From: Balanoglossus misakiensis
Lineage: Eukaryota > Animalia > Hemichordata
DNA: 64,000 nucleotides
Direction: 5' to 3'
NCBI GenBank assembly: GCA_040954595.2
Contig: CM082581.2
Span: 9,837,878 to 9,901,877, forward strand
Part shown: positions 1 to 64,000 of the stretch, piece by piece
Layout: each line of letters begins with the position of its first letter
Position numbering within the stretch: position 1 is the stretch's first letter
The notes under the pieces: model-generated
Database searches by the model: none
What the model was told of the DNA's origin: nothing
What the model saw: only the letters and a program-made list of their open reading frames with translations
Position numbers and translations under genes: made by a program

Positions 1-2703
1 TATGTATGTGTGTAATTTACACACTACTTGTCACATGCTAAAATAAGGTGTCACCAGTCTTAAATGGCCAGAAGTTTACTCCGCTTTATATATCAATTTA
101 CTCCAACGCCATACCCTATACTGCGCAGGAAATATCTCAAAAATTACAATATTCACCAAAAGAAAATATCAGCAAAAAAAACAACCCCCCACACAATCAG
201 TTAAAGTTTTGATAGCCAGTGACATTTTTGGAACACTGACAGGAAATAATGAAATACAACAACAATATGAAGGGAAGGTTATCATATATCGTAGTGCAGT
301 GACACAGGCATTTCCATCATTAGCTTTTAATTTTTAACTATTTTGAGTACAGCCTTATCTTAAATCTTACGGCATCTTTTATCGCTCCATGTTGGTATCT
401 GACTGGAGAAATTTATCGCTTCATTTAAACTCAAATCCTGTCATATACTGTTTAATTCTTTAAAATAAAACTTTACCTCGGCTTGCCAACTGTTAGTTTT
501 TTTTAGGTCAATATGGTGATAGAATACTTATGGGGCATTTTTCAGTGTGGCACTTTGGTGTATACTCTGCACATATATTATATGGTCCCTGGAAATACAA
601 GGTCAACACAAAATTAGCAAGCTGAATATGCAATGCTTCTATTCATATTCTTAAAATGGCTTCTGCAATGAAAAACAACAATAGATCTATGTGGGAAATT
701 GTCATCTATTTCAAGAAGCATTAGCTAGTGTGATATTTTTAGTTACATGGACTGAATTGAGACTATAACCGATGCTGCTCAGTTTATAAATAATGGCAGG
801 CCAGTTGAGACAAAGCAGTCAGTTTTGGCCAATTAATCATACAGGCTTTAATATCACACAACTCCAATCAGTCCTGCTATCATTTATGTAAATTACGAAG
901 TCGATATATAAATATATACATGCACACCAAAATTCCACAACATTTTTACTTTGAAGGACTTCAGTTAGTGGGCAATATTTGAAAAAAAAGTGAACACAAC
1001 TTTTATGGGGTCAGAATTTTGTTAGCCATACAGCTACACTGCCAATGTGGTAATGATTTGTATTCAATGTGTAGGTATTTTGCTTACATGACTCAACATG
1101 GTCTGCATAAATTATAGATGGGATTTTACTGGTTTAAACAAAAAGAAAAAAGAAATATTTCTCAATCAGCTTGTTGACAATAAATCTATTTATTGACATC
1201 TGAAAATCAAGAGTTAGTCTTTTGTGAATCTGCAAACTTAAAATGCATACTCATTAGCCTTTCCACTGACTATCTGCAGAATGCATTTTTCCATTATAAC
1301 AGAAATGTCACCAGAAAAATTGTGTGCAATATCAACTTGATAAATAAATCATATACACTAAAGCAAATAAAACCAGGGACCTGCTCCAATTTTTACGAGC
1401 CTCACTCGTGATGCTTTTAACTTATTTAAGTGGAACCTGTTAAGTTTGTACCACTATACCCAGACTATAAATTTCTTTCACTGCATCGCAAACAACATTT
1501 TTTTTGCATTTTTTTTTCAAGATTTTATTTTGTTTTATTTTATATGTTTGTTTTCTTTTTGGTGGAGAAACTCTGACAAAAGTTTGAACTGTTATAGATT
1601 TGTTTCATTCATGTGAATCTTAGGAGTTGATCATCTTTTATTCTGGTCTTTTGTGTGCCTATACCACTACTGAAAGGGGTAAAACTCTTTGCCAACAATT
1701 GTTCTTAATTGGAATAAGGCAGCTCTTCAAAAAGTTTTATATACAAATATTCAATTCTAATATTTGTTAAACTTTCACCGCATTTAAATATACTTGAACG
1801 ACAATCAGGCAATTCTTGGTACGGGAAATATAAGTCCTTCGCGGGAAGACAGGAAATCAATGTCCCACCAGCCTTGGAATATCTAATAGCGGGGCTATAA
1901 AGAGTCGATACAATGGAGAGCGTACAATCTACGGTTTTAGTCTTTTGTTGCGACACCCCGTCCGTCAGTGAATAAATATCCTCCCAAATATAACCCATCG
2001 CGGAGTGCCCCCGTTCTATAACGAGACGCGAAGCCCCGCTTTGGTCGAAAATACTCATGACATAACAGGTTCTTAATTATGTGGAGAGAGCAGCTACCGA
2101 TTAAAATCGTATCTATCCCCACTCACGCGGTGTCAATTTCTGTGAAGGAATTCTCACATTTGTTTGTTTTGAAATTTGTCGATTTCTAGGAGGATTGTAA
2201 ACTCCGATCCCGTCACCAGGGAATGCGGTAGTACGGCGCCGATATTAAATTTGAATATTTAATGGGAAAGGGCTACCTAAAATTTGGAATAAAACTTGTC
2301 TCGCCCAAGTGGGTCATTGAAAGCCCTATGAATATTGTATACGTTTTCGATTCGATCACTGCCCCACTCCCACTGGTCCCACCGCTGCTCCGCTCGGAAT
2401 CACTCGCGCCGAAATAAGAATATCAATATCTAAGCAGAAAAATTCGGTAAATTAGGTCGAGTTGTCCCCCAAAAGTAAAATTTACAAAATTTCAACTTTG
2501 CCTGGGGAGAAAATGGGACAAGAACGCGCTTTGAATAGAATGTGTTTTAATTTGTGCAGCGCCTTTTAGCGATCCACTGAGGTGTAAACAAACATAACCC
2601 AAGTTTTTTAAATATGCCGATACAGGAAATGTCGATTTCCGTCCGAATTTTAACACCAGACTTGCCCAAACATATGAAATTTATTAGAGAATATTCTCCA
2701 TAC

Positions 2704-3222
2704 CTCGCCATAGTACCCCGATCGCCCGTCCGGCGTGTCCTCGGGAAGGAAATATAATCTAGAACTCGATAAAAGTTGCCCATTATTTGACTTGTCTTCC
2801 CAGAGTAGCTGGATCTCGCATATACAAATAGGGTCTTCCACTGAACATCTCACGAAGAAAAATTCACCAAGCGATAATATTTTCCATTTCTCTTCGGCGT
2901 AATATTTGAAGCCTTTGTAGAAAATGTAAGGACCATGTTGGCCACACGGCGCACCGACCCACTGCAAGAAAACCATGTTATATTATTTTAAAGAGCCGAT
3001 CAGTGTGTAAGAAAATGTAGCAAATAAAACACGCCAGAACGACTTGAAAGGTCAAACCGTGATTGAGTAAATCATAAGTTGTACTCGGTTAAAAATAACA
3101 ACAAAAAAGCCCGCGAGAGAGATCGGAATAATCTACTCCGATTTGCAAATTGTTTTGGTAGATAATTCCGAAAAGTTGAAATATTTTGAGGTTGACAGTA
3201 CCTGTATCTCGTGTTGGTCCAT
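2704..3222 (-). CDS. ARID5B: ARID5B-like AT-rich interaction domain protein, first two coding exons (N-terminal BAH-like domain); later exons not found, probably left of the window
   Basis: Exon 3202-3222 encodes MDQHEIQ followed by a gtactg donor. Exon 2704-2961 (ttttcttgcag acceptor, gtatgg donor) encodes WVGAPCGQHGPYIFYKGF...LGEFFFVRC...ICEIQLLWED...SSSRLYFLPEDTPDGR, matching the recalled vertebrate ARID5B N-terminus (MEPNSLQ|WVGSPCGLHGPYIFYKAF...SSSKLYFLPEDTPQGR). Confidence 0.9.
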
Positions 3223-4101
3223 TGTAAATGTTCCGAATATAATCTGATAAAACGAGAGGGTGCATTCAATGCCTCTTGTTGATTCAAATCAGGTGACGTC
3301 ACGGTGTTAACATAATTACACACCTTATTAGCATACTTCATACATAATTCATAGCATACAGTTAACAGCATGCGTCAATCACTCCTCCAGAAAGTCAACA
3401 AGTGACTGAACTGCCGACACAGGATATCACGTTTTCACAATTTTATTTCAGTCGTAAAAAATATCTTGTTTATCTGGATTGATGCCGCGCTTGTAAAATG
3501 TGTAAACAAACAAAACGCGCTATACACATACATGTGTACTGAAGGATTATAATTTATTTTGTTAGAGTTTGTACATAAAGAGAACAACACATTTAAATAT
3601 TGATTGATTAATCCATTCTGACTTAAATTTATGTTCTGTAATTTGCATGTCTCTTCCGATATGCTCGCTGTACCATGGCATAGATGACCAATGAAATGTT
3701 ACAAACGAAATGCACATGGACCGCCGACGTAAATAAACAACCCCAGCCATTGTAATTTGTAGCCAGAATAAAGCTTGATAGATCCATCCACCAGGTGGTA
3801 CTCCTTCTGTATCAGAGAATATTCTTTACATATATTCAATATTTAGGAACGTTTATACGTAACTTCAATTTAGAATGTTACAACAATCAGTATGTTTTTA
3901 TTTCTTCCCCGTCGCGTCGTGTGTATTTTTAGAAGCGGAAATAGGAGTGTAACAACGAACCAACAAACATGCAGCTACTGGTAAACATGGCGACCTGCAG
4001 TATGTGACCCTTGCCCAGTTCCGTGTTAAGCTTTTAAAAATTAAATGCAAGAAGTGTCAACGCTTTGAAAAGTCGTGAAAGCAAACATTACAGGTATTCA
4101 A
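3223..4101. promoter_or_regulatory. Divergent promoter region between ARID5B-like and UBL-NTPDase genes, with a probable non-coding first exon on + ending at the gtaagt donor at 4102
   Basis: Head-to-head genes. CpG-containing segment with an ETS-like GCGGAA (~3935), a YY1-like AAACATGGCG (~3983) and a strong donor CAA|gtaagt at 4102. The next exon (acceptor ending 4790) holds a gccaccATG at 4800. Confidence 0.55.
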
Positions 4102-4799
4102 GTAAGTTATTTTCAATTTTGTACACGTTTTTTTTTCATTAAGTTTGACACCCATATGATAAGTTTTTCTTCTTCCGGAAATCAGTGTTCGCCGAGTTTG
4201 CAGACGACAGGTCGATGACAGCTACGGAAAAAAGTTCCCATGACAAGCACGGGTCGCCTTCCTGCGACACCAAAATCTGGCCAAATGAGTTTGAGGCACC
4301 ATAACTTTCAAATATGCCGTAATTTTCGTTCATAGCATCTGTAAAACCAATAATATAGACTTGAAACAGGGTCAACCTCCAGGTACGTACACAGTGTAGC
4401 GCCATCATGGCAGGACACGCCCACTAAACTTTGGAGAAAACGAAACTCGACGGACTTGTATGAAGTACTTTATAGTCATTTATTTTTAAATCGTTGAAAC
4501 AGAAAATGTTAATTGTTTTGGCCGTGATTTGTAATTATATCAAATGTCAAATTGAGTTTACTGTGTGCAAGAGTGGGATATTCTGTTGAGATATGGGGAG
4601 CGCATACGAGTGCATGTCAATTGCAGCTGAGTGCGTTTCCGTGATTATGAGTCATAGGAACGTACCGGTACGTCAGGATGTACCACATGACTATGATCAA
4701 CTGCGCGACACTATTACTACTTAAACATTAAAAGACATGCCAAAATTCATGCCTTACTATATGCTATACAATTTTCATCACTGATTTTAGGTTGCCACC

Positions 4800-5405
4800 A
4801 TGTTTATAACAGTGCACGCAGTGATCTATGGCAAAACCACGCGTGTTCCCGTTGAGGTGGAACCACAGGACAGCGTGGAGAGTCTCTTGAGAGCTTTCTG
4901 TGCACAGCAAGGTATGTCAGCTTTCATATCACACAATTCAAAGCCTACCAAAACTATTTTCACTGAATTTCACTTATACAGGTTTTGCACTTGAACTTTG
5001 AACATTAGCTGTAACTTCCACTTGTTCTATTCCCAAAGCACAGGTATGCCCACTATTCAGGTAGACAACCTTTATATGACATCATTATATTGTGTAGCTG
5101 GCACCGTTGCCATTGGCAACTTGGTTCAGCCCTCAAATCTACTGCATATCACACACATACATGTACATACAGCTTGGGTTTCTCTATATGCTCTAGGGGA
5201 GTATCACAAGAAAGTTTTACACAAGTAAAGAATTCAGCTACTATCATATGCTACAAACCTCTTATCATTTGTTTCATTGTAACAGGATACAGCTCAAATA
5301 TAAATTATGTGCTTAGAAATGAGAAAGAAGAGATTCTAGACCTTACAAGTAGTCTTGCATTGTGTGGTATTGAAGATCAAGACACTGTGTATCTTACTGA
5401 AGGAG
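4800..5405 (+). CDS. Ubiquitin-like domain exons (exons 1-2 of the NTPDase gene)
   Basis: MFITVHAVIYGKTTRVPVEVEPQDSVESLLRAFCAQQG|YSSNINYVLRNEKEEILDLTSSLALCGIEDQDTVYLTEG parallels ubiquitin ([46 protein letters not shown]). About 77 aa, perfect Kozak gccaccATG. Confidence 0.8.
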
Positions 5406-8400
5406 GTAATGTTTCACATTTTAAACTGAGCTGATAATATAAAATGGGTAGAAAGAGTAATGAAGTTGCCTGTTTGTGGGAAGTCTAGTTTCTAGCCAAA
5501 TTTACTCAACTTTGCTTCCAAAAACAAAGCAGACAAAATATGGCTAGATACTAGACTAGCTTGTGGGCCAATTGGTCCTGTTAAACTGTTGTGTTTTCCC
5601 TTGCCTTATCAATCTGTTAATTATTTTTCGTGTCCATTCAGAAGACCAAGGTAACCATTTTTCCACTCTATTCCCCAAACATCACTGCATCATTTCATTA
5701 TCGACATCAGTGCAAGGGCAACAACTCACTAAAAGTGATCAATGAAGTGTGTCCTCGACCAGTTGTGTATGACAGTCACTGACCTTTGGAAATTGTGATC
5801 CCAACTACACTTTTTCAGGAAAGGGTCCCAGACTGGTTAAAATGCAAAGAAAACCAACCCATTTACCAAACTCCTATCCCACTATTTTTGCATGTCATTT
5901 TGACAGCCACATTGATAACTGTTGGACTTGGGACACCCTCAACCCTTTCTACCATCATGGTTTGGTCCAAGTTCATCGTTTTCTGTTAGCAAAAGTTGGA
6001 CCTCTGTCAAGGAGAATGGGGTGTGAGGGTTTTGCATGTAAATCCATGTTGACCTTTGGATGTCAGGGTCAAGGGTTAGTTACCTCTCCTGTTTAGGTGT
6101 GTCATGAACAAGCTGGATGAGAGCAATGAACAAGGTGATAGTAGAAAGACGGTTCTCACATTGCAAGAAAACAGCAGCATGCTCCTGTAAATATAAACAC
6201 AGAAAAAGTTTTAGATTTATTAAAAACTTATGTGGATTTCACATACTCATACTGAGGCATAAGTAAAACAGCAGGATACTGAGCCATAAATAAAATGAGG
6301 GGGAGTCAATTGCACAAAATATCATTTACATATTAGTAATATTTGGAGTTTTAAACCATTCTTTCTTTTCATACTTAATTGTCATATTTAAAAAAAAATA
6401 CTTCCATACTTCCTTTTTTCTCCATACTTAATATCAACCAAAGTTTAATGTATAAACAGCTTAAATTTTACAATATAAGTTGATGTATCTTTGTATGTCG
6501 TTAGAAATCCATTAGTGCTGTAATTTCAAGGCCAGTGAAAGTGGGACGTTGGAATCTATCATGCCAGGAATTCCTTCCCATCCAGTGTTCTCTATTAATA
6601 AGGCCACTAACCAGTGAATCGATAACCGTTTTGTGTCAGTAGAATCTTTGACAGCTAGCTATATTCCCACAAATATGCAAGCATTCAATTATCGTTGCTT
6701 GTATTTTTCCTGACCTAGGTTGAAGAGATATCATTTCAAAATCATATGAATTTTAAAAAGTTTAAAAAATATGTGATATATGACAGGGGATATTAGTAAT
6801 TCTAGATATTAAAAAAAATATTTTTATGTATTATATATATAAATAATAGTGTTTAGTTTTCAAATACATACCGAGATATGACATACTATTTTTCAGTCAA
6901 TGTCGTACTCTTGATATAGGTCATGTGAGACTGTCATTATTGTCCTGATAAGTTATTCTGTTTTCTGTTTTCCTCATAGACAATCCAGAAGCATATGTTC
7001 CGCCACCCCAGATGCCACTCTCCTACAATCCATTCATGATTGTTGGCATGGTTTTGGTGACCACTGGAATCATCGGTATTGTGGTGGTGGTCGTCATACA
7101 GGAGGCAGTCCCTCTAGAAATGGAACATGGTGTGCGTATCATTTACTTCACTTTGACGTACCCTTACAGTTTTTCACATAGACTCAGGTTTTCTATTGCC
7201 GGCTGTTTAAAGGGACAATGCACAATCTCTTGATGTACTGTTGGTGTATACAATACATACTCTTAAAATATCTCACCCTTGGTTTTAATTAATGGCCCCT
7301 TTATTTTAATATTGGTTTTGATAGAAAAATCCACCAGTAAAACAAATGGCAATATATGTACTTTCAACTTTACTGATTGATCATACATCCTTAAAGGGGT
7401 ATTTTACGCTAGCCTGACAATGCAAACATGGCACTGTGGACCTGTTGCAGGATCTAGTTTCAGGATGGTATAAGGTTCAGATTTAGGAAAACTTGTCACG
7501 TTTTTCTGCAGACAGGTTTGACACGAATAGAAAACAATCCATCAAGACAAGGTTATCGTGTGACAGGATGCCATCAACATCGGGTGTATTAGCCTGTCTT
7601 GGCAGTCTTATTATTAATAAATTCACCACTTCAAGGCCCAAACCTATCACCAACCATCAAACAACTCTAAATTCTCTGAACTAGTGAACCCAGTGTATAT
7701 ATCCTGACAGAAATATTCCAGACAAACGTGTGTTTTTTTATCCTCTTCGTAAAATAATGCTGCGTGAAGTATTCAAGACATGCACACAATTTCAAAGATT
7801 GTGATTTATGATAATTTCTTTCAGTCAACCCCATACAGTCAACCTGAGATTTCTCGTACAAGGATAATAGCAACAACCACGTCAGTATGATATATTAGCA
7901 TTGAAAGGCACAACAGTGAATATAAATAAGAACTTCCTCATGAGAACACGGTTTACCAGATAACTTAAATATCAAATATCTTTGTGCAACAGTGGTACAT
8001 CATGAGTAAGATACTGTATAATTTTTGAGAAAAGAATTCAGAGGTTGAATTCTTCACATGCCTGAAAATTCTTTCTCTGTTGGACATTCCTGTAAAATCA
8101 AAGGTGGACAGATATGTTGTCACGCCATTGCTCACTATGTGGTAGCTTTGTCCACAAAATTGATATTATAGCTTAGATAGGGATATAGGCTTGCCTTTCC
8201 TATGATTTCCGATAGTCATTTCAGTGGAAATGTTTTGGTTTCATTCGAAGAGAAGGTTAATTAACTTCTTCCTGCCAAGCAAGTTTATTTCTTTACAATT
8301 TGATCATGCTGTCTGTAAAGAAGTGTGGATTATTTTTCTTTTTATCTGAATTCAAAATTTTGCAAATTTTACATAGAATTAGACAAGAAAAACAGAAAAG

Positions 8401-11400
8401 AAATCGGTAGTGAAACGTCTAATTTTATTTTTGACAACATTGAAATGAATGAAAATACTGGAAGTATGCAGAAAAATACATACTTACAATTTATGATTTG
8501 TTTCCACATTTGACAGTATGGACTGGTGTGGGATGCAGGCTCCACGCATTCAAAACTGCATATTTATGAATGGCCGGTCAACAAAGAGGACACTACAGCA
8601 TTGGTATCACAAGCTAATATGTGCAGAGCTGAGGGTAAGATACTCCCCCGTAATACCCCCCCCCCCCCACTCCAACCCAACCCACCTCACCCTACCACCT
8701 GCGCGATTGTGTCAAGACTGCGAAAAGGAAATGTTAGCAGCAGTATGATTTAAGACAAAATTATCAAAGGCAAACATGAAAAATTCTCTACCACTTGATT
8801 TTCAAAATGAATCATCACTGAAGCACAATCTAGAAATATTACTTTCTAATGTGACCTAACGTCAACAAACCTGTCCACCTCTGAATCCCCACACAATAGT
8901 ACAATACCCGCATTGTTTTCTATGGTTACATTAGACCATGTCACGGGAAGCTATTTTGGTGACGAGGTGAAGATGCCAACTGAGTCAGGTTGCACGAGTT
9001 TGTTTTGATACTCAAAGTCACATTGACATTGTAGAGAACTGCATCTGTACCTTTCACTTCAAAATGTCTTAGAAGTGTCTCAAGATTGATGTGGCTTTCA
9101 TCAAGCCTTTGCTGAGCTCCTTCACCAGTTTCTTAGAAACTACCGGCCCCACCACTAGTCGTGTACAACACTGCTTTGATTTGGGACAACACAGTTGGAG
9201 ACTTCCAATCATCACACAAGTTGAGAAGAAATACTAGTATACTGGTATATTTAAGTGAACTAATCGTTTGGTATTTTGCCATTAACTTTTGGTCCCAATG
9301 TGATTCAGCGAACACTAACTACTTGAATTTTTTTCCGGTCATGCGGGCATATTGAAACCTTTGGATGATTTATAATTATAGCAGTTATGAGTTGAAGGGG
9401 CATTCACTTCAAAGGCACATGACTGTCTGCCTGAGGCACATATTAACAGACTGCCCTTTTTATCTTCAAAAACATTTCTATACAAAAATTTACACATCAA
9501 TTGTAACACAGAGTGTTATGAAGAAAGGAAAAGAAAAGTAATTATGCCACAAATCTTTCAACATACATGTATTTCAATTTATGGATGGTTGAGGTCTTTT
9601 ATGCGGTAAAAACACAAGATACAGATCGATGTTTGATCTTACTCACCACTTGATGAATAATCAAAGCAACAAGCTAAAATCAATGAAAGAAAAATAGCCT
9701 GAACAGTGTAACAGCAACAAAGATCAATAGACATCAATATACAGGAACCAAAGACACATAGATTTTATTGTACACAGTCAAAAATTGACTGCCGTCTAAA
9801 CTTCTCCATCTATTATTATGTTTAATGCGTAGCTATTTCATAGCCATTATTATTTCTGTTCAAACCCTGCAAGAAATCCCCAAATTTGAATGTGCAATTT
9901 ATTTACAATTTTAACAAAACTAGCAACGTAGACAAATGGTTTACTGTTTCTAAATGTCATTTGAACAAAGTACATGTAATGACAACTTTATCTGTGTCTT
10001 ACGCAAACATTAACAACAGTTGACATTTTTTATTCTATGGTCACGTTTCATGAAGGACATTGACCACTGGTATCAAAGTGTAAATTAGCCTACAACCTTA
10101 GGATATTATATCAACATCATAGCTTAGATAACAGCTATTTTGGACAGTTTCCTGATAAGAATGTTGGAGAATATTATCTTTTTATATATTTGAGTGGTTT
10201 TGTTGGTTTTTGTGATTCATAGTGATTTGTTGAAGCACAAGATGAAAATAAACAAGCAAAATATATTGCAGAAAAAAATATTTGTCATAAAATTGTAAAA
10301 GAAGAGATTTAAAACGATCAGGGCACTTGATCAGTAAGATTTATTTATCAACTGGGAATATACATACTGAGTAAGATATTTATCTCTCCCAAGCTATGGT
10401 CATTAAAACAGTCATAAAAGTCAACAACTGCAGAACTATTGTACATTGTATAATGTACCCCATGATGAAACACTACGAGATTGTTTCAACAAAAGAAATT
10501 GAATATTTAAATAATGGCTTCAGTCAGAGAACAAATAGCAACTTGAGTTTTGGATATCAGGTTTTGTTGTTTGACTACCCTGGACTGAATTGAATTTTTT
10601 TTATTGTGGGCAATGATGGTTTAGTGTTTAGAAATACTTGAGATATGTGACATAGGATACCAGTGCACTTTTTCGGCAAGTGTTTTGAGACCAAGTAAAA
10701 ATATAAAAGAGCAGAAGGGTGTAGTGTTTGTTTTATCCTGAGTGATTTAAATAGGTTAATTGAAAAGTTAGGCAATTTCAATTGCATTGGCTAGTATGCA
10801 AGAATTGGGAGATGGCGAAATATGTGCCTGATAAGTATTCAACAAAGTATAATACTAAACTATATTTTTAATCAAAATTCATAGATAATTTTGTTAAATT
10901 AGTTCAGTCAAGGTTTTTGTTTTGTTTTACATAGATGTGAGATTTATATATTTGTTCTTGAACAAAAAGTTAATAAACACAAAACAGGTAGGATAAGTTT
11001 GTTTCACCAATACTAGTAAAAAAGACAGTACAAGCACCTCTGTAACTTTAGACACCATAGCAGAGAACCATAAACAAATTTCCATTCACTAAGTGTTCTG
11101 TAGAGTCAGCGAAATCTCAAAAATAACTCTTTGCTTGTGCCCAAACACTAAAGAAACACTGCAGATTAAATTGCCGACTGACTTTTTTATCGCCTTTGCA
11201 GTTTAAGTGTCATTCCCCAAGGTCGGGTTATTGCATTCATATCCAAGGGAAAGTAGACTGGAGGTGGCTATGTTTACCCTGGCCGTCATGCTGTAATAAA
11301 ACCCAGAGAACAAACTTCTGTGTAGGATTCATTGGGGTCCTTCAAGAAAGAAGTTTTGAACCTTCCACTACAATACTTGCTAACTTATTCATAATATTTT

Positions 11401-14400
11401 GGCATTGCCTCTCTCTGATTTCAGCAAATTTCCAGTCAGTTGTTATTGATTGCTGTTTGGTAATTTTTTTTTACACTTTTCCTATAATTTCAAACTTGAG
11501 CCTCTCTGAGAGAAAACTGAAAAATGATCACAGTCATGACCTTACAATCGTGACCCAAAGATATCAGCTCTATTAAACCCTATCACCAGCAAACCAATAG
11601 CTCAAGGCCATATTTAATATCAAGTCAATTGTGATTATCCTGTCTGTTTTAGTCTGTGATAACCTTAGCCCTCGGCCATATGGTGATATTTCTGATACCA
11701 TCATGACATTAATCACATTCTGTGGTTTTGACCCTCGATGATAAAGTTTGAAATAAACCTATGTGTTAAATTCTGAGAAATATGCAGAATAACACTACCG
11801 GCATCTCAATGATGCAAACATTTGTAAAGCCTTGTCAACAACTCCTTAAAAGTTAATACCCCATTGCGTTGTTTACATGATAGAGGGCCTGGTGTGTGTC
11901 TCCTGTGATGCAATCCTATCACGATGCAAAGTAAACCAACAACCCCAGAAAAATGAGATCCTTATTCAAATTTTCACGTTTGCCTCTTTGTGATTCTTGC
12001 ATGTGTCTACATGTCCATACTTTCTAATAGCATTAGTCATTTCCCAACCCAGTCTTGCAATGTTACATCATTGAGAATTAAATGTGATGTGTGCGTACCC
12101 TTTCTGAGGAAGTCTGGTGGCATGGTTTCATTTACATAATTGTTGATTTCATAGAATTAATTTAACTATTTATACATCATTTAAAATACTATTTCCTGTT
12201 CCCATTACACTAATAATGACAGCATTTATTGATCATTTATTCATTAGGCGTTGTTTGTGTGTAAAGCACCAGCATATTAACCAGTAGAGTTTCTGGGTGG
12301 CTTTTATTCTAAGACAATAGACAGTCAAAGTTCATTAGACAGGTGCCTGACACCATATATTATGTAACCCTTTGGAAACCAATACCTAATGAAGCATTTG
12401 CTACAAGTAATAATATATTTTTGAATGACTTGAAACTTCCAATAAGAATGCCAAACTTTAATTTAAAAAATGGAATTTATTTTTTAATTTCCAGATTTTT
12501 TAAATGTCTTTGCAGATGATATGGATATGTTGAAAGTATTACAGTGTGTGTGGTCTGAATTTGTTTGCAAAGAACATTTTTAGGTTTCCATACTGTATTT
12601 CCTGTGTTTGTGCAAATATAATTGAAAACAGAAATAGCATGAGTGGGTTCAGTTTTAATGGTAACACTTTTTATAGGCCAATAAAATAATACATTTTATT
12701 TCAATCATGATAGACATGTATTGTTTTTGTAAGGCTTCAATAATGGGACATGGTTGAACATGCTGAGGTAATAAATTTTAGTTTTGCTCAGAATTTAAAA
12801 AAACATGGTTGTGACCAATTGTTTTTAATTAACCAGCAGCATAGATGCCTTTGAAATATCCAGCTCTCACAAGTTTAAATTTGGTCATTTTGATTCTAAT
12901 CCAGTGTAGTTTGTAGTATTTTATGCCACGATGTGAAAGTATAGAAATGTGTGACAGTGAAGTGCAGCAGATGTTTGCTGTCAAGTGTATGCTGTTCACA
13001 CAATACAAGTCCTAGTGTCAACAAGCCATCTTGCATTGTCTTGGGATACCTCATACATAAACATGAGCTGGTGGATGGACCAAACCATTTAGTTATGGGT
13101 GTACTATAGCCACAGTGGGACCACTTTATATAAATTCATGTTTTTGTTTGCTTATATATTTTGAAGGATAATGTCATATTGTTGGTTCAAATTATCTGGA
13201 GCGTAAATGTATTATTTCTGTATTAAAAAATGAATGTGTGATTTATATGTTAAGTACTACAGTACAGAGAAAGCTAATAGCATTCATAGAATGAAAACGA
13301 CATGACTTATAAATTTAAATACAATGGGAACATTTATGCTTTTTCCTGTAGCTTGGTAGAAATTCCTAATCCTGAAATATCTTTGATTGCCAGTATTCAA
13401 ATATAACGGACAGTTTTGCGTCTTTATGTATTCTGGTTTTTATTTCTTCTCAATTCAACAAGATCGATTGGCTGTTGAAACATTGCATCACTGGCCAACT
13501 GTTGCACTTCATCTGTGAGGCTGTCCCACCCGATAAAAATGGTTTGTGCCATTCAGAGTAATTATTTGGAGCCAGTGTATTGGAATGTATGGGAAAATGA
13601 GAGTCCCTTATGTAAATTGATGATCCCAAGGTTTTTTCCACTGATTTAAGTATGCAAATTGCCTCAAACAATCATCTTAATTACAATTATCAGTTGTACG
13701 CATAACTAGGCAATATGTATTGCCCGTTGGCCATGGCCATCTTCAGGATTTCACAACTCAATATGGAACATTTAATTCCGACATTAGTTTAGCTCCCACT
13801 GATTGTTAAGAAAAGTTTGACATGAATATTTAATCTGGTATTGTTGAATAACTTGCCTGAGTGAATTCTCTGAGGCAAAAATGGCCAGTTCACTTTAAAT
13901 TTGACACACCAGAATTTTGCTGAATAATTATAAATAAGTGACGATATTACATTTGTAGATTTGACAATTAGAAAAATTCCCCATGTTGTTGCATACATTC
14001 TATCAGTTGACCCCTTGGCTGTGCATATTTAAGAATTTTTTTTTACACTGTATCATTGTTCACAGAGGCAAGACGGAATTCTCAGATAAATATGAAGTGT
14101 AATCGAATTAATGATGCATGAAATACGTTGTAACGACAACATGTATAGTGTGGGAACAGCATAATATCACAATCATGTCAAATTGCTCAGCTGGGAATAA
14201 ACTCCACCAGATTTTGTCTGGGTTCGGTTTCAGGTTTTTTTTCTCAAATACTCTATAGATAAATTTGATTGATACCCAGAAAGGGACAGTAAACCGATTG
14301 TAAACATCCAGCCTGAACTCAACAATATATATTTCAGAATTTCCAGCTACTCTTTTTTTTCAAATTAAAATTTTTCTCACTGAGATTGACATCCATTTTT

Positions 14401-17400
14401 TGTCATGGATACCTAAGAACTCTTGGAAAGAATGTGAATTAAAATACCCTTCCTGTGCAATTTATGTCAGTTTATACACAAGAAGGATTAGCCAAGGCGC
14501 TCTGCTGTCTGCTTCCTTTTTTCTAAAATATTTAACAAGCACCGGATTTGGCAAATTCCTCACCCCATCATGTTTGCCATTTCAATGGGGAAATTAATGA
14601 GGCTACTGCTCTGACCTTGGGAAGTTGTAACTCATTCACAAGTCAAGTATATCACCATTAGGTCATATTTCCACAAGTTTTCTCGGACATATCTGTGGCC
14701 TTTATACAATTATATGCGCCACATTTACCTCAGAAGTAAGACGCAATTTTAAAACACTCTGTCGTAATAAATAATTATTTCACTGAATATAAATATCAAA
14801 GGACTTAGGGGTATAATCAGATTTTAAAATACACACAAATTGTTCAACACAACTTTATCCTTGCCCACTCATGAGTATCGGTGACCCCACACAACTATTC
14901 AGCTGACTCCAAGTGACCCACCATGTGTTCAACATAATTAAATTTCATCAGTACCGTATTATTTATTCCTTGTGACACATGTGGACGAGGTAAATTTATC
15001 TGTTACTGTTTATTTGTAGAGCTCTTCTCTGATTAAATCTATGATAAGAAAACAATGAAGATTGGGAAGCTCTTTTTTCATCTGAGTGAATTCAAGCGTT
15101 TTGATATTCCCAATTTCGTTTTATTTTTTCAGCCATCTAGAGACCAACAATAAATTAGAAAAGTGTTTACAGTGCTCATACCAAAGTTAGCTTTCTTTGG
15201 ATGTGTGTCATTCTGACATTTAAGGGGTGTGGAAGCTGTATATTGTAAAGTCAAATTTGTGTATGCATGGGATCGGAGTGTTTATGGCTTGGAAGGCCAC
15301 CAGTATTATGCAAATGTTTACAATGAACAGTGTGTCAGACAAGGTCATTGGAGTGTACCCACATTGCCTGGTGGGGTTGAGATACTTTTTGAAAAGGAGT
15401 TCATAACTTCCAAGTTGTGTGCGTAGGGGCGGAGCTTTGTACTTTACACTGCAGCCGACAATGGCCTTTTAAACTCGGCTATCAATGGCCGCATCAGATC
15501 TCTTTAAGGGAAATCAACAGCCTGACTGAAAATATACCGTGGAAATTTATTTTCAGCCTAACCAATATGTTTGTGTGTGATTAATCTTTCAAGAATAAGT
15601 CGACTTTGATATTAGAGGTGCTTTTGTACAATCTACTTGAGGTATTTGAGCTTCCAAATTGCCCGTATATTTAGAAACTGTAATACAAGCGTAAATCATG
15701 TTTGGGGTCAGAGGTCACCATTGAGGATCACGTTCTGCCTAAATACATCCATTTGCAAGAAATTGTCCTCCTGTCTTCCATTGATCTTTAATCCCACACA
15801 TCCACTTCAGATTTTTGTGTCAGAGTGGACATCTTTATATTTTTTTTGTTACGGGTGCCTTTCAAGGTAAACCCTCTAAAGTTCAGGTGGATCTCTTCAC
15901 TACATGCTGCATGGTCAGCCAAACTGCCATTATTTAAATAAATTCCCATTACTATAATAGGCAGGTAACTTCCCCGCCCCGTATTCCAAACACAATGATA
16001 GCTGAAAGCATTTCTCCCCTAGGGGCAGGAGTTGCTACAGCTGAACCATTTTGACAAAGCAGTTGAAGTCTCCATTCCTCCTTCCTGTCCTGGTTTCTTG
16101 CAGGTCTTTTCACCAAACGGCTATAAATTACAAATAGCATTTGAAAGGAAACAATTAATCATTTTGTAAATTAGGGTATTTTTGTGTATCACGTCAGTTT
16201 CCATCGGAGTCTGTCGTCTAAGGAATAATTCATCTCTTAAAAATAATCTTTGGAAGTTGTCAAGTTTAGGGTCACTTTTTATTTGTCAGCTGTCAGTGAA
16301 ATCTTATTTAATAATAATAACATAGCAACAGAGTGATTCGAATATTATAAATTTTTCCTTTGATTTTTGTTGTGTATAAATAGATTTGGGATTGTTTGAG
16401 TGTTTTATGATGTTACTTTTTTTTTTCAAAAGGAGTCTTTAGTCGAAACATCCATGCAGTAAATATAAATCAATTTCAGACACTGGTATATTCACATGTA
16501 TTTTATGACTTTTTGTTTTAAAAAAGTAAATTTTCACGAAAGAAACTCACTAAAGTTACTCAGGCCAAGACACAAAAGAACTGCAGGGCAGCCATTTTTC
16601 TTTTCAACCCGAGACTCAAATTCACACAAATTAATTGTCTGTTCTCCATTAAACATACCGCTTTCACAGAAATGACCAACTTGAGTGTGCTTAAAAAATA
16701 TAATAGTACGGCCATTCTTTACACACATGGAAATGGTACCATTTGTTGTGCAAAATACCGTCACAGCAAGTGTTCTGCTTAGAAACATGTTTTAGCATAC
16801 CGTACTTGCTTCAGGTATGTTCATGCTGCCACTCTGATATGTTTCAAAGCAGGAGACATAAGAAAGAGCACAGCTGTATTCGTTCAGATACAAATTTATG
16901 TACATTGCAGCACAAATATCTCTTCTATTAATGTCAGTGTATACAGAAAGATTTGATCTTAAATTTGCATAAAATTAATAATAACGATTTTCACCCTACA
17001 AAATCAGATGTCTTTTCTCCCTTACATGTCCATAAATTTTTATTTATTTAATGTGTTTTATATTTTGACTGTAGGTGGCGGGATATCCAACTATACAGAG
17101 AATCCAGCCGGCGCTGGGAAGTCACTGGAAGCCTGTATGAATACTACTGCCATAACCACTATTCCAGAGGGAGAGCGGAATGAGTCGTTGTTAATGTTAG
17201 GAGCAACTGCCGGAATGAGATTGGTAGAGTAAGTATGAAGCAACAACAAAATGTTCAAAATTGTCATGAAGGTATCCCTCCTCCATCAAACTGCACATGC
17301 CAACAGACCAAGACATTTTCACAACCAAGAAATCCAAATCATGTCTTCAGAATCACTTCTTTGTATCGATACTAATCAGAGCAAGTTTCTTTTTGTGATT

Positions 17401-20254
17401 CAGAAAAGAAAATGAGTCGGTCAGTGACGCCATCTTGTCATCAGTCCGCAACACCTTAGCATCTTACCCCTTCAGTCTGATCGATGTCTCTATAATATCA
17501 GGGGAAGAGGAAGGCTCGTTCTCCTGGGTCACTGTCAACTATCTTCTGGGAAACTTTGCTAAGGTACGTAACACTAGACGGGGATGGGGTGATTCACCCC
17601 CTGTTAACATGTTGGCACCCTCAGCAATATTTCAGGGGGACCAGCACCCCTTACAATGATGATGTCACATGTAGGAGATATTACAGTCCCCCATTCCAGA
17701 GTGAAATCCCTCAAAGTATTCTGGCAACAGGAGGACAATCCCCCCCTGTTAATGTCATTCCAGATGGAACACTTGAATCAAACTGGAATGAAAACAATTC
17801 TGATCCCCATTCATCTTTGAACTCTATACACTGTATTCCATGATTAATTTTATTTACTGTGCAAGAATATGACGTAGTAAAAACACAGCTAGTACACGAG
17901 ACAAATATTTGCCAATTCCTGCCACTGACTCAAGACTTTTAATTAGGCCGCTGAAACAAATAGACAAAGTACACTTTGCAGTGGTTGTTTTCGTTTGCCG
18001 TGAATGCATGCCAAACTTTGCGTAAAAGCTCATCCAATGTTAGTGTTACACACCTTTGTTTTTTTTACTGAAAAATCTTTTCAAAAAATTGTCTTTTGAC
18101 TTCTGTTATTTCTGGGATGTTTGACCAAGCTTTCTTTACCTCAGGTTTTCACTATAATGCTGAGATATGGGAGGGATTGGTCAACAACCATCAGCACAAT
18201 ATTGCTTTCAGTTTCACTACTACATTGTATTATATTCACAAGGAAGGAAGTATGTTTTCCTTGTAAATGTATACAAAAATCTCATTATAATTCCGTTGTA
18301 ATCCTACCTGTAGAGGGCGCTTGCGATTAGAAGCACCTCCAGGCCATTTTGTACATATGGGTATAACAGAAGTGATAATGCTTGTATATTTCTAACACAG
18401 GGACCTGCCTCACTTTTATCAACGTTTGTATCGGAACCAACACAGTTCACAGTAGGAGCTATGGACATGGGTGGAGCATCACTACAGATAACCTTTGTGC
18501 CAGAAAACATCGCCACGGTTCCTGCAGAGTATACTAGATATTTAAAACTATATGGTGATGACTATACAGTTTATACTCACAGTTATCTGTGCTATGGTAT
18601 CAGAGAAGCTGAAAGGAGATTTCTTGCAAATCTTGTGAAGGTATGATTATGATTTTAATTTTCACAGTTTGAAAATTGCATCTACTTCTCACTTTAAGAA
18701 TCAATAGTTAGATGTGATAATTATTACGTGCGCGTCCCACCTAAATAAAACAAATTTGATTATATTTCCTTTTTCAGGATGCGGGTACTAGCAACATTGT
18801 TGCCAATCCATGTGCACCTGCTGGCCACTCGGAGAATCGCTCGGCAGAATATCTGTTCGAAGCCTACTGCAGCAAGGGACTGCAGGCACTCAAGGCCTGG
18901 GGTTCAGAGGTCACACTGTCAGCAGATCTCAGCAATAATGCCAGTGATCTTTACTTCACCATAGAGGGCAGTAGTAATCCAAAGGAATGTGCCGACCAAG
19001 TTGGCAAGTTGTTCAACACCACTGCTTTCAAGGATGCTTACAAAGCTCCTGTCTATGGGCAATATTATGTAAGTTTGTGCATAATTATTTTGTCTACATA
19101 GCCATGGCCATTACTCTGCCGTGAAGTGCTGTTCAAGGATTAGATGATCATGTTGCAGTATTTTGATCCATCACCTGTAAATACTTGATTGTGTCTGCTT
19201 GAGTCTGTGATGAAACTGCTCAACTATTATTATCGTGAAACCAATCGACTTCTTATACATGCTCTCATCTGATTTGCATTATGTCTGTCTTTTTTTTGTC
19301 TGACAGGCTTTCAGTACTTTTTACTACACAACAAATTTTTTGAATCTCAGTCATGATGCAAGCCTGAAGCAGTTCAACAGTACTATGGAAGTTTTTTGTA
19401 AGAAGACATGGGATCAGGTGATTGAATTGTTGAACTTTCATTCTGTACACTATGAAAACCTAAATGGCTAAGATGTGAAAATGAACGAAACACAGGTGTG
19501 ACACTGGTGTCTGCTGTTATATTACCTGTTCTGAGAAGAGACTTTAGCCAGGGTGAAATACAAGTAGAATTTAATGAATGAATATTCTTTCTCATTTATT
19601 CTACAGGTTAAGGTCATGCCAACAGAGGAGCCTTCATTATTAGCTGCGTATTGCTTCCAAGCAGAATATATATTTACCTTTTTAACTGATCCAAACTCAT
19701 ATCATTTCACAGAAGAAACTTGGAACTTTGAATTTACAAATAAAGTGAGTTTCTAAGAATAGCCCCATCAACTTGTCGTCAGAGTAACTGTAAGAATATG
19801 AGATAAAGGGACAAGACAAAATAGTACAGACAGGATTGATTTCAAGGTTATTTGGAAAGTCCTTAAAAGTTGTGGAATTAATTTAAGACTACCTGCAGGA
19901 AGTCCTTGAGTTAGTTGTGTAATGTGCCATAACATTGATTGATCCAAAGTAGTTATGCAAAGTTTTAGAAAACTGATTCAGTGTGTCATGTGAACATATT
20001 TTTTTCTGTCTTCTCAGGTTGCTGGATCCAATCTGGGTTGGTCTCTGGGTTTTATGATCAACACCACAAACATCATCCCTACAGAGTATGGACCCACTAC
20101 AGGGCATCGCATGGACACCCATGCATACTATGTCCTCTTAGTTTTATTCAGCATTATTCTCGCTGTGGGTCTATCATTTGTTGCCTATGCGTGCGTCAAA
20201 AACAGGTCTAAGGCATCTGCGTACAGAAATGTAGCACGATATGGAGCTATCTAA
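4800..20254 (+). CDS. ENTPD: Ecto-nucleoside triphosphate diphosphohydrolase (CD39/NTPDase1/2/3/8-like) with N-terminal ubiquitin-like domain, about 610 aa, 11 coding exons
   Basis: Exons 4800-4911, 5286-5405, 6980-7131, 8517-8634, 17075-17228, 17404-17563, 18401-18640, 18778-19068, 19307-19417, 19607-19744, 20018-20254. All introns are GT-AG with compatible phases. All five apyrase conserved regions are present: WDAGSTHS, ATAGMR, SGEEEGSFSWVTVNY, DMGGASLQ, GWSLG. TM helices flank the catalytic domain (FMIVGMVLVTTGIIGIVVVVVI; YYVLLVLFSIILAVGLSFVAYACV). The exact vertebrate paralogue cannot be assigned. Confidence 0.9.
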
Positions 20255-21646
20255 TTCAGTTATGATTTTTGCATGTTTCACTTTCTGTACCCTTGCAACT
20301 CCAGTTAACACAAAAGATTTCCTTATGAGCATATCATTACAACTCATTTTGGCAGCTTACTTAAAGTGCCACTTACTTTAGTATTAGTATTAAATCTCAA
20401 TTAGAATTATTTTGCACATGGAAATATATTAGAGGCACTACGTATAGCAAGGAATGATGAAAATTAGTCCAAGTATGTAGATAGTAACAGAAAGACTCAA
20501 ATTATACTTTTAGGAAATATTTTCACCTGGGATATGCTTGAATGTTTTTATACTCTAATGGGGAAAGTGTGCAAAAGAAAAAAAATAGATTGTTGTAAAT
20601 ATAACTAGCTGTAAAAAAACTACTTTAAAAGCTGATAGTTTCTAAGAGAAGTCATGGGTGGAAATTTTTTCGAGTTTTAACTTTTTTAATAACATCGCAT
20701 CTCTTTATCCAGACGGATGCTGGTCTGGCATGTTTTTTAGAACTTTAGAAAATTGAATTCTGTAAGTTCTTCTGGTGTTGTGCGGTCATAGGTAGATTGA
20801 TACAGGAAGTGACCGGTTACTGTTCATACAGAAATATGGTAGAATGTATTGTAATTGACCACGGGTTTTGCAAAGACATTGCAATATAGGTCTCTGCTGG
20901 CATTGTTGATCATGTACACAGAAATCAGTTGTAAGGAGAATTCCGTTTCCAGAATCATTATTCCATGGTAGGTACCTGGGCAACTTGATTCCAAATGTTT
21001 ATAAAGTGAGTCTTCCCCACTGCACAACAGTGACCAACTTTTTAGTCCCTGCGGACAACGTCCAGGGTACTTCAGATTGGGCTCTGTTTATGTGTGTATG
21101 TATGCGTGTGTGGCGATCAGCCTCTCCAGAGCCATTACTGAGCATGCTTTAAGGGTCCACTATGTTACTTACCCATGTATGCACTCACTCCATCTACAGT
21201 ACTGTACTACATTAACAATGTAGTTGATCCAATCGAACAAAGCAATAACTTTGTATCCCCACCTTCACCAGAGGTGATCGTCATCTCAAAATCCCTGTGC
21301 TTAAGAATTGACTAATCTCTTGATTTTGTCAGGTATTTTATTTATTTTCAGCTCTTTCTTTACAACATTTGATCAAAAAATCATTTGCTGATGTTGTATG
21401 TAATTGTGGTCTTTGTTTCAAATATGCAATATTTATACAAGTAGACGAGGCAGCATAAACTGTTATGTCTTTAATGAAACTGACTGAATTTGGATTACAA
21501 ATCTGTGTACAGTAATTTTTGTATTGGGTAAAACCAATAAAAAATACCATATTTCTATATAAAAAAAAAAACTTTGCTAAAATAATAAGTTATATCCGAA
21601 TTTAAAGTATGCAGCACGTTGCGCTATAATTTGCACTTAGCATTAT

Positions 21647-21696
21647 TCTTGGGTTATGTAAAGCACATCACTCTTGGGTTATGTAAAGCACATCAC
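21647..21696. repeat. 25-bp perfect tandem duplication TCTTGGGTTATGTAAAGCACATCAC x2
   Basis: Read directly. Lies just downstream of the IDUA stop codon, between the convergent IDUA and NTPDase genes. Confidence 0.9.
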
Positions 21697-21796
21697 CCAA
21701 TCAGAAGCAATATAACAGCACCACATTGTGTATCTCTTATTTTTGAAGCATGCATCTTCAGTGTGTAACTGATTTCCCCATCACATTCTGCAGGGA

Positions 21797-24700
21797 TCAG
21801 AGTTTCAGTTGTACAGGTATGGAGTATTCTCCAGCAACATTCCAGTAGTCTACAGCTCGAACTCTGTAGAAACCGGCAATGGGAAATTTGTCTGAAAGAG
21901 AAATGCAGAAAAATGTTAGGTGATATTTCAGTGTCTGTGACGGTGAGTTGTAAATATCAGTGTTTGGTTGTACATGTACGTAAGGATCAGGTATGAGGGC
22001 ATGGCTCATCAAAAGCCATATAACCTCTGAATCAACCAATCCACATCAGCAAACATTAGACTGTCTTACCCTGACTCGAGCTGACTGGTGAATACAGATA
22101 CGACGTAAATATCAAATCTATATCATTGATCCTCTTGTATGGCCCCTGAGCACTCTGCGCTGAAAACTCCACCTCGAATGTCTTGATACACTTGGAGTTG
22201 ACGCAGCCATCGTCCCATATGATCAAGACATCTTGGTTAATGATGTTGTGAAGACGAACACTAGTTACCTGCAACAAACCAATATACAAGTATTCATACA
22301 TGTAGGCAAGCCAATTTTCTTTACCATGGTCTCTGGTAGGGTTTTATACAATGGGTGCACATAGTGCAACTTTCAGAAAAAATGTCCAGCTTGCCTCTAT
22401 GACTGGGCTTCAATCACAAACAGGCCTCGTGGCGTTTGCAATACAGTGTCAGAATTGTGATGAGAATGTAATGGGATAGTTTACTATTACCTGGTCAGGT
22501 GGCACTTCTGGCTTCTCACAAATGTGAACCAGTACAACCCCGGGCATGTTTAATGTTATTTGCATGTGGGCTGTACTTTGTGTGAAAGGTTTGGCATCCT
22601 GAACTCTCACTGGTTCCTGTAAAGAAACAAACGTGGCTATAACAATGTCCATTATCACACCTGTGATGCTGGACATTTTTATCCGCAGTTTCATTATCAC
22701 TATCTAGCAGTGATTATCTCCCACTGTATATCTCACCTGTTCATTTCTCAACTTTCTGAACTCGTCTTTCGTTGGGAAGACTGGTTTTCCCATCTTTTCC
22801 CACAGTGCACTTGGATTACCATTTTGATTGTCGATGAGATAAACAGCATACAACAGGTTACCTTTAAATGGGCAAACAAGACCAGAAATTCAGTTAAAAT
22901 GGCTAGCTGAAAATAGCCAAAAACTAGAATCACTTTATCTTTGATTCATATCTACGCATGAAAGGGTTAAGTTCAATGTACTTACTGTTTCTTCTGTACT
23001 TCATTTTGTCAAAAAGTGGTAAATTCAGCACAATGTTGTCCTGTCCGAAGGACGGACTCGTGTCATCACTGTTGTAGATCAGGATAGCTGCTTGCCAACT
23101 GAAATGTCCAAAAGAGGAGAGGCAGGTGAGACAATGAGGTTGCTAGGGAGGCAGCAGAGAGGGGTGAAAGGTCAAATGTCAGATGAAGATAAGCCTGACC
23201 TGTCAGCTGTGCCGTTGAAAGTCGGTATGTGCTGTGATGCGATTACTCCAATATTGCTTGTATTGCCTACAGAGGAGCCATTCACTGCAAAACCAGAACA
23301 TTCTTTCATTAGCAACTTTACACTGATAATTATTATTCTAAGGGATACATTCATTCTGAAATGCAAGTCCCAAATTATTCCTTAGAGAGTGCATGTACCA
23401 GCTAGACAGAATATCTACAGAAAATGTTAATTTTACTGTGCAGGTATAATTTACATCCATAAGTATTATACCTGCATATCATACATGTAGAATGTATTTT
23501 TATGCAGATCCTAGCTTCCGGTATCACTCTGCCAATTGACAGTGAAACATGATCTGCAAAACAGAATAGACGCATACTGTGGATTTGAAGGCAGCATCCA
23601 AAATGTACATGTACATGTACCTGTCACTGTGGCTGGGAGCTGTTCTTCGCCAAGCAAAGCCAGCAATCCCATCACGCTCAGCACAGGTTTCTTGACGAAC
23701 TGCACACTTGCTGGTTTGGTATGGTTCATCTGAAAGCGTGCCACCAGTGTCCTCTGGTCGAAGAAGTGAGGGTTGTAATTCAGGAAGCCGTTGTCGTTGC
23801 TCAAGAGTGCATAGTTGATATTGTTGCCTGGTTTGCTCAAGATGAGGTTTTGATGCTGAGCTATGATCTGTATAGTCGAGACACAAGCTGGGTTAATTCA
23901 TACTCTAAATAATACCTGATCAGTATACAGCGTGCCTTCTTAGCCAATATGATATGCCAGTCCTGGAAGTAATTGCTTTAATTCGATTCAAAGTTTCCAA
24001 AAACTAGATAGCATATCAAAATATATTTGACTAACTGTAAGTGTTGTATCAGAAACACACTATTTGCAGAGGGACAAAGAGACATATGTCACATGAATGC
24101 CAGCGTAAAGACAAGAGATTTTCATGCAAGTCTTTCCATTGGGACTTAGAAGCTCAGAAACTGTTGTTTTGTTCTTCAGCAGCCATGTTTGTGTTACCTT
24201 AGCAACTACAGCAGCATATCTGGCATCTGCCCTCCAGTCTTCACCTTTATGCCAGCCAACCAAGGGATCGCCTTCACTGTGAGTGTGAAGATAAGACAAA
24301 ATCTAATTCGGTGTTTTTTTAACATCTCCAGCATCCTATAAACCATCATTCTGCATAGAACTACTTACTCATTATAGATAGGCACACTGGTTAATCCGGG
24401 GTGTAGTGTCTGCATCCTCTGAATGGTCTCCAACTCTGTGTTCAGTAAAAATGACGATGACCCTTCACCCTAACAATGAATCAACCACCACATACATGGG
24501 TAAATATACATATACAGATACATTGGGATGTGGACTGATTGCATTGCATTGTATTGAATTGTATCCTACCATATTCCAATATGGGGGACTTGTTATATGC
24601 ATAAGACCTATTCCATTTGATTACCTTGTGGTGAATCGCAATGAAGTCAATCCTGACACCAGTCTCTCCTGTGAAGTAGTTCTTGCCACTTTCACAATGT

Positions 24701-26249
24701 TCCAGTAATGCCCAGCACCTGGGTGATTGGGGAGGGTCTTTGCAACCCCCTCCTGGACCCCCAAACTTCAACAGCGGACTTGCCGCTTTCAGGCCCTCTG
24801 AGCACGCATCGTAGTAGTTGAGAAATCCTTTGAACAGATTGATATTTCAGTTTAGGATGGAAGGTGATAAGAATGAGTTTTTGCTGAAAGCCTGCACCAC
24901 GGTGGGTTTGACATACTGCATTATTCAATATTCTATGTCACATGTATACAAAGTATGTATCCATCCACATTTTAGTGGACTAAATGTAAACAGGACTAGT
25001 ACAATTCAGTCATCTACCAGTAGTATAAATCCTGATGTCTATACCTTGTGCGGAGACATTGAGATCATCAAAATCATGCGTATCTGGTTCATTCCAAGTT
25101 TCAAAGTTCCACAGGGAGACATATCCTAGTCCATATTGATCTAGGAGAGAGAGAGTTAAACGTGACCAACTCGGGATGATTTACCTTGCACAGAAATGTT
25201 GGTGTTGTCGAAGTCCCGGTGGTCGGGCTCATTCCAAGTTTCAAAGTTCCACTGTGACACAAAACTTAAGCCGTACCGATCTGTTGGGTTGAAGCGAAAG
25301 CCCATGGATGCAGCCCATTGTGGGCTGGATCGCGTATTACCTGCACTCCCCCAACCCCATGCAATGGAATGGCCCTCTTACTCAGTTACCAACTACACCA
25401 CACACATGCCATTAACGGTGAATTGAACTGTTTGGAATTGGTGGGTGGATAAAACATGCACCTAATGAAACTACCACTTAGCAACCACAGTGGAGTGACA
25501 TATGCCAATGAGAAACTTCCATCCATGCATTAATGTTTGTACATGCCATTAAGTTTAACCTCTTGATTCCAGATCCCATTCATTTGACCTTCGCTAAATG
25601 ATGATGGTAAGTTCGATTCCCATAACTGCTCATGAAATTGACAAGTTATCTTACCAACGTCTTATTAGTGTGTCAAGTGTTACTTTGTTGAAAACAACAG
25701 AAATGGAATTCATGTGATATTTTCAGAGCTTTTGCATGCATTGCACATGAAAAAAATGCTTCTAACTGAAAAGTATGTCATATACATGTATAGAATGTGG
25801 AAGATCTTATAAAACTTTTCAGTAATTTTTGTGTTGTTTATATTTCACATGTTTTACTCACCTGTTATATTTAGCATTTTTACACTTAAACATTGTTTAA
25901 TGCTCTAACACTTTGTTTATTTTCATTCATATTTTTACAATAATATATAACTATGATGATAACCATCAGTTGAGAATTTGAAAGCATTGTGAAATTTGAC
26001 TTACCTATGTATCGCTTTGCAAGGGCTGTTACAAGGTCTTTCCATTCCCGGACTTGTTTGTCGTCATCAAATGTCCGGAAGTGGCTTGATGGATTGCCCA
26101 TGATTTCAAATCCTGGTTTAAGGTTGTTTTGCCACAGGAGATCGATGAGTTGGTCCAGCAGAGTGAAGTTGTAACTCAGGGTGCCATTTACTGTCCTGAA
26201 AAGTAGAAAGTTACCAAAGAGACTATCATGATGGTGGTGATGATGATGG

Positions 26250-26281
<32 letters not shown>

Positions 26282-26312
26282 GTGATGGTGGTGGTGGTGG
26301 TGGTGGTGGTGG

Positions 26313-26398
<86 letters not shown>

Positions 26399-26449
26399 GT
26401 GGTGGTGATGGTGGTGGTGGTGGTGGTGGTGGTGGCGATGATGGTGATG

Positions 26450-26534
<85 letters not shown>

Positions 26535-26973
26535 CATCATGGATCACTACACTAATACAAGTGACATGTACACACTTACGTCAGTTTAACCATGTCCAGT
26601 AACCAGTGAATTCTGACCTGTTCTATACCACTGTGTGGAACTGAACTGATGTAGGCCAGATTTTGTACTTCATCATCACTGAGAAAGTACTTGAAATCTT
26701 CTTGGTGAGGCTCTGGCGGACTAAAATAGAAAAAAAATCTCTGTAAACGTTAAGTACACGGGGGTACCATCTTATTATCCATGGTTTAATCATCTTCATG
26801 AAAAACAAGCGACTGTACACTTACCAGAAACCAGTACTTTTCCAGAAGTGGGTTAACTTTGCCACAGCATCACTTTGCACTGTAATATTGTACAGCGTTT
26901 TGGGTTCAACGACGAGTATGAGTGAATAACCAAGAGTTATCAACAAACTGGTGGATTTTGTTTTCGTAAACAT
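21797..26973 (-). CDS. IDUA: Alpha-L-iduronidase (GH39), about 649 aa, 14 exons per transcript with one exon present in two alternative copies
   Basis: Exons in transcript order: 26825-26973, 26580-26720, 26005-26195, [25185-25280 or 25045-25140], 24625-24827, 24369-24469, 24198-24276, 23621-23867, 23200-23284, 22986-23098, 22737-22861, 22491-22616, 22070-22268, 21797-21891. Motifs [33 protein letters not shown] (acid/base), [12 protein letters not shown] (nucleophile), LLSNDNGFL and RVRAVDYW match human IDUA. Confidence 0.95.
25045..25140 (-). CDS. IDUA: IDUA catalytic exon copy B ([32 protein letters not shown])
   Basis: 96 nt, acceptor tttaactctctctctcctag, donor CAAG|gtatag, phase 1-1, open frame. 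Confidence 0.88.
25185..25280 (-). CDS. IDUA: IDUA catalytic exon copy A ([32 protein letters not shown])
   Basis: 96 nt, acceptor ttcaacccaacag, donor CAAG|gtaaat, phase 1-1, open frame. Confidence 0.9.
26227..26533. repeat. Compound (GAT)n/(GGT)n trinucleotide microsatellite in IDUA intron 2
   Basis: About 300 bp of gat/ggt triplets. Explains the poly-I, poly-S and poly-M ORF calls. Confidence 0.97.
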
Positions 26974-29900
26974 AATAGTAGTACAACTTCGAAGTCACCC
27001 TGATCGATTGCTGTCCGCCTGGTCTCAGTCCACTGTGGCTATATATCTATATTGTGTATACGAAGTCACTAAACTGCACTGGTACTGTTCAGGAACGCCC
27101 ACATTTTCTGTGCAGTCAATTCATGTGATGTACATCCGGTCAGCAGTCAGGAAACGTTATAAAAGACTGAGATCCCGTACTTCCCCCCACCGGGTCACCA
27201 TGCTCCAGATCACTGTTGTTGACTAGCGACTAAACCCTCCAATGAACTTTGACCTCCATGACCCACATCTTTAAGCAGTAGCGCCACCAGTAGATTGTCG
27301 AATTGCACACTTTTGTTTTTTTTTGTGTGCAGGTACCGTTCTTCCTATTTATACAGAAAGTCAAGAAGTAAGCTCGCTCCCTCTTTATATCGTAATTATT
27401 CTGTCCTCGCTCCCCTCCCTAGGTAAAACGCAATGGCAGCAAGGAGAAGGGCTTGAAATGAATAAAAAAGTTAAGGCCCAAATACATCCTTTAAGCAGAC
27501 TGGTTGGTGGCAAAAATGGCAACATTGATTATTTAACAAAACGAGAGCCTCAGCTGCGCTAACGTGGAATCAAAATCTAATTATTACACCAATTGACCCG
27601 ATCGCACCGGTTAACGATTTAACAATCAATCATTAAAACCCCAAGGCTTGCTCATTTTGCACGAAATTGCCTTGCAACTTTATCTATTCTTTGTTCAAAA
27701 TTACACTTTTCAGCGATATGTTCTCGATTATTATCGCTATTATCCCGATACACTCATTAATTCACTTACTTTGGGCTCTCCCGTCAAAATGACATTTAAA
27801 TACCACTCTACGAAATGTCACATTCAGAATTACTATACTTTTTGTTTTAGGCCCTGTCATTGTTGAGGAAGTAGGCCCGGAAGTCTTAGAATCTATATCT
27901 TTAGTTTCCTTGATCGAACGACTTTCACTTTAATTTCTTCATCAGCAAAGCCATTCAAAAACTACCCACTGCACATCGTTACATCGAACATAAAAGATCC
28001 AAATTCTTGATAGTTTTCTTCTTCAAAGTCTGTTCCTTTCAGAAACAATATACACGTACGTTTTCTTTTTTGCAGTTCAGTGATTTCGGTTGATGTACGG
28101 TGATGTACCTACATTCTTCTTTGTTTTTTTCTTCGCCAATCGCGCCATTACAAGGCCCACTGATTAGAACTTCTGCTCTTTTGAATCTTTGATGAGTTTA
28201 AACTCTGTTTTGAAGTCTCGCTTCATTGCCATAGGCACCCGCAGATAGCAATATCAATCAGACTTTCGTTCATAATCGTTCTGATGGATCTCTACGACGC
28301 TTAGCTGAAATGTGAAAGTTCTAGAATTACACCATTAGACATATTGGAAGACGAACAAACTAAGGTAATTGATAGAGCTCGTCATGATAGCAGAGTATAG
28401 AATCACACGCATGAGATCGAAGACTTACTTTATGCTCAAGCGGTAAAGTTGAACTTTGGAATCGGGGACAGAATGGAAAATTTCCATTTCTGTTTTGTAG
28501 AGTGCATAACTTAGTAAAACCTGCATCCAGACGCTAATGCATGTAAAAGTCGCGTCTTTGACAGTTCTGTTTTATAGTAAAGATTTTCCCCTTCTGTTAA
28601 CTTGATAAAATAATGCAGAATGACTCGTTTCAGAGGTCTACTCACGCTATGTGTGGACAGAATGTGTCTATATATTTCGTTAGTGGTAATAAATATTTAT
28701 ACAACAGTTTGCTCTCGAACGAAAATTGTATACCGAATGGCCCATAACACTACGTTTAGGCGCCACCATAAAATAAAACAGCGTCTCGCATAAAATACAA
28801 TTATCTTAAATGATTTTCAAAATGATAACGATCCCCCCCCCCCCCCCACAATAGTCATGTTATCCATAAAGATCGCCAGCTTTATTGAGGTCTCAATTCA
28901 ATCAAGTTTTATCACGCTTTCTGCAGATGGCATATTGATGGCTTGTCTTAATGACAGATAACTGAAGATGAATTGCAATTGTTCATGATCTCATTTGATT
29001 TCTAGTTTGTTATGGGCCGTCTCAACTAAACGTTGATTCCCTTCGATATACACCATGTAAATATACATGTAGCCTTTTATCGCAATTCCACAGACAGCGA
29101 AATGAACGAGAATTCTAGTACGTGATGCTGAATATGTGTACAGTGACAGTAGCCAAAAGAACCGTTTAAAATTAACATGATACGGCGATTTCAACCCAAA
29201 ATGATACGGAAGACACTTGCATCGCATCGGATCCGATCTGTTTATTTTATCTAATTGAATGCATCGGGCAATTAGAGAGAAGAGTGCCCCATCAGTCATT
29301 CTCGTAAATCAGTCAATCCGTGTCTCTTTTCTTGAGAGCATCGTTTTCATAAATCTATCGCTACAGGAATAATTATCAATTATTCATGGCTCGGATCAGA
29401 CGACCGATCCGGCGGCGCGTCGGCACCAAAGCACCTTATTTTCAGCAAGAAAGAAGATGAGATAATGACTGCACTATATGTACCGCCGATCGGATGAACA
29501 TCCGAACGGGGAGTGGGACTATCTCGTTTAGAAATGACAAACGTAGTCAGTTTCCAAGGCTGGCGGGGGAGTTGATTTCGACGTCGTACAATTAATAGAT
29601 ATTACCCGCGGTGAATTTTCTGTTCCCTTCAGTCACGTAATCCTTTGTTTAAATTCGTATTGCTCTGTGCGTTTGTCACTTTAGTAGCCCTGAGCCTGTA
29701 AAGGCGACCCGCAGCGCGAATCCAGCTTGATCGTCCACCCATGTCCCGTAAGGAATCGACGCTTTCATCCCACGCGAATCCAGACTCAACCGAATTAACA
29801 TGTATACAGACGTTGCCGTGTGCTTTATTGACAATCGCTGCGTTTATATAAAAAAACAGTCTAATGATTCTGACATTTCTGACTGAAGAAGAAATTGCCG

Positions 29901-32729
29901 CGGCAATATCTCTGACGATCAGATTCGAAAAGCGGGGAGGAAAATTAAAACGAACGCGGGTGACGTGAAAAAGCGCATGTAATCATCTGTCATGCTACGT
30001 ATTGTACGTCGAAATTTACCGTTAAAACAACAATTAGCGTGTAAACGTGTTTTGTCTATGAACTTTATTTATTCCGATATTCGCTTTTATGTTGAGCAAC
30101 GACGGATTGTAATCGTCAATGAGGCTGTTTTGACTGTTAACGACTACCTGGCGGACACGTACGTACTACGCCTCTTTATTACGATGGAAATCCTTGCAAA
30201 TACTTAAGCATAAGAGAGATTATGGGAAATCCACGCATAACTAGAGATTGTGATTATTGCTGTCATTCTGTCAAGGGAAATAGCAATCAGTGTTCCGAAA
30301 GACTCAACTTAGATTTCCACGGGAGAGTCACGTGCGCATTGCTTTAACCTGAAACAATGTGCAAAGTGATTTTCTATTTGGACAGTATAAATTAGCCGTT
30401 ATGGCTAAAATATTCGTCGATGAACATGCTCAAGGAAGATTTTTAAGTCACAGTCCTTCTGCGATTTCTTAGAGTAAGGAACTACTTTTCTTCGCGCGTA
30501 TGTAGATTTTCCTCTGTGATTTGTGACGTCCTGATAAGTTTCCTGTATTACTGCGCAATATGTGGTTCTGTTCACAATCATTTGTGTGCGATGTCGATGT
30601 CCGCATAAGAGTTACTTTTACGTGCATGTAAGTCAGTCACGCCCAGACGAAACAAAATGACAAAAATAGGAATAATCAATAATTCACGTTTGATAAAATA
30701 TTGAATCAACCACGAGCAGTTATCCCGGATAATCGTTCGGTTGTACATCGTGATGTATTCGGTTGCACGCCACTGGCGTTTAGGCAATCCAAAGGCCCCG
30801 CGGGTACAGCATTTGACCCGAATTTGTTGGTTTTATGTTCGCTAAATCACTTCTGCCCGAGCGAATTTAAACTCTTCTGCCTCCCTGGGAAAAAAAATGT
30901 CCTCATTTAACGATTGTCGTCACGACGGAAATGTCACAATGGGCGCATCTAACTCGGTTTTAGGCCAGCGCTTCAAATTGACAGAGGCTTCTCTTTAAAT
31001 CCCTTGATATCATACAGACAGACTTCTGTTTGAGAAATGCATGGGCGAATCCAACCGTTGTAGCGTAAAGACGACATTTCATGAAACCTGTTTCCCGCCG
31101 GAAAGATTTGCGTCGCTTCTTGTAACTTTTTGATTTCCGTTTAAGAGCAACACCTGCCCAATAAAACACACAGCGACTCCATAAACATTGACTCGTATAT
31201 CATTGAACACGTAGTCAGATTGGATTCTAGACTAAGGAACACCGTGCACATAGATCCCCTTTTAATAATATATTTTATTCACATCTTCAGATTTTCGAAA
31301 AGCTGTTACACTTTCTGAGCGGTGTGCAAATGTTTTTATTTCTGCCACTAAGCCAATTGTAAAAATACGTGGTAGTCAAAAAAACTCCCAGCACAAATGA
31401 GATGAATATGACAAAATCACCAGGTCAATGTGCTTCTCTGAAATGATAACATAAAGTCCCGCCAGCCCGTTCTTCAAGACAAGGTACAGCTGAAATCCGC
31501 ATTAGAAAGAAGTAATTTTACAAATGTTAATATCTAGAGATAAACTTTTAATATATCATTCACAAAACAGCTGCTGTAAAAGTTCTGATATTAAGATAGA
31601 GTCAAAAATATATATCAATCTGTATGTGTTCTTCATTCGCCTCTATTTTAGATGTAAACGTTGATTGAAGCTTACGCCTTTTCTAAATAACACGTCGATT
31701 GCAATGCTAAAACAATCTTGTATGACTTTTCTGAGATAATAATCGTATTAATAAGAAAGTCCAATAATAACACTATAAGTAAAGTTGATCAATTAGGTAT
31801 ATCAGGGCACGTTCAAATTATTCATTACATGTACAATCCTACAATCACAAATAATGTAAAAACAAACATGTCAAATGTGCGTATGTCGCCTGACTGTAAC
31901 TCCGGGATCATTTATGTCAGACCCCTCTCCGAGAGGCGCGTGAGCTTGCATTTGTTCAGAACGGCTGCAAGCGGATGACGAGTATTCGGCGCAGCGGAAA
32001 AAAACATCAACACGAACAATTCATTTTTAAAACTTTGCCGGGAGCCGCGTAGCTGCATAGGGCACACATATGTAGAGTTCATGATCTAAAAAATTGGAGA
32101 CGGAATTAAAGCTGTAGCCGGGATGACATCTCGCAATCAAAACTGTAAGTTTCATTGGTCCTTCACGGGCAACATGTTGTGATGAACGCCAATTTGGGAA
32201 TTAGTCATAGCAGGAGCTTGCAGGCGAGCATTAATGATTAAGCTTGCTTGGCAAAGTGGATTATTTAAATGCGATGTTAGCTACCATTAACGAAAACAAA
32301 TAAATTGGTAAAATGATAGATTAGACATCGATTTCGTAAATTACACTCGCGTCGTTATTTACGATGAGTTCATTAATCATGTAAAGATTTTATTTGCTTG
32401 GAGAATCAATTCCCTATTGTTAGATTGCTGTTATCATTCTGTTTATTACATGTGGTTTGTTCGCTAGCATTTACTTTCAATTCCGTTGAAGGGTGAGGGG
32501 GCGTTTACTTCCGAATCCTTCTTTCAAATTAAAATCTTGCGAGAGGAATTCGGCATTTCATCGTTTCTTGGGTCCGATTATTTTCACTTAAATTCTGGAG
32601 AAATGTTAAACTAATCGTTAGGGGATTATTGTAATAGTTTTACCCTGATAAACCTTAATGCGTTCAGCTGCATCTATTTTTACGTGTAAAAACCATCGCA
32701 ATGTTGCTCGGTGACGTAAATATATACTT

Positions 32730-35700
32730 TTATTGCACAGTGCTGCGCTGTGTGGCCGAGGAGTTGACCTGAGAGACGAATCGAATGCGAGCGTTTTCTT
32801 CATTCACATAGTGCACCGCATACAGCTTGGGCACGTAGAGACAGACCAGTGTGACGTAGGCGTTCAGGAGCGTGGCGAAGGAGATGATGGCCACTTTGAA
32901 CGTGGAATCTTTGACTGTGTTGTAGGTCGGTATGAAGGCCAGCCACACCACCAGGGTGGTGTAGACGCTGAGGGCGATGAAGCGCGACTCGTTGTAGTTG
33001 TCCGGCACGCGGCGCGCCTTGAAAGCGAAGAAGCAGCACAGGACGATCAGGAGCAGATTGTAGCCCACAGAGGTGCTCACTTCGGTTCCCCCGATGTTAC
33101 AGCTTAGTTCCACTCGCTTCTCTGTCTGGATGGGCATCTCCAGCGTGGCATCCGGTGGAACGATAATAGCCCATATGCCGCTTATAAACACCTGACAATA
33201 GGAGAGCGAAAAGACAGACAGACTTAAGTGAGTTAATATTGGCGAATATTATGTTGATGACAAAACATTTGGCAGGCGGCTCGTTGATATATGAGATGGC
33301 TAACCCTAAGGGCGCTTAATCATGATAGCAAATAACGAAAAAATATCACATTAGATTAAAACACGAAAAACCGGCTCATCCGTAAAAAATAGACCCTGGA
33401 GCTTTCGCTCAAGGGTCTATGTTATGGATCCCATGAGAACATCGGTGTCTGAACAAGTAATAAACAGAACAAGAAACTATCAGAGGGTGAAAGACAATAC
33501 AATCAGGCTTTGAATGTAATCGGGCAAATTAAGTGAAACCTTAGTGTTTTTCTCTCTCAGATTGGATGTTCTTTGGGACGTATCAATCTAAGTAACATCA
33601 TTTGTAATCCAAAACCAATTTCTAATCAGAATCTTGCCATATTAAAGTACATATTCGTGAATCAACGAAATTCAATCATTCCCTTCTCTTGTCCCCTCAT
33701 CGTAATTGGCATAATCGTGTAAGGGATCTTACATTCTGAAACACATGCTCTTATAGCAGAGTTAAGAGGTTGTCAACAGTGACGTTTGTAACAACTGCAA
33801 TTTATAGTCAAAACTTTTGGACAACTGATTAACCTAATGAAAGGTTTCTATCTTAAGTGAAAAGTCTTTATAGCAAACGTTCGTAATGTTTTACCACGCT
33901 ATTCTAGTCTGTTGTCGAGGTCAGAATGTGAAAAGGTCGGCTTTGAAGGCCAGGCAAAATGCAGAGATGGGCTTGTACTTTTCATGAGTATGAATTAATC
34001 GCCGGTGTTATTGCCATACACTTTGATCTGCACCAAATTTAAATCAATATAGACGTCTTAACAGGCGTCAGCGCAAATTATTTCATGATGGTTTTTTGAA
34101 GTGAAATCAACCGTGAGGCAAGATTACTCTGGGTTCATGGAATTGGATCGGGGGAAAATGAGAAAATAATATTGGCGTTAATCACTATTTTGTGCAGCCA
34201 GTTGCGATGCAAATGGTCTACGATTCCTACTGGAGTTGTGACCTGGAATTGAGTGAGTGAGTGAGTGAGTGAGTGAGTGAGTGAGTGAGTGAGTGAGTGA
34301 GTGGATAGATGGATGGAAGGATGGATGGATGGATGGATGGATGGATGGTTGGTTGGTTGGTTGGTTGGTTGGTTGGTTGGTTGGTTGGTTGGTTGCATAT
34401 GAGTGAGTGAGTGAGTGAGTGAGTGAGTGAGTGAGTGAGTGAGTGAGTGAGTGGATAGATGGATGGAAGGATGGATGGATGGATGGATGGATGGTTGGTT
34501 GGTTGGTTGGTTGGTTGGTTGGTTGCATATGAGTGAGTGAGTGAGTGAGTGAGTGAGTGAGTGAGTGAGTGAGTGAGTGAGTGAGTGAATGAATGAATGA
34601 ATGAATGTATGAATGAATGAATGAATGAATGAATGAATGAATGAATGAATGAATGAATGAATAAATGAATGAATGATCTATTGCTGCCTGATATGGTCCC
34701 TAATTGACATGTTTTCTGCTCAGTGAAAGTTGAGAAAGAAAGGTGCAATACACGCACGAGTGACGACGGTCGTTATATTCAAAGTCTTGACAAGGGCGCT
34801 TATAAGTGATTATTGAGAATTATTGCAGACGATTATTCCGCTCACCTGAACAGAGAGTATGATAGTTGTGATGGCGATTTGTGACGCTGGGCCGGTCATA
34901 CCTGGGCGTTTTGTCGACTTCTTGCCCGCTGTGAAGATGCGGTATATCCGTACCACCTTGGTGAGCATGGGCGCGTACGTCATCGTGAAGCAGAGCATGA
35001 GCCCCAGCCGGACCATGACACACGTCGCCAGCGTGGGTTTGGCGATGAAGTCGAAGACCATGACGAAGGAGAAAGTGACGCCGAACAGCATGATGAAGCT
35101 GAGTTCGCGACTGGATGCTTTGATCAGGGGCTTGTTGCGGTGTACGATGTAGCCCACCACGGTGATGGTGGAGAGGACCAGCCCCGTGAAGGCGATGACC
35201 ACCAGGGTGACGGCCACGGGGTCGTGCCATCGGATGTAAGTCGGCGGGATCGGTTCGCAGTCGGTGAAGTCTTCGTTCGGCCAGAAGAAAATCTGGCACG
35301 GTTGGCATTTCGTGTTGTTGATGACCGGTATTTCGTTGTTCCTGCACTGGAAGCAGTCCCAGCAGCACACGTCACCGTGCGGGATGACAATATGACCGCT
35401 CGGGCAGGGCTCGCTGCAAATCGACCTGGGTACCGCAGCGCCTGCCCCCTCGACCGCCACGCCCCACGTTACCTTGTCGTCATCCATGTCCAGCTTTTCG
35501 CCCTCGGCAAGGGAGTCCCACATAGCCACCGTGACCCTCTTGTACTCCCCGCCGACTTTCTGCAAGTTCTTCACCACGTACTTGCCCAACAGGTCCCCGT
35601 TCTCGTCGAACTGCACCGGCCCCCGCGTTCCCTCGAAACTGGCGTTGCGCAGATACGGCAACAGTACCTGGCCGTCGGCGTCATAGAATTCATCGCACGC

Positions 35701-36894
35701 GCCTACGCCAGCCCCGCAGAGTTTAACTCTCATCGCCTCCAGCGCATAGCCGTAAACATAAACTGCGTCTATAACCGCAGATATGCCCATGTAAGCACTA
35801 AAGCCACCAACTTGTTGTTGACAGGTGCTGCAATTTATGTATCGCTCCCAGTATTCAACTAGCCAGGGATTTTCACTGTTTCCTGGAGTAACGTTTTTAA
35901 AGTAACTTTCATAACTTAACGACTCTGTGTTAAACTGTTCAACGAAAAATCCTCCTTTCCCAACCTCGCCATTTCCGTAGGCGGCTAGATCGTAAACGCC
36001 GTCGCTTCCGATCCAGATAAACGAGTTAGTGGCGTTCGCTCTTCTCACGGCGTCGAATACTCGGTTCGCCATGTAAACGACAGAAAATATGATTACCGCC
36101 TTCGAATTCGGGTACTCTAGCAGTTTGGACACGATATTATCTAGCTGTTCTTCGGTGGCGAAACGCGAGACTTCTTCGGCGGCCGCGATGCAGATGCCGT
36201 ACATGGCAGCCTGGCGTTTTATCTCTTTGGCGCCGTACTTGCCGTAAGAGCCGTCCGAATTGACCAGCGATATGTAAGACCAGTTGAAGTGGCGGACAAT
36301 GTCGAGCATAACGCTCACCTGCAGACGGTCGGGAGGCACGGCGCGCAGGTAGAACGGAAACGCCGACTTGTCGCTCAGTTCGTCACTCGTGGCCATGTAC
36401 GTGATCTGGGGCATGTGGTGCAACCCGAAGACCCTACTGACGGCGGCGGAGACGGAGCTGCGCCTCGGTCCGACGACGCCCTTCAGCTTCTGACGGTCGC
36501 TATCGCCGCCTTCGCACAGCGCGCTTCTGGTGATGTTCTGCAGCAGAGCTAGCGTGGCGGCCAGCGTCACGTCTTCGGACACGCAGCTATCGTAGATCTC
36601 GTAGCCGATGTCGACACCGGGCAGGATGCTGCTCCTCCCGTTGATCTCCGCGATGGTGAAAACCATGGCCTCGACTCGGTGCAGCACCGACACCGAGTCC
36701 AGCTGGACACACTCTCGGTTCGCATCGAAAAGATGCAGATTCAAAAGCCCGCCCAAAATGATGTCCCCCTGCTTGGAGTACTTGGTGTCGGTCAGGTGTG
36801 GTACGTGGTTGCCGACGACAGAACCGGCAGACAAAACAAGTACAATAGCAGAAACACCGTGTAGAATTCTTCCCAGCGAACGCGTGGCATACAT
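32730..36894 (-). CDS. GRM: Metabotropic glutamate receptor-like class C GPCR, about 836 aa, two coding exons
   Basis: Exon 34846-36894 (683 codons, donor CAG|gtgagc) and exon 32730-33191. Signal peptide; Venus flytrap domain ([40 protein letters not shown]); cysteine-rich domain ([15 protein letters not shown]); 7TM ([46 protein letters not shown]). Confidence 0.93.
34250..34675. repeat. Compound tetranucleotide microsatellite (GAGT)n(GGAT)n(GGTT)n with higher-order duplication, then (GAAT)n; inside the GRM intron
   Basis: Read directly. Explains the THSL/HPSI/NQPT repetitive ORFs. Confidence 0.97.
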
Positions 36895-39800
36895 GTTGGC
36901 GATCCAGCGGTGCTGTTGACGTATGATCCCAGCCTCTGCTATAACATGATGTTAAATACTCTCTCCGATTTTACAGAGGAGGAGAAAAATATGCGACAAT
37001 TAAATAAACATGGAGATGAGACACCCTCTCGAAGGAGATTGGATGGTTTCAAATTATGTAGCCGTGGAGCCAGTTTCCATTGACGACGCGCGCTTATGAA
37101 AATTCTGCCTCCAAGTGAACGGCAAATCATCTGGCCTGGCACTACTTTGGAGCGTTAACTAAACAACGAGCAACGAGGAAACCGCATCACTTCTTGGTCT
37201 TGTCCTATTTGAAATAATGAAAGTCCGCGTCACTCTCGATAATCATCTCCTACGAAAAACGGTGACCCGTTCAATTGGCGAATATTGCATAATGGTAAAC
37301 TAACGCATCAATTTAGCATTATATTAAACGCTAACTGGTGACAACGTCACGTGATTATACACTCCAGTTGCATGTGTATACGCTCATTCAACACGTGTTT
37401 GCGACTAAAAGAATCGACTCTCTTTACAGAAAATCCCAATTCTGCGCCGAGAAGCCCTTGCAATTGTATGAACTCATCAGTAGGAATTTTTCATTCCACC
37501 CCAATTGCAAATCATATCTCGCCCATAGGTTTGAAGGCTTCCTATATACTTACATGTATATACAAGGAGTAGCCAGCCCTCTTCGCGTCAACAAGTAACT
37601 ATACAGTCTTTCCGCGATGTTAAAGCAGAGACTATGATTGACAGAGTACAGAGCTTTCAGGTTTCACGCGTATAGATCTGCAGATTGGCAGGATTGTTCA
37701 CAAGACACGATTAGATTTGTGACATTCTACACAAGTAAAACAAAGACAAGCCAAGAAGAGATGAAACTATGGGCTCCTGTCACCTTGATTATGTTCGTCT
37801 TTAAAGTTTGGCACGTTCGATCTGTGTTGCAGCTTGATTGAGATACGAGATCCCTTATATCGTATCGGCGCTGTTCCGCGCCCTTGAAAGGGTCGGAGCA
37901 GAAAGAGTAAAAGTATAGATACGGAATTGTCCCACCCGGATGTTGAATTCAATGTTTGTTTCTTTCCGTGCAAACACGCATATATATATTTTGAGAAGTC
38001 AGTGACATTTAAGCAATCTTGAGGGTGAACTCGGAGTTTTTCCTTTCACAGGCGAATATTGCGAATGAGTTTTAGAGAAACGCCTTTGTGTTGCCACAGC
38101 CCATTTTCATCGGCGCATTTTCGTTTCACAATAGTAGACTTCCATGTAGTTGAACCCGCTGCCAAGATGCCACAATTGATCTGCTGCTCATATCCGTGAT
38201 CCAACGCCCGCCGTTTTATGCACGGATGAGTCAGATCAAAACACAACCCCTTTTACCGAAGCTTCCAATACTTTCTCACAAAACGCGTTCCTAAGTGGCA
38301 TACACTCCCCAAGGCGACAAACAATCGACACTATAAAAACACATATCGCTGAAAGTCGAAGACACGGAAATTAAAACTTAAAAGAAATAGCAGATGGATA
38401 TATATTCGCGGATGGTCGGCTTTGAATACAATATCTAGCCGAGTCACCCCCAAGAGCTCTATAGCCAGCTATATACAGCGACGCAGATGGCAATATAACT
38501 GTGTCAAGGAGATTTTCCGCCCAAGAATTTTTCCATCCACGTCCATCTTCTCCCCTCGTGAATAGTTCATGCATGTTTACGCAGAAAATTCGGTCTCGCG
38601 GAATTCGTTTGAACCACGCAGACGAGATTAAATTAATTCAGCTTTTTTATGACCAGGTGTTCGCAATTACCCTTAGTCTCCGCCCGGGTATTTGTTACGT
38701 GTGCATGGCTGCATGATGTGCGGAGAGAGAACGGTATTTATCATCTTGCAGGGCACTTACTTAGCGACTACTTTTTGTAACGGGATTTTAGTTGTACAAG
38801 ACCAAGAGGTCATTTGGGATTTACAGTGCACCTAACTTTCAGAATCCGTTCCTCCACTTGAACAGTCTGGCCCGAGGCGTTTTCGAGAATACAAAAATGC
38901 GATAGACTTGTCAATCAAAACACGATCAAAGCCGGTAAGGGCAGGTGTACTTGAAGGAGCGTGTATGTATGTATATATGTACGCATGTATTTTTGTATAT
39001 ATCTACCTATGTGCGGATGCCGCATGTTGGTTAGCTTCTTTGTTTGATTTCCTGGCGCTGCAATATTTAATGATAGAAAAGTGGTGTTTTGCCTCTGAAG
39101 GTTTTGTGAAATGTCCTCACCCCAGCGGTCACATTTCTGCTAAAATTACTCGTAGAATGAAACGCCGCTTTCATCTCACTATTTGGTTCTGGGTCCTGGA
39201 CGATAATGTTTGATGATCAGGGCTTTTTTCCCCATTTAAAACAGCAAAGCTCTCCGGAGTCTGATATAGAGCCACGCGGCTTTCTTGACTCCATTGTAGA
39301 AATGTGAAGTAATAAGCGAAAATGGTCGACTAGGGAGACGTAATTGAGATTTCTCAGTATTGAATGCGTTCACTGAATAGTAAGGGTCCTTCTGAACTTT
39401 AGGCAATACTTAGTTGATGTAACTAAAGAGAGGAGAACTAATTATGGGCAAAAAGGGGGAAATTGTGAATGTTACATTTCACAGACACCGTCCTCGGATT
39501 ACGGAGACTATATGCACTGTGTTGGTTAATGATAGCAGTTTACTTTTGAAGCCGACTCACATGATGCCGAACCAACAAAAAGGGAGATTTATGCCTACTG
39601 GTGTTGCAAGAATGAAGCAGCATACTTGAAAGACCTTTAGTTGTTGCAACTGCTTTGGTGCGGCCAAATTTCAAGAAATGTTACAGGTGTAAAAGCGGTA
39701 TTCAGGTTTCTTAAAGGCTAACAGACCAGGTTGGTCGAGCGGTTGTTGATCAGATCAGAAATTGAAAGTTTTAGTTTGAGAAAGGTGAATATTGAAATTC

Positions 39801-42800
39801 ACAGTGTATTCGTGAGCATAAGGTTTGTACAAAATGTGCAGCTACCATAATATTTCTGAATGCGTTACTCGACACGGATTAATTTTTTAAATATTTAATA
39901 ATGTACGTTGCCTAATATACTGTGATTACTCAAGCAGAGCGGAGCGAAAAAAATGTCGAAGGAAATTGAAGCTTATACGTTAGAAACTTAATCATCCGTA
40001 AATGTTGCATAATGACAGGTATTCTATGCTTGATATATGACACGTGTCTGTCGGATATTCATTTTGAATCATACCATATTTCAAAGGGTTCAAACAACGC
40101 TGCCGTGTTCGTAAAAAATAGTCTTTAAATTGCCAGTGAAAATTTATCAAAGCCATCGAATAGGAACGGTCACATCTTGTTATTTCATTCAGGCGATGTG
40201 TTGCGCTCAATACCGTACATGGCCAACAATGAACAGACTCTTCCGTTTGCGTCTCATATAGTAAAATATCACAAAGACCGCAAATTACTTCAGAATGAAA
40301 TTACACCGCTAATTAGACTATTAGAAGGAGTAGCCTCTTGGGAATTCTTTTCTCCTCGTCGATGCATGCATTACAAATTGCGACAGTAATTGGCACAGCC
40401 CGCGTTTCAACCCGAAACGGATGTAGTGCGAAGTTCTGGAAACTTTTAAAAAAATCCTTCATTGGAAAGTAGTTTTATCTATTATGCCGCATGGAGGATA
40501 TTACCAGCAAATAGTTCAATTAACACTTCTCTAAGACATTACTTCTCAAGTGAGAAAAAACGCGGGTATAGTTGTGGATGATTTGTGAACTTTTTGTGAC
40601 GTTATAAATAGTGTTGAGGCACATCTTGTGTGATATCTTTGATTGTTAATCACTTGGGCTCGTGTGTCAGAGATTTAACAGTTCTCGTGCAAATGATGAA
40701 AATCTAAATATCTCATTGAAAATAATCTTCCGTTCGTTGGGCCATTCTGCTCTTTTCCTTACGTTCATTTATTTGTCTTCCGTTTCCTGAAGTGGGATAG
40801 CCAAGGCAGAGTGCCCTCTCCTAATTTTACAGTTAACGTCAACACTCTAAAACTAGTTCCTGTTTTGCGCCGCCGTAGGGATTTTTGTCAAAAGAAGCGC
40901 CCAATTATAGAGGAAGGGTGTACATCGACGGCAAGAAATCTAATTTTTGTTGTGATTTATCGTCATTTCCTATTTCCATGGTAACGAGATATTTCAAATC
41001 CTGGGAACAGAAGAAGAAACGTGGCGCACTGATATCAACTGTACTAATGAGCAGTCAAGTTTGTTCGCTATTTATATTTGTATTTCTTGTCAGCGGAGTT
41101 TTCAAAGATTTTTTTTTTAATCAAGCAATTTGATGACGATTTGATGAGCGTATGACGATGACGCGGGTGTGGTCACAAATCATGATCTCCCGTAATGGTG
41201 CAGAATAATGCCAGGAGTGTACACAACTCTCGGCTTTTGTTCACGAGTAAAAACGAGTATTTAGTATTCAGCCAACGTGGTCTAAAACGGATGGATTAGT
41301 ATACGTGTCAATGCACTCGGGAGAACTCCCCCAGGAACGAAACCAGATAGTGTGGGGGGAAATACAGAACTCATCCATCAGTGTTAGCACAGGTTAAAGA
41401 CGTTCATGAACCTTTCAACACAATAAGGACTGCACATAGACAACATGCACACGGAAGAACATAACTTGCGCACTGGGGCTTATTTGCAGCCACATTTGAT
41501 CGTATCGCACACCAAAACGTCACAGCCGTTTGCATGCGAAAATAGTGTTGTGTCGTTGTACCGTTTTTACCGATATACCTTCTCTGAGTAATTGGCTCAG
41601 GTTCTTACATTATAGTTCTTCAAGCTGGAATTTTTGCAAACATCACTTCAAGTAAACTTTGTTCTTTGATAAATAATAATTGAAATGACGCAAATCTGGG
41701 AAGATTTCCCTATAGTGCGAGGTAACTGGTGTATCATGAAAGAAATTATATCAGAACTTTCGTCATATTTAGTTATGCAATGTTGATACTAATGGATCGA
41801 TGTATTAAATTGGTGGTCCCGCTAAGTAGTGGAAAATTAAACTGAAACCCCGTTATTGGATAAACGTCAATTATAGAAATCTGGTGAGACAAATACCTTT
41901 TTGAAGCTACTATAATAAGGCTACAGTGTCATATTGTGCGTGCTTAAAATGTAATAATTACGGTACGCTATGGTCGTTGTGTTCGGCTGTAAGACCACGA
42001 ACTGTAAAATTTAAGTGCATAATTATATCCCCACAGTTAAAGGGGAAAGCTCGAGGGTAATATGGTAACACTTTCCAAATCTAACAAGAACCAGTGACGT
42101 GCGTCTTTGCATGTTGACTGTACACGTCAACTATAGCTTGTGCGCGTTGTCAAATTGTGTTCACCTTTTTCTTGCGTCTCGAAGTGCATTGAGCGTATGT
42201 GCACCATCGACTGCATGTTCGGGTAGATGTCTTTAAGACCTGTGAGATATTATTGTTGACACTACATTTTAGCTGGCGAACGTCACTGCTGACACTAACT
42301 GCGGGTATTAACCTGTTTCGGCTGACATAGCCAATAAACACTAACAAGCTCCGAAAATGTCATATGGAGCGGCACAATTGCAAATGAGTATCTAAAACAC
42401 CGAAAAGGGATCGGATAAAACATCTGAAAATGCAAACAGCTCATCTAATTGAAAACGATGCATATGAGGGAAAGATCGACTGATTTTGGTGTTGGCGATG
42501 AATCTGATATACCGCTCACAACTTTCATTCTTTCAGAATCAATCAACGTCTGGCGTGTCGACAGTAAATGTCAAAGCGTACGCCTACTTCACCATTCTAG
42601 ATTAATGTTTTGCGCAAAACACGGATAGTTCGACCATTGTTGCTATACAGGTACCTCGCTTCCATTAGGTGGTAATTTGTTCAACTTGATATTACACACC
42701 AGTCCAATATGGTGCGCGTTACAGCAATGGAAACTCAAACAATCGCCGGGTTATGCGTACTTTCACCAATAAAGCTTTCCCACTCGAACATTCAAAAACA

Positions 42801-45563
42801 CTTGGAATCATCAGTTCGTGCACACCAATTGCTTTGCAATACGTTTCTGTTGTAAACACATCGAGGTGACCCTGAATGTGGCTTTTATAGTGCCTATATG
42901 GGAAGATATTGCTGGTGATTAAACAAACAGTCTGCAATGTTCGGTTTGGCGGTTCGTTTAGAATAAAGCCCATCAGTTGCGCTGTACGCCCGTCCGTCAT
43001 TTTGAAGCGTTATTGATTTCATCAAATCGTTTGTACGTTGTCATTTTCAAAGGCCAATTGTCGACGGTCATTTTCAAGAACCTGTGATTGCAAGGTGATT
43101 GGTCACTGTTTCTTCATAACGTGACATATGAAGTTTGCTCCGTGCTGGGGCTTTAAATCGCCTGTGTCGGGAAAGACGCAAGCTTATAAAAAATATGGGA
43201 TATATCATGACTTCGATCCAAGTATGGCGCGAGGGCTGAGGAGCTCATCGAAGTGGAAACATATGAGAACGGCTAATCCATGCTATAATACCTTATTTTT
43301 TGCGGATTTTCAATCGCGAATATCCTTTACGTCTCCAGGAGACGGGAGCGTTCGTAACGATGACTTTTTATTTTGGTGTACTTTTCTCATACTTTAATGT
43401 GAGCAGCCTGTATATAAAAGCAACTGTCAGAGTTCTGTCAGAATCGGACTAATTGGTCTCAAAGCATTGTGCGCGGACTGTGCGTGTGTCCTTAATGCGG
43501 GAGGAGGGAGTTTACCTCAGTTCGTGAGCCAGAAGGGTCTTTGGCGCCAATTAAGGGGGAGAAAGGCAAGTACACTCTTGAACTAGAAAAGTATAACATA
43601 TGTATATCAGTAGAGGGAGAAATCCACTGTGCCAGAGGGCGTGGCCACTAATTAGGACATACATATAAGCTCAGTCTTTATCCGTCACGGTGTCTGCTTG
43701 CCATTCTGATGATATTGTCTTGCACGGGGATGTGTGCACTTTATATCTCCTTGAGCTATAAAAGGAGGGGGGGGGGGGGGTAAACCTTTGCTGGGGCGGA
43801 GATTTGGGTGATTTTTTTAACTGGCACCAGGTAATAAGGATGAAAAATCCAAGGGCGTTATATGTCAGTAAACAAATTCAACCTCCTTATGCTGATCATA
43901 ATTTATAAATTCGGGTTTTTATAAATAGAATATCGGTTATTCAGGTTTTCATCACAGGGAAGAAATCACAACAGCCACGGTGCACCTCTAATGAACTCTC
44001 GACCATTTCCAAGGTCACGGTCAAGTATAATCACATTTCCTGTTTGCTACAAGGAAAGTGGTAATACCCAAAGGACTCTCTACCCGTTAGGCGCATATGT
44101 CATTGCGCAGGCCAATCACAGATAAACTGTGGGTCACGTGGATAAATCTGGGGTTGCCAACAGTACGTTAGCTTGTCGATGGATTTTCATTGTTCAACTA
44201 CTTTCTAAGAACGCACTATCTAATAAGCATAAGAAATATACCCTTCGAAATAATCTACGTACGTTAACCTTATCATTACGGAAAGAAAGTTTGTGAAACG
44301 TAAGACACGTCATTCAATATGCAGAACGTTAAATGTTTCATCCTTCAAGAGGCAGATTTCGAACTGGCGGCCTACAGCAGCAATTTGCACAGTAAACGAG
44401 CCATCACGCATAACCACTTCGCCGTTCATCCCAACTAAAAAGTTGGTTCAAATGACAAATTATGTGATTTGTTATTTCAGAGATATTGTTACCGTCGGAC
44501 TTTAGTCTTTACATGATGTGCGACACTCCAGGCAACTTGTATGACTACTAGACATGGCTTCGCAAGACTTTCATCACTCGTCTTGAAACTACCACCATGA
44601 GAATAACGTAGCCGTGTGCCTTTCATTCAAGTTTTAATAACATGGCAGATGTGCAGGTGTTATGCGATTCACCAGGTTATCACTATCAAGGGGTAATCAA
44701 TCCACGCAGTTGAGAGGCTAGATGCAGCACACTAGAGTTGTGTGAACCTTGATAAGCCAGGCAAATGAATCACCGTGCGTCATTCTCAGAGCAGATTAAC
44801 GATAATACGGATCCTGTCACCATAAAAAATTCATTGCCGGGGTAATAGATACAGGCGATGAAGAAAGCTCGGGGATTGGAGAGATAGAGAGAGAGAGCTC
44901 TGACATAACGTTGGTGGCGCTCTTGTAAACAGCAATCGGCCTACCACGTAATGTTGGAGGTGCATTTCCCAGAAAAGAAAAGTTACGAAGACTTACTTTT
45001 TAATATGGTATTCAAGTTCATTTAATCTCAAAAACTGCTGTCTAAAATCTACATTGCTTCTGGTCTTTCCTGAGTACAATGCCTTGGGTAAAGAAAAAAG
45101 TTAATGACCAAATAATTATGATAAAATATGCTCTTGAAACTCTGACTGGAAGATCTTTTCAGCCAAGAAAATATTTAACATACCACATTAGGAACAATCA
45201 GCTTCTTCATATCTATTTTAAAAATCTGTGTGAGATTGGTATGTCACCTGGCGTAGTGGGTATTTTTTTGTCATTTTGAAAGACTCGGGAGAGAAGGAAA
45301 AGAAAGATCTATATGACAATCTGGTATTCTTTTGGTTTCTTAGAAACTTATTTTAGCACATTATCATTTGGATCAATGTTTGGCGTAGAAAGTGTGCAAT
45401 AACTCTGGAGTGGATTGTCCAAATGAGCCAGATATTTGATTTGAAAATTGAAAACTGATGTCTATGCATTGTAAATTTCAAAATATTGAAAGCTGTGAAT
45501 TGTTTGTACTTTGGAGCTGAAAATTGAGTACATAAATTGTAAATAGAATTTCAAAGCATTTAA

Positions 45564-45632
45564 CCCTTCAAACTCTGTTCAGGCACACAGATACCTGAGT
45601 GTCAGAGGTCACTGGGGTCAGAGTTCAAAGGG
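45564..45632. mobile_element. Tiny piggyBac-like MITE remnant flanked by TTAA
   Basis: TTAA|CCCTTCAAACTCTG ... CAGAGTTCAAAGGG|TTAA: 12/14 terminal inverted repeat beginning CCCT, with TTAA on both sides. Confidence 0.55.
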
Positions 45633-45924
45633 TTAATGTGCTTGGAGTTGCAAACTATAGCAAAGAAGGGCACATTGGTGAAGTACACTTTAGTGTAAAA
45701 TGACAAGAGTCTCTTGCAAAAGTACTGCTGATCACTGATTGCATATTATTATGTAATGGAAGTTGTGTTTATTGCAGCACATATCATGGGTGTCCTAGAT
45801 CAAGCATATTTTGCAATGTCCAGAGTGACACGTCCCTTGACACAAGGTCATCATTGCTCCAAGGTCACCAAAGTCCATAATGTAAGGTCACATGGCAATG
45901 CTGGCATGACCTTGATCCCAGGGG

Positions 45925-47309
45925 TCACCACAAGTTCCACGGTGCCATGTTTAAATGATGCATAGGCACACCAGTGATATTGACTGGAATGCTAATGATT
46001 GCTCCTGGCATACCATTGGCTTTTAATGATTTCTTGATAAGGTACCTGTTGACGACAAAGGAAATACGTGATAAAAGACAATCAGTGACTTCATGCGTAC
46101 CACATACTAGGTACTGCACATTATAAAAGCAAGAATCTTTTTTTTTATACTGGGAATTTTTTTAACCCTTACTTACCCATCTTTACCAAGTAAGAAAACT
46201 GCTGGAATGTTCGTTGTTCTGTCTGACTCATCCTGTATCATGTCTATGTACTGCCAGTCATTCTTGTAATCGTGATCGTGGATCATGATGGCAAATGCTC
46301 CGTATCTCTCGGCAACTCGAGTTTTGGAGACAAAAGAACAACCTCTGAAATCAGAATGAAAGGACAGTTAACATGCAGGGTAGCATAATCAGTAATACCG
46401 AACCAAACCAAACTACAAAGCAAATATGTCACATTGATAAGTTCCTCTACTGCATTCTAACCTAGCTGTTATCATGTTACTGATTCATATCCTAACCTAT
46501 GACGTGCTATGGTGGACCTGTATTCAATTATTACCATACAGCAATTCAACCTCAATTGTGTTGAGTCATTGCAAACCAGCAGATGCTCCAAATTTATAAT
46601 TGCTTTTGGGAACATATTTTTTATTCGACATTACTCTCTGCGAATATACTTTATACAATGTATGTGTACACGTACGCAGGATAGCAATTCCATTACAAGC
46701 CATCTGGAAATCAATTAAAATCCCATTAATAGTCTCATTTCAACTTACCCTCTTTCCACAAGGGCAATTGCTCCTCTGATTTCTTCACCATTGTACAGAT
46801 TTGAGCAGGCTTCTGGTGGATCCGTCGGAATCAAATTTATTCTGTAAAAACTTTGCCTCTATAAATCAAAGAAAGATTCCTCTTGGTGACTTTCATTTTT
46901 TCAAACAAGTGACAAAAATAGGAAATCTGACAGAATTACCTTATATTAATACGGTTATACTTACAAAAACTTCTCCAAATGATTTTGCTGGTCTGATTTT
47001 GAATACGTAACTGATATCTGGAGGACTTAAAACTTCAAAAAATAAATTTTCATTGACACTGTATCCTGTAATAGAAACACACATAACAGTGCACCTGAGA
47101 TATGTACACAAGTGAAGGAATGCGCCGTTTACCTGCAAGTTTAAATCCGTTGTATGAAATATTGTATGAACGTCAACATTTTTTTACACTGTTGAGGTAA
47201 ACAATGACCGATCACACTATAAATACATACCTATTGATGACAACGGCAAAACAAGCACGCAAAGTATTACCCAAAGTAGCAGCCGCCCTCCGTCTATCGT
47301 GGTCGCCAT
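45925..47309 (-). CDS. PRADC1: Protease-associated domain-containing protein 1, about 192 aa, 5 exons
   Basis: Exons 47231-47309, 46965-47065, 46749-46858, 46177-46344, 45925-46045. Signal peptide, then LFFEVLSPPDISYVF..PAKSFG, PPEAC, IALVERGGCSFVSK, YIDMIQD, IPAVFLLGKDGY, AIISIPVN and a terminal PWNLW, matching human PRADC1 (..PPWTFW). Confidence 0.95.
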
Positions 47310-47848
47310 TGCGAAAAGCACAAGACAACTTCCTGTTTACGTTTTCCCTCAACATTATGGGTGGGGAGTCCGCTCGTGTGCGTGTACAGATTATAAAACT
47401 TTTGTCAGTTTATAATACATTTTACGACAGTTTCTACGGTTTCAATACGCTAAGATTAAAATTATATAAAGAAATAAAGAGTTTTAATCGTGTTATATTC
47501 GAATGGGATGCATATGACATCCGTAACATGTCCCCTAAGATATAATAGGATCGACCACAACTTCCTGGTATTGCACAGCTAGCTTGGACCTGGAGCTGTG
47601 GAGGTGATAGCGTTTCAGAAAGATGTATTTGCAGCCGGGAATATTCTAAAATGTTCAGTGAATGAACGTACTGGGTATTGCAAGATGTATCGCTTTTGAA
47701 AATAAGGTACTGTGTACGTTTGAAATGTTTATGAGGTCCGTGTATGTACCCAGTAACCATGGAACATGGCAATAGTCATAGTCAAAGATTTCGGCACCTC
47801 ACTTGTACATGTGTATGATCGCTGAAGAGCTACAGCCAACAGTCAGCT
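47310..47848. promoter_or_regulatory. Short bidirectional promoter between PRADC1 and EDRF1
   Basis: Start codons are head-to-head about 540 bp apart. ETS-like ACTTCCTG motifs near 47328 and 47560. Confidence 0.65.
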
Positions 47849-50800
47849 ATGGATGATAAATTCACTGAGCTAACGAAGAGGCCGACGGCTGCAGACGTAG
47901 ATGTAGAAGACGCTGTTGCAAACAAGGAAGAGGAAGTTAGTAACCATGGAAACGTAAGTAAATAATGTCGTATGAGTCTCGGAACATGAGGTCGCTGTTA
48001 TCAGCACAAAAGGCATACTGCAGTATTTCTGAAAACAAGTTCCTCTTTGTCCTGTGCATCTGTGAACTTGGCTGACGTGGAACATTGTTCGTGGATTTGT
48101 CGGAAGGTATGTATGATTACCTACATATATACACAAACAATTATCTGAGATGGGGGAGTTGGTGTTATTCTGTGTTATTTCAGGGAGAGTAGAAGGCTAT
48201 GGTTATTTGAATCATGAATGCAGGTGTACCATGGGAGGGGAATATGCTAATTACCCGACACACAATTAGCATACCCCCCCCCCAACCCATGGTACACCTG
48301 CGTTTCCACAGCTAGATTGACATAATATGCTTTATGATGTTCTAGGAATCTAAACAGTTGACCACCAAGGATGAGATCAAATCCAGTGCAGCGGTCAAAT
48401 ATTCCAGTGTGGAGACTCTGGCCAATTTCTCCAAACTGAAACAAGACACCGATCTGAAGCGACCACCGGCCAATTGGTTACGGAGCTGTTCTAAATTAAC
48501 ATGGGGGACAAGCAGGACAAACTTCTCCAGGTAAAAATATAAAACAACATTGTGGACTAGTGTACGCAAGGAAAATTCGAGTCCACTGTGATGGTCAAGG
48601 GCTGTTTCAGGTGCATGCACATGGCTGTTTCAGCCCTCTGGAGCTACAGTCACTGCACTAGCCTGAACTCTGAAGCTCAGTGTATAATATTTGATCTCTT
48701 GTCTTCATCTTTAGCTTTGGAATGGCAGATTCCTGTCCAGACACTGTTGGTGAAGTGGATGTGATATCAGCATCTGAGGTTGGTCCTACAGCGCCCTCTA
48801 GAGGGCTTCTGGAAATATAGATTTTGCAATGTAGATTTTCACATGAATAAGTTCAGATTCCAAATTGTTTCTTCGTCTCAAATAATGGCTAATCAAAGTT
48901 TCTTTCACCCTTTTTATACAGAATATCAAGACTTTGTTGAAGATTCCATTCAGCAAAGCCCAAGTCAACATTGCCGTACATCGCATTGGTAGAACTCTAC
49001 TGCTAGATGAATTTGATATCTATAGACATTTACTCTCAGCACCTCAGGTATGTTGCAAATTTCTCTTACTCTTATAAGTCCTGAAACTACCCAAAATTGT
49101 TGGATATTTCAAATGAGATGTTGTTTTGCCTGTTTTTGTACTTTTCCAGAGTGGAAGAAATTGGTTGAGGAATTTCATCATCCATCAAATTCACGATGAA
49201 GGCAAAACCAAATTTACAAGGAAGAGGAAAACAAGAGATGACCTGCATAGCCGGAGTTTGCTGTCGAAATTCTTATATTACAGGTAATGTTGTAAATACT
49301 GAGTTGATACAAGATCTGAAAATCAGGGTGCACCTATCAATTTGCAGTTACTGTTAGGAATTTTGCTGTGATACTTGGTATTCAGTGATATGTCATTAAA
49401 ACAGTGAAGATTGAAGAATTGAAAAAAAATCTTCATTGAAAGAGTTGCTGAATTTTTCAATTCATCTTTCTGCCACCCAGCATTGCTTTTGATAGCGTTG
49501 ACAAAGCAGAACCGTATACAGTGGAAGAGCCGGAAGCAGCAACGCCACAGACGAGTGCAGATAGCGCAGAGAGTGAAAGTGACCCAATGGTAATGACCAG
49601 TGAGGGCACATCCGAGGTTAGTGCTTATCAAGTTTGTCTTCTGACAAAAAACAGTTTTGATGTGAGTGTGTTAAACAGAGTTTAAGCTAACATACTCTTT
49701 CTCTTGTTGCAGACGTGTCACAGTGAATTTGCTCGTCAAGTGTTGTGGCATTTTGAAGATATTCAGATGTTGATCGGCTCCGATCTGCCAATTTTTGGTG
49801 GTGGCAAATATCCATGTGTTAGTCTCAGGCTAAGGTAATAGAATATGTAAATACTCACATTTCTTATTTTAATGAGTCCACAAAGTTCACTGTGAGAAGT
49901 ATGAAAAGATAGCCAGGTTTATGCACTGTCTCTCAGATTTTTATTCCAAGTTGGCCTGAAACAGGTTGGCAGTGTCTGTAGGCTAAAATTATTATGATGT
50001 CAAGTGAACAGAGTTCTGACTGTGTTGTAAATCACTCTGTAGTATAAAATGAATGAAATGGCAAGTGTTGAAAGAAGACTGTGATTTCATTCGCACACAG
50101 AGACGAAAACAAACCGATCAACGTGTTGACGGGTCTCGACTATTGGTTGGACAACTTGATATGCAACGTGCCAGAGCTGGCCATGTGTTACCACCTCAAC
50201 GGAATCGTGCAGAGTTACGAACTCTTGAAGACGGAGGAGATCCCGCAGCTGGGAGGCTCCCAGTTTTCGCCCGGGGTAGTCAAAGACGTCGCTCAGAATG
50301 TGCTGTCGTTTATGAAGTCCAACTGCACCAAAGAAGGACATACGTACTGGCTTTTCAAAGGTGAGGCGGGTGTTGTGTTCACTGTAGTAGAGGATGTCAA
50401 AATTGTTGTTTTTGTCAGTTTACAACAGTTACAGAATGGTGTGTGCACTTTCCACATTGATTGTCCTGACTCATACAGCGTAAAGAAATGTAAAAGTCTA
50501 TCTGGATGTTTTTCTCACAGGTAATAACGACGACGTGGTAAAGCTGTACGATTTGACCAGTTTATGTTCAGAGGAAGAAACTCAAGATGCCACTGCCCAT
50601 TCATGGGATAACCCGTTCTCCATCCCAGTCGCAATGCTGCTTTACAAAGTAGCCAGGAATATGACAAAGTCCGAGACTAGTTACAAGTAAGAGAAGTTGT
50701 CCACTTTCATGGTCATTTGTATCATTTTCAAACTTACCTTACATGTATGGTTCACTTCTATGGTACTGTTTTTTTTTTTTAATTTGGAAAAAATGTAGTG

Positions 50801-53800
50801 AAAACTTCAAATTCCAGCTCTGAATTATCCAGAGTTCTGGACCAATTTTAAGTTGCAGATGAACATGTACTCATAATTATATTATAGCGTCATCAATACC
50901 AGTGAATTTTATTGACACTGTAGTGCTCATTCTTGTGTATCATATAAACTGATTCCTGTCTCCATGACAACAGGCACAGAGCTACAATCAGCAAACTGCT
51001 GAGGAACTGTTTGACGCTACTGGACAAAGATAAACATGCACAGGTAAATAATTTTGTTTAGAGTATATGTACCATGCTTTGCCTTGCCCAAGTTCAAGTT
51101 AATCAGAAAATCAATCACTATGATGTTCAAACACTAAACGGTGTCATTTGTAGATTGTAACTTCAGCCAATTACATGCTGTGTGATCTGTACATCTCCGA
51201 CGACCCGCACAAAGAGAAAAGGGATGAGGAGTCATCATCTGATGATAACACAGACAGCGGCAGTGATGGGGAGAAAGATGAGGAAAACAGCCCAGTCTCC
51301 TTGGAAGTGAAGAGTCTATCCCTGCCGTCCAAACACTGGCATTGGAGAGAGAGGGAAAACCAGTCCTCAACGGCTTCTGGTTGCCATGGAAAAACCATTG
51401 AAGAGAAATGCCAAGAAGCAATGATGCACATTGTTGCGGTAATATTTCATCAAGTTTTAGCATTATTGTTTAATTCAGCAATGTGGAATTCAAATTCGAG
51501 GCAAATCTACCGAAACCCATTTATGTGATGTAACAGTAATTTGAAGCACTTCTTTAATGTCTTCACAGGGTCTGACCACCCTAGACAGGGACATTGAAGC
51601 AAACTCAAACATGACCAGAAATTCTGGCCAGTGCGCCATCGAGTTCCCATCTGTCAATCAAGATGACCCCAAACCAGCAAGAACCAATGACAATCCGAAT
51701 GAGACTGGCAGTCAGGATGAAAGTCACAGGCTGACTGTTGCCAAGCGACAGCTGTCTCCGAGTTCGTGGCAGGGTCAACTCAAAGATTCCTTGCTCAGGA
51801 AGGCCAGGGCTGTGTGTTATATCTACGCCGATGTCCATATGAAAAAGAATGAATACAGTGAAGTGTTGAGGCATCTACATCTAGCGCTTCTCTGCCACAG
51901 TGAGTATTTACAACACACTGCAGCTGAAAGAGGCAGACGATTTTGTTGAATTTACATATATAACGGAAGTCATGTCCTCACCAAATCATATAGATAATAT
52001 ATTCTGAGTGGAACTGGCAGTATCATTCTCAGCTCTCAAAATTTCTGTAATGTTTTCATCTCCACTGTCAAATTAACCCTGCCCCCCTTTTCTAGGTGCT
52101 GTTAGCAGCTTTACGCCTCTTCATTCCGACTCGCAATCCAAAGACGAGGGCTTGCTCAGTGCTATCCTCAGATTGTGCGGTGATCTTCACATCATGCTTG
52201 CCGGAGACCCAGACAGCATGTCCAAATGCAAACTCGAGTTCCTGCAGCAAACCAGTGAGGAAAAGATCATCATTGAAAGTGTGAAGAAGGAAGTTAGTTT
52301 TAACAGTGAGTCTTGTCTCTTCTGTTGGTTTTGTTTTCATGTGTGTGAAAGAGGGCTTTTTCCTGGTTGCTTGTTGATTCCGACATTTTGATTATGGGTA
52401 TAAAAGTGTTGATAAAAACAATTACATTCATTTCAAAATGAACCTTTTTATTTCAAAACACACAGATTTTCAGTGGGCTCTGACTTGCGGCGAAGAGGTC
52501 AGTGACTGCCTGCTTACAAGTATCGGTTGCTATGAGGGAGCGCTGGACTTGGCAACGGGTGAAGACGATGCAGAGTACATGATCAACACCACACGCAGAC
52601 TTGGCAATGCCAGGAATGAACTCGGCAAACAGTATATGACAGCCGCAGTGGAGTTAGCTGACTCACAAGCACAAGGTATAGTCAGCGTTATCTGCATGTT
52701 ATCCAAAAGAGTCAAAACTCACATTTTTTTTCAGAGTGCCGTACAGTTACTGTTGTTTCGTACGTGTGAGCAATTATTCTAGTGATATGACCATCACTGT
52801 CGCTTTGCATAGTGAAAGTGATTTGTAATTTGTTTCTCCAACAAGAAGAAAGAAAAAAATGCTCTTATGAAGAACCATTGGTACCTTCTGCCTGATTGGC
52901 TGTAATACACAGAAATGTACCCAATCAGGTAGAGGGTAATAAAACAGCAAATGAAACCTGAAATATGTGACTGGATAAACTTTTCCATCTCTAATATCTG
53001 TTTTTTCCTTCTTTTCCCAAGTTGAAGTCCCGACCACTGCTGAACAGACGCTGTGGAAGAAGAGCTACGAGCAGTTTAACAGAGCCTTGGCTTCATTTGA
53101 AGCCACCAGTGATAATGTCAACCAGGCATTGGTCAACTGCAATGCAGGTCGCTTGATGAGAATATGTGCACAGGCCTACAACTCGGGCAAATTTAGTCAA
53201 CAGGAGAGGTATTACTTCAACAAGGTAAGTCTTTGCCGCGTGTGTTACATGCAAACTTTACAGTCCATTCCAGACACAAACACACTTATTCTGAATGCAC
53301 ACTTGCAAATACATGGCAGAGTATGTGCTAATCTATGTTATTTCTGTCACACAGACATTTTTTTTCTGGCTTACAGTTTGTAAAATGCTAAACCGCATCA
53401 TGTCAGTAATTGTGAATAGAAACATAGTTGAACATAGAAAACCTGTAAAAACCAGCAGCTGGGATCTTTTCCAGATAAAACTGTTATTGTTTTTTTTTTT
53501 CGTTGTGGTTGTCAGGCTATAGATCACTACCACACTGCACTGCGACAGCTCGGTGACAGGAATATGTCATTGAGAGAGTCGATCACTTGGGAGCTGTCTA
53601 CAACTTACTTCACCATGGCAACGCTATTGCAGGACAATGCGCCATTGACTGATATGGCTGAAGAACAGGTGAGTTGTTTGGTGATCGAGTTGAGTTGTAA
53701 CCCAAATGGCTGATTTATGTGAATTTGATCAAAACGGAAATTGAATAACAGAGAATCAGCGCTATAGTAGTTATGAAGGCTGTACAGCGCCACCAAACAA

Positions 53801-56390
53801 AGTTGGAGAGTTCTTTTGTTTATTATGTGTCATTATATTTATTTTGTGTCATTAAAGGTGGAAAAGGACATCAAGGAATACATGATGAAAGCGCTGAAGT
53901 ATTGCGAGGCGGAGGAGTCCTCACCGCGACAATCCATTGTACAGTATAGAGCTGCCACAGTTCATCATAGACTGGCGTCTATGCATCATAATTCCTACAG
54001 GAACCAGGTATGAGACCTACATTCTCTCACATTTCCTGCACAACACGACACCATAATTCCCATAAATATCCCATGATGCACAACGGTTTCATAGAAATCA
54101 AAGTTGTTTCCCCAGAATGCCTCGTGAGTGCCACATCAACAGGTTATCATAACTCCTCATGAAAATTACCCCGAAATAATGTCAAAAGTGAGCTACTCTA
54201 TCCCTTGAACTGTATTGACATGCATGTCAGAAATGTCTGACTCTGAGCCGAATGGATATTTCCAGGGTCTTGAGATATATCTGGCATGTTTCAGTTCTTG
54301 TCTCTGTTTATGCCAGGTTTACTGCATTACCCTAATTTGATATCTCCTGTATATATTGGTGTGTGCCTGTTACACCATCTTTTGTTATGGTCAAGATGTT
54401 ATAGCGCCATCAGTGGCCAGTGGAAGACAGTTCAGTGAGTCCCCCCACCCCAAGATGTAAAAATCAGCACCTTTTCCATTTATTCTAGATCAATGAACAG
54501 AAGAAAAAACACAGTAGAACGTTAGCAGATTTGCACTATGGGAAGGCTTTGAAGCTGTTCCAAGAATTGGATCGTCCCTCCGAGCTACTGCGAATCTTGC
54601 TAGAAAGAGTCGCAATGTGTGAACATCAGCTCAACAGTAAGTGAATTAATTTTTTGTAACATTCTTCATTTGTTCATAATTCTAGAAAAAAGTGTCATGA
54701 CGTATAATATACATATGTTGAGTACCACTGACTATATGTCAGCCAGGCAGACTCATAACAGCCATTACTGTGTGCTAGCAATTTCCCACCCTTTCAAGGT
54801 CATGCTGGGGTCACGAAGACAGCCAACAGTAGCAGTCTTTACCCCCGCAAACAAAATATTTGTAAATGTGATAATTCAGTCTGACAGTCTTCAGAGAGTT
54901 GGGAGCTGGCTGAGTGTGCTGAGTGACTATCCGGTTATCAACCTCTAATGTCTCGTGGAAGATCAACACTTGACATGTTTTCTGCTCTTTAAGAGGTGAC
55001 TGACTGTTTTACGGAGGAATTTGAAAACACGGAACAAACACAGAAGTGGTTCACCTGCCCCTTCTGGGTCAGACACTTCCCTGGGGGATGCTTCTGAAAA
55101 GGAAATTGCTACTTCAGTGACATCAAATTTAATTACCTTGAAAGAATTTTATCACTGTTCCAATATTTATTGGTGTTTGGCGTGTATCACTATCAGAGAC
55201 TAGGAAAAATGTGCTGTATTTCCTGAGGATCAATCATACAAAACCACATTTTCTGAGCAGAAGGTCACACGGCCAATAAATTGTGCCAATTGCAGGCAAA
55301 CCTGTCAAATTGTCACAATGTAGCGCAGCCTTGCCTACCACCTGCACGAGTGGTGTCCAAGTATCAAAGTATCCAGAACAAGGGCCGGGGCAGGGTCCCC
55401 ACACCTATCATACTACCTGGTAAATAGAGAATTTCCGTTTCAATTGTACACAGTGGTATACCTTATACGGCCAAACATATAAATATCTTCAAGTTACACC
55501 AAAGCAAACAAACAAACACAGAAGCCAAACAGAGTGGGGAGAATGACCCCAAAATATGCGGTTTGACCTCTCTGCTCCATCCCTTCCCAGGTCAGACGGG
55601 AAGTGGCGCCAAGATCAAAACTCTGCAAACAGCGCTGGATTTCCTGCTGCAGAGCAAACAGTCCTTGGAGGGAATCTGTCGCGACTTCTCCGAGTCTCTC
55701 AATGAAGATCCTGTCCGAAGCCGCTTGTTGAGTGCCACGGCAGAAACCAAAGTAAACGAAGCTTTAGAAAAGACCGAGACAGACAAACATGAGGAGGAGA
55801 ACGCTAATAATCTTCGGAAGAAACAGGACACTGAAGTTGTCCCGGATAGTCCGGGGAGAAATAAGGAAAATAATTCTGATTTCAAAGAGAAAAAAATCAA
55901 CAGTGGGGATAATGCCCGTGATCCCGATAATGCAGATGATATTCAAGACTCGGATAAGAATGACAAACAGTGTATAACCAAAGAACTGGAAGAGATAGAG
56001 AACTTAGTGTCAATACTACAGTCAAGATTACAGTTTATTTTGTTTCATCATGTTAAGTTACACTCCACCAAGAAAGGGTAAGTCTGTGAAGTTGTATCCA
56101 TTTACATACATGTACATGTACCTAAGTCTAATACCTAGCTGCATTTTGTCCGCTTTGCTTCAAAACTGAACCCAACTTGATACTAGACTAACATCTACAA
56201 GCCACCTGTCATGATCTTTTGAGATTTCTTAATATTCTTGTTCGTTTACTTCTCCAGGGATCAGAGCAAATTATCAAAGTACAAGAGGATGTACGCAGTT
56301 GCCTTGTCGAGTGTGAAGGCCGAAGGAAACCTGGCAATGACCTTGCTTGATACAGTGGAGCGAATAACGGAGATATGGGTCAGGTCATGA
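47849..56390 (+). CDS. EDRF1: Erythroid differentiation regulatory factor 1 homologue, 20 coding exons
   Basis: Exons 47849-47953, 48346-48530, 48715-48778, 48922-49047, 49150-49283, 49481-49616, 49713-49834, 50101-50360, 50521-50686, 50974-51043, 51154-51438, 51569-51899, 52096-52305, 52466-52675, 53022-53224, 53516-53668, 53858-54007, 54489-54636, 55591-56077, 56258-56390. Motifs TDLKRPPANWLR, SFGMA, ENIKTLLKIP, VHRIGRTLLLDE, MLIGSDLPIFGGG, INVLTGLDYWLDNLICNVPEL and SNCTKEGHTYWLFKG match EDRF1. Confidence 0.93.
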
Positions 56391-58737
56391 TGACTGTGCA
56401 GTGATGAAGAGAACAGCATGAAAGACTATGCAACTGAAACCTGGCTGTTGTTGGGTTTGTTTCAAGTGGGTTTCGTCCGGAGACTTTTTGAGATGTCCCT
56501 CACCCACACACCTGCTGCTGGAGTCCTATCACAGTGGGTGGTCCCTTTGGGGGTGGGTGGCTGTGACCCCCAACTTCTGCCAACTTGGGTTTCCTCCTCC
56601 CAGTAAACACTGTGGTGTGAAGTTCATATATTATTTACAAGATAATGACTTTGTGTCTATAATAGTGGGGGTATAAAGTGGTCACTTCTGTGATGCAGAT
56701 AGGCTGCATTTTATAGCATGTATTCAGTCGAGTTTGTGTGAGGTGTAGGAACATGGTAGTTGCAATGTCAGTGCATTGTTAACACTTGCTGGTGATTTAT
56801 GGCAAGGTGACTTTGTGATTCGTTCGCGCGGAGACACGGTCATTTACGGAGCTGTGTTCAATGTCATGTCATTGTTCTGTGGCTCAGAAGTGGTAACACA
56901 ATCTTTTGGTCCTCTTTCATGATGAATACAGTGCAGCAAACCAAATGAAGGGTAGTACGTTACTGTTAAGGGGGTTTATTTATTTCTCTTGGAACAGAAA
57001 GCTATGTTCCCTCCCGTGCCAAGTCACAACATTGGTTACAATACTTTTATGAACACCTGCAAACACCTCGAGTCTCTCTGTAAACTTCAAAGAGGAAACT
57101 GTGCCCCCCGAACACCGCAGGCTGAATAGCCGGTGCGACCTTGGATAGTGTCGGGTGAGAAAGTGCCATCAATAATAAAACAAAGTGGGCATTTCCAGTC
57201 AGTGACATGCGATCCATGCACACAGCAAATCACACCACAATGGGGTTACACACGTAATAATACTCAATCTTGCCAACATTACAGTAAACAGTTCTAGTAT
57301 TTGCCCAGCTATTGAACCGCCCGACTTCCTGCAGTTACCTCATAACAGCGTTAAACACTGGGTTTCTGCTTTCACGGTTCTCTGATCTGTTCCAGGACGT
57401 TGGGCGCGTAAATTGCGCTGTGCATGACTGGCTGTTGCAGTGTCGGCCCTGTCCTCCGGTCATTTTCTGGTGAACGTAATTTCGTCAGGGCAAATTCTAT
57501 AAAAAAAAATCTCTGTTGTTTTGCTGTCTTTCTGTTGACTTTGCTGGAATGTTTCTGTATACATCTGACTTTATATAGAAACCTGAAATAAAACCAGATC
57601 AGATGCTCGTTTTTGTCATACTTTCAGTATTACTTTTTAAATCTTGTTTAAAGTTGACAAAACATTTTTGATTTTTGGTTGCCACATAGTCTCCACTTCT
57701 AAACATAAGATTTTATGATCTGAAGGACCCCACCCCAAAACGCCTTAAGTAAGGGAAATTCTTCGCTTTGGGGAACATATAAGTCATATATGCAACTTGT
57801 AAACAACATAGCCTGAGGGGAGGGGGGGGGGGACAACACACACCCTTGCTGTAATGTTTGGCTACATAAAAAAGAAACAGGCCCTCAGAATCAATCTCTG
57901 TCCAACTGACACGCCTTTGTCAACTATTTGTTAGCAGTAAACTGATAAATATCTATCAGGCCAGAGGGTGAGTCTAATATAGTCTGTCTGAAGGTTGAAA
58001 AACACGAGAAAGTGTATCCGTGTATGTTTTGTGTGAGTTTGCATGTGGATATGCACATGTTTGCATTTCTCAGACACATAGAAACAGCTGTCATGATTAA
58101 ATTGGTGCAAATCTGAAACCCATGATTATTTTTTTTCTCCGGCTACTTGTGTGGGTTTTTTTCACTTACCTACTTTAAGAGAGGTATATATATTTAAAGA
58201 GACTCAAATTACAAATAAGTTCAGAATTTATCTCGCGGGAGAGAATGTCAAATCCTGTGTTATACGTCTTGTAATTTTTTCAGAAAAATAAAGAAGGGTT
58301 TGATTGAGTGATGGAAAGTATCTGTAAATAATTTTTCCGAGTGCCGATGTCACACAAAAAGACAGAAAATTGTTTTTTGTTTTTTTTATCTTGAATTTGG
58401 GAATCAGTTTTCTTATATGCATTTCTGTTTCAGACCATCTTTGACGAAACGTTTCCCGTTGTATGTTCAGAGGTCATGAGAACGTTAAGAGCTGGCACTG
58501 CGTTTGAAGGTCAATGACCTCTGGACTTTTCGCGATGAGAGGAAATCTTCAAAAAATAGTACACGACCGCAATTCAAATAAACACTTTAAAGAGGAAAGG
58601 TAATACTTGACAAGGACAGGGGCTATCTACAAAGTTATACTCTGTGATGTTGAGACATTAATCATTCTGTTGATCTCATACGTGGGCTGACGGGAGGGCT
58701 TATACACAAGCAAAACGCACGTAGACCTACGTGCACA

Positions 58738-58784
58738 CATACATACATACATACATACATACATACATACATACATACATACAT

Positions 58785-58821
<37 letters not shown>

Positions 58822-58881
58822 TACATACATACATACATACATACATACATACATACATACATACATAGACAGACAGACATA
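58738..58881. repeat. (ACAT)n/(AC)n microsatellite
   Basis: Read directly. Explains the YVCM repeat ORFs. Confidence 0.97.
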
Positions 58882-60288
58882 CAATATTACAAAATCTACC
58901 TTGTGATTGAACAGTGACAAAAAGCTTAACAGTTCAAATGACTTTGCATAGTGGTAAATTTCGTGTGAAGTTAAACGCTCCATTTAAGAAAGTTTAACTC
59001 AAACCGAATGACCTGATTATGACACTGGAACCAGTCTGATGTAATAAATTCCTGGTGAATCTTACAAAACCAGTATTTTTGTTGGTCTTTGACCCTTGAC
59101 GGACTACACACACTTTCATTTGATATTGCGGATTTTGTTTCTTGCAGAATTCCCACATCAGCGTTAAAATATATAGTTAATGGAATATTCTTGTTTGACC
59201 CCAAAGTGCTTTTGATGACCGAGTTGGAAACACATCTTTGACGTATCACAGTACACCATATTTTCTTCACAGAGGTGTTGACAGATTCTAATTCACCATG
59301 CAGTCAGAAAAAGAAAACATTTCCACATAAAGCAGAGTTTACATCAAATGATGGGCAGTAGCTTGAAAGGCTGTGTAAATATCGAAACGGGATATCAACA
59401 CGTTTCTTTAACACCATTAAAAACATCGTTTGACATTGACCAGCCTGTGTAATGACATCTTAATAGGCGCGCCACGAGTGACGAGCAAACGCTAAACTTT
59501 TGTTTTTATTAGTCATTTTCAGACTCGGGTTCAGTTTGCACTAAGCTTTGTGAAATGCCAAATTTTAATTTTTCCCCGCTATCTTCTATCTGCGCCCCTC
59601 CCCTGACACATACGCCCCTACCCCCACCCCATGGTCCCTCCTAAGCGCACATCCCATGTCTTCTACCAGTTGATCATGTGTGGCATTCAAAGCATACCGT
59701 CTCCACAGACTGCTCTCCTTGAGTGCAGTGCCAGTCTTTCTGTCCGCCATGAGTGGAGGTATTATGACTGTGAATAGGCGGACTTGAAGACGATTAAACC
59801 CAGGGCAGAAATCAGCCAATCGCCAATAGTCAATTGATGACTTTGCGGTAGCCAGCGGGCAGATCGTGACAATTCAAGCTGTCTGCAGCTAACGACGGCC
59901 ACGGCAACTTTTGTATATCCAGATTGTGTGCACTGTGCGGCTAATTACCTTGTTGCCTTGTTTGTTGTTTTAATCACCGGTTCCGTCATCGGCTCCATTT
60001 GCTTTCTATTTCACCGCTTTAATTAATTTACGATTGCGTCATTTACCACCGCCATTCATGGTGACGTGACCGGGGCTTGTGAGAAAACCGAGGACCGTCT
60101 CCTCGCCTGTGTGTGTATGTGCAAGCATCTACGTGCGTTCGTGGGCTCGGTTCGTGAGTGTCTATGACGCAAATATTCCCTCATCTCTACACACTTTGTA
60201 CAGTCTCTCTCTATGCGATCACGGACACTGTATCTGACAATAACTTGTGTTTTTTGAAAGGGGTCTATTGGTACACCCATCAATATTT

Positions 60289-60348
60289 CCATCCACCCAT
60301 TCATTCATTCATCCATCCAGCGATCTATCCATCCAACCATCCATCCAT
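60289..60348. repeat. Degenerate (CCAT/TCAT)n microsatellite
   Basis: catccacccattcattcattcatccatccag...ccatccaaccatccatccat. Confidence 0.7.
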
Positions 60349-63300
60349 ATTTAAACCTACCTACCACGTCATCACGTAGTGTTAACCATTATGATCTGTA
60401 TGATTTGTCCGAACGATTTTCAATCAAAGCGGAACAAAAAGTATAAAAAAATATGATAATAATAAGTGTAGAATGGACTTATCATAGTCCGTTCGTGCAG
60501 GTATTTTTTTTCCGGTTGTCACCAGTGTTTGTCGGGTGTTTCCAGTGCGGAACAAGAGCGAAGTATTGTGATAGCCGCGTTCAAACTGTGGTATGTGTGT
60601 CTTTCATCGCTGTGGTGAATGCTGACTCCGGGATCAGCGACCCAAACAGACAGACAAAAATGATGAATCGTGCGTTGCTGCAGTGGCTTGAAAAATAAAA
60701 CCTGCGTGTTGTTATTTGGCTTGTGGTTACATTTAGAGCCATATTTTCTGAGTGGTTTTAATACATTATCCGGGATCAAGTTGACAGAGCGGTATGCATG
60801 GCTTGAGTGCATGAGTATACACGGGACGGTGGCATTGGGCATTGGGATACCAATTTGGAAAGGTGTAGTCTATACGCACAGGCGCTCGTGTGCTTTTCTA
60901 TCCGCAGTAGCTCGTTTACTACACTTTGCACTGTAACCACTCCCCAAAATTGCAGTGAGCGGGCGGGTGTGGGTATAGAGCGTCGTACGAGCGTCTGTGA
61001 GACCGCACCGTTCCCCGACGTGTAGTGTCTCGCGTGAGTGCGTTTCAAATATGTTCCCCATCGGACACTCTTAAAGTCATAGAAACTCGCCCCCGAAAGA
61101 GAATAAAACACGAGGAGACATTGTAAGACATAAGAGATGGGCGAGAAGAAATGGCCCGATGCGTGCGTGTTTTTTGGAAAGTTAACGGTGATTTATGGAA
61201 GCTACTTGTTTTGCGGTGGCAAAGAATGCGCGTAGCAAGGTGGCGAAACTGTCAGTTTGCCTATCGCGATCTTTACCATACTTTGACCCGAGGTAATCGC
61301 CCAGCATGGCTGACTACATTAAAGACCGGGCATAATTCACGATTAAAAGGCGTTTTTTGCTTTATTTCGTGGCCACGGGCTATCTTTTATGTTGGATGTG
61401 TCTGAATCTTTTTTTTTCTTTCTCTGGCGAGGGTGGAGCGTTTGATCGGAAACTGAAGTGTCTTTCAATTGACTGGCCAAGAGGTCTTATCACCATAACT
61501 GACACAGTCGATTACTTTTTAAGGAGGCGTCGCAACTACTTTCCATCGCCCCCTTGATGTCACAAGTATGTATTCCTCATACGTTTTCACTGGCTATGCA
61601 ATGATATGAAAGGCCTCCTTGAATTCCATCTCGACAAATAGTCGGTTCCATGCACCACCGTCGCCGTACAAATTCAACCGGACACAATAGATGTGCAACC
61701 ACCCCAAGCCTGTACAAATATTTCTAAAAGAAAAATTGAATAGAAAACGTTAACAGTGAAGTTATTTAAAGTGAAATAGTGTTACTTAGTACAACACAAA
61801 TATGTATCTATGCCGCAAATTGATAGGCACAGACAGACTGACAGATAAGAAATCGGAAGAAACGATATGCTGTGTCGAGTTCGATGTGATATAGCATTGT
61901 AAAATTCAATGTCAAACGGTTCCTATCGCCGCTTTGCTCTGTCTGGACACGTATTGAGTATTAGGTGGTGCGCACTCAAGACACACTACACGGCCGACGC
62001 TGACGAGCGACAAGTGATGGAATGGTTCCTCTACGCAAATGGTGCACGTGCTCACCGCCTCCAGTGTTATTCTATCAGTCTACGCATCTGTTGTGTGACA
62101 TCATATCAGACCTTCAAATAAATAACGCGTATTTGTTTACAATGTCCACGCCCTCTTTATTAAATTTTGTGTTGTTTTCGCTGAATGCCCCATCCCACCC
62201 CCAACACACTCCTCCACAAAAGCCTATTTACTTTCTACCTCTCTGGAATCCCATTCACCCTTGCTGCCATGGAAACCGTCCCGCACCGAAATCAGGTCAG
62301 CTGCGACACACAAGGTGTGACGTATCCTTTAGGTGTCACTTGAGCTTGGGTGTCCACAATGACATGCATTTGCTGTCAGGCACATTCCATGCGCGGTCGA
62401 GTCAGTGTCCAGAATCTGCGGCCTTGCAGCAGTGCAGGGCGTACAGCCGAACCGCCGACCAGGCTAGAGTTAGTTAAACATAATATATGCAAGGGTGCCC
62501 TGCCTAGGAGCCACAGCACGTGGGCATCTTCAATAGAACGCGCTGAGTCACCGTCATTGTCATTCTCGTAGCTTAGCAAAGCACAAACAATCAGACGAAT
62601 TCGATACAACATACTTCTGTCATGAACGTTCTAGAAAACCAAATATTTCGATAGCAGTGACTCAAATCGTACATAAAACACACAAAAGCGTTGGCAATCC
62701 CGTACAGTACTTATTTGACACACCCCAAAATGATACCGCATCACAAAATGTCAAATACATGATAATCCACAAGATGCACGGAATAGCAAAGATGAAGATT
62801 ACTCCTGATATTGGCCGCAAATAAGTCCTTTTTGGTATAGCCCTACTTTCTTGGACAATTATTGTTTTCACGGCTGCAAGTCGCCTTACTACTGTTCTAT
62901 CATATTGGATACGTACACACAACTTTGGAAATGTTCAATAGATATGATGAGATGAGAAGCATCATATCAACAAATTAGATATTTGCGTCACGTATATAAG
63001 GCACGTACGTGCAAGTTTGGTTACTAAGGGATGGGATGACGTAATGCGATGAGATACATGCTCTTTTTTTCATTAAAGTGGCGTGGATGATCATGATATG
63101 GAAGACTCACACAAATGTCTTCTTATCACATTACACGAGATGAAACGATGCAAGACCCGGAGCAAATGTAAATGGACACAGTTGATAAACCCGCGTCTGG
63201 GTCATCGGGTATGTGGATCAGCGGAGGTTGTCGCTGAACGCCCCCGAACGTTGCATTCCGCGTGTAGGCCCGCATACTTTCAGGCCTATTTCACGGGTCG

Positions 63301-64000
63301 TTCCGGAGTTTTAAGCAAAACAATTTATTTGTAATTACATATGATTCACGGCGTGTCTGGACGGTAGGGTGGAATTGAAGACGGCGATCGTCAGCCGTGC
63401 GGTGGCCATTTCTCCACGCACCGATGCGACCGGACAATTTGAGGATCGAGTGTTTGGCATAGCATCGGTTAAAAAACTCGTCCCACACAATGAAAACGAT
63501 GAAGTATTGAGCTTTCAAGGTACATTACACATAGATTTTTTTCTCACCTGTAAATAGAGTGCTAATACTTGGATTGCAAGAGACATCCCTCAGGAATTCA
63601 TCCAGCGGCTAATTCTGCTCATGTGTGTGAAAACAAAATGCCAAACAAGTCAGCTGGTTGTGTTCCGCGTGGAAATAAATGTTTGAAATTCCCACATGAA
63701 TTATCACCAGCTGATGGTAAAGACTTAAGAGAATATGCTAAGTCATCGGTATTGCCTTGCAGCTCTACCAGACAGACAACCCGTACATCTATTGCAATTG
63801 TTATGCATTCTTTTGGACAGGTGCAAATTTCATTTTTGCTTACAGTATTGAATACTAACGGCCGCTTATATTTTCCACCTCGCGACTTCGGTAAGGCAAG
63901 TTTTATTTGAAACATTAAAAAATCCCAAAGTGACAAATCTTGTGAGTCTAGTTTATTTGGGATGTAATGGTCATGCTCGAGTTGACTTATGCGTTAAACA

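What the first reader, a model, noticed from the sequence alone, without database searches (positions are those of the whole stretch)
25045..25280. IDUA has two tandem, apparently mutually exclusive exons encoding the catalytic acid/base glutamate
Seen: two 96-nt phase-1/1 exons, both open, both with AG/GT ends and both encoding [10 protein letters not shown]. They share an identical 24-nt core but differ in the flanks ([28 protein letters not shown]; human: EPD-HH-DFDNVS), and both keep an N-glycosylation sequon. The spacer is only 44 nt (gtaaatcatcccgagttggtcacgtttaactctctctctcctag), with a branch-like TTTAAC about 29 nt from the donor. The shortest other intron I modelled in this window is 92 nt. 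Established: the NEP glutamate is the acid/base catalyst of GH39/clan GH-A enzymes, and a too-short donor-to-branch distance enforces mutual exclusion (alpha-tropomyosin exons 2/3). Inference: one gene makes two iduronidases differing in residues beside the catalytic Glu, possibly tuned to differently sulfated glycosaminoglycans or pH. I know of no described mutually exclusive catalytic exon in IDUA.
Basis: partly seen in the sequence, partly recalled or inferred. Interest (0 to 1): 0.85.

Follow-up and report, generated by a model that had tools for sequence, protein, structure and literature searches.

The report
Swappable catalytic exon in acorn-worm iduronidase
The gene for the sugar-chain-degrading lysosomal enzyme alpha-L-iduronidase in this worm (likely an acorn worm) carries two intact side-by-side copies of the exon holding one of its two catalytic glutamates, and they are likely spliced in one at a time, giving two enzyme forms that differ in the loop next to the active site and are predicted, untested, to differ modestly in substrate handling.

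Summary
Observation confirmed. The minus-strand IDUA gene has two open 96-nt phase-1/1 exons (A 25280-25185, B 25140-25045), 44 nt apart, both encoding [10 protein letters not shown]; either gives a 649-aa protein without stops. Nearest relatives are acorn worms. New evidence: Ptychodera flava RefSeq isoforms X1 and X2 (both 655 aa) differ at only 8 residues, all inside this exon; X1 has A's H-R signature, X2 has B's x-H...D signature, and Glandiceps carries a B-type exon. Synonymous sites between A and B are saturated while 21 of 31 residues are kept, so both copies are old and under purifying selection. Mutually exclusive splicing is therefore likely (about 0.85); no reads could be laid. Steric exclusion by the 44-nt intron is inferred: other IDUA introns are 92-724 nt, and co-inclusion would stay in frame. 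Functional specialisation is untested: both signatures occur in vertebrate IDUAs, and the sequon is at 192, not human 190, and missing from other B-type exons. A known kind of splicing in a gene for which my searches found no description. Interest 0.5.

The parts
25185..25280 (-). Exon copy A (first in transcript order), 96 nt, phase 1/1, human IDUA residues 165-197; carries N181-E182, H185-R186, sequon at 192
   Evidence: matches P. flava isoform X1 signature
25141..25184 (-). 44-nt GT-AG spacer between the copies; branch-like TTTAAC at 25160-25155 (A at 25156, 29 nt from the donor), then a CT-rich tract; its TAA is the in-frame stop if the spacer is retained
25045..25140 (-). Exon copy B, 96 nt, phase 1/1; carries N181-E182, T185-H186, D190, sequon at 192
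   Evidence: matches P. flava isoform X2 and Glandiceps signature
25088..25111 (-). Core of B that is identical in A (25251-25228 region): 0 of 5 synonymous-capable codons differ here against 13 of 14 outside; possible short gene-conversion tract or RNA-level constraint
   Evidence: exact runs test p = 0.007, region chosen after seeing the data
25283..25355 (-). Predicted stem-loop that would cover the pyrimidine tract of exon A's acceptor; not significant against shuffles
   Evidence: z -1.35, 17 of 200 shuffles fold as well; mean unpaired 0.18 vs 0.14-0.77 at 12 other acceptors
26005..26195 (-). Constitutive exon upstream of the pair (donor at 26004, phase 1)
24625..24827 (-). Constitutive exon downstream of the pair (human residues 198-264)
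21797..26973 (-). Whole IDUA coding region: 15 coding exons counting both copies; 649 aa with A or with B; ATG at 26973 followed by a hydrophobic signal-peptide-like stretch; nucleophile E299 codon follows the 24369/24276 junction

Best explanation
This IDUA gene holds two intact tandem copies of the exon that encodes catalytic Glu182, and they likely form an old mutually exclusive pair in which the 44-nt spacer is predicted to be too short to splice, so each mRNA would carry A or B and yield one of two likely active iduronidases that differ in the loop right after the catalytic residue. Shown: anatomy, open frames, saturation of synonymous sites with conserved protein, and matching A- and B-type isoforms in the P. 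flava annotation. Inferred: (1) exclusive use in this species (about 0.85); (2) steric block between exon A's donor and exon B's branch point as the mechanism (about 0.8 if exclusive), since co-inclusion stays in frame and would escape nonsense-mediated decay, whereas retaining the spacer meets a stop; (3) one duplication in an enteropneust ancestor (about 0.8); (4) both copies are kept because residues 185-195 (H-R vs x-H, D190, the nearby glycan site) modestly change how the sugar next to iduronate is bound, or change glycosylation and stability (about 0.55).
For: A and B each give a 649-aa stop-free protein with H91, N181, E182, K264, E299, G305, W306 in place and the D349/N350/R363/N372 region conserved. 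P. flava XP_070539994.1 (X1) and XP_070539995.1 (X2) are both 655 aa and differ at 8 positions, all in residues 174-195; that cluster has 2 members and no third P. flava form appeared among the 120 listed of 919 hits. A shares H185-R186 with X1 (4 of 209 distinct outgroup segments have it); B shares D190 with X2 and Glandiceps (2 of 209). Tree of 31 columns: (A, X1) 83/72 and (B, X2, Glandiceps) 85/86. pS about 1.0 vs pN 0.18 between A and B; 19 of 31 third positions differ vs 6 and 7 first and second. Spacer 44 nt vs 92-724 nt for 13 other IDUA introns; threshold under 50 nt in PMC5740500 and PMC7969005 (passages). Outgroups show one copy: 13 of 13 metagenome loci have one motif, 3 of them with both flanking exons in view; Asterias, Acanthaster and Branchiostoma isoforms do not vary here. 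A docking study places His185 against the aglycone and a dermatan tetrasaccharide (PMC10794756, passages and table).
Against: No RNA junctions seen for this species, and no P. flava or Glandiceps DNA seen, so exon order and spacer length outside this window are unknown. No tree branch is starred and AU tests do not reject species-wise duplication (p 0.25 for A+B, 0.17 for X1+X2). Glandiceps has only one annotated form. The N-terminal half of X1 resembles B more than A (overall identity A-X1 22, B-X1 23 of 31), which needs conversion or convergence. Both signatures occur in vertebrate IDUAs, and H185 is N in 119 of 209 outgroup segments (fish-heavy set), so the differences may be tolerated rather than adaptive. 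The His185 contact is docking only. The 50-nt threshold comes from vertebrate work; the minimum intron size of acorn worms was not measured.
Confidence: 0.6

Rival explanations
1. The pair is spliced exclusively, but the two enzymes are functionally equivalent; both copies persist because each is the one selected in some tissue or stage, and the residue differences are tolerated drift.
For: A-like and B-like motifs both occur in vertebrate IDUAs; positions 185, 186, 190-195 vary widely across 209 outgroup segments; N181, E182, D187, F188, D189 are the same in both copies.
Against: H185-R186 and D190 are kept copy-specifically across species whose IDUAs are only 82% and 77% identical, and homogenisation in this window is confined to the invariant motif.
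Confidence: 0.25
2. Only one copy is used in this species; the other is a silent or rarely used leftover.
For: No RNA could be examined; B's donor (AAG|GTATAG) is weak, A's acceptor lies in a predicted stem; Glandiceps has one annotated form.
Against: Both copies keep frame, length, splice dinucleotides and 21 of 31 residues despite saturated synonymous sites; P. flava annotates both types.
Confidence: 0.07
3. Both exons are spliced together, giving a protein with a 32-residue tandem repeat.
For: A+B stays in frame without a stop; the spacer has GT, AG, a branch-like motif and a pyrimidine tract; some animals splice introns of this size (recalled).
Against: The exon encodes the end of a barrel helix, the strand before the catalytic Glu and the following loop (model of P. 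flava X1, pLDDT 87-98 over residues 161-200), so a repeat would be expected to disturb the barrel; only 1 of 351 motif-bearing proteins held has the motif twice, a partial paddlefish model with an exact half-exon repeat; P. flava forms carry one copy each.
Confidence: 0.04
4. Assembly artefact (two haplotypes or reads joined in tandem).
For: No raw DNA reads were checked.
Against: The copies differ at 32 of 96 nt, have unrelated flanks, and each has a counterpart in another species.
Confidence: 0.02

Closest known systems
Alpha-L-iduronidase (IDUA, GH39; human structures 4MJ2/4MJ4, 3W81, 4KGJ)
   Same: Sequence and catalytic residues conserved; the model of P. flava X1 matches human IDUA at TM 0.87-0.90, E about 1e-84; the exon spans the same residues as the single exon seen in outgroup loci.
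   Different: Human, echinoderm and amphioxus proteins examined show one version of this segment; here there are two. Sequon at 192 instead of 190.
Homologous mutually exclusive exons enforced by donor-to-branch-point proximity (alpha-tropomyosin exons 2/3, recalled; OGDH 4a/4b, PMC7969005; 57 human clusters, 9%, PMC5740500)
   Same: Tandem equal-length homologous exons, in frame if joined, donor-to-branch distance under 50 nt (here at most 44, likely 29).
   Different: In OGDH the block comes from distant branch points in a longer intron; here the whole intron is short. The branch point is predicted, not mapped.
Mutually exclusive exons at enzyme active sites (9 events affecting catalytic sites in PMC7954323, e.g. 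fly CG42249; PKM; ketohexokinase A/C, recalled)
   Same: The switched exon forms part of the active site.
   Different: Here the catalytic residue itself is kept in both copies and its neighbours change; the paper's main text has 0 occurrences of 'iduronidase' or 'hydrolase' (supplements not read).
Ptychodera flava RefSeq IDUA-like isoforms X1/X2 (XP_070539994.1, XP_070539995.1)
   Same: Two equal-length forms that differ only inside this exon, with A- and B-type signatures.
   Different: Automatic annotation only; X2 lacks the sequon that B has; genomic layout not seen.

Membership tests
IDUA (GH39) | GH39 profile and IDUA fold | tested here: met
   Pfam PF01229 above cut-off for A, B and the next exon; Foldseek of the P. 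flava X1 model to human IDUA (the model is of the relative, not of the window protein)
IDUA (GH39) | Catalytic E182 and E299 and iduronate-binding residues | tested here: met
   H91, N181, E182, K264, E299, G305, W306 with either exon; SNDN, QRT and the N372 sequon
IDUA (GH39) | Iduronidase activity | not testable with these tools
   needs an assay
Homologous mutually exclusive exons | Tandem homologous exons of like length and phase in one gene | tested here: met
Homologous mutually exclusive exons | Both copies intact and under purifying selection | tested here: met
   pS about 1.0, pN 0.18; no stops
Homologous mutually exclusive exons | Transcripts with either exon and not both | tested here: inconclusive
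   No RNA run listed for this DNA; indirect support from P. flava X1/X2
Homologous mutually exclusive exons | Pair conserved in relatives | tested here: inconclusive
   Both types in P. flava proteins, B type in Glandiceps; tree favours but does not prove one duplication; no relative's DNA seen
Steric-interference MXE | Donor-to-branch distance under about 50 nt | tested here: met
   Any branch point inside the 44-nt spacer is under 50 nt from the donor (threshold)
Steric-interference MXE | Branch point mapped and exclusion lost when the spacer is lengthened | not testable with these tools
   needs lariat sequencing and a minigene
Frame-shift/NMD-enforced MXE | Co-inclusion shifts the frame | tested here: not met
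   A+B is 192 nt, no stop
Docking-site/selector MXE (competing RNA structures) | One intronic site pairing with a selector beside each exon | tested here: inconclusive
   No such pair of helices stood out among 26 inverted repeats in 24600-26220; conservation could not be tested

The most novel reading that the evidence does not exclude
Acorn worms have for hundreds of millions of years made two iduronidases from one gene by regulated switching of the catalytic exon, with copy-specific residues at the +1 subsite (H185-R186 vs x185-H186/D190) and a switchable glycan site giving different preference for sulfation patterns of dermatan and heparan sulfate; gene conversion is tolerated only over the invariant catalytic motif.
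Probability: 0.3. Interest if true: 0.72.

Novelty: new member of a known kind. Interest (0 to 1): 0.5.

Why it matters
Switch exons that carry a catalytic residue are uncommon (9 events touching catalytic sites in PMC7954323), and my searches found no description for IDUA, the enzyme deficient in MPS I. If the forms differ, they are a natural experiment on residues 185-195 beside Glu182, whose role in binding the neighbouring sulfated sugar is so far backed here only by docking. The 44-nt intron is also a compact test of steric exclusion in an invertebrate deuterostome. If the forms behave alike, it is a tidy but ordinary lineage-specific exon duplication.

Tried and rejected
No genome is held for this window, so genome-wide intron sizes were not measured. 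RNA search for 21800-26210: no RNA holder listed; no reads were laid. A tandem-core pattern found 0 stretches in metagenome contigs (exact matches, spacing 124-154 nt only). Searches for more hemichordate proteins gave only P. flava and G. talaboti; no Saccoglossus or Schizocardium protein appeared among listed hits, which is no evidence of absence (best 120 of 919, 23 of 23, best 150 of 159 listed). P0226, the only protein with two matched motif copies, is a partial paddlefish model with an exact repeat of the first half of the exon and no DFD tail; rejected as a parallel case. Whole-region folding is not unusual (z 0.25); the stem over A's acceptor is not significant. NMD-based exclusion rejected. 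Earlier scan notes: nothing by sequence or by words. Literature: 'iduronidase' + 'mutually exclusive exons' 2 papers: PMC9146820 uses the phrase generically (passages), PMC12665793 seen in listing only; 'iduronidase' + 'hemichordat' 0 papers; top 40 of 931 hemichordate papers have 0 occurrences of 'iduronidase'; hemichordate dermatan sulfate search gave 3 papers, listing only, none on acorn-worm glycans by title. The library lacks most subscription papers, the original crystal-structure papers were not read, and no supplements were read; genome-paper supplements could list this event. In one search the reference P0238 is out of register after about residue 325, so positions 349-374 were taken instead.

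Full report
Observation. On the minus strand, 25280-25185 (A) and 25140-25045 (B) are 96-nt exons with AG before and GT after, separated by 44 nt. They share 64 of 96 nt and a 24-nt identical core, and translate as [31 protein letters not shown] and [31 protein letters not shown]. The core pattern occurs twice in the window against 0.01 expected. Both match human IDUA 166-196 and Pfam GH39. E182 and E299 are named the catalytic residues in PMC13654827 and PMC10794756 (passages), and E182K leaves 0.001-0.1% activity (PMC7711455, passages); that E182 is the acid/base is recalled.

The gene. tblastn with relatives and splice-site reading give 15 coding exons from 26973 to 21797, counting both copies. 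With A or with B the frame is 649 aa without stops, and H91, N181, E182, K264, E299, G305 and W306 are in place; the segment with D349, N350, R363 and the N372 sequon is conserved. The 13 other introns are 92-724 nt. Joining A and B keeps the frame (192 nt), skipping both also keeps it but drops the catalytic Glu, and retaining the spacer meets a TAA. So decay of frame-shifted mRNA cannot be what keeps the exons apart.

Organism and relatives. The best hits are acorn worms: Glandiceps talaboti and Ptychodera flava; the window protein is about 82% identical to P. flava and 77% to Glandiceps over 590 residues. P. flava has two RefSeq isoforms, X1 and X2, both 655 aa, which differ at 8 positions, all between residues 174 and 195, inside this exon. 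X1 reads [13 protein letters not shown], like A; X2 reads EPD-NH-DFD-DVDFS, like B; the single Glandiceps model reads EPD-SH-DFD-DIHFT, also B-like. No P. flava form with both copies was seen (2-member cluster; 120 listed of 919 hits). That RefSeq alternative isoforms normally rest on transcript alignments is recalled, not checked. I did not see the DNA of either relative.

One duplication or several. Among 209 distinct segments from 283 other proteins (those that fit the motif without gaps; fish-heavy), H185-R186 occurs 4 times and D190 twice, so finding one H-R copy and one D190 copy in both species points to shared descent. The best tree of 21 rows and 31 columns groups A with X1 (83/72) and B with X2 and Glandiceps (85/86), with B nearest X2 as the whole-protein identities predict; no branch is starred, and AU tests do not reject A+B (p 0.25) or X1+X2 (p 0.17) as clades. 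Because A keeps states shared with echinoderms and amphioxus (H185, sequon at 192) while Glandiceps shows B's derived states, I infer a duplication before the Ptychoderidae-Spengelidae split. PMC11175523 dates that split at over 370 million years, citing earlier work, while PMC4729200 gives 373 Ma for the deeper harrimaniid-ptychoderid split (passages); hundreds of millions of years is the safe reading. Outside acorn worms the exon looks single: each of 13 metagenome loci has one motif, 6 of them show the same exon boundaries and 3 have both flanking exons in view (two of the three are near-identical loci); isoforms of Asterias, Acanthaster and Branchiostoma do not vary here; 1 of 351 motif-bearing proteins held repeats the motif, and it looks like a model artefact.

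Selection. Between A and B, synonymous differences per site are about 1.0 and non-synonymous 0.18; 19 of 31 third positions differ against 6 first and 7 second; GC3 is 0.65 in A and 0.32 in B. Of 19 codons with the same residue and synonymous freedom, 13 of 14 outside the core differ and 0 of 5 inside (runs test p 0.007, region picked after seeing it). The copies are old, both kept intact, and the invariant motif was likely homogenised by a short conversion or is constrained at RNA level. P. flava X1 and X2 are also alike in their first half, which fits the same process but was not testable on DNA.

Mechanism. A 44-nt intron puts any internal branch point under 50 nt from A's donor; the best motif, TTTAAC, gives 29 nt. 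A distance under about 50 nt is the quoted steric threshold (PMC5740500: 57 clusters, 9%; PMC7969005; passages). I therefore infer that assembly on A's donor and on B's branch point exclude each other. What chooses A or B is unknown; a predicted stem over A's pyrimidine tract is a lead only (z -1.35; one constitutive acceptor is as paired), and no docking/selector pair stood out.

Function. A model of P. flava X1 (mean pLDDT 91; TM 0.87-0.90 to human IDUA) shows the exon as the end of a helix, the strand before E182 and the following loop. The copy-specific residues lie mostly in that loop. A docking study has His185 contacting the aglycone of 4MU-iduronide and a dermatan tetrasaccharide, and N190 is a human glycosylation site. 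Against a large effect: H185 is N in 119 of 209 outgroup segments, a snake IDUA has the A motif and sturgeon IDUAs a B-like one, and the sequon is at 192 in A, B and X1 but absent in X2 and Glandiceps. Both forms are likely active; a modest difference is my best guess, equivalence the main rival; pH or sulfation tuning is untested.

Comparison and novelty. It works like sterically enforced homologous mutually exclusive exons, a known kind; switch exons at catalytic sites are known but few (9 events, PMC7954323, passages). Searches for iduronidase with mutually exclusive exons and with hemichordates found no description; the event exists only as automatic P. flava isoforms. The library is incomplete and no supplements were read. 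Direct RNA evidence for this species is missing (no evidence either way).

Verdict. Real, conserved, likely mutually exclusive catalytic exon pair in acorn-worm IDUA; new member of a known kind; interest 0.5, rising to about 0.7 if the two enzymes differ in substrate preference (probability about 0.3).

Noticed in passing
window 36951-32730 (-): Class C GPCR gene upstream of IDUA on the same strand (ANF_receptor, NCD3G, 7tm_3), with a 713-aa open stretch and a second exon; its intron holds TCAT/CCAA-type microsatellites.
   Followed up: partly
window about 50072-56078 (+): Exons of an EDRF1-like gene (EDRF1_N and TPR_EDRF1 hits).
   Followed up: partly
window 26230-26540: Long CAT/CAC trinucleotide repeat in IDUA intron 2, open as poly-His in frame with the next exon on the minus strand; likely just a microsatellite.
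   Followed up: no
window 25045-25280 (-): Opposite codon bias in the two copies: GC3 0.65 in A, 0.32 in B, 0.52 for the gene; more synonymous codons differ than saturation alone would suggest. Could reflect different splicing signals.
   Followed up: partly
window 25341-25336 (-): A donor-like AG|GTAATA lies 60 nt upstream of exon A's acceptor, inside the predicted stem.
   Followed up: no
P0003 (S. purpuratus IDUA, 736 aa): The sea-urchin model repeats parts of the next exon ([13 protein letters not shown]...KLGGPADSC) up to three times: either a separate tandem duplication of the neighbouring exon or a model error.
   Followed up: no
L004, L007: Intronless full-length animal-type IDUA genes in metagenome contigs.
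   Followed up: no
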